NCBI GenBank assembly: GCA_017654855.1 | Contig: CM030332.1 | Location: forward strand, 3,844,001 to 3,908,000 | DNA: 64,000 bases | Direction: 5' to 3' | Source: Podospora anserina | Taxonomy: Eukaryota | Shown here: piece after piece, positions 1-64,000 of the stretch | Layout: the number at the start of each line of letters is the position of its first letter | How positions within the stretch are numbered: the stretch's first letter is position 1 | The notes under the pieces: generated by a model | Database searches by the model: none | Seen by the model: only the letters and a program-made list of their open reading frames with translations | Told to the model about the DNA's origin: nothing | Program-made: the position numbers and the translations under genes

Positions 1-421
1 GAGGGAGGCGGCGGGGCCGTTGATAGAGCAGTGGAGGAGGGCGTAGGAGCCGCAGGCGTCGCCGATGGTTTGTTGGAACCATATTATGGGGGCTGAGGAG
101 GAGGGGTTGCTGTTGCCGTGGTAGTAGGTTTTGGGGTCGCCGAGACGGGCGTCTTCGGATTGGCGGTCGAGGGCCCAGGAGGGGGTGAGGGGAATGATGG
201 CTATGAGGGCGAGGCAGGGGCGGGGGATGTGGGCGAGGGCTGGGGGGGAGAAGGAGTAGATGTCGTGGAAGGTGATGGAAGGGGGGAGGCCGAGGGTGTG
301 AGCGAGGGTGGTGAAGACTTCGGGGTGGTTTTCTGGAAGAGGTTAGTGATGAATGTTCGGGGAATAGGGAGAATATGAGGTGTGTACCGAGCATGGTGAA
401 GTATTTCTTCTCGGTGGCCAT
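1..421 (-). CDS. Ubiquitin C-terminal hydrolase (peptidase C12), 5' part; runs off the window start
   Basis: ATG at 421 gives MATEKKYFTML, then a GT..AG intron ~333-387, then ENHPEVFTTLAHTLG...IWFQQTIGDACGSYALLH. This matches the UCH-L catalytic QTIxNACG motif. Confidence 0.85.
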   Translation of the reverse strand, partial: MATEKKYFTMLGTHLIFSLFPEHSSLTSSRKPPRSLHHPRSHPRPPPFHHLPRHLLLLPPSPRPHPPPLPRPHSHHSPHPLLGPRPPIRRRPSRRPQNLLPRQQQPLLLSPHNMVPTNHRRRLRLLRPPPLLYQRPRRLP

Positions 422-2109
422 TTTTGCTGGTTCATTCGGTTCCACTATGAAGTCTTCAATTGCACACTTATGAAACACGCTGAGGTTGCAGATTTGGTAG
501 AAAACGAGCGATGAATTAATTGACTGCTGTTACAAGAAGTAGGGCAGGAGCGGTGTGAGCACGTCAGTCAAGACAGGAAGGAGTACGCAGGCGTCGCTGC
601 CTGGGAAGCTCTGAAGCTCGCCCACCTATCAGTCCACCCGGCCAGCTCTCCCCCGCAGCTTCATTGCAATTTCCCTTCTCGTATAGGACTCTTCTGCCTT
701 GTCATTAGTTTGCTTCTTGTGTGCTTGGCATCCTTTCAAATCTGGCGGACATTTATCACGGCCATAGGTTCTAGGATATGGGGAATGGAGGCATGGAAAA
801 TGGAAAAGTGACTACACCCTCATGTTTGATGTTGACAAGATATCTCACATGGAGCTTGAGGGCCAAATCAAGTTTAGCGCACGATCTCTGGGCAAGCTCG
901 GCAAGCTCCACCCCCGCATTTTCGGTGGACCCTGGACCCTGGCCATTTGCCCCACATCAACGTCGATCAACGACGACGACAACGATCCATATGACATCCC
1001 AAACATCCCATCAAGAGACGATGAAGGTCACGATAAGTGATATGATGTAGGCTTTAGCAGTCTCAAGTCGCCCATGTCGACGTACTGTTGACAAGCTAGA
1101 GCAGCCTTTTCGTCATTGACGGTTGAGGCTGGATGAAATCTAACGATTCAATGTAGCTCAGTTACTTGGCACATTCTGTCGCCTCAGGTGCACGATTCGG
1201 CATGTCCGAGATCTCAGTCCAACTCGGCCTCCAGATCGCACCTCCCATGATCGTGCTTTGTAAGGCGCATCCAGCACGGCCATATTTATCTGATGGAAAC
1301 ACGCCGCACAGCACCTACCGGCGCCGAAGACAAAGAAACTGCTGACCGGTGGTTGGTTATCCATCCATTCGCAATCCGTGGTCCTCAATTCAAGCCCCAG
1401 AGCTTTGCTTTAGGTAACCAAGTTGGAAACAGGGCGGGGTCAGACCTTCCTATGCATGTACACAACCGTTTCCATGTACATGCATCAAAGCCCTGCTTAT
1501 CACCACCACCCAAGGTAACACTTGACAAACGATGACATGACCTCCCGGACCCTGGGAAGCTCCGTTCTACCTCTCCCAGTTCCCACACTAGTAGGCCACT
1601 GCCCCGGACAATTATTTGAAAACAAAAAAAGAACGTTGCTGCTGGCTTGCATGACACCCACCCCTTCAGGGTCCAGAAAAGCGTCAAGTCCATTGATGAG
1701 ATCATCATGATTAGCTCACCCCCGGTCCCAATCGCAAGGTTCCAGCCCATGATCCATGATCTGAGGTAGGTAGGTAGCTTAGCTTTCCACCTCCGCTGAG
1801 AGACCGTCAGGAGTGGGCAGATGATAATGCAGTCGCACGCACCCCTTCTTTCTTCTTAAACCCCGCTCCTGCCCACAAATCTTTCCAAACCTTTCTTCTG
1901 TTCCCCTCCAAGCTCAACTCGAATACAAACACATCGTGAACACAAACCAGGGCTTTTCAACGGAGAGCTCTCTCAGGATCCACCTTTGTCGATAGTGTAA
2001 AACCCGATACTCGTAACACAATATTAACCGATTCACCTACCTCGAGCTATCCAAGGAAGCTCACCCTAACCAGCCTCACCCATCACCACCACAACAACAA
2101 CAAGACAGC

Positions 2110-2500
2110 ATGGCCGATAACATGCCCTCCGGCCCCGAGTTCCGCACCGGCCGCGCCGATTCCACCTCTTCTACTTCCTCCACCAGCACGACCAACACCG
2201 TCAACTCCAGCTCTGGGATGCCCAAGGCACCACCTCGCCGGGTAAGTTTATTTTCCAGCAAACCAACACAACAGCAGAGTACTAATCCCTCCCAAGAGAT
2301 CAAGCCACCTCTTCGAAGGCCTCGAAGCCCAAAAACGCTCCCAAGACCCGGCCGCAGTAGCAAGACGCCAGAGCATGAACGAACAACGGCCCAAGTCGGG
2401 CTTCATCGGCAGCATGTGGAACAAGTATGTCCTTTCCCCTACCATCTCATCTTCCACCTGTCTAAGCTGACCACCTATCAGCTGGGTCCACGGCCAGTAG
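2110..2500 (+). CDS. con-8: Small conidiation-specific protein 8 (CON-8)-like protein, 3 exons (2110-2241, 2297-2424, 2482-2500)
   Basis: Spliced product ends LFEGLEAQKRSQDPAAVARRQSMNEQRPKSGFIGSMWNNWVHGQ*, which resembles Neurospora CON-8 as recalled. Donors are GTAAGT and GTATGT, with CTAAT and CTGAC branch sites. Confidence 0.7.
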
Positions 2501-3996
2501 TAAAAATACTATACTGCTCCCCTCGGGGAGTTCATCAGAGGGCATGAAAAAGTCCCTCCTTGCTGTTGTTTCCGTTACAGGGTTTCGTTCGGGTCTGGTG
2601 TTCTTCTGATCATGGATGGCAATGCGGAAAGCACGAAAGCCTACCTACCTACTGCTGTTTTTTTTTTTTTTTTTTTGCAACTAATATTTCTCTTGTCTGA
2701 CAACAATGGCAAACTGCCCAAGACTGTTTTGCTTATCATACCTTACCTTACTTAATTTGATAAATGCGGAAAAAAAACTACAAACCTTGAATTAATCTGT
2801 CAGCTGCCCCTTTCTCATAGGGAGAGACGTTGTTTTTATATCAAACTTGGTACCTACTTTGGCCCGGCGAGTTGTGACCCCCTCTTCCCAGACGAACCTT
2901 TCATTAATCTTGTCCAAGGCTGATACTCCTACAGCATACGATATTCTTTTGAAAGACATCACTTGTTATCTCTAGTAGTCCCGACAGACACCCCCCGATA
3001 AGATCAACACCCAAGTCGACGTGAATGCCCTTGGAATTGCCCACTGAGATGGATGTATCGCATGCGTTTGAACATAACACAGCATGTTTGCCAAACTATT
3101 TCCCCCCGGCGGTCTTGAAATCAGGAAAGGGTTGATTGCCTGAACAGGGCCTTGTTTTGATTCATCTCAACTAATAATTACCCGCCTCTTGATCAAGCCA
3201 CCAAGTAATACCAAAGCCGTAAAGTGCTTCAGAGGCGGTGCTTGCTAGATATTTCCAATACACAAAGAAGCCCATCCTCTACAAACCACCTAGCTTGTTA
3301 ACTTACACAATGTGGTGATACCGGCGTCTTCTCTTCCACATGCTGGTTTTTTGCTGTGGGGAGCGTGGTGTGTTGATGAGCATTGGAACAGAATGGTGAA
3401 ACTGGCTCGGATGGTGGGTGCGCAGCAAGGTAAACAACACAACTGTCAACCTGTTGCCCTACTGTTCACCAGGTAGTTAGCCGTCTGCCAGCTCACCTAC
3501 ATACAACAAGGGTGTCTGACCAAGGCTGGTGCTCGCAAAGATTGAGATTGGTTAGGGTCCGGGTAGGTGGGAGGAGATGGTGGTGCCGTCGGACGGGATG
3601 CGATTATGGGGGTGTGTCGCTCAGGAAGAGGGATGTTGGATGCGGGCACGATCAGGAGGAGCAGGATTGGCGTTCCAAAAGGGAACGGTGAAGGACAGAG
3701 CATGTTTGGGCAGTTCTGGGCAAGGCACCACGGGGAAGCGAGGCAGGGAAGCGTGTTCAAGAGGGCAGGCAGGGAAGGTGGGAAATAAAAGCGATCATTA
3801 TCAAACCTCGGGTCCGTGAACTATAAATGAACAAAACCCCTCAGAAAATATTTTGCCGGGCAGAAACTGTACGAGATGCCAGAGCTTTTCCACCCTTCTC
3901 CCAACACCCCCAACGCCGTCCAAAAGTCGAAAGGAATAGGGGAATTATCGTTTGGTGGCATCGACCGGACCTGTGTTAAAAACTCGTTTCGTTCGG

Positions 3997-5588
3997 TTAC
4001 ATCCGGTGCTTTTCGTTTTCTGTGGTGGGTTAATCAATTAGTTGCTGGGCTTGAACTGGTGCTTGAGGCCTTGTTGGAGCTCACCAAGACGAGTGTAGAG
4101 CATGTATAGCGCCATCTTGTTGCATTCATCGGTACCAGTGATCGTGACAAGACGCTCGTTGCTGTTGTCTTGTGGCTCGTTAATCTTGATGACGCTGCCG
4201 CTGATCTGACGGATCTCGTTGATCTTCTGGCCACCCTTGCCGATGATGGCGCCAACCATATCATTGGGGATGTAGATTTGTTGAGTCATAGGTCCACCGG
4301 CCGCGCCACCAGAGCCAGCTGCCTGCGGACCGTGAGGACCGGTGTGGGGCTGGGGCCCAACATGTCCGGCGTGTCCGGCATGGGGTGGCATGTGGGGGGC
4401 GGCAGGTCCGTAACCCCCAGCAGCCTGAGCACCAGCAAAGTGCATTGGGACCGCGGGGCCAGGATGTGCCGCCTGAGGATAAGCGCCATATTGAGGCGCG
4501 CCACCGTAGGCCTGGGGCGGCATGTGGTGGGCTCTAGGGTCCGGACGGCGGTTGTTGTAGTGGTCGCGCTGACCAAAGTTTCCGCCGGCGGGTTGAGGGA
4601 CGTATGGGACGACAGTCATGCCACCTGTGACGGCAGCAGGACCGCCGCTGCGGGTAGCGTATGCAGAGGCAGCAGCCCCGCCAAAGCGCTCGTTGAGCTG
4701 CTCCAAAAGGGTGCTACCGACATAGTATGTGGCGATGTGTACAGCGTCAGCAACGCCCGTGACGACCAGAGAACGCTCCGAAGACGCGGGGAGGCAGGAG
4801 TCAGAAGCGTTCAGGCGGGCACCAGAAGCTTCTTGGATCTCCTTGATGCGAGACCCGCCCTTCCCAATGATGGAGCCGATCAGAACATGGGGGATCAGAA
4901 GACGCAGGGGATAGGTCTTGGAGTGCTGGTTGGAGGGCTCAGACAACGGCTCGTTGTTAAGGGTGCGGATAATCAAGCCAAAGGCCTGTGCAATGTTGTG
5001 TTAGTTGAGGCTAGAAATCAAGACAGAATTGAAGCAGCATACCTTTGCAGCAGCATCAACAACACCGCTGACAGTCAGAATACGCTCAACGGCGCCCTTC
5101 TGATAGTCACTGACAGTGCACTTGGCTCCTGACGATTGTCTGATCTTGGACACATTCTCGCCGCCTTTCCCGATTATAGTCGCGGCTTCGGGACTTGAAA
5201 TAACGGCGCGGATGTGTATCCAGGCAGTCTCATCACGAGACTCTGCAGGGGGGTTCGCCTGCGCCTCAGACGAGGCGGTATCCACCGTGGTGCTGGTGGT
5301 GGGCTTTGTTTCCGGAGCATCGGGGACGACTGTGTCACCCTGATGGTCCGTCGCCTCGGGCTTTTCGCCGTTCGTCTTCGCCGTGCCGTTGGCCTCAGGG
5401 GCCGGGACGGAGGAGGCGGTCTCGTCGTTCAAAGGAGAGATGGGGTCGGCCTTGTTGTCCTCCTGCTGCTCCTTGATGACCTTGTCCAAAGCCGGACGTT
5501 TGGCCTCGGGTTGGTCGTTGCGGGAGGGGGACGACGTGTCCTCGAGAGGACGCTTGGTGGACTGTGTTGGCTGGGGAGAGGCGGACAT
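3997..5588 (-). CDS. Triple-KH-domain RNA-binding protein (hnRNP K/Hek2/Rnc1-like); exons 5588-5043, 4985-4085, 4019-3997
   Basis: Three IIGKGG KH loops. Canonical introns join ORFs 5001-5588 and 4038-4976, and the last exon gives ...YTRLENEKHRM*. Confidence 0.92.
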
Positions 5589-7060
5589 GGTGAAATACCT
5601 AATTAAGTGATCTCTTTTTGTTTAAGGGGGAGGAGGATGACTCTTGTTTCACTTTGGAGAGCAAGCCGTTTGCTCAATGTCGGATTCTCGAAGGTATTCA
5701 ATTGAATATTTTATGTTGTTATCTACACCTGAAAGGGTTTTCGAAGAAAACGGGCTAGGTGTAGTGGCGGGGGCGGGACTGGACTGGGCCGTGAACTGAG
5801 GATAGGCTTGACTTGGGCCGGGACGGACTGAAGCTAGGGAGTTCGGGTTGGGTGATGATGGCTTGTCAAAACAAGGGGACGTTGTGGCTTGAGAGGGCGT
5901 GCAAAGATGGAGTGTGTGATCCAGTGCCAACTCAATCGGTGCTGCGCGACAAGCTACAAAGCACTGTGGCGAACTGACGGAGACTGTGATGGAGGCGCGA
6001 CGGGCTGCGGGTGAAGTGCAAGTGGAGTAGTAGAGGAGGTGTTGTGTGAGTGTGCTGATAAAGGCAGGGTGAAGCAGTAGGTGAGGCAGGTGAGGCAGGT
6101 AGGTGAGGTAGGTGGTGATGGAGGTGGTGGGTGACGGGAGTCAAGGCAGCAGGGTCGGGTGGTTCTTGCGGAAAAAAGCACCTTGAGGTATCTCAAACCT
6201 TTTGCCTGTCAAACCGGGCGCTCCGTTTCAACTTGCTCTCTCTTTGACCTTCCGTTCCCAGCTCAGCGACAGCTGTAGTGGGATGCCACGAGTGTCGATG
6301 TGTTTGGTGTGTGGAATGCGACCGATGCGCAAGGCAGCGTGCAGGATTAATATCGAAGAGGCAAACCGATCGATGCGGGAGACCGATGGATACCGTGTGA
6401 GTGGGAGACGACGGCACGGGGTAGGTGACTGGTCGGGTTCTGTGGCGATGATGAGTTTTCCACGTTCAAAGGGATGAAGGAAGGAAGAGAGGGCAGGTGG
6501 AGGAAGAGGTCGGGTCGGTGTCTCGAAATAATCGAGTTTTGGCTGAGAGGGACGGAAATGGAAGCGAGACCCAGCGTTTCGCAGCCAGCCTCGCTGGGCG
6601 GTGGATGCCCTTTCACCGTGCACTCTTCTGGCCACAGCCGGCCGATGTTCTAATTTGGCGGTAATAGTGGGGCAACCATGTCGCGCTCGGCTTCGGATTG
6701 GTCCGCCAGCAAGCCAACAGTGGAACGGTAGCAACGCCTCTCTCACCAGTCCTCCATTTTAATTTACAACTCTCTTAAACGCATGCTGCCCCCATGATTT
6801 GTACGACATATTTGTTTCGTCTACCCGATTCTTCTATTGTGACATATTTCTCGGCAGCAAATCTATCGAGCTCCCGATGTCTTCTTGGAGGGCGGAATAT
6901 GAAAGAGTAGAATTACATAAAGCTGCGGCTGAAGAAGCGTCACGAGTCTCCGCGGACCTCCACATTCACAATTCAAGATCTTCTATTTTCCATCCCACCT
7001 GTCCCGCTTCCCGTCTTGCCGCCGCCCTACGCGGAGACCTGATCCTGTTGTCCGAGCCCA

Positions 7061-8097
7061 ATGGAGTTTGAATATGACAACCCCGCCAGGGCCCACGAGG
7101 CCGACATGGAGCGGACTATACAGGAGCTCAACAAGAGAAAGAGAGAGCTTGAGGAGGCAATCCAGGAGGTTTGTGCCGTTCCCATATGCTGTGCCTCACC
7201 CTGCTAATTCTTCTGCAGTTACGGTCATCTTCAACTGTGCCGGACACTGAGCCCTCACCAGAAGACACACTGGAGATCTTTACCAAGGCATATGAAGAAG
7301 TTGCCGAGTCCAAACCGTTCCTTCCTGCGCCAGGCTCGGTTCTGCCAGCCCTGCTTGCCATCAGGAACGCACGCAACACAATAAATGAGTCCAATGAGTA
7401 TCTGGAATCAAAGGCGAAGTCACAGGATGAGTTGGCTCGAAAATTGGAGGCCGAAAAGACGGCCCTGCGAGAGCAACAGGCGCTGAAAACAGCTTTGGAG
7501 AACCGTATTCAATCTCTACGGGACGGGCTCGAGAACAAGCAAGAAAAGACGCCGGAGCAGATGGCCAAGGAGCGCATTGCCGAGCTCAAGCGACAAAAAG
7601 AGGAGTGGGAAAACAGAACAGCCAAATTAACCAAGGACCTTGATTGGTTCATTGAAGAGCACTTGGGGCCTATGTTGGCAGCCGAAGAGCTCGGCGGGCC
7701 GGTTGTTGGGCAGCTGACGGACATCGACCCTGAAGATCTGAGTGCTGGCTTCAGTGCTCAGGGGAAGCTGAAAAAGGCTAAAGACCAGCCAGACATTGAC
7801 AAGCGACAGAGACGAATAGACGAGATCTGGGGAGCTCAGGACCAGCAAGGCGAGAGCAACAAGAGAAAACGAGAGGAGGACGAAGCATCTGCTGCGGTTG
7901 CTGACATTAGGCGTCTCATTGAGCAACTGATGAACAAGCTGGTGGAGTCACAAGGTGACAACTCGGCAAGCTACTTGAAGATATCCAAGGAGACAGCCGC
8001 GGTCCGGTTTCTCGTCCGATCCAAGGTCGCCTCATTTCATCCCAAGGATGCACAAAAGTTGCGACTTGTAGATTTCGGGAGGGATATTGATGATTAG
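7061..8097 (+). CDS. Coiled-coil protein, probable centromere protein CENP-K-like; exons 7061-7168, 7219-8097
   Basis: ATG 7061 gives MEFEYDNPARAHE..., intron GTTTGT..CAG. Contains the fungal motifs LAAEELGGPVVG and VRFLVRSKVASFHPKDAQKLRLVDFG. The family name is recalled, not searched. Confidence 0.65.
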
Positions 8098-8327
8098 TCA
8101 TTCAGGGGTCGTAGGAAGCCGTTACATGTTGCAGGCATCACAGCCACGACGATCTTCCGTTTCAATACTGTTCCTCAGTTGAATCATAATTCGCCTTTGG
8201 GAATGCGATTCATATCATCACCATCGACAGGCTCCAATGACGTTGTGGCATGTTCGCCCCAATTGACCAATGAGATGCTACATGACTCACCCAGCTCCCT
8301 CCCACCCCTTGCATTTCAATTAAGCCA

Positions 8328-8359
8328 ACGCGACGCGTTATCCAAAACGCAAAACGCGT
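8328..8359. promoter_or_regulatory. MCB (MBF) elements upstream of dUTPase
   Basis: ACGCGA at 8328 and ACGCGT at 8333 and 8354, directly upstream of an S-phase nucleotide gene. Confidence 0.65.
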
Positions 8360-8416
8360 CTCCCATTTCCCAATTCTTCCCACTACTAATATTACTGGCA
8401 AGCCTCCAAGAAGAAC

Positions 8417-9270
8417 ATGCGAAAAGCTGCATTTGCCGTTTGCCAACGACTATCCAACCAATTACGACTAACCACACCTTCTCACCACCGTCATCATCCC
8501 CTGCTCTCATCCACCACCAGCATCATGACTGCCACCGTCCGCAACGATCCCATAGTCCCCACTTCCCCACCAGCAGCAAAGCGTCTCAAAACCGACACCA
8601 ACGTTCCTGAGGAGGCGACCTCTTCCTCTTCCACCACCACAACCACAACAAAAGACACCTCCACTACCGCAGAAGGAAACACCACGACCAATTCCGCCAC
8701 CAGAACCACAACAACAGCCACCACAATGGCCGCCGAACCTGCTGCCGTCCCCTCCCTCCAAGTGAAGAAGTTGTCCTCCACCGCCCGGCTGCCCACACGG
8801 GGATCTGCTTTCGCGGCGGGATATGATCTTTATGCGTCAAAGGACACGACTATTCCTGCGAGGGGAAAGGCGCTGGTTGATACGGATATTAGCATTGCTG
8901 TTCCGGCTAATACATGTAAGCACCCCCAATACCCTACTCCAACCCCCCGAACTGAAACATTTTGCTAATGTGTAACAATGTAGACGGGCGCATCGCCCCC
9001 CGCTCCGGCCTGGCCGCGAAGCACTTTATCGACACCGGCGCCGGTGTCATCGACGCTGACTACCGCGGTCCGGTCAAGGTTCTCTTGTTCAACCATGCCG
9101 ATTCCGACTTTGAGGTCAAGGAGGGGGATCGGATCGCGCAGCTGATTGTGGAACGGATTTTTACCCCCGAGGTGGTGGAGGTTCAGGAGTTGGAGGAGAG
9201 CGTGAGGGGGGCGGGGGGGTTTGGGAGTACGGGGGGTTTTGGGGCGGCTGCTGCTCCTGTCGTTAACTAG
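8417..9270 (+). CDS. DUT1: dUTP pyrophosphatase; intron 8916-8983; in-frame ATGs at 8417, 8525, 8726
   Basis: All five trimeric dUTPase motifs are present: [41 protein letters not shown]. Confidence 0.96.
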
Positions 9271-9559
9271 GCTTTTGTTTTGATGATGGTTAATAACAGT
9301 TGGAGTTGGGTGTGAAAGTCATTTTGTCTTGTCAAGAAGCTGGTTAAGAATGATGGGCTCATTCAGGGATACGGCAAAATATAATCAAATTTGTAATCCA
9401 ACAGAAAAAAATCATCGTGGTATATTCCCAACAGCAAAAAAGATATTCTATCGTACGCTTTCTAAGAGCTTTGCGTCGTCTAGGCCACATCCTCCCTTTC
9501 TACTTGATCCCATTCAAACCCTCACTCCTATTACTCTCCTTAAACCCACATCCTATTGT

Positions 9560-11054
9560 TTACAACCTCCTCGCCCTAAAAACCACCTTCGGCCCCCTCA
9601 AACTATCCAAATGCCTCACCAGCTTCAGCTCGGCCGCCTTGCTCTTCAGCACCTGCATCTGCTTCTTCCCTACCCCCCCCTCCCCCTCCCCCTCCCCCTC
9701 CCCATTCCCATTCCCATTCCCATTCCCATTCACCCCCCCTGTTTTCACCCCCCTAACCATCTCCTCCAACCGTCCCTCCAACCCCTCCGCCGTCTTGGCC
9801 AACACCTCATGCATACTCCCCAACACCCTCTCCGCCGCCCTCGCCAAAGGCAACTCCAACGCACCAACCCCATCCTCACTCAACCAGCTTCTTCTAGTAT
9901 CTAACCCCGGCTCTGTCGATGTAGAAGCGTCACAAACCGCCTCCCTCATCCTCACAACCATCAACGCGGCAAACATGTCCCCCGTCCCGGAGAAGTAGCA
10001 ATCAATCGCCGGAAAGGAGATCTTGAACGCTCTGGGCTGTTTTGTACTCGTCATTGACGACCCGACAACGCTGAGGGTTTTTTTGTTGCCTGGGGTGTCG
10101 GGGTCTGTGTCGTCGGGAAGTGAGAGCGAGGTTATGACGATGTGTGGGACGCCGTAGCGGGAGTGGAGGACCTCAATCGCCTTGCCCAAGCTGAGCATAT
10201 CCGTGATTTTCACCTCTGATAGCAGCCTGGTGTATTGTTAGCAGCCCCTTCATTCCTACCATCACAATCCATAACCACCTCGTGCCCCCCGCCCCCCTCC
10301 CCAAAAAAAAGAAACAAAAAGGGAAAACTCACTCAGCCTCAAACTGATTAGGCAAACACAAATCCGCCTTTCCCGCCAAGCCCCGGTACACAGGGACAAC
10401 ATCACCTCCGACATACAGATTCCCATTATCCCCCATTACCGGGTCCAGCACCCAAAAGAACCTTCCCTCCGCTCTGGACTTGAGTTCCTCCGCAATCCTC
10501 CCCACAGCCCCCAGCGCCTCCGCCCCAGGTACATACCCCGAGAGCATCATATCAAAGTCATCCAAAAACGACTGCTTAAGCCCCGACCACAGATCGAGGA
10601 TATGCTCAGGTGTCGAGCGGGTGCCCGTCCACTGCCCGTAGCCGGTGTGGTTGGAAAAGTCGACCGTGTTCAGGGCCGCGACGTCGCAGCCGAGGGATTG
10701 CATGGTGAAGGTTGCTATTTTGTTGCCGACGTATCTTGCGTTCTTGGGTGTCAGCAGGGGGCCATGCGGTGGGTGAACAGGGAGAGATGGGTGTTGGTTG
10801 AGTAGTGAGTCGAAAACTCATATCTTACAACCAAACCCAAACGAAGTGGCGAAGATATATCATGATGGCAGCGGTAGTGAGAGTGAGGGCAGAGAGGTAA
10901 AGACTCACCCAGAAACGACCTTTCAAAACCATTAGCCTAACCACTCTCTCTAATATATACCACAAAAAGAAAAAAAAAGAAAAAAAGATCAACACCGTAC
11001 ATGGCTCGCAATAGCCAACACCCTCGTTTCTGGCACCGGTGGCTCTGCGCTCAT
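9560..11054 (-). CDS. BUD16: Pyridoxal kinase; exons 11054-11001, 10919-10909 (11-nt microexon), 10734-10333, 10226-9560
   Basis: Spliced start MSAEPPVPETRVLAIASH-VVSG-YVGNKIATF. Motifs FSNHTGY, LDPVMGD, PNQFEAE and anion hole GTGD. Confidence 0.93.
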
Positions 11055-11933
11055 CTTGAAAGGAGGTTGTTGGCGATATAATGCGCCTTTCGGATCTATA
11101 CGTATGCGACAAGCCCTGGTAATGTTTGCGCGGGCACCTCAACGACAAGCACCGGAGCGGGCGACGGGGCAAAGAATCCGGGGCGGCAGCTGTATTCAAA
11201 AATCGAGCGGGTATACCGGCCGAAAATGCAAATAGTAGTTAGTGTGCAGGAATATAAATAAAAAAAAAAGTGAAGATGTGACGTCCGTCATGTCATATAA
11301 AAAGTAATGTTCTAGAAAGAGCCGGTGACTCGACTTCTAAAACCATCCTAAAAATCCATAAGCGATATCGCCCTCCTTCCCCCCCCCCCCAAAACCCCAG
11401 CCACGAACGCCCGATCAAAAACGTCAGCCCTTCACCGAAACCCAAGATCCTGGCATCCTCCCAAGCTACTAATAAACCGGGCACATGGCGAAAAAAAGGG
11501 TTCTAGAAACAGACTGCGCGGACCCAAGCAAGGTGTCTAGCTAGACTCATGCACATGGTATTTACCCCGCCATCCATGAGACTGCCCCGCACCCATTCTC
11601 CAAAAGTGCTGAGACCGCCACAGCGATGCCCAAAAGATGGGACGAGAGGGATTCTAGACATCAAATACAAGTCTGACCAAAAAAAGAAAAAAAAACCGGT
11701 TATGCCAACAATGCAATATGGCACCAAGACAGACTTCATTAACCCCCATGCACCTGCCCCAAAATCGTTACCAAATGGTGGTTGACAACTATTAACATGT
11801 TGATACACACTCCCACAAAAAGTACATCTACCACACCAATCTTGCAGGTATCCATGCACAAGGTCAACTCCATCTGATTGTATACGTGACGGTCGTTATC
11901 GTTTTAGATTGCGCTTCCTCTCCATCGCGGCCA

Positions 11934-12829
11934 TTACTCCTCGTCGCCGATCTGTATAACCGTTAGCTTGAACTCTTCCAAGACAGAAATGGGTGGTGAG
12001 ACATTACCTTTGGCGCAAGGTAGAAGCGGAGATAGCTGCCACCCTCCAGACCATACTCCACCATCAAGGGCACCTCAGCCGACAAGCAAAGCTTGACCTG
12101 GTTCGACAACGGCTGCGCCTTGCAAAAGTTGGTGAGATATTTCAGAGAAAAGGTCAGAGCAACCGGCTCGCTCAACTCAATCTCGACCGTCTCGTTGGGC
12201 TTGTCAACAGGCGTGTGTTGTCTCAGAGTAATAGACCCGTTGCCGATATCACCAGTCGAAGAAAACTTGACACCGTCCTTGGTCGCCTCGATAGTAACAG
12301 ACTCCGACATGGCCATGAGATCAGTCGTGATGCGCTTGAACTCGGCTGATGGCATGCTGATGGTGGCGGCATACTCGGTGTCGGGGATGCCCAAGTGCTC
12401 CTGGTCAATGTCCATGAGCTTAAGGTCGTACTCGGAGATTCTGTCCTGGGCGGTCGCCTCGAAAACCAAGTTCAGCACATCGGGGGCGTCCTCGGCCTTG
12501 AGGGTCAACGTGTCGTCACGGCCGGCCGCGCGCAGCACCTTGGTAAGGGAGGTGAGGTTGACGCCGAGGGCAATGTTGCGGTCGCAGCGGAAGGGAGAGA
12601 AGGCTTCAGCCTTGAGCATCATGGAAACGAGGGCGACGTGGCTGTTGTCCATGGCCTGGAGGGCAATGCCGCTGTCATTGCAGTCAAAGTTGCAATCCTG
12701 GACGAGGTCCTTGATGGCATCGACGGCCTGTTGAGACAAGTTGTCAATCACCAAGCAGCTCGAAGAATCAATGGCGCCAAAACTCACACTCTTGAAGAGA
12801 TTCGCCGTGTCCAACCGAGCTTCAAGCAT
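11934..12829 (-). CDS. POL30: Proliferating cell nuclear antigen; introns 12728-12787 and ~11952-12008; 5'UTR intron 12832-12924
   Basis: [45 protein letters not shown]. Confidence 0.97.
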
Positions 12830-13088
12830 TGCTATTGGGGGATATCGTCAGCTTCTGGTGTCGGTCGAGGGGCTAGGCCGCAAGGTGCCGTGACGACAGC
12901 GGTCTGTCTGCAGGGAATTCTTACTGAATGTGGATGGGTGAAGTTAGTGGCAAAGGTAGTGATATAGGTCGAGGGTATCGAGAGCGACCAGAGCTGTGCT
13001 GCTGGAAGAAGTCGCGGCGGTCGTCGTGGAAAGATCTTGGGTCGAAATGTTGTTGAGTTCTGAGTGGGAGAAGGCAAAAGAAAGTGGA

Positions 13089-13129
13089 ACGCGACAACGC
13101 GCTTTTGGTGGTTGCCCGAAAAGACGCGA
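13089..13129. promoter_or_regulatory. MCB-like elements upstream of PCNA
   Basis: ACGCGA at 13089, ACGCGC at 13097 and ACGCGA at 13124, clustered in the PCNA promoter. Confidence 0.55.
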
Positions 13130-13655
13130 CCAGGGGTTTGATTGATTCCTTGTTTTGGCCTAGCGCCTTTGGTTGCCTATGCCAGCTGTCAAATGTTGAA
13201 TCATGGCCCCCCCCCCCCTTATCTCATAGAGCCTCACACCGACATTTTGTTTTGGTTTTGGTTTTCCAATCGCTCAATGGCATATATTGAACTGCTCAAT
13301 ACCATGTCCCAATTATCTAATTACAAAAAACATGTGCTGAATAAACACATAAAGTCCACCAACATTCCCTCCAGCAATTTTCCCTGCTGCCATCCCATAA
13401 CGCCTCCCTCGATAGTCCTGTTTCCCAAAAACATTTTGAATAGTGCGAACCATTCCAGCAGAAAATATAAAGATCAAAAAGAAGGGGGAAAAAATATAGG
13501 CGGGAAGCGTTTCTATACAAGCCTCCATCTAGTTAAAAAAACACTAGGCGATAATGCGTATGACTGACTGACCCCAAGCCTGAGCTGATCGATGCGAGGG
13601 TGAAAAGAGGAAAAAGGTGGAAAGATCGTTTGTGTTGTTTTTATCGTCATAAGAA

Positions 13656-15770
13656 TCATAATGATACGCGCGCTGGGGCGGGCATGGTGGATCGTTTGGG
13701 CCGGAGGTTGATGACCATTTCAAGCTCCTTGAGCATGCCTCGACTGGCATCGGCGTCTTGCCTGATGGACTCTCGTCTCTCCCGTTCCTCCTTCATCCTG
13801 ACGATGCGCTCTTCTCTGGTGAGCATGCTTCGAGGCCGTGTTGGTGGGAGAGAAACAGCCTCGAACACTTCGGCTTCGTCGTCACCCTTAGCGCTCCCGA
13901 AGCTCGAACTGCTCGGTGATTCGCCGGTAAGAGCCTTGAACGCTTCCAAGGCCCCACCTTCCTCGACAGTGGTGAGGCCGCTCAGAGATGTTGCCGGTGA
14001 TAGCATGGTGCTGATGGAAGAGAGTCGCTTCTCGTTCCGGTCGATACCCGATGCCAGCGCTGCTTTGCCCTCCTCCCAAGCTTGTTGCAGGAGCTTGAGG
14101 TCCTGGCCAATGGACTCATACTGGGCCATGAGATTTAGACCCAGCTCAGACACGTCTTCGGCCTCGTTGAGTGTTCTCTCAGACTCCTCTCGTAACAACG
14201 CGAGCTTGGCTTGAAGTCCACGGATGCCCGTGGACAAAGAGTTGAGTTTTTGAAACTGAGATCGTCGCCTCTCTCGGTTTGGTGATAATGGGAATTTGGA
14301 CTCTTGAACCGTGGGGAAAGCTATTCCGTGTCAGCGAATTGCAACCAGATTCAAGCCGCGCGAAAGGCTTACTCTCTTCCTCGTCGAGGATTTGCCGGAC
14401 CTTGGACAAACCCTCGTCCGTCGCCTCGGTCAGGGCACGAAGGCTCTCGACAGCCGTTGACCACCGCAAAAAGTCCGTGTTGTCTCCGGTAGCCTCCAAA
14501 GCGAGCAACGAGCACAGGAAAATCTTCCTGATGGTATGAAACCTGGCAGCTGCAATTTTCAGTGTCTTGACAGACTCTGGATCGTCAAACTCGCGATCCG
14601 AGAAACCCTGCATAGCATCAGAGATATCAAAATCGCTGATATCATAGACATCGTGGAACTTTTCGATATCCAACTGCTCTGAAAATCCCTTGATCACTGA
14701 TGACACTTTGATGTACGTCTTGATCATCTCAGCCAAACGGGCCTTTAGCGTCTTCCGTAGTCTGCTACATCGGCGAGTCTGGCTTCTGTCCTCTAACCGG
14801 CTGATAGGGGGCAACGGAGCGCTTCTGAACTTGAGTTAGTTTCGGGACATGGCAATGGGGCCGGTTCATCTTACAGCCTGTAGCCCCTTGAGACGAGCTC
14901 CACCTCCTGGATAAGGGACAGCGCCGCGCTCGAGACACCATCAAAGTCTTGCGACTTGGCCACGAATGCAGACACCTCGGCCAGTGCCTGATTCCTAAGA
15001 TATCGTATCCACTGCTGGCGGATGTAGAAGTGCGCCACCAGACCGAACCCAACAAGCACCACCGTCGTGAATGCAATCTTCCCCTTTGTCAACTGGGCAT
15101 ATCCTCCCATGTACACCCATCGAATCACACACGCTACCACCAGGGCGCCCGTAGCCGTTATTAATATTCCCGTTGACGTTGGAACCACCACGTTCTGCGG
15201 AACATCCGACGCATCCCTATTTCGGTTGAAGTAGTTGTAGTTCCCCGTAATCGAGTGCCCAGCTAATAGTTGTGAGGCGACGATGGTGTATCTGAACTGC
15301 TCGATAAACTTGAGGTTGTCGGCCCGATCTATTCTCGATGCTACAGCCTTCTGCCAAACGAACAAATCGTTAGCGACGTCACCATGCAGCGCGCTGCGGC
15401 AACAGCAAAAGAAAAGAAAAAAAGAGGCAAAAGCGGCTTACCGAGTATGAAAGATGTAGCGACCCCAGCCTGCTCGTCCTGTTCCGCGGGACATCCAGCC
15501 GCAGCGGATCCGGAATCTTACTCCGGAAGCGCTTCTTGATGGTCGGACGTCCTACCGGAGCAAAGGACGGGCTCGATGGCGGCGACACATCGTGCTCTGA
15601 GACCTCGGGCGTGCTCCAGTCCAGCTGTTTGTCGCCTTGGTCTGTGATGAATAGGGGTATCAGTATTGCCCAGGATGCCATCTTGTTTGTTGTGGCCGGA
15701 AGAGTGAAAAGATGGACTGACCGTGCAGATATTCGTCGAGGGGAGAGTGGTCCTGAATAACGGTCTCCAT
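13656..15770 (-). CDS. Vezatin-like (myosin-binding domain) membrane protein; exons 15770-15722, 15641-15442, 15350-14875, 14824-14373, 14320-13656
   Basis: Starts METVIQDHSPLDEYL. Contains FIEQFRYTIVASQLL, two TM segments, IQEVELVSRGYRLSAPLPPISRLE and a C-terminal MLKELEMVI. Canonical introns keep the frame. Confidence 0.8.
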
Positions 15771-17032
15771 CAAAGCAAAGTGTCGCGATGCCAGTTCCCC
15801 ATCTGCCCGCCACTGCGCACCCCTAGAGACCCGACCGTTTTGTTTCGCAATCCCTCCCGATATTTGTTGTCGCACAAAGGGGCTCGCAGACGTCACACGA
15901 TGCGGTCACACGTGAGTGGTTCCGGGTGGTTGTCGTGGGACAAGAAAGGGAGGCCGTCGGGTGGTGGTGGTTGGTGGTGTGGTATGTACTGTAAAGGAGT
16001 GGCGGCGACAAGTCGTTTAGCGCTAGGGGTGGCCGGTTGTGGTTGTGGTGGTGGTGGGCTTTACGAATAGCCGCTGTGCATGTTTCTATCGTGGTCGCGG
16101 CCAGTGGCTGGAAGATGTGTGTATATCGGGGACGGGTGACAAGACGGAGACCGGGCGACCTCTTGGGGTGAGTGGGTGATGCTTTTGAGAGTCAGGGAAC
16201 AGGTGGACAGGAAGCTAGAGCTGCAATCGAAGGAGTCGATGGCCGAAAATAACAACAAATGCACTGGGAAGGTCGCTAAAGGCTCTCATTAAAAGTCGGG
16301 GGTTAGCTGCGAAGCTTCTGGTGGATTGAGCATCCCTGTCACGTAGCCTTCATTTAAGAAGCACAATGCGGAAATAATGTCCAGGGTCTGGCTTCCTTTA
16401 CATCATCTCGGTGCACTCGGCCCGTCATAGGAGCATGTCTTGAATTCTGCAGTCGGTCTATCCTGTCCTCGGGAGCAGCCTATGGCAGCTTCAGATGCAG
16501 CTTCAAGATATTCAACTCGAAGCATCATCTTGAAATACCTGCTCACACCCAAGTAAGTTCAGTGAGATAATGCCACAGGGCAGTGCAGCAGGGGAATGGC
16601 ATCTTTTATTCCCAGCGGACAATTGCCCAATCTCGGCCCTCAAAAAACGGTCATTACCGTACCTACCGTATCGATACGGGACCCGTGCTCCGGGGCCCCA
16701 CACAAGCTGGCCCCTGGCCCATGTTCATTTCCAACTGGCGGACCCAAACAACCCGTTTGAGCGGGCGGGTCCTCCCAAGAGGCGCTGCATTGAGCCTCAG
16801 CGATCGCGATAATCATCACTTCCAGCATCACACATATCAAAAACAACCACCAGTCAAACCTCCGCCGATTGTCATTCGCCCCGCGCAGACTAACATACCC
16901 CATCTCACGGAAGTTTCCATTCCCTCTACTCCGTACCAACCACTTGGCTCTGTCCTGCGCCCCAGACCTGTCACCGCACCCAACCGCGGCCGCAACACCA
17001 AACCCTCCCCCCAAACCCATAAACCAACCACG

Positions 17033-17478
17033 ATGCCCTCCCAGCAAGAACTCGACTTTCAAATCTCCCCACTAGTTCAAGAATCACTAGTCCACAACAC
17101 CCGAGTACGTCCCCCCGAACCCAACCAAAAACCACGACCCACTAACTGACCTACCCCCCATAGACCCTCCACAACCTCCAATCCCTCACAGCCTCCCTCT
17201 TCGGCGTCGGCGCCGGCATTTTAGGTCTAGAGTCCTACTCCGGCTTCCTCTTCTACCTCGTCTTCTCCCTCATCACAACCCTCCTCTTCTACGCTCTGAG
17301 AATAGCTCCCACGGCGATATCCTCCCCCTCTTCTTCTTCTTCCTCCACCACCTCAAAAGGAGGCGTCCTGTCCCGGTATTTCAGGAGTCCGCTCGATTTC
17401 TGGACAGCGGGGCTCACGAACGGGCTGGCGGGGTTTATTCTGACTTGGACGCTGTTTTATGGGTTGGTGAGGGCATGA
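17033..17478 (+). CDS. EMC6: ER membrane protein complex subunit 6; intron 17105-17163
   Basis: MPSQQELDFQISPLVQESLVHNTR-TLHNLQSLTASLFGVGAGILGLESYSGFLFY...GLAGFILTWTLFYGLVRA*. Confidence 0.88.
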
Positions 17479-18146
17479 GGGTGGGAAGGGGCTTTGGGAC
17501 TGACGGGATGATGTGTAGATATTGACGGGCGGGGGTATGGAAAAGAAAATACATCAAAGACTCTTGGGTTTTTTCGACCATGATGATGGGATTGACAAGG
17601 AGGGTGATATCACGCTTCTTTTCATGGACCTATCTATTGGTCAGCCAAACACAAATAACAATCATCAACTAGATAAATGCCCGAATTCATACACACCTAA
17701 CTATCTAACCTATACTATTCGTTTCGGTATTTAAATCTCTAGGCGACAGACACACCAGCATGTCTACCTACCTTGTCTTTTCGTGCTATTATTCAACAAC
17801 AACAACAACAACACCCCAAAACAACATCAAAAGCCTTCCTTTAAACACGCCAGAAACCTAAATAAAACAAAAAAAAAGCCCCAGAAGCAAGCAAAAGCAG
17901 ATACAAAAAAAAACACCATAATTCCAGACACCATCAACCATCGAAAAGAAAAGGCTAAAGAAAAAAAAAGAAAAAAACTAAAAACAAAAAGAGGTATCAT
18001 ATTCACAAAGAGTTACAAAACTCAAAGTCCTCCCCCCTCAAGATAATTCCTCCCAATCCTTTACCCCCTCCCTCCATCCCAATATCCTAACCCTTTCAAT
18101 CCCTTCATCATCTTCATCACTCATACACCATTTTCTCCCACCCCCT

Positions 18147-21100
18147 TTACTGCGTCCTATAAAACTTCTTATAAACCAAATGCAACAGCAAGTTCACATT
18201 CAGCTTCAAGCAACCCCCTTCAAACAGCTGCATAAACTGATGCGCCTCAAACTGCGCCTGCAGCAAGTCCTCAATCGGCACCAGCGCGCTCGCGCCAGGA
18301 ATCTGGATGTGTCCCCTGCTCCCCTCCAGGCTAAAAACGCCAACCTCGTCGCACGAGATGGTCAGGTTGATCTGCCCCCACTCCCTCTCCGGTATCCCCG
18401 CCCACGAGACCAACACCCCCTTGTCGTTGAGCGCGCGGGCGGAATACTTGTACGACCCAAACTTGGGCACCCGGCCGGACCGCTCCAGCTCCCGTTGGTG
18501 GTTGTACTGTTTTGTGAAGGGGAGGAGGAAGCGTTTTTTCCTGTTGCGAACAAAGTTAGCTTGTGTGTCAACACCGAGTAGAAAGGAGGAAAAACATACC
18601 CTTTCTTGTTCTGCAGCGTAGCCATGGCTTGCTCAATGTAGTCGTCGTATGACTTCCTCTGCTGCTCCAAATACCTCGCCTTCTCGTGCAAGTTACTCAA
18701 CGTCATCCTCACCCCCTCCAGCTCCCTCTGCCTCTGCACCCTCCTCCTGCTCTTCGTCCTGATGTCCAGGGCAATCGCATTCAGAATATCCTGATAGTAA
18801 TTATGCCTCGATATCCTCCCAATCTGCTCCAGCCTCATCACGTTCTCCAGCGCCATCCTCTTCAGCTCGTAATAGCTCATGCGCGTAACATCAACCATGT
18901 TCGCATCCGAGTACGCGCCCTTGGTGTTGCTCCCGTTGGAAAAGTCATCCCTCAGCAGCATCTGCCACTTGTGCTCGTCGTCCTGCGTGATGGGCTTCAC
19001 CAAGATCTCCATGAGGTTGGTGCCAGTTTGAACGCGAATGATGTACAAGATGCACCTCTTGGTCTCCATAAACAGCGCCTTGACTTCCGCGTCAGGGTCC
19101 GCCACATCGTGCAGCTTGGGCGTCAGAAACATTTGAATGTCGGTCGACCCGGCAGCCGTCATCTCGCTCTCGTTGTGCTTGGCGCTTCCCAGATCTTGCA
19201 TGATCTCCCGAAGCATATCATCCCTGTTCGGGCAGAGATGAATCAGCTCCGACGCGATCAAGTTGTGAATCGCAAAGATATCCGCCATCTTGATGTACAA
19301 CGTCGGCTTGTTCTTCGCGTAAAGATCGTTGTACTCATCAATATCAAACGTCCTCTCCGCATCCGGCACCGCAATCAACGCCTCCGTCAACCCCGTCAAC
19401 CGCTCAATGCTCTCCGCAATGAACGCATTCAACGGCTGGAGATAGACGTTATCCCCACCAAACTGCCTCCCCGAAGCCATCTGGCTGAGCACCTTGGCCA
19501 CCTCGCCCAGATTCCTCTTCTGGAGCGGGCTAAGCTGCTTCTCAACCACACCGACATTCTCCGGCGCCGTCAGCGCAGGTTGCAGATAGAACTTCCACAG
19601 CCAGTTCATCACCACGTTCAACAACCTGACCGGGTCCTCCCTCTGAAACCTCTGCCTCAACGCCTCGAAGATCTGCTTGCAGACAAACCGGAGCCCATAC
19701 GGCATCCTCGGCAGCAGATCCTCCAGCGCGAACAAAAACTGATCGCAAATCTCCCTCAAGTCGCGCAGGTGATCAATAAAGACTTGTTTGGTCTCCGGAT
19801 CCTTGATCGCAAGCTCTCGGGGAATGTCCAAAGGGCGACTGCTCGGCCGACCAGTCCTCAGCTCTTCGTTGTTGATGGCAGACCGGTAAATCTGCATAGG
19901 ATCGCTCTCCAGATCCAGCTCCGGGTCCTCGATGATATTGTCGCGGATCAAAGGACCAAGCAGATCCCGCAGGTACTTCCTGTCCCGCGGCGATCTGGTG
20001 TAGTTCTGCAGCAGCTTCGACCAGAAAAAGTTGCCCCTGAGATAATCCTGCAAACTATTGCAAGCATCCACCTCCTCCCCAATCGCCCTCCCAATAAGCT
20101 TCAGGAGATAATACTCCTCCCTCCTCTTCTGCGCATACCCAAACAGGCTCATCATCAGCAACTCAATCCTCTTGCACTCCTTCTCCGCCGTCCCCACCTC
20201 CCTCAGCCGCTTAAACAGCCTAGCCAGATACTGCGGCTGCGTCTGCAGCGCAAAAAACAGCTGCTGATACGACTCCAGCTTCTTCCTCGACCCCTTGTTC
20301 AGTGCCTTCAAATCAAACTGGTTGGCGCTCGACATGGAGCTATTCGCCAGCAGCGTCCCCGTATGGCCGCCATAGTTATGCTGATGCTTGACAACCTCAT
20401 CCAGCGTGATCTTGTTCTTGACCAGCAGCGCAATCTTGATATCGAGCTGGTCAATGTACTGCTCCAGCATCTCATTCTGGCGAACCTGCTGCACCACCGT
20501 CTTGCGCAGCCTTTCAAACTCCACCTCCTCGTTGAAGTCAAAGTCGCTGTCGTTCAACAGGTGGACAAAGTTCTTGACCGCATTGACCGGTGGGTTCTTC
20601 CCGCCGGTAAGACTCTTGTAGGCGTCGCCCTGCAGCTTGGCGCGGACCAAGCTCTGGATCTTTACCACCTTTTGCATGTTCTCGTTGAAGAACTTTTTCT
20701 TCTCTTCAAACTTGGCCCTGACGATGAACGCCTTTGCCGCAGCCTGGACTTCGGCAACGACGGCTTCATTCTCATCCAGTTCGTCAAGAACTTCAGCAAC
20801 GCTGCCGCGGAGAAGCATAGCCCTGGCAAGACCCTGCAGCGAGGCAATCTCCATCTCGTTCGTCTCGAGCTGGTCGAGAATCTCGCCTTGCTTCTGTCTG
20901 CAGAGCATCCCGCGCACCTGAGCCTGAAGCAGAGTAATCGACTCCTCCTGTTCAGCGAGCGCGTCGAGGAGGCCCGCAACGCGATTGCGCTCCAGCATGC
21001 CTCTGATCTGAGACTGCAAAGAGATGATATTCTCCTCCTCCTCACCCAGGGCCTCAAGCTGTTCCGAGATCTCCCTCCGCACGGCACCAGCCCTAACATA

Positions 21101-23500
21101 CGCCTGAAGCAAGCCCAGGCTTGGCTCCTGTTCCTTAAGCTCAGCCTCAATCCCCTTCACAGTGCTCCTAGCGACCTTGCCCCGGGTGGCAGCCTGCAGT
21201 GTCGTGAAAACCGGCTCAAAACTCTCCAGCGCCTCAAGCTGATCGGCAACACGGCTCCTTTCCAGCGCCGCCCTCGCAGCAGCTTGGATCCCAGTAATAG
21301 CCGGCATCGCCTCCTCCAGCGCAATCAGATCCCTCTCCACCTCCCTCCTAAGCAACATGCCCCTAACAGCAGCCTGCAACTTCTCCACCGGCGCCTCGCT
21401 CTGCCTCACCTCCCTCTGCTGCACCTCCATCTTCTTTCTCGCCAAAAACCCCCTCACCGTCGCCTGGATATCCCTAACCGGCCCCTCCTCCACATCCAAC
21501 TGCCCAAGCTGCTCCTGTATCCTCCTCCTCTCCAAAAACCCCCTAAACGTCGCCTGAATATCCCTCACCACACCACCCGCCATATCCAACTCGTCCAACT
21601 TCTCCCTCACCTCCCTCCTCGCCCTCACCGCCCTAAAAGCACTCTGCAGCTTCACCACCGCCGGCTCCGCCCTCTTGACCTCCCGTTCCCTCATCTCCCT
21701 CCCATTCCTAACCAACCACCCCCTAGCAGCAGCCTGCAGTTGCCTAACCACCCGCTCCCGCTCCAACTTCCACTCCACCACCTCTCTCATCATCCCCCCC
21801 CTAACCCTACTCTGCAAATCAACCAACCACTCCTCCTCCTCCCACAACCTCTCCATCATCTCCCCCAACCTCATCCTCGCCACCGCCCCCCTAACCTGCG
21901 CCTGCAACTCCCTCACACTCTCCTCCGCCTCCCCCAACTCCCTCTCCACCCTTTCCTCCTCCGTCTCCTCCTCCACCATCTCCTCCACCACCCCAAAATC
22001 AGCCCCCATATTCCCAAAACTAGGCATCGCCCCCCCCAGCTTATCCAACCCCCTCTGCATCTTCTCCAGCTCGCTATCCTCAAACTCCAACTGCCCAACC
22101 AAATTCCCAATCCTGAACCCCACCACCCCCTTCCGAAACAACAACCAGCTCAGCGCATGGATGCAGTGAATCACCTTGGGAATGTTCTTCTTCTCGTACA
22201 GGTCAATCAACTCAAACCTAAACAAGTCCGGCAGCTCAATCTCATCCAGATACCGAAAAAAAATCGCAATATTGTCGCTGTGCCGGTACTGCAACTTCGG
22301 GTTCCGAAAAATCTTGAACCTCCTCTCCGGGTTCAACGCCTCCACCACTTCCGCCAGAGTAACTCCATCCCGCAGGGCTTCCTCCAATTCCACAATCGGC
22401 GGGATCGCCCGCTGGATGATATCCTCGATCCACTCTTTTGCTTCGCCAATGTGGCAGAGGTATTCGTACGCTTGCAGAAACTGCCTCTGCCTGTCCATCC
22501 AGTTTCTGTTTTCCCAGCCAGACTTGGCCGCGGGCCGGTTTGATTTCAAACGGCGACGACCTCTCAACCCGACAACCTCTTGCGTGGCAGAAGTGATGGT
22601 ACTGAAATCGTCCGATTTGGCCAGCTTGGACAATGTTCGTAGTTCACTGGTCGAGGATCGCCCCAAACTTTCCAGATCCGGCCTAAGAATCGGTGCTACT
22701 GTGTGGGCGCTCAGCAGAGGGGGGGGCATGATGCCGACGTCGCTAGGTCGACGGGGTGCCATGACGGTGTCGGATCGAGTCAGAAGCATCGAAGTAGGAC
22801 GGACGACCGAGGGCCGGTGGTTGCCATGACCTGGGGGTGTTGGTGGGTTTGCCGCGGCCGGCGAGGTTGCTGGTACGAGGGAGCCGCGGCGGGGTGGTGT
22901 TGGAGGTTGTGGTGAGGTTGGCGGGGTTCGTTCACGAGGTGACGATAGCGACAGGCTGGCCATATCTAACCTGCCGACGTCGACGCTGCGGCCTCGGGAG
23001 TGGTGGCTGGGGATGGCATCAACATTCTGACCCAGATCATAGCGACTGTTACCGATGTCTACACTATAGCCTCGGTCACGGTGGCTGGGAGCGCGGGGTG
23101 GTGGTGTTAATGTCGTCGAAGAAGAAGTACCTGGTGGCACCTGGGGGAGTGGTCGGAGCGATTGACGAGCAGCCGAATAGATATTATCCGGTGTTGGTGT
23201 GGTGGGCGTAGAGGAATAACTATGAGAAGAACGAAGACTTGGAACCAAGTGGCTGGCCTCGCTTTGCCCTCTCTTGTGGCCGTATCCCGGGTTCGTGGTC
23301 GAGTAAACACTGGACGCGGCGGACATGGCGCTGGGGGCTCGACTTAGATTCAGATCGAAAGAAGCAGAAGACACATGGGAATAGCCCGACGAGGCAGATG
23401 AGGATGCTGTCGAGGGCTGGCGGTAAATATCGGAAGAGCGATAGTCGGCTGTGTGCGACTGGCGCAACGGGTGCGGCCTGTGCGACGACGACGACGGCAT
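18147..23500 (-). CDS. IQGAP-related cytokinesis scaffold (CH, many IQ repeats, RasGAP, RGCT); intron ~18541-18599
   Basis: CH region QAYEYLCHIGEAKEWIE...LRDGVTLA, ~30-aa-spaced LQxxxRGxxxR IQ motifs, and a GAP-related domain (KFYLQPALTAP). Iqg1/Rng2/SepG family. Confidence 0.95.
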
Positions 23501-24608
23501 TGTATGTGTGCTACTACCGTTGCTGTTGTTGTTTTGGCTCAAATTTCGGGTTGCACGGGATGGCAGTCGTCGACAACATTAGATCGCTGAATAGAACAGC
23601 TTCCTCTCCCTTGCTCAGAGTGCCAAGCAATGACGATGGGGGATCCTCTTTGGAGGGGTTGGGGTGAGGGGAGGGTTGGTTATGTGCCGGGTCGGTCGGT
23701 GTCTGATGGATGTCGATAATGTCTAGCGCCGAGCGAGCGCAAACACGTCCTGCTCTGCTCTGTCTATCCTTAAACAAACAGTACACGAAGTAAAAGGCAG
23801 AAAGAATCCTTGCCAATGCCAACGCCGGCGCACAGCGCAAAAAAAGTTCGGATGATGAATTGGTGGTTTAAAGAAGGGTCATTCTATACCAGTCGAGACT
23901 CGAGAGCCGCATGGAGAGCATGGAGGGGATGGATGATATTATCGAAGGTGTGGGAGGCCAATGACCAGGGGTGTCGGCCAGGTTTAGTGGTTGCGGCCTG
24001 AGAGGGGAACTGCCTTGTTTACATTTACCGGAGGGCGCCAGGGCAACGGGCTGACGGGACTTCATGTGTGTGGCTCGGTCCTACAAAATCCCGTTCCGCC
24101 CTGCGTCTACGGGTCCCCTGTGCCATGTAGATTAAGGGCATCTTGGGAACTGTGGTAGCACCAATTGTTTGGAAGCGAGACACGTGGTTGACCCGAAAAG
24201 TAAACAAGAAGGACTTAGAGATATCATGGAGCAATTGCTCTGTTATTTCAAGAGCTCTCATCTGAAGACGCATGACCGAGAATATGTGAGCTGCCCCGGA
24301 GCATCAATTTGAGTTGACGGAGTTCCAAGTCTAGCCAGGCCCGTGCGCCTAGAGCAGCACCGATGCTCCACCCCTGACACATTCACCGCCCGGCAATTGC
24401 CCCGCATCCCACCCACTCTAAAAATTTCTGGTGGCATAAAAAGATTTTCAGAGGCGACTCTGAGATTTTCTTTTCCTCTTCTCTTGGGGGGGAACAGTTG
24501 GCTGATTCTCAAAGGACCTGTCCTTTCTGTCTCCCCCCTCGCTCGCATCAACAATCTCTTGCTTCACAACCACCAGTCTATCCCACAGATCTCAGTCAAC
24601 GCGCAGAA

Positions 24609-26396
24609 ATGTCGTCCGACCAAGTTCTTGACTGGCGCAAGGCCGAGGAGGTGCTCAACGAGTACAAGAGTCGCGATGGCCTCAGTGTCCATGAGCTCAT
24701 GGACGCCAAGGCCCATGGCGGTCTCACCTACAACGACTTCCTTGTTCTCCCCGGCTACATTGGCTTCCCTGCCTCTGCCGTCACTCTCGACTCCAAGATC
24801 ACCAAGAAGATCACCCTGAAGACCCCTCTCGTGTCCTCGCCCATGGACACCGTCACCGAGCACGAGATGGCCATCCACATGGCCCTTCAGGGTGGTCTCG
24901 GTGTCATCCACCACAACTGCTCTCCCCAGGCCCAGGCCGACTTTGTCCGCAAGGTCAAGCGCTATGAGAACGGTTTTATCCTCGACCCCGTTGTCATCAG
25001 CCGTGAGACCACCGTCGGCGAGGCCAAGGCCCTCAAGGAGAAGTGGGGATTTGGTGGTTTTCCCGTCACAGGTTAGTTTTCTTGCTCTCCCCAACTCTCT
25101 CTGCCACATGATTACAAACCTTACTTTCGTTCCACCAAATCGACCTATGTGTCATGAGGACTCAATATCACTGAAAATTATGATCGTGGCACCATTCTAT
25201 CACTTTCTAAGCTCTGCAGCTCATCAAGGATTGCACGCTAACAAACTGTGATTACAGAGTCCGGCAAGCTCGGTTCCAAACTTTTGGGTATCGTCACCAA
25301 CCGTGACATCCAGTTCGAAGATGACTTTGAGAAGCCCATCTCCGAGGTCATGGTGACCGATCTCATCACGGCCCACGACGGTGTTGACCTCCTCGAGGCC
25401 AACAAGATCCTTGCTGCTTCCAAGAAGGGCAAGCTCCCAATCGTTGATTCCGATGGAAACCTCGTTTCAATGATTTCCCGCTCCGATTTGACTAAGAACC
25501 TCCACTTCCCCCTCGCTTCCAAGGCTGCCGACTCCAAGCAGCTCATCTGCGCCGCCGCCATCGGTACCCGTCCCGAGGACAAGGCCCGTCTTGCCGGCCT
25601 TGTTGAGGCTGGCCTCGACATTGTCATCCTGGACTCGTCTCAGGGTAACTCGATGTACCAGATCGAGATGATCAAGTGGATCAAGAACGAGTACCCTGAC
25701 CTCGAGGTCATTGGTGGCAACGTTGTCACCCGTGAGCAGGCTGCTGCTCTCATCGCCGCCGGTGTCGACGGTCTCCGTATTGGTATGGGCTCCGGCTCTG
25801 CCTGCATCACCCAGGAGGTCATGGCCGTCGGTCGTCCCCAGGCTACCTCCGTCTACAATGTTGCTGCTTTCGCCGCCAGATTCGGTGTTCCCTGCATTGC
25901 CGACGGTGGTGTCCAGAATGTTGGCCATATTGTCAAGGGCATTGCCCTTGGTGCCTCCACCGTCATGATGGGCGGTCTCCTTGCTGGTACCACCGAGTCT
26001 CCCGGTACTTCCTTCGTCTCCCGCGAGGGTAAGCTCGTCAAGGCCTACCGCGGCATGGGTTCCATCGACGCCATGCAGGACAAGAAGGCTGGTGGTGGTG
26101 GCAAGGACAGCCAGAAGAGCAATGCTGGCACTGCCCGCTACTTCTCCGAGGGCGACTCCGTCCTTGTTGCTCAGGGTGTCTCTGGTGCCGTTGCCCACCG
26201 TGGCTCCGTCAGCAAGTTCGTCCCCTACCTCGCTGCCGGTCTCAAGCACTCCCTCCAGGACATGGGCATGACCAGCGTCGAGGAGCTCCACAAGCAGGTC
26301 GAGGCCGGCATTGTCCGCTTCGAGATTCGCACCCCCAGCGCTCAGCTCGAGGGCGGTGTGAACATGGAGTCCTATGAGAAGAAGCTCTATGCTTAA
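24609..26396 (+). CDS. Inosine-5'-monophosphate dehydrogenase; intron 25072-25257
   Basis: SSPMDTVTE, a CBS pair, catalytic [10 protein letters not shown] and AYRGMGS. Confidence 0.97.
25102..25191 (+). ncRNA. Intronic box C/D snoRNA (snR54-like 18S guide plus a 25S guide)
   Basis: Terminal stem TGCCAC/GTGGCA; C box ATGATTA (25108); guide ACTTTCGTTCC (25123-33); D' CCAA; C' ATGAGGA (25154); guide CACTGAAAAT (25169-78); D box ATGA (25180). Both guides are antisense to conserved rRNA segments as recalled. Confidence 0.8.
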
Positions 26397-26948
26397 ATGA
26401 CAAAATCTTTTATGGAGAAATGATGATACCAGGCGGACAAGAAATTGGGAATGGGACAGGAGGGCAGTGTTGGTTGGGATTCAAAACGGCGTTTACGTGG
26501 GAAAGGGAAAAAAAATGGGTGCATTGATCACGGACACGATTCCTCTCGTAATATTGAGGATCGGTCGAGTGGAGAGCGGGAGTGTGGTTGCTCCTTTTTT
26601 TCTATCCATTATTTTAGCGTTCTTTGCTCTCCGGATAGTATATAGAGTCTAGCACCGATTTGATTTCAAATAGATCGATATTGAGTGTCCACTTTTGACT
26701 TTTGTCTCAATGTGAATTCTCGATCTCAGATGAATATGTTGAGATTTAAGTGTCAGCTTTTTTCTTTTTCCATTGTGATGTCTATATCGTCATTTGACTG
26801 CTTCCCGGGCCCGATGTTCATCTGATCCTTCCGCCAAATCATAACTTTTTTTGTCCATCTCATTGTGGTGTCATTATCCCAATTTGGCTCATCATCTATT
26901 CTGTTCCGCTTTTTTGCCTCTATCTCATCTATGATTCTTTTTCTCTGT

Positions 26949-28307
<1,359 letters not shown>

Positions 28308-28491
28308 CGTGAATGTGGTATGAGTGTAAGTGTAAGTGGAGGGGTATCTCAAAGTCAAGGTCTTGAAGAGGAAAGGCGTGAAGCAACAGAAGTTCAAAAA
28401 AAAAAAGTATGCAGTAAGACAGAGCACAGCACAACACAGAGTCTGTAGTATCTCTCAATTTATGTATCAATTCGGGGGGGGCGTCTCTGCT

Positions 28492-28498
28492 TGAGTCA
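28492..28498 (-). promoter_or_regulatory. Gcn4/CPC-1 response element
   Basis: Perfect TGACTCA ~185 bp upstream of the LYS1 ATG. Lysine biosynthesis genes are classical cross-pathway-control targets. Confidence 0.6.
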
Positions 28499-29300
28499 CC
28501 GACTGGAGATGTGGAATGGGGTCCCCTCTTCTGGTGTACGCCGACTGCGGTGAGTGAAAAAACGAAAAACCTTGCTCTTGGGGGGACACCTGCAGGTACG
28601 ACACCAGCAACCCCGCGGTTGCTAATTGGCTGGCTTGGGGCCTGAAGTGGCCTGAAGTATCAGTGTTTCGCCATTGCACGGGATCTCCCATGCTGTCCTG
28701 TTTGCCGGGAGACTCCACTAGTGACGACGGATTACGGAATCCACATGGGCAAGACTGGTTGCTTGATTTGATCATTTGAGGTTGGTTCTGTCTGTCTTTT
28801 CATATTCGCTACAAATGTTTTTGGAGGAATCCCTCGAATGATGATTTGTCCCTCCTTTGGACTGATAACTGATAACAAGCAGATAAGGACGCGCCTAACC
28901 CCCATCGGGTATCAACCCAGGACTCGGCCCGCAGCGGGAATACTTGATCCTTCTTTGTCCCCGAAAACGCCAGTCACGTGCAGGCGGTAGCATTCACAGC
29001 CCTCTTTCTTTGGCAATAGGCAGCGCAATATGGCCCCATTGCAGCCGAGCGTGCACGGCAGACGGCAGATTGGGGTTAAAGGGCTGGAAGGCGAATAAAA
29101 GACTTCCCGGAGTAAGGTCCGACTATGATTAGCTAGCTAAACAGCTGCCGCCCATGGGAAAGGGTGTGGAGTGGCACAGCGACCCGAGATGGGAGCATTG
29201 GGAACAATGACCCCAGCCCACCACGCCCACGCCGACCCATTGATCCTCGATACCACCACCGCCCCAGGCTGACACCAAAAAACCTGTTCTGGCCGCCATC

Positions 29301-31739
29301 ATGTCGAGCTCCAGATCGACTTCGCCATTTGACAAGCTGTCGTACGGCACCAGCACCAGCTCGCTACGCCGACTGCTCCCTGCATCGAACGATGAAGCAG
29401 CGAGTGAGGCTTCGGTGAATCTCGAAACCAGCCCGACCCCGGGGTCCTCGGCCGCGGGGACTGGGCAGGCTGCTCCGCGGAGAAGGAGGCAAGCTACCAC
29501 GGCTGCGTGTCGGGCCTGTCGAAAGAGAAAGTCAAAGGTGTGAAGGCTCAGTAGCCATCTTTCATATAACATTGTTGAACCATGGCTGATATGTCTTGTT
29601 GTCTTGCAGTGTGATGGTGCACGCCCAACATGTTCAGTATGTCGTGACCGGAAAACAAAGTGCGAGTTTGATACGATTGCCGCGACCGAGACCCATACCC
29701 AAGCCCTGAAGCGCAAGTACACCGAGCTTCTGCAACAAAAGAGCACATTCGAACAGATCTATGAGGTCCTTCGGTCCAGACCGGAAAAGGAAGCCGAAGA
29801 AATCTTCCAGCGGATACGGAGGGGCGCAGAGGCCAGCTCCATACTAAGGCATGTCAACTATGGCGACGTGCTTGTGCAGATGGCCCTCGTGCCGGAAACG
29901 CGGTTTCGATACGAGTTTCCCTACCTGCCGGATATGCCCATCTACCTTCAAAGACACGACAACCCATACCTCGACTCGGAGGTCTTTGACTGTGCTTTGC
30001 GGGGGGCTGTCGAGCAACCGCAACCACAGCAGCAACGGGCCTTGCCTAGCGTGAACGACATGTTGGGTTCTCCCCGTGACGCCTTGGACCAGCGGGATCC
30101 ATACCTGAAGCCGTATTCCTCTGCCATTGTGGTGGACCCGTGGCTGGACTCGCTCACGCCGTCAAACTGGACGTTGGTGAGCAGTGATGACAATTTCATG
30201 CGTCAGGTTATTCACGATTATTTTCTGTACGACTATGATTGGTTTACTTTTTTCCACAAGGACTACTTTCTGCAGGATATGGCGAGTGACCGACCACGGC
30301 ACTGCTCAAGGTTATTGGTCAATGCCGTCCTGTGCATAGGATGTGTAAGTGCTTTGTGACCGCACGTCTTAGTCATTCTGTCCCACTAACAACCGCTCCA
30401 GTATTGTCATCGAAAACTGCCAGGTCGCTCCGAGTCATGGAACCCCCAAAACATCGGGAACCAGTTTCTCGCCGAGGCCAAGAGGCTCTTTGAGGTTGAA
30501 GCCGAGGTGCCAAGACCGTCTATGCTTGATCCAGAATGGCAGCAAAAGTATCACGACTGGGAGTGCCGCAGGCTAACCACCGTTCAGGCGGCGCTCCTGC
30601 TCAATGTCATCTACAACCTGAATGGCTCTGACAGGCTAGGATGGCGGTATACGATCCGGGCCGTGGAAATGGCACACGAAATACGGCTCTTCCAAGCGGT
30701 TCCGTCTCATGTCAGCAGCGACATTCGGTGCGCCAGGGAGTTCACAGCGTGGTGTCTGTTCACCTGGCAAAGTCTCAACTCCTATCATTACCTCAAGCCA
30801 CCCTTGATGGCCCGGCCGCCGGAAACACCTTTGCCAGATCCGTCCGAGAACCCCCAGTGGTGGGGAGAGCTGTGGATACGATATCCCCAAACGCCAGCTC
30901 GTCTACCCACTCACCACGGCCACCTCGCCAAGGCCAGAGCAGACTTTTGGACCATCATGAACGATTTTTCGCTGTTAAGCTTCTCGCAACCTCACGTCAA
31001 GATGCCGCTTGATCAGGTTGTGGGGTTCTACAATCGACTCCGCGGATGGCTACGGAATCTACCTGAGCCATTGACACCCAAACGGCTTGTGCTACCGCAT
31101 CACCTAAAGGTTCACATGCATTACAACTGCGTCCTGATCGACCTGCTGAAACCACTGCTCGGTCTGAACTGGAGCGACACCACCCAGCCAAACAAGACAC
31201 TTGACGACGCGCACCACGAAGCGGCTATTCACCTCGAGACGTTGCTCCGGCTGTACTACCTCCGGCACGGCTTCGAGGCCTTTGACGGTTTTTTGCTGCA
31301 CTTTCTCGGTAGTTTGAACTTTATCAAGATCAACACGAGGGAGGCGCAGGATAATTCCTTGTTTCTCGAGTCGCACCGCTCGACGATGCTGCTGCTTATG
31401 AAGGGGATTAGGGACCAGAGCCAGTGTCATACGGTGGCGAAGATGGTGCTACGGCTGCAGGCGCATCTGATGAGGTCGGATGATGTGGCTTTGCTGAAGA
31501 GGTTTGTGGATATTGAGACGGCTAGGTTGGCGTGTGGGCCGGAGAGTCCGAGGTTGGTGGAGGAGGAGGTGATTTTGAGTGACTGGCCGGCGTACGAGAT
31601 TGGGTTGGAGGCGAAGGCGGAGCAGAAGAGTAGGGGGGTGGATTTTGCGAGTATGGTCAGTTCGGTGACGGCGGAGGGGGGGGGTGGTGGGTATGGGGAG
31701 AGTACGAGTGGGAGTAGGTCTTCTGCTTCTTCGGGGTAG
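29301..31739 (+). CDS. Zn(II)2Cys6 transcription factor with fungal-specific TF middle domain (NirA-like family); exons 29301-29537, 29610-30344, 30402-31739
   Basis: ACRACRKRKSK|CDGARPTCSVC...C binuclear cluster split by an intron; FFHKDYFLQDM...CSRLLVNA; LTTVQAA. Confidence 0.9.
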
Positions 31740-31743
31740 GGGG

Positions 31744-31770
31744 GGATGGGATGGGATGGGATGGGATGGG
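31744..31770 (+). repeat. (GGGAT)n pentanucleotide microsatellite after the TF stop
   Basis: About 5 copies of gggat are directly visible. Confidence 0.8.
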
Positions 31771-32310
31771 AGGGTAAAATAATAAACGACAAGTCGACGG
31801 ACGGAGGATTCCGCTGTGTATGTTTTTCGCTGGTGAAGGACGGATTTGGTTCCGCGGTGGAAGGGCACGAAGGGGTAATATATGTGTGTCTGAGAATATG
31901 AATGAGATTGTACACTTTCTAGAGATTTTGCTTGGATGATGAGATGGTGCTCTAGGAGTGGTTGCCTTGTGTGGGATGGGGTTGTTTATGCAGGACTTTT
32001 GGCTGCCAACGAGTGCGGAATGGTTCCGCAAGAGAGAGAGAGAGAGAGACGACATGTGCACAGACCATTACCTGATTAGGAAGTTTCCTTGCTGTGTAAC
32101 AGGGGAAATGTTTGCTCATGCTCAAGTTCACGATGTGTGGATTGGGTGATGATGGGAGTTGATGGGGTAGTTGGATGTGCCTAGGATAGGATTCTTCTGT
32201 CTACATAAGAACAGGTTCACTCAGTAATGTCGCTACAGTTTACTCGTTCTCACTATCCTTTCTCAACCTTGTACTGAACACAGTCAATTTCCAAGCCCAC
32301 AGCACCAACC

Positions 32311-35251
32311 ATGGACGAGATCGAAGACGTCGTGAGTAAATCTTTCCCCTGATTGAAAATTCCTCACAGATTTGAATCTGACATCTCTCTCACCCAGTCC
32401 TACGCCTGCTCCGTAGCGAGCTTCGAGAACGTTGGACATCCCACACCAGGAACCAACCCCGCCGACGAAAAGGACAATGCTGTTGTTTACACCACCATCA
32501 CAGTCAACGAACACGGCAAAATAACCTCCAGTTCGTCCCCCTTCCCCTTCCCTCCCCTTTCTTACTCAACCAACTAATGTACTTCCCAGCCCACAACGGC
32601 AAACCCCCTCCCCCTTCCCCCCCTCCTACCAACCACCTTGATCCCACCGCCCCCGTCGTGGAAATCCTCACCACAATCACCACCCCCTCCCCCCACAACA
32701 ACCGCCAGCAAGCAATGATGATGAACCTCCACCGCCCGCCATCCTACCCCTACCGAACCCCCGACATGGAAGACGAAGACAACGACCTCCCCCCCCCGGA
32801 CCTTATCCCCTCCATGATGGGCGACCTGCCTAACAATGCTTTTGGTTTTGGTAAGAAGAAAGAAATGGTAATCCACTCCCCTTACCTCCGGTCTGCGCTT
32901 TCGGCTGTGGTGCAATACTACCCCGGTTTTGAGGTCATCCAACGGGGGACCGTGCTGAGGATAGCGGAGCCTTACCAGGTGCTTGTGCATCACTGGGGTG
33001 AGTTGGAGGAATATAAAACATCTCAGCCGGACTGCCATGACGGGAGGTATGCAGCCACTACGGCGGCACATATTGATGTCCTCCTCACCTTCCTCGCCGA
33101 TCTCTACGGCCCCGGCTTAAATGACGAGAAAAAACGCTGGGCAAAAGGCCGGACGACATACAGCCGCTTCTGGTGCCTCCTCAAGCCGGGGAGTGTGGTG
33201 TACCGCGAGAAGGATGGGGAGTGGACGGGGTGTGTGGTTTCTGGGATTAACTTTCTACGAGCGGCTGGTTCGGTGGAAGGGGTGGGGAGTGATGGGATGT
33301 TGGTTTACATGTGGGGGATTGCCTACAAGAAGGGGCTGATGAGACGGGAGATGATACAGAGGATTATTTGGCCTTGGGGTGGGGAGAGGGATATCACTTC
33401 CTTACCTGTGGTGCCTGAGAGATGGGTGAAGGGTGGGGTGAGGGGACAGAGGGTCGAGATGGGGAGACGGTATTGGGGGTTGGCTGGGGGGGTTAGTTAT
33501 AAGGAGTACGAAGGGTACTTGGGAGGGGGGAGGACGAGGGGGATGGTGAGTTTTCTTAATGGTTTGGGGAAAGAATTTGGGGGGGGGGGGCTGACTTGAA
33601 CGTGATAGATCAAGGGGAAGGTTATTGTCGATCCGGAGGGGTACGAGCGGTTTGCTGAGCAGTCGCCTCATCACCGCATTGCGACGCCCAAGTTTGCCCC
33701 TCGCTGGGATCAGCAGCACACCCCGGCGAGACAGGACAGGTTACCGCAGATGTTGTCACGGTGCAGCTGTGCTGTTTGCAGCAGTAGCCAAGGGAAGCAA
33801 GAGCCTAGTCCCTGGGCAGGGTTTGACGACCTCGACCCGAGATCCTCACCCCTGCCCCGACGCGAGGAGATATATTTCATGGTCATTGGGCCTTTGATCC
33901 CAGCTTTTATCCTCAAAGAACGCCGCTGGGGTAAGTTCCCCCTTTACCCCTTCTTCCCTCATAACTAACCTCCCACCCCCTCCCCCCAAGCGCACATCCG
34001 AACCTCCTCCCTGCACCCCATAACCCCTTCCCCCACCCCCTTCAACCACCTCGTCCTCGACCCATCGACAAAACAAACCCTCAAAGCCGTGATAACCCCC
34101 TTCTCCTCCCCCCTCTCTTCCCCTTCCCAAATCTACCCCTGGCCAAGTGACATAATCCCCGACAAAGGCCTCGGTAGGATCTTCCTCCTCCACGGCCCCC
34201 CAGGCGTGGGGAAAACCCTCACAGCAGAAGTCTCCTCCCTCCTCACCCGCCGCCCATTACTCCCCCTCACCCCCGCCGACCTCCCCCCTTCCCCTTCGGA
34301 AATCGAAACCTCGTTGTCATACTACCTCACCCTGTCGGAACGCTTCGGCGCCCTAGTCCTTATCGACGAGGCAGACGTCTACCTTGAGCGTCGCCAATCC
34401 AAAGATCTCCGTCGTAACAGTCTTGTGTCGGTATTCCTGCGGGCGCTGGAGTATTACAAGGGGGTGATGATGCTCACGACGAACAGAGTGGAGATGTTTG
34501 ATGATGCTTTTACCAGTCGGATTCACGTCGCGTTGCACTATAAAGAACTGGATGAGGAGCAGAGGGGGCGGGTTTGGGAGGTGGGGTTTGATAGGCTGGA
34601 ACGGGAGAGTAATGGGCGGGTGGTGGTTCACACAGCGGCGAGGGAGTGGGTTAAGGGGAAAGAGATGAGGGAGTTGGGGTGGAACGGACGGGAGATCAGG
34701 AACGGGCTTCAGACTGCTGTTGCGCTGGCGGAGTTTGAGGCAAACGAAAAGGGGGTGGTGGGACGGGTGGTGGTGAAAGAGGGGCATTTGAAAACGGTGG
34801 GGGGGTTGAGCAGGGGTTTTAGGGAGTATATGAGGGAGAGGAAGGGAGGGTTGGAAGAGTAGGTTAGTCTTTTTTTATTTTATTTTTATTATTATTATTT
34901 TTTGTTTCTTATTTTATTATATATATATATATATATATATTTACTTGGTGGTGATGGTATTGTGGTAGAAGAAGATTGCTGATTTCTTTTTGCAGCAGAG
35001 AAGACGAAGACGAAGACGAAGGCGAAGATGAAGAGGAAGAGGAAGAGGAAGAGAAAGAGGGCAATCCCATCCAAAAACTACCAATCGACCACCCCCTCCG
35101 ACAGCCCGAGTACCAGTTCCAACTCTACCTTTTAGAACAGCAATCCGTCAGGACACAGTGGCGGATAAAGTTGGACAAGTCAAAAAACTCTCCCGCGATG
35201 CTCAACGGGAGGGTGTATGACGACTGGGAAGAGGAGTATCACCATCGTTAG
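32311..35251 (+). CDS. Fungal single-domain AAA+ ATPase; exons 32311-32331, 32398-32530, 32590-33545, 33609-33930, 33991-34858, 34996-35251
   Basis: Walker A GPPGVGKT, Walker B LIDEAD, FLRALEYY, LTTNR, AFTSRIH, NGREIRN. All intron phases are consistent. Confidence 0.85.
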
Positions 35252-35605
35252 CCCTCAGACCTGAGAGACAGGCTTCACTACCATCTTTGCCCTCTTCCAA
35301 ATGTCTCACAGATCATCAGTACTATCCAAGTAGCTCTAAAACATCACCTTGCTCTACTTGCGCCGATTCATCTCTATAAGATAGCGCTTTCCCTTGCTGT
35401 TGATCTCATTAGTCCGTTTCTCTCGCTCCTGGTTCAAAACCATGCCCGCAAATGACTGGTATATATATTTCCCTTGCCGACTCCCAACTCCTTGCTAAAT
35501 AACCCATCCACAAAAGAAAAAGCCGACCCCAGTCCCAATCCCAATCCCAAAATAATCTAGTACCCCTACGCCTACCCAGCCTCCCCTCACACACAAAAAA
35601 AACCC

Positions 35606-37075
35606 TCATCCACCCCCCGCCCCCCTCCCGTTACTCATCGAATTCACATTACTCGCATGCGCCAACAAAAACTTGCAGCACGTCAACGTCAACTTGCAAG
35701 CCTTTGTCCACCCATCATCTTGCGCAATCCCCAGCTTGATGCTCACATCCATAATCTTGTCCCCCTCGATCCTGTACGGCAGCGCGAGCGGCGTCCCCTC
35801 CCTCGCCGTCTGCTTCTGCACAAAGTCGCCCAGCTGCCTCACCAGCTCCAGAAACGCCACCATCGCCTGGTCAAACTTCCTATGCATGATTGTGATGCCA
35901 AAGGGCATGTCCCCGCTAGAGAACAGCTCCAAAACATGACGCTTCGGCGCGGGTGGAGGGGCGCTCCTGGCCGAGCCGTACCGGCTCGAGGAGGGGGATT
36001 GGTATTCCAACTTGATGATTCGGGAGCAAGACCCCATGGGCTGGGGCTCGTAGCCGTCAAAGTGGTAGTTGAGCTTCTCGGCGACTGTCACGATGAGCAA
36101 AAGGGCGTGGCCCCAGGCGGCGTTGATCTCGGGCCAGTCGACCGGGCGGGCGTGCAAGCGGCCTAGGCGGAGGCCGTTGATGGTGGCAAAGGTTCCGTCG
36201 TGGCTGATGCAGAATGTGTCGTTGTATACGTTGCTGCGTTGGAGCTTCTCGAGCTGGCGGGAATCGTGGTCAAAGGTGCTGTTAATGCTGTCGCGTTCAT
36301 CTTGAAAATGGGCTAGTCGAGAGGCGAAGGCGTTGCGTTCCCTCCAAAAGACGTCTTCTTGGGCGTCGACCTTCTCGGCCTCTTCTTCGAGTGCAAGGAG
36401 CTCGAGATCTAGTTTGGCCCTTTCCTCCTCTAGCTGCTCGATTTCTCTGCGGCGCTCGGCCACGGCTTGGTTGGCCCTCCGGAGGGCTTCGTCCTGGGCT
36501 CGAATCTCGTCGTCTGTGGGTGCGCTGGCCTGTATCTCTTTGAGGCAAGCGACATACGCGTCCCGCTCACGGTTTGTCGCCTCGAGTCTTTTCTGTAATT
36601 CCTCCAATAAAAGCTCGGTGCACTCGACGCACACTGGGTGGTCTATATCGGATCGCGCTGACAGGATCTCGAACAGTTTGGCGATGCGCTCCATCTCATA
36701 AGACTTGTCGTCGTCTGGCGGCCCATCATTTCCTCCATTCGCCGGTTGCGCCGAGGAAGCATCTTGTTGCTGCGGTTGTTGGCTTCTGTGTGGTGTGATC
36801 TGAGACTCAGTCAGGAAGATGAATGACATGGAACTGTCGCTGGCTCGTGGGGGTCCTCCATGTCTCTTGAACATGGGTTGACCGGCCTGTCGAACAGCCT
36901 TCTCGTAGGTGGACTTGCGCGCCCTGTCCTGGGAGTGTAGAGTTCGCGATGCGGCTGGGGGTTTCTTGGGTGGTTGCTGTGAGTGTGTCGCCACGAGGAG
37001 ATCATAGGCGGCCGGATTGAGGTCCTCCAGAGAGCCGTCGAGCTTCAGAGGGCCGCGGCATTTCTGGCAAAACAT
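35606..37075 (-). CDS. ATG6: Atg6/Vps30 (Beclin-1 homologue)
   Basis: MFCQKC, DIDHPVCVEC, a coiled coil, NVYNDTFCISHDGTFATINGLRLGRL, WPEINAAWG, WTKACK. Confidence 0.96.
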   Translation of the reverse strand: MFCQKCRGPLKLDGSLEDLNPAAYDLLVATHSQQPPKKPPAASRTLHSQDRARKSTYEKAVRQAGQPMFKRHGGPPRASDSSMSFIFLTESQITPHRSQQPQQQDASSAQPANGGNDGPPDDDKSYEMERIAKLFEILSARSDIDHPVCVECTELLLEELQKRLEATNRERDAYVACLKEIQASAPTDDEIRAQDEALRRANQAVAERRREIEQLEEERAKLDLELLALEEEAEKVDAQEDVFWRERNAFASRLAHFQDERDSINSTFDHDSRQLEKLQRSNVYNDTFCISHDGTFATINGLRLGRLHARPVDWPEINAAWGHALLLIVTVAEKLNYHFDGYEPQPMGSCSRIIKLEYQSPSSSRYGSARSAPPPAPKRHVLELFSSGDMPFGITIMHRKFDQAMVAFLELVRQLGDFVQKQTAREGTPLALPYRIEGDKIMDVSIKLGIAQDDGWTKACKLTLTCCKFLLAHASNVNSMSNGRGAGGG

Positions 37076-37465
37076 CTTGTGCCGGAGATCTAAAGAGTCT
37101 CGAGGTGTAGCTGATAGAGATTAAAAGGTAGATAAATAGATGATCTGGCGGGGAGGTAGGCACCAGTCGCTCTAGGTGGGCTGGACAGTGGACGTCACAG
37201 TTGAACAACACCCCTGTCCCCGGCACGCAAGCACCCCCGCCCGCATGCGACTCAGCGGCCGGCTGGCCGGGGGGTTAAGGGCGACCTCCCCAGGCTGTCA
37301 TGTGCGTGCCAGCCACTGGCCCGTGCTTGCATGTCGTAGTCGCAGTCGTCGTCGCCGCAACCAACCCAGCCAACCTGGAACTTTGACTTTGACAAACATC
37401 AATCAACAAGTAAATACCAACGACTAGCCGGGGCGTTCAGGTCTCAGCCCACAACTGCCATCACC

Positions 37466-38273
37466 ATGTCCAACCCCCTCGACACCGACGCCGGCACCGA
37501 GCTCTTCAAGCACTACGAATCAGAATACCTGCTCGTCCGCGCCGACCTGACCCAGAAACTCGACCAAATCAATGAGCTATCCGGCGAGCCCAGAAAGGCC
37601 GCCCTCAGCGCGGCAGAGCGGGCGCTGGAGGAAACCGACGAGCTAGTGGGCCAGATGCAGATGGAGAAGCAAAACGTCCCCTCGTCTCAGCGCACAGCAA
37701 TCAACAGACGGATCCGCGACTACAAGAGCGATGTCGATGGATACAGGCGAAAGCTGCGGACTCTGGCCGAGGACAGGAGTGCGCTTTTTGGGGGACGGTA
37801 CACGGACAATCCCGGTGGTGCTTCTGGGGATGCGCAGCTGGAGCAGAGGCAGCAGTTGTTGTCTGGTAGGTTTCTAGGAAGCCAAAGGAAGGGGAATCTG
37901 AAGCTGATTGATGATAAAGGAACCGATCGTTTGGACCGCAGCACTCAGCGCCTGAAGGCTAGTCAACAGCTGGCGAACGAGACCGAGTCCATCGGTGCCA
38001 ACACTCTGGCCACGCTGCAGCAGCAGCGCGAGACGATCGAGCACACCACGCGCGTTATGTACGAGAGCGAGGGTTATGTCGATCGCAGTTTGAAGAGCAT
38101 CAAGGGCATTGCCCGTAGGTATGACGTTTGCTGCGCACCCCTTTTGGGACTCACAAAATCACATACTTACTTGTTATCTGTCTAGGATGGCTACCAATCG
38201 GATAATCACCATCGCCATCATCACCGTCTTGGTTTTGCTCATCTTTGCTGTCATCTTTAGCAAGTTCAAATGA
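37466..38273 (+). CDS. VTI1: Qb-SNARE Vti1; introns 37866-37919, 38119-38185
   Basis: Habc N-terminus, EQRQQLLSGTDRL SNARE motif, C-terminal TM IITIAIITVLVLLIFAVIFSKFK*. Confidence 0.93.
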
Positions 38274-38714
38274 TTGATGTGTGAATTGTTTGTTTTACAG
38301 GCTGGCGAAACGGTTAGAAGGAGTTATTTATTGGCTGTACTAGGGTTATGGATGGGTTAGCATGATTTGAGTTGCTTGTAAAACACGGTCTTTTTTCCTC
38401 CCTCTCTCTCACTGCTCTTATCTCGGCTTCTTTTGGCTGTGTGTGTTGTTGTGTAAATGTACATACTGCCACTTGCGTAATAAATGGAGCTTCTCTTATC
38501 AGTTGGTTAATGCGGGGTTATCGCCCACCCACCCACCACGACCATGATCCCGGCGCCGGAGGGGGGACTCATAAACAAACGGGGGGTGGTGGCATATCTT
38601 CTGATAATTCCTCCGAGTTTGTCCTGGGATTTTAGGAAAGTCAACTTATCAATTTCGTCCGGTTTGAACCTTTTTTCCTTGTCTGTGAGACGGGAGACAC
38701 AAGGTTGGGCAAAG

Positions 38715-41451
38715 ATGCTTCTTGTACCGAGAGAGGTTAGTCAGTCAGTCACACACACCATGCCCAGCCAGTCCCTCACACCCAACCCATTTGACATGCA
38801 GCCGTGGTGTTCATCCCATCTTCTTCTTCTCACCAACTGAAACTGACAAAAACGAAAGCTCGACAAGCTCACAATCTCCCACCTCGGCTTCCTCGCCCAG
38901 CGGCGTCTCGCCCGCGGCTTGAAGCTGAACCACTCTGAGGCTGTAGCGCTCATCTCGTCCAACATCCAGGAGCTGATCCGCGACGGGAACCATGTCGTCT
39001 CTGACCTCATGTCCCTCGGGTCGACGATGCTAGGTCGACGGCACGTCCTGCCGAGTGTGCTGTCGACGCTGCATGAGATACAGATCGAGGGGACGTTTCC
39101 TAGCGGTACTTACCTCGTCACGGTGCACAACCCCATCTCCTCTGATGATGGTAACCTCGACAGGGCGTTGTATGGGAGTTTTCTGCCTGTGCCGAGCAAT
39201 GATGCGTTTCCGGCGCCACCGGCAGAGGAATATGCGCCTGAAGCCCAGCCCGGAGCGGTGGTTTGCGTCAAGGATGCCGTGGTGAGGCTGAATGAAGGGA
39301 GGAGGAGGATCAAGCTCCAGGTGACGAGCAAGGGGGATAGGCCGGTGCAGGTCGGGTCTCATTATCACTTTGTGGAAGTCAACCCCGAGTTGGAATTTGA
39401 TCGGATTGCGGCGGTAGGGTACAGGTTGGATATCGCTGCCGGGACGTCTGTTCGGTTTGAGCCGGGGGACAAAAAGACTGTCACGCTGGTTGAGATTGGG
39501 GGGCATAAGGTTATTAGAGGGGGGAACAGAATCGCGAACGGGGTGGTGGAGGAGACGAGGAAGAATCCTGACGAGATTGTCAAACGGCTGTTGGATATGG
39601 GCTTTGCTCACACGCCGCAGAAGGATATTGTTGAGTTTATGGAGGGGTTTACGATGGATAGGCGGGCGTATAATACCATGTTTGGGCCGACAACCGGAGA
39701 TCTTGTGAGGCTGGGGGCGACGGATCTGTGGATCAAGGTTGAGAGGGATTATACGGTTTATGGGGAGGAGTGTAAGTTTGGTGGTGGCAAGACGCTTCGT
39801 GAGGGGATGGGGCAGGCGACCGGGCGGTCGGATAGGGATACGCTTGATCTGGTGGTGACGAATGCATTGGTTGTGGACTGGACGGGGATTTACAAGGCGG
39901 ACATTGGGGTTAAGGAGGGGTTTATTGTCGGGATTGGCAAGGCAGGGAATCCGGATGTGATGGATGGGGTGACGGAGGGGATGGTGGTGGGGAGCTGTAC
40001 GGATGTTATTGCTGGTGAGGGCAAGATTATCACTGCGGGTGGGATTGATACGCATATTCACTTCATCTGCCCTCAACAGGCGGAGGAAGCTCTGGCCTCT
40101 GGAGTCACTACTTTCCTTGGTGGTGGTACAGGTCCCAGGTAAGCAGCCTTTCCCCCTCCCTCCCCCTTTTTTTTTTCTTTTTTTTTTTTTCGTTAACCCC
40201 CTATCCCACCACATCACTAACCCAGCCCCCTTTTCCAGCGCCGGCACCAACGCAACAACCTGCACCCCCGGCGCGCACTACATGAAACAAATGCTCCAGG
40301 CAACCGACTCCCTCCCCATCAACATCGGCATCACAGGCAAAGGCAACGACTCGGACCCCCTCGCAATCAGAGAACAAATCGCCGCCGGCGCCTGCGGCCT
40401 CAAACTCCACGAAGACTGGGGGACCACCCCGGCCGCCATCGACACTTGTCTTTCCGTCTGCGACGAAATGGACGTCCAGTGCATGATCCACACCGACACC
40501 CTCAACGAAGCCGGCTTCGTCGAAACCGCCGTCGCCGCCTTTGCCAACCGCACAATCCACACCTACCACACCGAAGGCGCCGGCGGGGGCCACGCCCCAG
40601 ACATCATCTCTGTGGTCGAACACCCCAACGTGCTACCCTCCTCCACGAACCCAACCCGCCCCTTCACCCTCAACACCCTGGACGAACACCTCGACATGTT
40701 GATGGTCTGCCACCACCTAAGCAAAAACATCCCCGAAGACGTCGCGTTTGCCGAGTCCCGCATCAGAGCCGAGACCATCGCCGCAGAGGATGTCCTTCAC
40801 GACCTCGGCGCGATCAGCATGATGTCCTCCGACTCCCAAGCCATGGGCCGTTGCGGGGAGGTCATTCTCAGAACGTGGAACACCGCCCACAAGAATAAAC
40901 TCCAACGCGGCCCGTTGCCCGAAGATGCCCCCACCGGCTGCGACAATGTCAGGGTTAAACGATATGTGTCAAAGTATACCATCAACCCCGCCATCGCCCA
41001 AGGCTTCTCCCACCTGATCGGGAGCATCGAAGTCGGCAAACTAGCCGATTTTGTCGTCTGGGATCCGGCCTGGTTTGGGACGAAGCCGAGCTTGGTGGTG
41101 AAATCGGGCTTGATTGCGGTGGCCATGATGGGGGATCCGAATGCCAGCATACCGACCATTCAGCCGGTGGTTGCGAGGCAGATGTTTGCTAGGGATTTGC
41201 CCGGTGCGAGTGTGGTTTTTGTGAGCAAGGAGAGTGTTGAGAACGGGAATATAAAGAGTTATGGGCTGAGGAAGAGGGTGAGCGCGGTGAGGGGGTGTAG
41301 GGGGATTGGGAAGAGGGATATGAAGTGGAATGATAAGATGCCGAGGATGAGGGTTGATCCGGAGAGGTATGTGGTTGAGGCGGACGGGAAGAGGTGTGAG
41401 GCGGAGCCGAGTGAGAAACTGCCGTTGACGCAGGGGTATTTTGTTTATTAA
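38715..41451 (+). CDS. URE1: Urease (fused gamma-beta-alpha chain); exons 38715-38735, 38859-40138, 40239-41451
   Basis: [67 protein letters not shown]. Confidence 0.97.
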
Positions 41452-42654
41452 GATCGGGGGTATAAGGGTTGGTTCTTTTTTTTCTTTTTTTTTTTGCTTG
41501 TGTATGATATGGTAGTTAACGTAAGGCAAGCGGGATCTCTACACATTTGAATTTGAAACTATAGCTTGAGACTGGATGAGGGTGGTGAAAAATTGCTCTG
41601 TGAACATGACAAGAAGGAGCCTGTCAGTTTTGATGGCGCATAGGTCTTCAGCAAGGCCTCATGGTGCTTGGAAAAGGGGCTGGTCAGTTAGCAAAACTCG
41701 ACCCCTATTCCTCGTTAAACAGTGTCGTTTAAAAACAGGGTATGTGCTGGGCCCTGGAATAGGGCTTTCGAGGTCCCGTTGTGGGGAGGGAGGAGTGCTC
41801 CAAGTCGGGGCGTTAGTTGGGACCCTCCCGCCTGTGCTTTGACCTCGACTTCGGACCCAACACTTCTGTAGGGTTCTGAAAGCGTATAAGTGGTAGCTTG
41901 AGAAAGCCAGAGCACTCACAATCAAGAAGCAGTTGTTCTACAAAGGCTGAGAGCTATCAGCAGAGAAGATGGTCCAATATATAGCCCCCATAATCCTCCT
42001 GGTGGCACTATGCTTGGAACACAAGGCTGGCGGCTCTCAAGATGATAGGTTCTAGAAACCATCCAGAAAAAACAACCCTTGATAAGAGATCCGAATAGTC
42101 AACAGAAACACCCACCCGGTGCAGACTTCATCACCTGGTCTCTATCACAACATGTCACACAACGTAACACAAGTGTACTTATTGAAGTTTCATTTCACAA
42201 AGCCCCCGAGCTCACTCGATGCCTACATGCAGAACGGCGACGCACTCACTGACCCAGGCCCCAAGACGACTACATACATCCGACAAGGCTCCATACAAAA
42301 GCCATTCCTGCGTCTTTTCCCCTTCCTCCGCTCCCACCTGAATAGCAAAGCAAAACGAGAACTGACCCGCCAATATTCCCCAGTTCATACCCATACAAAT
42401 AATACAAAAACGCGCGACCGCCTGCTTCAACTGTTGCGGCAAAAAGCGATCAGAGATGGAGAAAAATATCATGCCCGCGTTGTTCAAAACCCAGCTGCCT
42501 TTGCTCCCAAAGCATAAAGAAAAGATGCCGCCCCAGTCAGTGCAAAGAGGCAACGCAAGAGAGGCGCCAGAGGTATCATCAAGATTGGAAACGAACCGAC
42601 CCAAACCAGACCCAGAGTATAACGCGCAAAAGAGAGACAAGGAGACGAGCACAA

Positions 42655-43841
42655 TCAGTTCTTGGTCTTCTTACGAGCAGACTTCTTGGGCTCCTCCACA
42701 ATCTCGGCCGCCTTGGACGTTCTCTTCCTCTTCTTGGCCTCCGGGCTCGCCGGAGTGGCGGCGGGCTCTGGCTTGGGAGGCTCGGGGACAGCGGGAGTGG
42801 CAGCCGTGCTCTTCCGCTTGCGGGTCACGGCCTTCTTGTTGGGGGTTTTGGCTGGCGGCGCGGGCTCCTCCTCGGAGACCTCGGCGGGAGGGGACTCGAC
42901 AGCGGCCGTCTGGTGAAGCTGCTCGGCGATGGCATCCTGCTCATCGGCGGGGAACTCCTCCACCTGGGCGAGGTTGGAAACGTCAATGTTGTAGAGCTCA
43001 GCATAGGCACGAGCCTCATCATCCGACATGTTCTTGGCGTCCATGTTGCCGGCCTTGTAGGAGTGGACGCGAGCCTGGTAGAGGCGGAGGTTGTACTTGT
43101 AAGCCGTGTTCCAGCCCGCCTTCTCACCAGGGGCCATGACAGCCCAGCGACGCTGGCCCTCTTCCTGGACAGCACCCTTGGGAGCTCCCTCACCAAGGTC
43201 GCTCGCAATGATGGGACGAGCAGTCTGCATGTAGAGGAAGTAGGGGGTCAGGGGACGCTTGGGGGCGTTGGGGTCATGAGTGCGCTTCTTGCGCTCCTTC
43301 TTCTCCTCAACGACGGGCATGGGGGCAGCAAGGGCAGCGGGCATCAGGCCGCCGAGAGCGCCGTTGAGATGGTCAAGAGTCTCCTGTCCATTCTCGAGGC
43401 TGGTACCCTCGCCAATGAGAAGGTTCGTCTGACGCAAATAATCGGCAGAAAAACTCCTAATCAAATCCTGGATAGTTTGCAGACGGTTGTACACCTTAGA
43501 GGACGGTCAGCAAGTGTGAAGGTGTCTGGGTGGCCATAGCTTATCGGGGTTGCGGTTGCCAGAACCAAGCAGGTACAAGTAAACAAAAGGAGTGGGTGGG
43601 TTGTGCCTTGCACCTAGCCCAGCTCGAGGCAAGAGGTGGCGGGGGTGGGTGGAAGTGGAAGTGCAAAGCCAATGCTTACAGAGTCTCTGACGCGAATAAA
43701 CTGCGCGACATCGATGACGGGAGGGCCACCGGGGATCTGGGCAACAGGGAGTTGTTGTTGCTGGATGGGGTTGATGATGGCTGGCGCGACTGGCGCAGGC
43801 GAGGGGGCGACCTCAGCGACCTTCTTGGGTGGGCGCGGCAT
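42655..43841 (-). CDS. HMG-box non-histone chromatin protein (Hmo1-like); intron ~43495-43678
   Basis: Starts MPRPPKK. HMG box KKRTHDPNAPKRPLTPYFLYM and a Lys-rich tail. Confidence 0.88.
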
Positions 43842-46778
43842 GTTTGCGGCTTTTTGGGTTTTGGGGTCTGTTAAGAATGACTTTGTTGTTGTTGTTGTTG
43901 TTGCTGTTGCTGTTGCTGTTGCTGTTGTAAGATAATAGCGGGATGGCGGCGCTGTTGCTGCGAATGCGACGGCGCGATGGTGGATTGCGCTGTGGTTTGG
44001 GGAGGGCAAAGCGCTGAGCGGAGGTGCTGGAAAATGAAGGGAGAGATCAAGAGGAAATTTTTGGGCGGGAGGTTGGGGGGAGTGGCGGGGTCCCCAAAAT
44101 ATACGCCGAGCCACTGGGGGAAGAGCCAGCGCTGATTTACCTGCTGAAAATTGGCGGGTCGTGAAAAAAATTGTGCGCTGCCTGGGGGTGGAAGGGGGGG
44201 CTGCCCGATTTTGGGCGAAATCAGTCACGGCACCAGGGCACCCCGCTCCGGGGAAGCTTCAGCGTCCTGCCCGCAAGGCTCCAAACAACAACACGCCTGT
44301 CGACACATTTCAGGTCCGCCTACTACCAACCGCTACCTATTCCTGACTATCCCACTACAAATAGACAACACCGTACATCCCGTCCTTCATTAGGTACTCC
44401 GTCTCTTGCAGCCTTTTTTTTCTGCACCTTCTATCAGCCCCCCCCCCCAAAAGCGCAAAGCTCCGCAGTCGCACCTGCCCAGCCAGCTCCAGAGCCTCGT
44501 GTACAGCGAACCCGGGCACCTCAGTTTGGTGCAACAACATGTTACCTAACCCGACGCGCCAACAAACCCCACTGGGGCCTGCAGTCAAACCTCTCCACCA
44601 CAACATCCTCGCAGTCACTGATTTCTGGTCGCTGCTGTTCTTCTCTATGATGGCGCTGGACTGACGACCAATATTTTTATTTGCTGTCGTGGAGGTGTGC
44701 CATTGATCATGGCTGATATCGACAAGGCTGGTTTTCGCAAATCGATTCGCCATGTCTGCATGCTCGGTGCACCGCTGTAGGGGTCCAGCGAGCCGCCGGC
44801 GACTTGGGTCGCTGTTCTTCAGCTACGCGATGCAGCTATCTCGAAGGCCCTTTAGGTACTTCGGGGGCGCTCTTCCAGCGTTTGGCGGAAGATCGAGTGG
44901 TCTTACGCGAGGCCTTCCACTGTCCAATTGGGGCTCGCTGTTGTCTTTGAGACACCGCAGCGCTGTCCTCCCGTCCCCTCCCAAAGCGACAGGGGGTCTT
45001 CGTCAGCACCGCCCAAAAGCCGGGGTGATTTTTTTCTTTGCTGATTGATTTTGAAGCTGCTGTGGAGCGCCCCCCCCCCGGGTCTCTCTGATTTTCTCTG
45101 CCCAGGCCCGCCCAAGCTTCTCTTCTTCAGTTCTTCACAGCCTGAGGTGATCGCTTTCCCCCTCACTTCCCATTCTTCGAACCAGCTTCTGTCGCAACGG
45201 TTTGCTTCTCTTGGTTAGGGGCATTATACACCACTATTGCACCAGGAATTTGGGGAACCTTTTATTTCTCTGCTATAGCCTTCCGCCACTGGCATGGCAC
45301 AGAGTCTCTGGAGAGGAGCATACAGCAGCTTAGGCCGGCGCAGTCTGTCAGCTCTTCATCTCAGCCTATAGCCTCGCACTTTGCTTCCTGCTCTGAAATG
45401 ATATATGATTTTCTAAGTTCTTTCCATGCCAGCATCAATCTTCGTCAAAGGAAGGCGTACCTAGAGCACTACACTGACGCGCTATCCAAAAGCACTATTT
45501 TATGTAAATTATGCAACATGTCCTCGAAATACAAATTGAAGACTACGGGACTTGACTTGATACCGTTAACGAAGCCCAACCCGTTGGAAACGCATTGTCG
45601 GGGCAAGACGACCCAAGCCGACCCAGGACAGGCGAGCTCGTTGCGCGACAGTTGGATCATATCGATCGAACAAGACGCCGAGTTGCAGCTGGCAGCGACA
45701 TCACTGTTGCCCTGCCGCACCTCGCTCGCCGGCGGTGTGCTCGTCACATTCATTCATTCACGCTTTTCTGCTTCTGAACTTCTTCTCGAGGTCTAGACGT
45801 TCTGAATTTTTCATAGCGCGGGAATGCTGAGACGGGCATAGGCGGCGCGGACGGCCGGATGGCCAGCCCCGCCTGAACTTCCGCCGCTTTCTCGTCGACA
45901 TCCACAGCACCAACGCGCCAGCCACACCCCGCTGATGCCATTGCGCGTTTGATTCCGACTCAGTCTAGGTACTGAACAGCGCTCTCTTTCGTGTCAGTCT
46001 CGAGCATAGTGTAGATGAACAAAAGAAGCTATCTCCAGAGTGTCGTGTCCCGGGTCCCAAAGCAAGATCTTGGCTTCGGTTGGGCTCAAGCGCCCAGTCT
46101 GTGATGGGTACGAGGGTACCAACCCGATGACGATGACGCTGCTACCGTTTACCTCTCCGTGAGCTATCGACCCCACCCCGCTTGCCAGAGGGCAACCCCG
46201 CTCCGCCAGTCAACCCCTCCCTGTGCCCCGCGAACGACGCAAGCTGAATGGTTGGCTTGGCAGTGTTTCCGATTGCCTGAAACTCGGGTTTTTGGCTGTG
46301 ATATGGCATGGCCGATGCAATGGTGTGAGCCGCGCTGATGTTCAAGCAGCCCGAAGCAGGATATGAGCTCCTGCTTTGTTTCCAAGTTGATAATGGAGGG
46401 TGATGCTCAAGTTTATATTTAGGGAATTGGTATCCTCATTCTCGTCCCCCTCTCTCTCCCTCTCCCTCTCTCTCTCTCTCTCTCATGCTGACCCTCTTTC
46501 TTGCCACACCTCCAACAAATAGAGCTTATCCATCCCATCTCCAAAGCCCGAACCCACCGAGCTGAGCTCACCGGCAAACAGGGGTTTTTGTTTTCCTGTC
46601 TTGCTCTCTGCGAGCTTCTGCCCCGCACTTGGTTCCCTCTTCTTCCAAGACTTTTGAAATATCTCGCCCATTGATACCCTCTACCTAAAACTCATCTTAC
46701 ACCCAACTACCGTTGTTATTTTCTGCCACTTTAAACTACTACAAAGCATCATAGCGATAAAGCAATTCATATTCAGCC

Positions 46779-49316
46779 ATGGCTTACTCAAGGGAGTACC
46801 CGACCATCTTGCTCGGGGTCATCCTCCTGTTTTGGTTTGTGAAGCCCACCCTCGCCTTCGGCGCTGGTAACATTGCCGGGATTTCTAGCATCGAGGGCCA
46901 GAACTGTGAGTTGATTCCTCCTACCATTTACGGCACATCACCAGGCTGATCGGGCGCTTTGTCACAATCACAGGGCGCCACGGTGACATCGAAGATGCCC
47001 TCCTCAAAGTCATGATGGCCCGCGCCGTCGGCGGCAAGAGATTCGACAAGCTGATGGTCTCCCGCGTCTACTTTGGCAACTGGCTCCGCGACTACTCCCA
47101 AGCCATCGACGTCGGCACCGTCAAGAGCGTCTCTGCCGAGGCCATCAGGCTCCTTCTCTGCGTGCTCGGATTCATTACTTTCGGCTACGGCAGCAAGGAG
47201 TTCGAGGTGACGGCCGACCGTCTGGGGTGCTACCGTCCCGAGGACCACATCGACAACCCAAAGGACTATGCCGAGAACGAGGACGCCAGGCAGTACCACC
47301 GCGCTCTTCGCGGCCCGGTCAACGAGGAGGTCGAGCTGGCGATCGACCCCGAGACGGGCATGAAGAATTACATTGCTAATGAGAACATCGGGATCATGAC
47401 GTCGGCTGCGCACTGCAGGAAGCTGTTCACGGATGCGATTGAGCTTGGGAGGAGGTATGGGAGGAGTGGGAACAAGGATGATTTGTATGAGTGCCTGAGG
47501 TTGATCGGAACTGGGTTGCACTGTCTCGAGGGCATGTTTCTCTCATCGTTACATCTTACAGGACAAGGTTCGAAACTAACATGAATGCAGATTACTTCGC
47601 CCACAGCAACTACATCGAACTCGCCCTCATCGAAATGGGCGAGCAAGACATCTTCCCCCACGTGGGCCGCAACACAAAGATCTCCCTCGAGGGCGCCAAC
47701 GACGAAGTCTACCCCATCGTCACCGGCACCTTTGGCGGCGTCGACTTCTTGCACTCGGTCACGGGCGAGGTCTCGGACAAGCTCATCCAGAGTGAAATCC
47801 AAGACCTGGAGAACACGCTCGAGCAGTCCAAAAACTCGGACCTGTCCTACCTCCGCGAGCTCCTCGACAAGATCCCCGACGGGCTCATCGGCGGCGACAA
47901 GAAGAACAAGGTCAACGAGATCCAGGACAATGCCAACGCCGCCCAGATGGAGCAGACGAGCATCTCGCCCAAGGAGACGGAGGAGTTTACCCGCCAGGTC
48001 CAGGACATCTTCCGGCAGATCATGCCCGCGATCGAGTATCACGACGACTTGCTCAAGAGCATCTCGGAGGCGGTGTCTAGGATTCCGATTCTCCCCAAGA
48101 TTATCGAGCAGCTCGAGGAGCAGCTCTCGTTGTTTGTGTTTCAGGTCATCGCCCCGTTTGTGATTCCGGTTATCGAGCAGATCAAGAACGAGCTCGCGAC
48201 GGGCGCGACGGAGATTATCGAGTCGAGCAAGAACGAGCAGCACATTGTTTTCGAGGACGATGACGCTTCTGATCCTACGCACTCGATGCTGTCGAAGGAT
48301 CATTTTACGAACATTCTCAACGAGGTTGCTGGGCGGGCGGCGTCGAAGGTTGTTTCCTGGTCTGTGCCGCAGCTCATGGAGGCTATCGATGACGAGGGGG
48401 TGGATGTCGATCGGGTTCTCAACAAGATTATCTATGGTGTGCTCCACCACCCTGCGCAGCGGAACACGGGGCCTGACGGGGCTGATGAGGGCCGGAGGCT
48501 GATTTATGGGATTGTGGAGGAGTGGTGGAATGATATGGGGCGGGGTCAGCAGGAGGATTATAGGCGGAAGCTGAGCAGGGAGGGGGTGGAGAATGGGGAG
48601 AATCATAGGGAGGGGGAGAAGGATTGCGGGCATGGGTGTGGGGGGGCGGGTTGAAGGTGAAGAAGAATTATGCTAATGCTGCGCCGGAGACGATGGAGGA
48701 TCGGATTGCCGAGGCGGCGGCCGGGCATATCGTTGCGGGGGTGAAGCAGAGCTTTAAGCAGGCGGCCGAGAATGCGGGGACTGGGGAGGGGGGTGGAGGG
48801 TTGGGGGGTTTCTTGAGTAGTGTGGCGGGCAATATTTTTAACTCTGCTAGGCAGGAGAGGGAGAGGGAGAGGAGTGAGCAGCAGGAGGAGACGCCTAGCT
48901 ATGGGGGTGGTGGGTATAGGAGACAGGAGGAGGAGGAGACGCCTAGCTACGGCGGCGGCGGTGGTTATGGTGAGGCTGCCAGCTACGGCCGTCGTGAGGA
49001 GGAAAGCTCCGGTTATGGCGGTGGCTACGGCCGTCGTGAGGAGGAGAGCTCTGGATACGGCGGTAGCTACGGTCGTCGTGAGGAGGAGAGCTCTGGATAC
49101 GGCGGTGGCTATGGTCGTCGTGAGGAGGAGAGTTCAGGTTATGGCGGCGGCTATGGCCGTCGTGAAGAGGAAAGCTCTGGTGGCTATGGCGGTGGCGAAG
49201 CTGCTAGCTACGGTCGTGGTGACTATGGCGGCTACGGTGAATCTAACACCTACAGTGGTTACGGTCGCCGGAGAGATGACGACGAGGAGGAGGATGAGGG
49301 ACGTCGCCGGTGGTAA
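46779..49316 (+). CDS. Het-C domain protein (TinC/het-c paralogue) with Gly/Tyr-rich tail; exons 46779-46905, 46974-47531, 47591-49316; apparent frameshift at 48640-48646
   Basis: Signal peptide, then FGAGNIAGISSIEGQNWRHGDIED, VYFGNWLRDYSQAIDVG, HCLEDYFAHSN, DPTHSMLSKDHF, DCGHGC. The tail is in another frame. Confidence 0.9.
48984..49196 (+). repeat. Coding 42-bp tandem repeat x5 (YGRREEESSGYGG[G/S])
   Basis: Units start at 48984, 49026, 49068, 49110 and 49152, and differ mostly at synonymous positions. Confidence 0.9.
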
Positions 49317-49536
49317 ACACTGGGCGGGTTTGTCTCGGGCATTCTTGGCTGACATGGTGGAATCAGAAGATGAGGCACTGGGTTTGTGATGGGTGAAATG
49401 GCTAGATGAGTTATATGATATCAAAAGACTTTTGCGTGTTGTATCCCGAACGCTGTGAGATGATTGCTGGCCGTGAATAATCATCTCCCCTTTTTAACCA
49501 CGGGCCTCTGCTTACCCTTCCCCGTCCTCTCAACAT

Positions 49537-50274
49537 TCAAGGAGTCCAAGTAGGAACCGTACTCGGCCCAGTAGGCGTCTGATCAATAACATCCCTCTGC
49601 CTCACACACTGGCTCTTGGCCGTAATCGCCGCCGGGCAGGCAACCTGTCTGAACCTCACATCAGGGTTATCCGCCCCCATAAACCAGTCGAACCTCCAAT
49701 TACACCCCGCCTTGAGCTTGTCCGGAAAACTCTCGCAAGCACTCTTGCTCCCCACACCGCCATACCTCTCCCCCCAACCATTAGGCGGCGCACCATACTG
49801 CTGGGTGCACGCATTAAAGATCCCGACACCACCCCCCGGCATGGCAATGTCAAAGTGGTTGTTTCCCAGGTCGCCGCCGGTGTTGGTGGCCTGGACGATC
49901 ATCTTCTTGCCCGAGACGGGGCCGGAGGTGAAGGTGAGCTCGTAGCAGGAGCAGCACCAGGAGGCCTCGTTGCTGCCGGCGATGTTGACGGCCGCCCAGC
50001 CGTAGGCGACGGTCTCGTTGACCGCCCACGGGGATTGGTTGCTGCACATGAAGGCTGACCCGCCCGAGTCGCACCCGGAGCGGGTGGACCCGCGGTCGTT
50101 GAGGGGGTTGTCGTTGCGGTCGCAGGTCAGGACGGGGGTGGAGGCGGTTGACTTGCCGGGCCAGGCGCAGGAGGGCTTGCAGCAGTCCCAGTAGCGGGTT
50201 GTTTTGCCTGCACCTTGGGCTCCCTGGGCGGAGGCGAAGCCGCCGAAGGCCAGGATTGTGAGGGCGAGTTGCAT
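49537..50274 (-). CDS. GH45 endoglucanase, secreted, no CBM1
   Basis: Signal [16 protein letters not shown], catalytic motifs [12 protein letters not shown] and [13 protein letters not shown]. Confidence 0.95.
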
Positions 50275-50931
50275 GACTGGGTTGCAGATAGGGGTAGACC
50301 GTTGCAAGTAAACAAAGCTGGAGGTGACAAGGCAACCACAGAAGAACAAGACAAAACACAGTTCCCAGGGAGGAGGCGAGAAAATATATACAACAAGATC
50401 AACACGGAGCCCAACCCCGGATCGTCACCTCTATATTGCCCTCCCCGCAAATATGCCATCAACAAATACAACAGTCGATCCCACCAATCGACCCCCATCC
50501 CCCTAGGTACTCATCTCCAGCATCACAGACACATTGTAAGGCTGCTCAATTGTCCCAGGTAATACCCGTCCATCCAAATTGCGTGATTACTTGTCCCGGG
50601 AATTTATTCCACCCCATCGTCCCTGGCCAATATGAGGCGTCCTATGACGGAGAAGAAGATAGACAACGGCAATGGCTTCCGAGATGGATATAGTACATAG
50701 ATGAACATGTCATGTCAGTTACATATTCCCCTGTTTCTGGAATTTCTGGTGGTAGGTACAGAGGCGTGAGAGATATGCGATCGGCGTGGCTCGGGGAGGC
50801 GGGTGGTATATTAACCGCTGCAAGCTTGCTTGGCCCCTTGTTGTATGGCCCCCGCACTGGCAGGGAGATAAATAGGGGTTCGTCATCGTTGTCGTAGCTG
50901 CAGGCTGACCCCCTTATGCAAGATCTAGATA

Positions 50932-51067
<136 letters not shown>

Positions 51068-51359
51068 AATGAGCTAGTTAGTTAGTTAAGATGAGCTGTT
51101 TGTTTCCAAGCTTTTTGGCTGTGAAATATCATGAGAGCCTTTTTACAGAATGAGGTGTTAGATAACAATTCATTTTTATTTATCATTCAACCAGGTGGTG
51201 GAGCTTCATCTTGCCATGCATCTCTGACGGAGTGGTGCTTTTGTCTGTCTGTCTGCTTTAAGCCAAAACAAAAAAAGTCAAAAACATTCTAACAAGTTCC
51301 AAAGTAGCAAAGTAAGCCAACTCGCTGTTGTTTCTTCACCCCAGTCATAACCCACCCCA

Positions 51360-53840
51360 TCACGGTAACCTCAACTCCTCCCTCCCCTCCACCTCAACAC
51401 TATACTCCTTATACCCCCACAAATACCTCACCCTCAACACCTTCCCTTGCTGCCCCGCCATCGGGTTCGGATCCCAAAACCCAAGCAACTTCCCCTTCTT
51501 CACCCCCCTCGGAATATGCAACCGTCCCCAATCATCCACCAACGCCGCCAGCGCAATCGTCACATCCGCCACCTCCTCCGGCGGCGCATTCCTAACCCCG
51601 TACTTCGCCGACAAAATCACCAACCCCCCCTTTTGTCGTTCTTCCCTCTGCCTCCCCTCCGCTCCCGTGGCCAGAATAACAGTCAGCTCATCCGCCTCGG
51701 TCCTCCTCTTATTAATATACTGCCTCAGCGCCGCAGGATTGATCCCCGGCCCCCTCGCCTTCGCCACCGCCCTCCTCTGCCTCTGTCTCTGCTTATAAAG
51801 CTCACACGCCGCCAAAGCAGCAAACGGAAACACGGTACTCCAAAACAGGACCTTCATCCCCAGCTTCGACCTCCCCGCCCCGCTCGCCATGAGAAAAGGC
51901 AGCGAGAACCTCTGCCCGAGCCTGGACCAGTAGAGCGAAAGATGAAGATTGAACGGCGACAGCCCGACCTCCAACCCTGCTTTGCTGAACCGACCAAACG
52001 ACTTTAGCGCTCGGAACGCGAGGTAAAAGTCCTTTTGGACGGTGCCCGCTAGCTCGACCTCCCCGCGGATGCCGCCCTTTGCTCTGCCGGGGAGGTAAGA
52101 GGAAAAAAAATCCCTGCCGTAGCGGAGGTAGGCTGCTATGTTCCCCGGGGTGAAGCCGGTGGAAATTGTCCAGCTGCCGGGTTTGTTCTCGTCGAGGTCG
52201 GCGTCGAGGACGGAGAGGCCGCGGGCCGAGGGTCTGGTGAGGGATTTGCCTTGGTGGATTCCGAGGTCGGGCTGGGCGAAGGAGTAGCCTACTTCTAGGG
52301 TTGGGGGGTTGGTGAAGGAGGCTAGCGAGCGGGAGCCAAAGGTCCGGGAGAAGTGCGTCATGTCGGCGCATTCTTTTGGCCGTGACGATGCGAGGTTGAG
52401 GAGGGAGAAGTCGCCCGAGTCGGCGATGAGGAAGGCGGTTCCGTTCGAGTCTGCGCCGACTCGCTTGTGGGCGGCGAGGCCAAAGTTGGTGATGTTGTGG
52501 GACCAGATTTTGGAGGCGAAGAGCTCCACGTTGATGGGGGCTGTTGGGTCGTGGAGGAGGGGGATGGTGTGGCCTACTCGGAGGGAGGTTGTGGGGTGAG
52601 GGAGGGGGGATACGTCTGTCTCGAGGATGAGGTCAGGGATTTGAGGGTGCTGGGGGGTCCTCGGGTCGCGCCAGGCCATCTCTTGGCGGAAGGAGAGGTT
52701 CAAGGCTGGCAGGAAACGGGAGGATAGAAGCTGGTCAAGACGGCGGCGGCTGTGAATGGATGGGCCTGGGGGCTGGTAGTGGTCCAGAACCAATGGGGCG
52801 AGTCTGATAGGGTCATCGAGGAGACCGTGGACTGAGCCGGTGATGGTGAGGGTTGGGTCAGTGAACCGGATGGGAGGCTTGGTTGATGCCTTCTTTTGCT
52901 GCTGCTGCTCCGGAAGAGGTGCCTTCTTTTCTCCCTCTTCTGAATCTTCAAAGAAGTCTTTCAAGACCTTCACAAGAGTTACTGAGGCTTCCTCGAATGG
53001 CTCTTTGAATCCTGGCAAGGCCACGGTGGCAGACTTTTGCAGCGAGAAATCCAGCACTTCCACTCCAGGGTTTCCACGCTTCGCAAGTTCCTCAGAAGAC
53101 GCAAGTAGAGGCGAAGCATTCACCCTGAATCCCAAGTCTGTAGTCGCCCGGGCATCCCGGCGAGTGAGGAGGATATACTGATCTTGGATCTTGCTCTCAT
53201 AAGTGGTCTGCTTCTCTGCACCAAGAAGGGCAACATCAAGCTCGGCCTCGTCATCCTCCGAGTCATACCCCTCGATGGTCGACAAGTCGTAACCAATTCT
53301 TCGTGATGGGTCGGCCAAGACTTCATAAGCCGCTTGAACCATCCCCAGATAGAAACCTGCCGGGCTCTGCAAAGGTCCTGACTGCCTCTCCACAGCAAGC
53401 ACTTGAACGAGGCGGTTATAGGCAGCCTGAACCTCCTCTCGCCTTAGTGCCGGCCCCTTCTTGGGAAGACACATAAGCTCATAGTAGCTTCTGTCCAGAG
53501 GGCCGTCTGCGAATAGCTTCCTGATGACCTCTCGCTCGGCGGCAACCTTTTCATCATCATCCTGGTCCTCTCCGCCCAAGTGCTCAGACGCCAGGGTCGA
53601 ACCCACAAAGGAGGAAGCGTCGTCAAAATCAAACTCTAGCACGCTCCTGGTTGCTGCAAAGTGTTCACGAAGGGAATAGCGATCTGTTTCAGCAGCAGGT
53701 GGGCGCAGCGACTGGCGATCAGCCTCGGCTGGACGTGCCGCCCTCTGGGAGCCATGGTTAGCCGGGGCTCTGGATCGCTGGGAGCGGATAGAACGCGTGT
53801 CCTCGTAGGTGGAGGGAGGTCTATTCGTCCTTCGCGACAT
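51360..53840 (-). CDS. DNAJC11-like protein (degenerate J domain, C-terminal DUF3395-like domain), intronless
   Basis: J-like region YYELM...QAAYEVLADPSRRIGYD. C-terminus GGLVILSAKYG...DVTIALAALV...LLGFWDPNP...KVLRVRYLW. Confidence 0.8.
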   Translation of the reverse strand: MSRRTNRPPSTYEDTRSIRSQRSRAPANHGSQRAARPAEADRQSLRPPAAETDRYSLREHFAATRSVLEFDFDDASSFVGSTLASEHLGGEDQDDDEKVAAEREVIRKLFADGPLDRSYYELMCLPKKGPALRREEVQAAYNRLVQVLAVERQSGPLQSPAGFYLGMVQAAYEVLADPSRRIGYDLSTIEGYDSEDDEAELDVALLGAEKQTTYESKIQDQYILLTRRDARATTDLGFRVNASPLLASSEELAKRGNPGVEVLDFSLQKSATVALPGFKEPFEEASVTLVKVLKDFFEDSEEGEKKAPLPEQQQQKKASTKPPIRFTDPTLTITGSVHGLLDDPIRLAPLVLDHYQPPGPSIHSRRRLDQLLSSRFLPALNLSFRQEMAWRDPRTPQHPQIPDLILETDVSPLPHPTTSLRVGHTIPLLHDPTAPINVELFASKIWSHNITNFGLAAHKRVGADSNGTAFLIADSGDFSLLNLASSRPKECADMTHFSRTFGSRSLASFTNPPTLEVGYSFAQPDLGIHQGKSLTRPSARGLSVLDADLDENKPGSWTISTGFTPGNIAAYLRYGRDFFSSYLPGRAKGGIRGEVELAGTVQKDFYLAFRALKSFGRFSKAGLEVGLSPFNLHLSLYWSRLGQRFSLPFLMASGAGRSKLGMKVLFWSTVFPFAALAACELYKQRQRQRRAVAKARGPGINPAALRQYINKRRTEADELTVILATGAEGRQREERQKGGLVILSAKYGVRNAPPEEVADVTIALAALVDDWGRLHIPRGVKKGKLLGFWDPNPMAGQQGKVLRVRYLWGYKEYSVEVEGREELRLP

Positions 53841-54755
53841 GATGTTAGAGCCGAGAGTGACGACGCCGAGAAGAAACCAAAAGAGGCGTGTTGAAAGAAG
53901 ACAAAAAGAATGGTTCGAGAATATCCCTTGATAGAGAATCGGGTTAGCTATCGCGGGGCTCAATGCAGGACGATGAGTGGTTCACCGCCGCCTGATGGGT
54001 AGCGGATAGGTGCCGAGCCTTCTGATGCGACATGGCGACAGGGGGGCTCGGCTGCTAGCTCGTTTGAGGAACTACAATAAAAGAAGCCGACGTGCCACAT
54101 GCCAGTCAGGTATTCAAGAATCAAGATAGAGAGCAGCTTTTTCATTACGAGATATATCGGGGACATATTTCCAGCTGCCCAGAAGTGCTAAAGAAACGGA
54201 CGCGTAAGGTTCACTCCCGGCGGGCACCTGTAGTTGGCCAGTTCTCACAGGACCAAGATGCTAACAGTTGTTAAAAATGGCAAGATGGAGAATAGGGCTT
54301 AAACTGCGCCTCAACCGGACGCCTTTCCACCTGGAAGGGAGACACCAGAGGAGACACTATACAGGATACAAGTAGCACACAACTCGGTGCAGATCTCACA
54401 TTTTGAAGTTGTACAACAGAGAGACGGGGAAGAAAAAGAAAAAAAGGACCTGACCTGAAAGCGGCAGGCAACTGGAAGGCAAGGCAAGGTCACCGCGATA
54501 AGCACCCTTATCGGCTGCAAGCAACTGGACTGGTCTGGGTGGGTTGCCAGGCAAGGCATCCCTGCAAAGCTACGCTAAACGGCAAGCGCAGCGAAACGCG
54601 CGCCTGGTCAAAGGACTCTTCTCAAAAAGATGCTGGCCGTGTGCCCCTCACTCTGTCTGCTGACATTGGGCGCTCTCTCGCCCACACCACCGCCAATTTA
54701 CAACATCGATCCCGCACCGCCAGCGACCGCGCAAACGAGCGCACCCGTCTCCAGA

Positions 54756-55955
54756 ATGGCCAGAGTCTATGCCGATGTCAACCAGAACATGCCCAGGAGC
54801 TACTGGGACTATGATTCTGTCAATATCAGCTGGGGCGCTCTCGAAAACTACGAAGTTGTTCGCAAGATCGGTCAGTCATTTTAACCCTCCTTCCAAACAA
54901 CGATTCGCTGACCCCCCACACTCCCCCCTCCCCAGGCCGCGGCAAGTACTCGGAGGTCTTCGAGGGAATAAACGTCGTCAACTATCAAAAATGCGTCATC
55001 AAGGTGCTCAAGCCCGTAAAAAAGAAGAAGATCAAGCGCGAGATCAAGATCCTGCAGAACCTGGCAGGCGGCCCCAACATCGTCGCCCTGCTCGACGTGG
55101 TTAGGGACTCGCAGAGCAAAACCCCATCGCTCATCTTCGAGTTTGTCAACAACACCGACTTCCGAACCCTCTACCCCAAGTTTGTCGACATCGACGTCCG
55201 CTACTACATTTACGAGCTCCTCAAGGCCCTCGACTACTGCCACAGCAAGGGCATCATGCACCGCGACGTGAAGCCTCATAACGTTATGATCGATCATGAG
55301 AACAGAAAGGCACGACCACCATCAATCAAAACACCTCTGGCTCTCTCTCTAACCTGACCACTACTGACACTCTCTCAATAGTTGCGCCTCATCGATTGGG
55401 GTCTCGCCGAATTCTACCACCCCGGCACCGAGTACAACGTGCGCGTTGCCTCGCGCTACTTCAAGGGTCCCGAGCTTCTCGTCGACTACCAGGAATACGA
55501 TTACAGCCTGGACATGTGGAGCCTGGGCGCCATGTTCGCCTCCATGATCTTCCGCAAGGAGCCGTTTTTCCACGGCCAGAGCAACGCCGATCAGCTCGTC
55601 AAGATCGCCAAGGTGCTCGGCACCGACGACCTGTTTGACTACTTAGACAAGTACGAGATCGAGCTGGACACACAGTACGATGACATTCTGGGCCGTTTCC
55701 AAAAGAAGCCCTGGCACAGCTTTGTCAATGCAGATAATCAACGATTCGTCTCGAATGAGGCGATTGATTTCCTCGACAAGCTGCTTCGATACGACCATGC
55801 GGTAGGTTTTTGTTTACCGTGATGAGATGTCATCCGATGCTAATGGTAAAATAAAGGAACGTCTCACCGCCAAGGAAGCCATGGCCCACCCCTACTTTGC
55901 GCCAATTCGCGATGAGGGCATCCTCCAGCGCTATCTCGCCGGCGAAGCAATCTAG
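54756..55955 (+). CDS. cka: Casein kinase II catalytic alpha subunit; introns ~54871-54934, 55310-55381 (GC-AG), 55802-55856
   Basis: [55 protein letters not shown]. Confidence 0.97.
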
Positions 55956-56713
55956 TTGATACGTAAGGACGATCCGGTCAGAAAATTTTGGTCACCTGCC
56001 ATCCCGGACGCGGATGACTCGTGGGCTTGCTGAGGAGTGGAAAGCGGCTGGAAGGAAGGCAGGACATCCTCCCCAAGTAGCAGCCAAGCGCAGAGAGGAA
56101 ATTTGATTTTGATACCAGGGCTGCTGCTGCTGGAGTCGAGACCGGGGGAGGCGGACATGCCGAGGTTGGGGGGAGGGGGGGAAAGTAACTGTGGGTGGGT
56201 GTGAGGAGATGGGAGATTGAGGAGAATGAAGAGAGAGAGAGAGAAAGAAACACAACTTGAATAAAGTAGTTAGTGAAATATCGTTTGGTGCGATTAGAAA
56301 TGGCAAGGAGTATGGGATTCGTGGTTTTTTTTTTTTTTGATTTGGGGGTGTGGTAATTCTTTCCTCTATATGTGAGGCGAGGGAGTGTGGAGGAAGGATA
56401 GGGTAGGGTAGCGAATGGATGTGTTGGTTTATTTCAGGGGCTGTTGACACTCCTGAGCTGTGTCATGTTGCATTTATGACAAGGTATATTTACCACCCTG
56501 AACTACCTATCAGGTTTGTCTCTCTGTCTGTCCTTTGAATACCAGCCCTAAATCACAGCACAACCTGGTTCTACAAGTCTGGAAGGGCCAGGCTTGTGGC
56601 CGAGTCGGGACCAAGGAATATGCAAAGACGCTGTGGTAAAAGAGTTATGAGCTCATGGAAGATGTGAAGTAAGTTTATAACTGGACTGTGGGGTGAGTCG
56701 TGGGATGGTAATT

Positions 56714-56853
56714 AGCTGTGAGATATCAGCTGTGAGATATCAGCTGTGAGATATCAGCTGTGAGATATCAGCTGTGAAATATCAGCTGTGAAATATCAAC
56801 TCTGAAATATCGGCTTTGAAATTTTGGCTGCGAAAAGATAGCTGTGAAATAAT
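56714..56853 (+). repeat. 14-bp minisatellite AGCTGTGA(G/A)ATATC, ~10 units, degenerating rightwards
   Basis: 4 perfect AGCTGTGAGATATC, 2 AGCTGTGAAATATC, then diverged units. TGTGA remnants continue to ~57300. Confidence 0.9.
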
Positions 56854-57531
56854 TACTGGGAAAAGTGAGTGGTGGATTGAGAGGTGTGAAAAAAAGGGTT
56901 ATGAAAAAGCTGCTGAAAAATTACTAGGGAAAAAGTAATTGTGAAAGACTACGGTGGAAAGAGCAGTAATAAAGAACCATCATAAAAGATTGCTATAAAG
57001 AATTGATGTGAGATAGTGGCTACCTGTAGCTGTACATATGAAGTGTTGAATGGAACCGAGAGCCGAATGCTGTGAAGTGATTCCTGTGGGAAGGTAGTTG
57101 AACACCATGTGTGGTGACAGTATCTACTACGACTGTGTGAAAAGGGACGGGTTGAAATAATTATTGCTTCCAAACAAGAGGTGTTGATGGTTGCAAAATA
57201 GAGCAGTGAACTATTAACTGTGAATCAAGAGGGTGTGAATTGAAAGCTGCGAAATAAATGGCTGTGAAGTAAGAGGTGTGAGAGAATAGCTGTCAAGTAA
57301 GCAGCTGGAATGGATAGAATGAGAGCCCAGGAGATAAAACAAGACTTGCGAAATTACAAAACCGCAAGCAGACTATCCCTCTGATTCTCCAATCCGTAAT
57401 GCTGTATCCAGCCCATAGCCAGCTGTAGGGTAGGCAAAGTCACTTTCTCTCATAGTTCAGATCAATCTAGACCATCACCTATGTTCGCTCATCAACACTT
57501 ATCTCTCCACACCCCTCTCAATATCGCACCA

Positions 57532-60057
57532 TTACGCCTCAATCCCCCTCGCAGCATTCAAAATCCTACTCTCAATAATATCAACCCACCTCTCCGCATT
57601 CGTCCAATCCTCCTGATCAATACTCTCCATCAAACCCGGGAACACCGCCCCGGAGTACCCCGTCCACAATCCCGGAGCAAACACCACGTGTTTGAACCAC
57701 GGCCTGTTGTCCAGCCCTTCCTCATACAAGAAGCTACGCTCGAGGTACTTATACTTGGTGTTGGCCTTGCGAACCGCGCAATGATGGCGGATCTTACGAG
57801 GCAGATCCCACCAGGGGATTTCGTCGTTTTCTGAGATGTGTCGAAGCTCATCGGCTAGGAGATCAAGATGGTAGGCGTGGTAGGTGAGGGTTTGAAGGGC
57901 TTCATGGAGGCGAGTAAGGGATTTGCGGAAGGTTTTGGGGGTGTGTTTGGATGTGGTGGAAACAGAAACAGGGGAGGAAATGTTGCGGGTGGAGGAGCGA
58001 AGTTCAAACATTTCTTCGTCGGTTACGCTTGCCGAAAGGACTTCGGCTGGGGGGATGAAGTAGGCGTCCAGCTTGTCTTCGACCTTGTGGACGTATTCGG
58101 CCAGAGCCTTGGCGTAGTCCTCAGCACCAAAGGGGATGACAGGGAGGTTGGCGATTTCCGCTACTAGAATACCAAGAACCTGGGCCATGGTTCTGTGGTA
58201 AAGAAAGTCAGGATCCCCAAACTTTTGCATCCAGTGGAAGCTGTCGTAGTTGGAGTGATAATGGTACACAGGGCTGTCGCGGTCATTGTCGAACCCAATG
58301 TCGATGGAGGGAATGCCAGCAAAGTCTTGGAAGGCAGTGAAGTCGCTGCCACTTCCCATTGTTTTGATTTTCTTGTCCCAGAGATCATACACGGTCTGGC
58401 CGGGGCGTGTTTGGTTGGCTGATCCAACAAGGGAAGTGGCTGTATAGATAACCTTGTTGAGGATAGGAGAGGCCGCGACGGCGAGGCGCTTGCCTCTCAC
58501 GCCGACATCGGTGTTCTGTCGAGGGTTAGCATTGGTACAACACAGAACACAACGAACTGATCAGCATACCACATAGGCGACACTCGCGTGCTTGAGCCAG
58601 GGGAGGTATTCCTCCACCCACTCCGTTGAGCCAACCAAACCATACTCCTCACCGTCCCAGCTAGCAAAGACAACAGTCCGGCGAGGTTTCCAGCCACGCT
58701 TGAGTGCTTCTCCAAAAGCACGCATGGCCTCGTTCAAGACTGCCGATCCACTGTTCGGATCGCCGGCGCCTCCTGCAACCCAAGCATCACGATGATTTCC
58801 AACAACAACAACCTCATCGGGAATGGTACCATTAATCACACCAATGACATTCCAGATCGGGGTGTACACGTATTCTTGCTCGTTGTAGAGGTTTACAACG
58901 ACGTCATCTGGAGTAGGTCCGATGTTGTACTCCACGCCCTTGTACCCTAGGCCGGTGTTACGTGTCCACCACTGGTTGAAGTCCTTCGCTTTCGGGCCAT
59001 GACCGTTGAGGGCCTTGAGAATGGGAAGGGCATCGGCGTAAGAGATCGGGAGGGACGGAATGCTGGGGATGGCTGTTTCGACCGGTCTGCGAGGAGCCTC
59101 TGGCTTTGACGGATACCCAGGCGTAGTTGGATCACCCGGGGCGACACTGAGAAACTGGGTGCTGCCTCGTTGAACACTGCTGGGTTGGCGTGCCGGTCCT
59201 TCAGGGTATGTAGGAACCCCTTTTTCGTCGGTGACTTCTCCATCATCCCCAGGATCGCTGTACAAAATAACGCCAATCATTCCGAGCTCCTGGGCACGCT
59301 TGACCTTGAGCCCTCTGAAAATTCCACCATAACGGGCAATGGCAATCTTTCCCTTGAGTGTGATGTTGGCAGCAAGAAGGTCCTCGAAATCTTGGTATGT
59401 GCCGTAGTTGACATAGACGACTGGTGCAGTGACGTTTCCCGAAGCAGAGTATCCGTGAAAGGTTGGCACACTGTTGGCAAGCCCACTAGTGGGATCCTCC
59501 TCGATAACATCCTCAACCAGCGAGGCTTCGTACGTCACTTCGTATTCCTTTTCTCCATCCTGTTCCTTCTTCTCCTTTCCCTTCAAAAGGGCGAGTCTGT
59601 GGTCGAGAGGGTAGTTGATGTAGACAACATACTCGTTGATCTCAGACTTGATGCCCCACTCTTCCCACTTTTGTTTGGTCGACAGAGCCTGCGAATAGTT
59701 TTTACCGGCGAGGTGAGGTCCTGAGGTGTAATAGCGGCTCCATTGCATGGCGCTTTCGCTACTGGGAACGTCGCGAAGGATTTGCCTCAACTCGTCCTGG
59801 TCGACCTGGTTGCGTCCAGGCCAGGTTTGTCCATCCTGTCCATCCCGCCCCGAGATATACCAGTTACCGGACAAGATGGATCCCAAAGGCGCTATGAGAG
59901 TCCATATGAGGGTTGAGGCGAGGGCTATAGTGCAGAAACGGCGAAGCACCGAGCGAGGCTGAGGCCGTGGGCGTGGCGGTACGTAGATATAATTATCGGG
60001 AAATGGATGGACACTTTGTGTCTTGTTCATCTTGAGCGGCTCGTTTTCGGACGCCAT
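57532..60057 (-). CDS. Glutamate carboxypeptidase II-like M28 peptidase (PA and TfR dimer domains; Vps70/Tre-like); intron 58516-58569
   Basis: N-terminal TM, GNHRDAW..GAGDPNSG, SWDGEEYG, GSGSDFTAF, YHYHSNYD, WFKHVVFAPG. Confidence 0.93.
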
Positions 60058-61654
60058 GATGGTAGTTCTGTTTTCATGATGAGACTTGATCTATGAGAAA
60101 GGCTGACATTTGGCAGTCACTTACAAGTCAACTTAACGCCAAGACAGCAGATGCATCTCACCGACAGATATCGAGTATCGAGTGGTAAACAAAGAGATGG
60201 AAGCAGACGTTGAATTAAGCACTGATGAGCAAACCCTGTGGCGAGCTCTGATCGCGTATCTCATCCCAGCTGTGAATGGTGGCTGATCAATCACTCAATG
60301 CTGTCGAGGCAGTCGTTGACGCAACCACGGGAGCTGCCGGTGTGATTGTAGTATACAGTGTAGAACGACTTTCGCAGACTGTGCCTAGACTTGGTGGGTC
60401 TGGGGGACCCCCGCTTCCGAACGGCTCGCTAATTTTCCGTGTTCAACATCGACGTTCAAGTTGACTTCTTCTTCTCACTGACGCTTAATAGGCACTTGCT
60501 CGGTTCCTGTAGCGCTGTATAAGGACCGCTGTATGTCCCCTCAAGAGGTCTCAAGCAATTTTCTGGCTGCCATCTCATGTGTTGTCTCTCATCCCCGCCT
60601 CTCACGAAAACATCTTCCAACATCAAGAAACTTCTGCGGTTAGCGGCGGAAGGCGCACTGAAGGTTCCCCGGTTGCACTGCGGCCGCCCCCCATGCAGTG
60701 AGCTGGTTCGGTGTGGGAGATGTCAAAAAACGCCCTGTTTCTGTCTCGACGGTGTGTTACCCCTCTTTACTTTTATGTCCGCTGACCTTTGGCACCAACC
60801 TGTCTCACCGGGGCATCAATTGAATGATATCTCTGGTTCGGTACCTACGCAGTAAGGTACTCTGTTGTAAGTGCCATCTTCTTGAGTTCGTCTTGAATGA
60901 CGAAGGTGGAACCGTCAGTGGCGAATGAGGGTTCATCCCAGCCCGTCCGATCACGGAGTGGGGCGTCGACCGGTGCCGTTCCGGCCATCCTCTCAGTGCT
61001 CTTTTTCCAGCGGCCTTTGACACCGTAAAATGCCCATGCCACCATCTTTTTTCCGCCTTCTGCAGGTCATTGATATCCGTTGCTGCAGAACGTGATCCTC
61101 CTGCCTAAAGCACGCCCTGCAGAATGCCACCCTAGACCTCCTAACCTCCTCGTCTCGAACAGCCAACGGCCTCTCTTCCTACCATCTGGGCCGAACTCAC
61201 ACTCGCCGGCCATCCGACTCAACCAGCCTCTCCCCGGCCGCCGGTTTACTGATCTAGGACTAGTCATCTGCCCGGATCCGCTCCCGCTTCGAAACTGTGT
61301 TTGTCAGCCTTCCCACCCTTGCCTCAGTTCTCGGATAAGGCAAATCAAGGCCTGCAGAGTCACTCGCCGTCTCTTCCTCTCATACATAAAACTATTTTGT
61401 GCCCCCCCCCCCCTGCCTTCTGCAGTCTTTCCCCCATTTGTTTTGTTCCTTTCTCGGGACTTTTTGTATACCAATTCCTCTCATTTGGAGAGCATAGACT
61501 TAGTTTCAAGAGAGTCTTATTTTGCCTCCCGATCCGTGGCATACGTCTTACACACATCAGTGGAGCCAACTGTGACATCTCGAGGCCACTGCCTCTCAGA
61601 AACTCAGAACTCAACTCCGTCGTTCTTCTGATCTACTAGGCATAATCGTACACC

Positions 61655-63746
61655 ATGACTAGTCATAAGAATGATGGGCCAAAGCTGCCTGTGCAGCAGC
61701 TGGCCATTCTCGGTAAGTCACTTGCCCTTCTAGATCTTTACATGTCGTTCACCGGCCTAGAGTAGTGGAGCAAGAGGGCCCGTTGCCCAATAATACCCTC
61801 CGAGTCAGCTAGGCTTGGCAGACATCAACAACTGCTGCTTGACGATCACTGTTCATCTCATAGCCGGGTACCGCTTCCGCTCTCTTCATAGTATGCTGAC
61901 ATTCATCATATAGCCATTGCCAGGTTCGCCGAGCCCCTTGCACTCACCTCAGTCTTCCCCTATCTTCCAGAGATGATCGCCAGCTTTGGGGTAGAGAAGA
62001 ATGAGGTTGCAAGATGGGCAGGTCTTACCGGTGCCATATTCTCTATAAGCCAGAGCTGTACGGCTGTGGCATGGGGACGGGCGTCAGATAAATTTGGAAG
62101 GAAACCCATCATCCTGATAGGGTTGCTCAGCACGATGATTTGCTTTCTTGTCTGGGGTATGTCGACAAGCTTGCCCATGGCCATCACCGCAAGAGCTATC
62201 ATGGGAAGCGGCAACGGCAATGGTAAGTACCTACACCCAATTCTGTGTTTTCTGTCACACCACTAACAACGTCACCAGTTGGCATCATCAGAACCATGGT
62301 AGCCGAAATGGTGCCGGAAAGAGTTCTTCAGCCCAAAGCCTTCTCGCTCATGCCCCTTGTGTGGTCAATAGGCTCTGTCTTTGGGCCTGCCTTTGGTGGC
62401 TTCTTTGCTCAACCTGCCAAGCAGTTTCCCGACGTTTTTGGAAACATTGAGTTCTTCAAGACTTACCCCTTTGCTTTGCCAAATATCATGGCATGCTGTG
62501 TGTTTTTCATTTCTTTCATGACCGGGTTGTTGTTCCTCAAGGTTCGTCTCATTGCCCCTTTCAAATCACCACATAGACTAACAGCCACAAAAGGAAACAC
62601 TCGAAAGCAAACGCAACAAACGCGACTGGGGCCTCGAGCTCGGCGAGAAACTAACTCGTCCCTTCCACCGCTCCAAGCGTACCAAGAATCTCAGGAGGCG
62701 CTCCTTTGTTGACAGCGAGGCATCTGCCCCTCTGCTTGCCCAGTCCGCCATGTCAAGCAGCTCTTCGCACTTGGAATCCAAGCACTCCGATCCAGTATCG
62801 ATGAAGGACATTTTCGCCCCTCAGACGTCGATAAACCTCATCTGCTACACCTTCTTGGCTCTTCACTCAGTAGCGTACGACCAAGTCCTGCCTGTGTTCC
62901 TCAACTACCCCCGTGTGATCCCTGACGAGCACAACACCTCCCTCCCGTTCAAGTTCACCGGTGGCTTCGGCCTCAGCTCGGACAAAATCGGCACAATCTA
63001 CACGGTCTATGGCATCTCCTGTGGAGTGATTCAGTTTTTCCTGTTTCCCAAGCTGTGTGCCAAGTTTGGTGTGCTGGGAATCTACCGCTTTGCCAGTAAG
63101 CACCCTATTATTTCTCCCTTCCCTAGTCCTTTCGTAGTTACTGACTTCTTGCATAGCCGTCGTATTCCCTATAATATACTTCTTGACGCCCTACACAGTT
63201 CTCGTCCAGGATACCACCGCTCGGTACATCTTCTTCTTGACCATCATGCTGGTCAAAGGATTTGTCGTTATTGTCGCCTTCCCTTGCACCACCATCCTCC
63301 TGACCAACTCTGCTACCTCCCTCCGGATCCTTGGGACCTTGAACGGAGTAGCGACGACCTTTTCCGGACTAGGGAGAGCTGCGGGGCCCGCCGCTGCCGG
63401 TGCGGTCTTCAGCTGGGGCGTGCAGAGAGGATACATGATTGCAGCGTGGTGGTTCCTGGGGTTAATCGCCTTGATGGGGACGATCCCGCCTTGGTTTATT
63501 ATCGAAGGTGATGGCCCTACCGCTTCCTCGACAGCCACATCAACTTCCACCTCTGACGGGGAAGAAGAGAGCCTGCTCCAGCGTGACGACGACGACGATA
63601 GCAGCGTTGACGGGTACGACGAAGTAGCTGTTTTAGAAGCATTGGAGGGCGAGGAGTCAGAATCGGAGACTGAGCCCGGGAAGGAAAGGAAAAAGAGGAC
63701 AACGAACGGGAGTTATGGAACAATGAATAATGGGACAGCGAGTTGA
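61655..63746 (+). CDS. MFS transporter (ZIFL/YCR023C-like), 5 exons
   Basis: MTSHKNDGPKLPVQQLAIL-AIARFAEPLALTSVFPYL, motif A WGRASDKFGRKP, GTLNGVA..GRAAGP. Confidence 0.92.
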
Positions 63747-64000
63747 ATGAAATATCATGATGGATGAAGAGACGGGAAAAGAAACGATAGAGCATACGAA
63801 GGAAAGAAGGTCATGACTGAACGGGTGTGTGTTTCTTTTGGCTGATGATACCAGATTTCTTTTTTTCTTTCGGCATATCCATCAAGCATATGACATATCA
63901 CCTGGGCGGTGTTTTGGGGATAAGGAGTTTAAAAAGTTTTGCTGTTTTGGTTGTTTGAATAGAAGGAATGAATTGTCTTTTCACCATAACTCATCCTGGT

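Follow-up and report, generated by a model that had tools for sequence, protein, structure and literature searches.

Box C/D snoRNAs carry the box C sequence RUGAUGA near the 5′ end and the box D sequence CUGA near the 3′ end, joined by a terminal stem. They are stable nucleolar RNAs to which Snu13, Nop56, Nop58 and Nop1 bind. Their guides consist of a complement to rRNA of at least 10 nt that ends by box D or D′, with the target nucleotide lying opposite the fifth base upstream of the box. The described RNA closest to the one considered here is Nc CD49 of Neurospora crassa, which Table 1 of Liu 2009 (BMC Genomics 10:515, PMC2780460) gives as a 91-nt intronic snoRNA whose D′ guide serves 18S-Am971 and whose D guide serves 26S-Um2682. 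It came from a snoscan screen and was detected by northern blotting and RT. The same source gives the pairing as 13/0 for guide 1 and 12/0 for 26S-Um2682, names snR54/U59 and snR67 as homologues, lists human SNORD59A/B (U59) and plant U59 for the 18S site, and refers to Additional file 1 and GenBank EU780925-EU780999 for the Neurospora snoRNA sequences, that of Nc CD49 included (Liu 2009).

Of the two yeast snoRNAs in question, Saccharomyces cerevisiae snR54 is described in print as lying in the intron of IMD4, as the initial annotation of this locus had noted. For the other, retention of the Um2724 D target by the snR67 family is limited to Saccharomycotina according to Canzler 2018, where it is also stated that fungi differ in the family serving this site, and where an extra 25S target is assigned, by prediction, to the snR54 family in Sordariales. 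A dual-guide snoRNA of this type is already known, as Nc CD49 (Liu 2009) and as the snR54 family in Sordariales (Canzler 2018). For Podospora, the genome paper gives 13-15 snoRNAs. Here we describe a candidate counterpart in a 64,000-nt stretch of Podospora anserina DNA (the window).

Results

A long IMPDH intron with a box C/D layout

The host gene encodes IMP dehydrogenase (IMPDH; Table 1). The product of its second exon shares 99% identity with an IMPDH cluster under the name Podospora pseudocomata, and the Pfam domains PF00478 and PF00571 are precomputed on the matches. Between ...FGGFPVT and the split Glu codon that leads into SGKLG... lies the 186-nt GT..AG intron of the initial annotation, with a putative branch site CTAAC at 25238-25242. 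In three soil metatranscriptome runs, RNA contigs of a relative that is about 92% identical join 25069 to 25257; these represent spliced mRNA only, with no coverage of the intron, and are thus uninformative on the snoRNA. Of three candidate RNA runs listed for the same organism, one was examined, and it contained nothing of the locus.

The stem, the boxes C, D′, C′ and D and both guides that had been read in this intron are all present in the sequence at the positions claimed. Boxes C and D are each one base off the consensus and are flanked by a 6-bp stem. AUGA is a known minor form of box D: in fungi the first base deviates in 4.2% of cases, mostly towards A (Canzler 2018). The computed energy of the 6-bp terminal duplex is -9.5 kcal/mol, whereas shuffled flanks give -2.4 ± 1.5; none of 200 shuffles equalled it. 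The fold of the whole RNA is no more stable than that of shuffled sequences (z 0.33), as is usual for box C/D RNAs. The pattern formed by the two guides has a single occurrence in the window; 100 dinucleotide shuffles yielded none.

Table 1. Features of the IMPDH locus and of the predicted snoRNA, in positions of the window
Feature	Position	Strand	Basis or remark
IMP dehydrogenase exon 1	24609..25071	+	MSSDQV...FGGFPVT plus first base of split Glu codon; open frame, translation
Host intron, 186 nt, GTTAGT...ACAG (GT..AG)	25072..25257	+	Sequence
Predicted box C/D snoRNA gene, ~90 nt	25102..25191	+	Sequence, homologues, Rfam alignments, literature; probable counterpart of Nc CD49 / snR54 family
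Terminal stem, 5′ strand UGCCAC	25102..25107	+	Pairs with 25186-25191 in MFE and centroid folds
Box C AUGAUUA, position 6 U not G	25108..25114	+	Sequence; invariant in homologues
D′ guide region	25119..25133	+	18S complementarity; guide 1 core ACTTTCGTTCC at 25123-25133
Box D′ CCAA, degenerate	25135..25138	+	Column aligned to CuGA of Rfam snR54 consensus
Internal block AUCGACCUAUGUGUC	25139..25153	+	Conserved; possible hairpin GAC (25142-25144)/GUC (25151-25153)
Box C′ AUGAGGA, degenerate	25154..25160	+	Aligned to uUGuaGA of snR54 consensus
D guide (guide 2) CACUGAAAAUU; as read CACTGAAAAT(T)	25169..25179	+	Matches Rfam snR67 consensus D guide
Box D AUGA, position 1 A not C	25180..25183	+	Sequence; homologues
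Terminal stem, 3′ strand GUGGCA	25186..25191	+	Partner of 25102-25107
IMP dehydrogenase exon 2	25258..26396	+	Last two Glu-codon bases, SGKLG... to stop

Homologues in the same intron

When only the two guides were used to scan metagenomes, 37 loci were recovered. At 23 of them the guides are accompanied by a C box ATGATTA, an (A/C)TGA D box (cut by the contig end at one locus), a stem at the flanks and the internal block. Without exception these 23 sit in the same IMPDH intron, in sense orientation. Exon 1 precedes the snoRNA in the homologous loci as it does in the window; both exons are present in 20 of the 23, and one in the three contig-end cases. IMPDH was found at none of the remaining 14 guide-pattern loci. 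The positions of boxes C and D, the guides and the intron location are kept in 23 metagenome homologues, the conservation of the guide cores following from the construction of the search pattern.

The snoRNA-bearing intron measures 180-233 nt, with GT..AG ends, in 18 distinct homologues, while the second IMPDH intron of the relatives, taken only where the tblastn pieces abut cleanly, is about 52-65 nt long (L007, 59; L011, 62; L015, 61; L023, 65; L032, 52). In the 18 distinct introns box D stands 52-68 nt from the putative branch A (58 nt in the Podospora window), and the 5′ distance of the snoRNA varies between 35 and 76 nt.

Box C reads AUGAUUA at all 23 loci and is invariant in the 18 aligned rows; box D is AUGA at 20 loci, CUGA at two and cut after AUG at one. 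The internal boxes are less regular: D′ is CCGU, CCGA, CCUA or CUUA in the homologues and CCAA in the window, and C′ is AUGGGGA in most homologues and AUGAGGA in the window. The internal block is nearly invariant over the 18 rows and is paired by RNAalifold, with no two-sided changes. The terminal stems vary in sequence yet pair (for example UGCCAC/GUGGCA, GGGCUUC/GAAGCCC, GUUUC/GAAAC, GUGUUC/GAACGC). They were assessed as duplexes within each sequence; there is no single column-wise stem, because the stem is shifted against the boxes from one homologue to another. In 6 of the 18 flank pairs the stem is no better than in shuffled flanks, more than 5% of the shuffles being as good.

The two guides and their targets

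Guide 1 was compared with the 18S rRNA of locus L054, which belongs to another Sordariomycete and not to P. anserina. This sequence and that of L077 come from fungal rDNA contaminant contigs in bacterial assemblies, found via the ITS4 primer, all of which end short of the 25S target region; a search of viral contigs with the same primer gave no match. On the L054 18S, positions 25123-25133 form 11 perfect pairs with 968-978, followed by one U.U mismatch and three more pairs, and this is the sole 11-mer of the snoRNA with a complement there. The best duplex has an energy of -22.4 kcal/mol, against -15.4 at the next site. Counting five bases upstream from CCAA leads to U25130, which lies opposite A971, the same site number that Liu 2009 gives for Nc CD49. 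The proposal that guide 1 addresses the equivalent of yeast 18S A974 is borne out by this single match and by the rule of the fifth base. For the parts outside the guides, the internal block included, a comparison with the 18S and with the first 941 nt of the LSU gave no standout site near the target, and the ‘extra base-pairing’ idea (van Nues 2011) was therefore not adopted.

Guide 2 is identical over 11 nt to the D guide CACUGAAAAUU-CUGA of the Rfam snR67 consensus, with the same register to box D, the fifth base upstream being A25175. Complementarity to rRNA is thus seen directly for guide 1, on the L054 18S, and for guide 2 via identity to the snR67 consensus only. The exact 11-nt guide-2 motif, sought in seven rDNA-bearing assemblies, gave two chance matches outside rRNA only. 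The predicted target, a U of 25S/26S rRNA (U2724 in S. cerevisiae, U2682 in N. crassa), is supported by the Rfam consensus together with the literature, and the earlier assignment of guide 2 to the Um2724 equivalent agrees with Liu 2009 and with the prediction of Canzler 2018.

Relation to the snR54 and snR67 families

Rfam gave a mixed answer on the family assignments suggested in the initial annotation. The snR54 model (RF00473, gathering threshold 50 bits) has no match to the window at E ≤ 10. The homologue L012 reaches 28.3 bits (E 0.016) with this model, which is built on yeast-type sequences; its guide and D′ columns align base for base to the snR54 consensus, whose D′ CUGA corresponds to the CCAA column of the window. 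Against the snR67 model (RF01177, threshold 55 bits) the window scores 15.7 and L012 13.7 bits, with the D guide and box D aligned. The scores are below the gathering thresholds. In L012, guide 1 and D′ fall on snR54, and guide 2 and box D on snR67.

The RNA shares with the snR54 family (CD_49 of Canzler 2018) an IMPDH-intron host, at the level of the gene, the same 18S target, and a D′ guide UAACUUUCGUUC that is identical, spacing to D′ included, in a homologue alignment. It has the Am974-equivalent D′ guide and the IMPDH intron of the family without the 50-bit score. The differences lie in the boxes, which are AUGAUGA, CuGA (D′) and CUGA in the snR54 consensus as against AUGAUUA, CCAA and AUGA here, and in the D-side region, which in that consensus is not a 25S guide. 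With snR67 (25S-Um2724 in S. cerevisiae) the RNA has in common the D guide CACUGAAAAUU and its register, and the rest is unrelated; the D′ guide of snR67 serves S. cerevisiae 25S-2619 (Canzler 2018), whereas D′ here targets 18S. At 15.7 against 55 bits and with its D′ guide directed to 18S, the RNA is outside the snR67 family, although its D guide is predicted to act like that of snR67.

As to Nc CD49, both organisms belong to the order Sordariales, the RNAs measure 91 and about 90 nt, and both are intronic with the same two targets. Guide 1 differs in extent, with a 13/0 pairing for Nc CD49 (Liu 2009) and 11 perfect pairs, one mismatch and three more pairs for the window. Judged by targets, size, location and taxonomy, the two RNAs appear to be orthologous.

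Pairing between the boxes

Possible pairs in the window are A25180-U25113 and U25179-A25114 and, between C′ and D′, G25158-C25136 and G25159-C25135. With U at position 6 of box C and A at position 1 of box D, the G-C pair of the non-canonical stem of the kink-turn is therefore replaced by U-A. U6 faces A1 in 16 of the 18 aligned rows and C1 in the other two, and no box pair is changed on both sides within the 18 rows. A covariation test on the box pairs and the internal helix was uninformative because every column is either constant or changed on one side only, and shuffles equalled the observed values. The initial annotation had held that the deviations of the boxes covary. For boxes C and D this stands relative to the family consensus, since C6-U/D1-A fits a compensated kink-turn when set against the canonical snR54 consensus; within the clade no change affects both partners, and U.C occurs at two loci. 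For C′/D′ the columns are invariant, so that the homologue rows lend the claim no support.

Discussion

The sequence, the homologues and the literature together point to a box C/D snoRNA of about 90 nt encoded in the IMPDH intron, very probably the Podospora counterpart of Nc CD49, of the snR54/U59 lineage and with two guides. By established snoRNP biology, it would be transcribed within the IMPDH pre-mRNA and freed by splicing, and its ends would be trimmed to the limits protected by the snoRNP proteins, which would assemble on the C/D kink-turn beside the short terminal stem. The D′ guide would pair with 18S and place the methyltransferase on A971 (A974 in yeast, A1031 in human), and the D guide would pair with 25S/26S and direct 2′-O-methylation of the U served by snR67 (U2724 in S. 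cerevisiae, U2682 in N. crassa), so that one RNA would do the work of two yeast snoRNAs. This combination of an snR54-type guide 1 with an snR67-type D guide is what the initial annotation had suggested, and Nc CD49 has the same two targets. A tie between GTP synthesis and rRNA modification, also raised there, is speculation.

One part of this scheme could be wrong while the rest holds, if the D′ guide of a functional snR54-type snoRNA were alone in use and the complementarity of the D guide to 25S were unused or redundant. The 25S target is drawn from the consensus and the literature, the guide-2 core is kept among the homologues by construction of the pattern, and which snoRNA family serves the site varies among fungi (Canzler 2018). 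Disuse does not sit well with an 11-nt guide whose sequence and spacing to box D are those of the snR67 consensus, nor with the 12/0 pairing to 26S-Um2682 listed for Nc CD49 (Liu 2009). Moreover, Canzler 2018 confines the snR67 D target to Saccharomycotina and predicts it for snR54 in Sordariales; therefore no other guide is known there on that account, and we consider an idle D guide improbable.

Two further readings seem to us very hard to credit. The true box D might be the CUGA embedded at 25171-25174, where cmscan put the D box of the snR54 model in L012, giving a single-guide snR54 form with an incidental AUGA and stem downstream. The bases upstream of this CUGA vary freely among the homologues, so they are not a guide, whereas the downstream (A/C)UGA keeps a fixed distance from the guide at 22 of 23 loci (AUG at the contig-end locus), is a canonical CUGA at two, and is followed after 2-3 nt by the terminal stem, which does not begin after the embedded box. 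The element might otherwise not be a stable snoRNA but a conserved intronic regulator that controls the splicing or expression of IMPDH. That would suit its strict confinement, in all 23 homologues, to a single intron of a single gene, and the examined same-organism RNA run that lacks the locus. Such a role leaves unexplained why two rRNA sites are matched exactly in the register of the fifth base, the box C/D layout and the resemblance to the models of snR54 and snR67, and the Neurospora counterpart was detected by northern and RT (Liu 2009).

The preferred reading, a dual-guide snoRNA, is in all probability real but ordinary, because the same RNA has been described, and detected experimentally, in N. 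crassa. The earlier view of it as hidden fails on the same point, since Nc CD49, with the same two targets, was found by a snoscan screen and confirmed by northern and RT (Liu 2009). The locus has little significance beyond annotation: the gene is missed by annotation at Rfam thresholds, so that recording it accounts for the unusual length of this IMPDH intron in Podospora and related fungi. It is also a clean case of guide function moving between snoRNA families in fungal evolution, the Um2724-type target belonging to snR67 in yeasts and to snR54/CD49 in Sordariales, as already published (Liu 2009; Canzler 2018).

A more far-reaching picture is attractive, though we hold it only tentatively and would not quite favour it. 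In the Sordariales-type snR54/CD49 RNAs, U6-A1 may have taken the place of G6-C1 permanently, the U6.C1 forms (L002 and L028) being intermediates or reversals; C′/D′ may be a fixed non-canonical fold, with two Watson-Crick C-G pairs and a GAC/GUC hairpin in an invariant 21-nt block; and the dual-guide form may also occur in Coniochaeta-like and Phialemonium-like lineages, placed by IMPDH likeness alone, beyond the published ‘Sordariales’. If true, this would amount to a natural compensatory experiment on snoRNP assembly, under-detected by scanners that rely on consensus boxes. The one small addition made here is the clade-wide U6 of box C with A1 of box D, a naturally occurring compensatory change in the kink-turn pair that could serve for testing which boxes snoRNP assembly requires.

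Structure of the snoRNA and its host intron

The element is an intron-encoded dual-guide box C/D snoRNA, for which the direct support lies in its anatomy, the conservation of its host intron, complementarity to 18S rRNA in the correct register, and guides and a box register that resemble those of snR54 and snR67. Re-reading of window positions 24700-25600 confirmed all coordinates of the initial annotation. A single match to the two-guide pattern was found in the window, and none in 100 shuffles. The terminal duplex reaches -9.5 kcal/mol, against -2.4 +/- 1.5 for shuffled flanks, and is present in both the MFE and centroid folds. The whole-RNA fold of the window element is no better than that of shuffles (z 0.33); this is typical of box C/D RNAs, in which the guides remain single-stranded.

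Features of the snoRNA and its host intron in window coordinates
Feature	Position	Strand	Basis
Host intron, GT..AG, 186 nt	25072-25257	+	Sequence; interrupts a Glu codon, with ...FGGFPVT before it and [10 protein letters not shown] after it
5' stem TGCCAC	25102-25107	+	Read in sequence
Box C ATGATTA	25108-25114	+	Read in sequence
Guide 1 ACTTTCGTTCC	25123-25133	+	Read in sequence
Box D' CCAA	25135-25138	+	Read in sequence
Box C' ATGAGGA	25154-25160	+	Read in sequence
Guide 2 CACTGAAAATT	25169-25179	+	Read in sequence
Box D ATGA	25180-25183	+	Read in sequence
3' stem GTGGCA	25186-25191	+	Read in sequence

Exon 2 of the host gene shares 99% identity with an IMP dehydrogenase (IMPDH) cluster named Podospora pseudocomata, the following matches being other Sordariales, and the host is thus the IMPDH of a Podospora-like fungus. 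RNA contigs of a relative of about 92% identity (three soil metatranscriptomes, three studies) join 25069 to 25257; since they belong to another organism, they support the intron borders weakly. Among 18 distinct homologous introns the length is 180-233 nt and the distance from the 5' splice site to box C is variable (35-76 nt), while box D lies 52-68 nt (58 nt in the window) from the last CTRAY motif, which holds the putative branch adenosine. For mammalian intronic box C/D RNAs, efficient processing needs the branch point at a constant distance, about 50 nt, from the snoRNA. By established snoRNP biology, the RNA would be released by splicing of the IMPDH intron and trimmed by exonucleases back to protein-protected ends, and Nop1/fibrillarin would methylate the predicted Podospora sites, each facing the fifth nucleotide upstream of D' or D.

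Most relatives (L007, L010, L011, L015, L023, L032, L034 and L036 were compared) carry a second IMPDH intron in exon 2, close to residue 315 and short (about 52-65 nt); the window frame (25260-26393, +) runs through this place without a break.

Predicted rRNA targets and family relationships

The 18S sequence used was that of a fungal rDNA contig, L054 (18S at 1278-3072 by Rfam), which represents a related fungus rather than Podospora and which looks Hypocreales-like by its ITS. The sole 11-mer of the snoRNA with perfect complementarity to this 18S, 25123-25133, pairs with positions 968-978, where the best guide-region duplex also falls (-22.4 kcal/mol, against -15.4 for the next site). U25130, the fifth base upstream of D' CCAA, faces A971 in L054 numbering, and the 18S target proposed for guide 1 is therefore borne out in a related fungus. 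In Liu et al. (2009; PMC2780460), the D' target of Neurospora crassa CD49 carries the same number, 18S A971, with snR54 (S. pombe, S. cerevisiae) and U59 (plant, human) as homologues.

The predicted target of guide 2 is assigned from its 11-nt identity and identical box D spacing to the snR67 consensus, together with two published accounts. The D target of snR67, Sc 25S-2724, is experimentally shown; within the snR67 family it is retained only in Saccharomycotina, and it is predicted for snR54 (CD_49) in Sordariales (Canzler et al., 2018). Table 1 of Liu et al. (2009; PMC2780460) gives CD49 the target 26S-Um2682 (match 12/0, box D), with snR67 as S. cerevisiae homologue.

No Rfam family matched the element locus at gathering thresholds. 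With permissive settings, snR67 (RF01177) scored 15.7 bits against the window (gathering 55), nearly all of it from CACUGAAAAUU and the [C/A]UGA at the 3' end, in the register of the consensus. The homologue L012, whose guide-1 flank is nearer the yeast form than the window's, scored 28.3 bits (E 0.016; gathering 50) with snosnR54 (RF00473), the consensus ...UAACUUUCGUUCU-A-CuGA... aligning to ...UAACUUUCGUUCC-A-CCGU.... Because this CCGU column is CCAA in the window in our alignment of homologues, the D' box and target base read in the initial annotation are those of the snR54 family. The expectation that scanners could miss the element holds for the Rfam thresholds; should the boxes of the Neurospora gene prove identical, it would not hold for snoscan.

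Caenorhabditis ceN56 (RF01643) matched 25102-25191 weakly (13.6 bits); in both RNAs UGAUUACAAAC follows the 5' stem and an AUGA box precedes the 3' stem, and the U6/A1 box pair may thus occur in an unrelated nematode RNA family too.

L054 and four further contigs (L077, L060, L067, L074) are filed under actinomycete or other bacterial assemblies yet carry eukaryotic rDNA (SSU, 5.8S and LSU by Rfam), and are therefore contamination. L054 and L077 have identical flanks and 98.8% identity over 18S, with two visible differences around the target site, both transitions.

Conservation in metagenomes

A metagenome scan that demanded only the two guide cores, 20-50 nt apart, returned 37 loci. Homologues make up 23 of them (L001-L007, L010-L013, L015, L016, L018, L020, L021, L023, L027, L028, L032-L034, L036); the other 14 are unrelated chance matches, none with IMPDH by tblastn. 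Three features that the pattern did not demand recur in the homologues: box C ATGATTA in all 23; a box directly after guide 2, which is ATGA in 20 and CTGA in two (L002, L028), while the contig of the remaining one (L020) ends after the ATG; and a nearly invariant D'-to-C' block, TCGACCTATG[T/C]GTCATG[G/A/C]GG. Every homologue lies in the same IMPDH intron on the sense strand (tblastn with the window's two exons), with both exons seen in 20 and one in L020, L027 and L034, where the contig ends. The guide cores themselves are shared because the scan pattern demanded them. The nearest named IMPDH is from Sordariales for most loci, from Coniochaeta for L011 (95%) and from Phialemonium for L015 (88%), a protein likeness which hints that the dual-guide form may reach Coniochaeta-like and Phialemonium-like lineages.

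RNAalifold places a GAC/GUC hairpin within the D'-C' block, and no convincing complement to the block was found in 18S or the first 941 nt of LSU. It may serve either the fold of the C'/D' motif or an extra pairing with pre-rRNA, as given for yeast snR54 (van Nues, 2011).

Pairing of the terminal stem and of the boxes

The alignment comprises 18 of 24 sequences, omitting identical copies (L003, L006, L013), loci cut by contig ends (L020, L027) and L034, which equals L023 over the span. Unlike sequences nevertheless pair in the terminal stems (UGCCAC/GUGGCA, GGGCUUC/GAAGCCC, GCUUC/GAAGC, GUUUC/GAAAC, GUGUUC/GAACGC, GGUC/GACC), whose register relative to the boxes varies. Pairing as good as the observed is reached by no more than 5% of shuffles in 12 of the 18 flank pairs; in the other six the stem is no better than chance. 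The base 5' of box C equals that 3' of box D (G/G, U/U, A/A) in 11 of 18 flank pairs, several of them close relatives; the window's (25107, 25184) are C/U and not identical.

In the C/D kink-turn, position 6 of box C pairs with position 1 of box D. These positions are U-A in 16 of the 18 rows and U.C in two, whilst C7 and the base before box D are A-U in all 18; D'1 with C'6 is C-G in 16 and U-G in two, and D'2 with C'5 is C-G throughout. These counts are consistent with the box pairs without proving them, as no pair shows a two-sided change and shuffles gave the observed values. The proposal that the box deviations covary therefore stands only for compensation between C and D relative to the snR54 family consensus, which has the canonical AUGAUGA where the window clade has AUGAUUA. 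The exceptions, L002:4087-4185 (-) and L028:3500-3598 (+), combine the variant box C AUGAUUA with a canonical box D CUGA, and their U.C pair marks either a step towards the compensated state or a return from it. According to Canzler et al. (2018), 4.2% of fungal snoRNAs have another base, usually A, at position 1 of box D, and conservation is 99.7% or more at every other C and D position of the filtered set; on these figures AUGA is a known minor form and a box C with U6 is rare.

Known counterpart

The closest known entity is N. crassa CD49, an intronic RNA of 91 nt on chromosome I with the two targets of the window element, assigned likewise to D' and D; its expression code 'N, R' denotes northern and reverse transcription, and as code C (cDNA library) is missing we read it as a candidate from the snoscan screen (Liu et al., 2009, PMC2780460). 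Canzler et al. (2018) state that in Sordariales the Um2724-type target has moved from snR67 to the snR54 family. From these two sources, kind, dual function and clade are all already in print: the element is real and was correctly read from sequence alone, as a rediscovery. In the literature on snR54/the IMD4 intron and on N. crassa or P. anserina snoRNAs, supplements aside, we found no mention of the AUGAUUA/AUGA box pair, for which novelty is not claimed. What is left as new is small: the clade-wide U6-A1 kink-turn pair with its U.C exceptions, the invariant internal block and the hint of wider lineages.

Other features of the window

The only match to Rfam at gathering threshold in the window, 5_ureB_sRNA (RF02514; 39795-40089, -; 59.2 bits, E 7.8e-13), most likely stems from conserved coding sequence of urease on the opposite strand and not from an sRNA. 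Adjoining IMPDH upstream on the opposite strand is a very long open frame (18362-23578, -; 1738 aa stop to stop), which by eye appears IQGAP-like, with repeated IQ-like motifs and a RasGAP-like C-terminal part.
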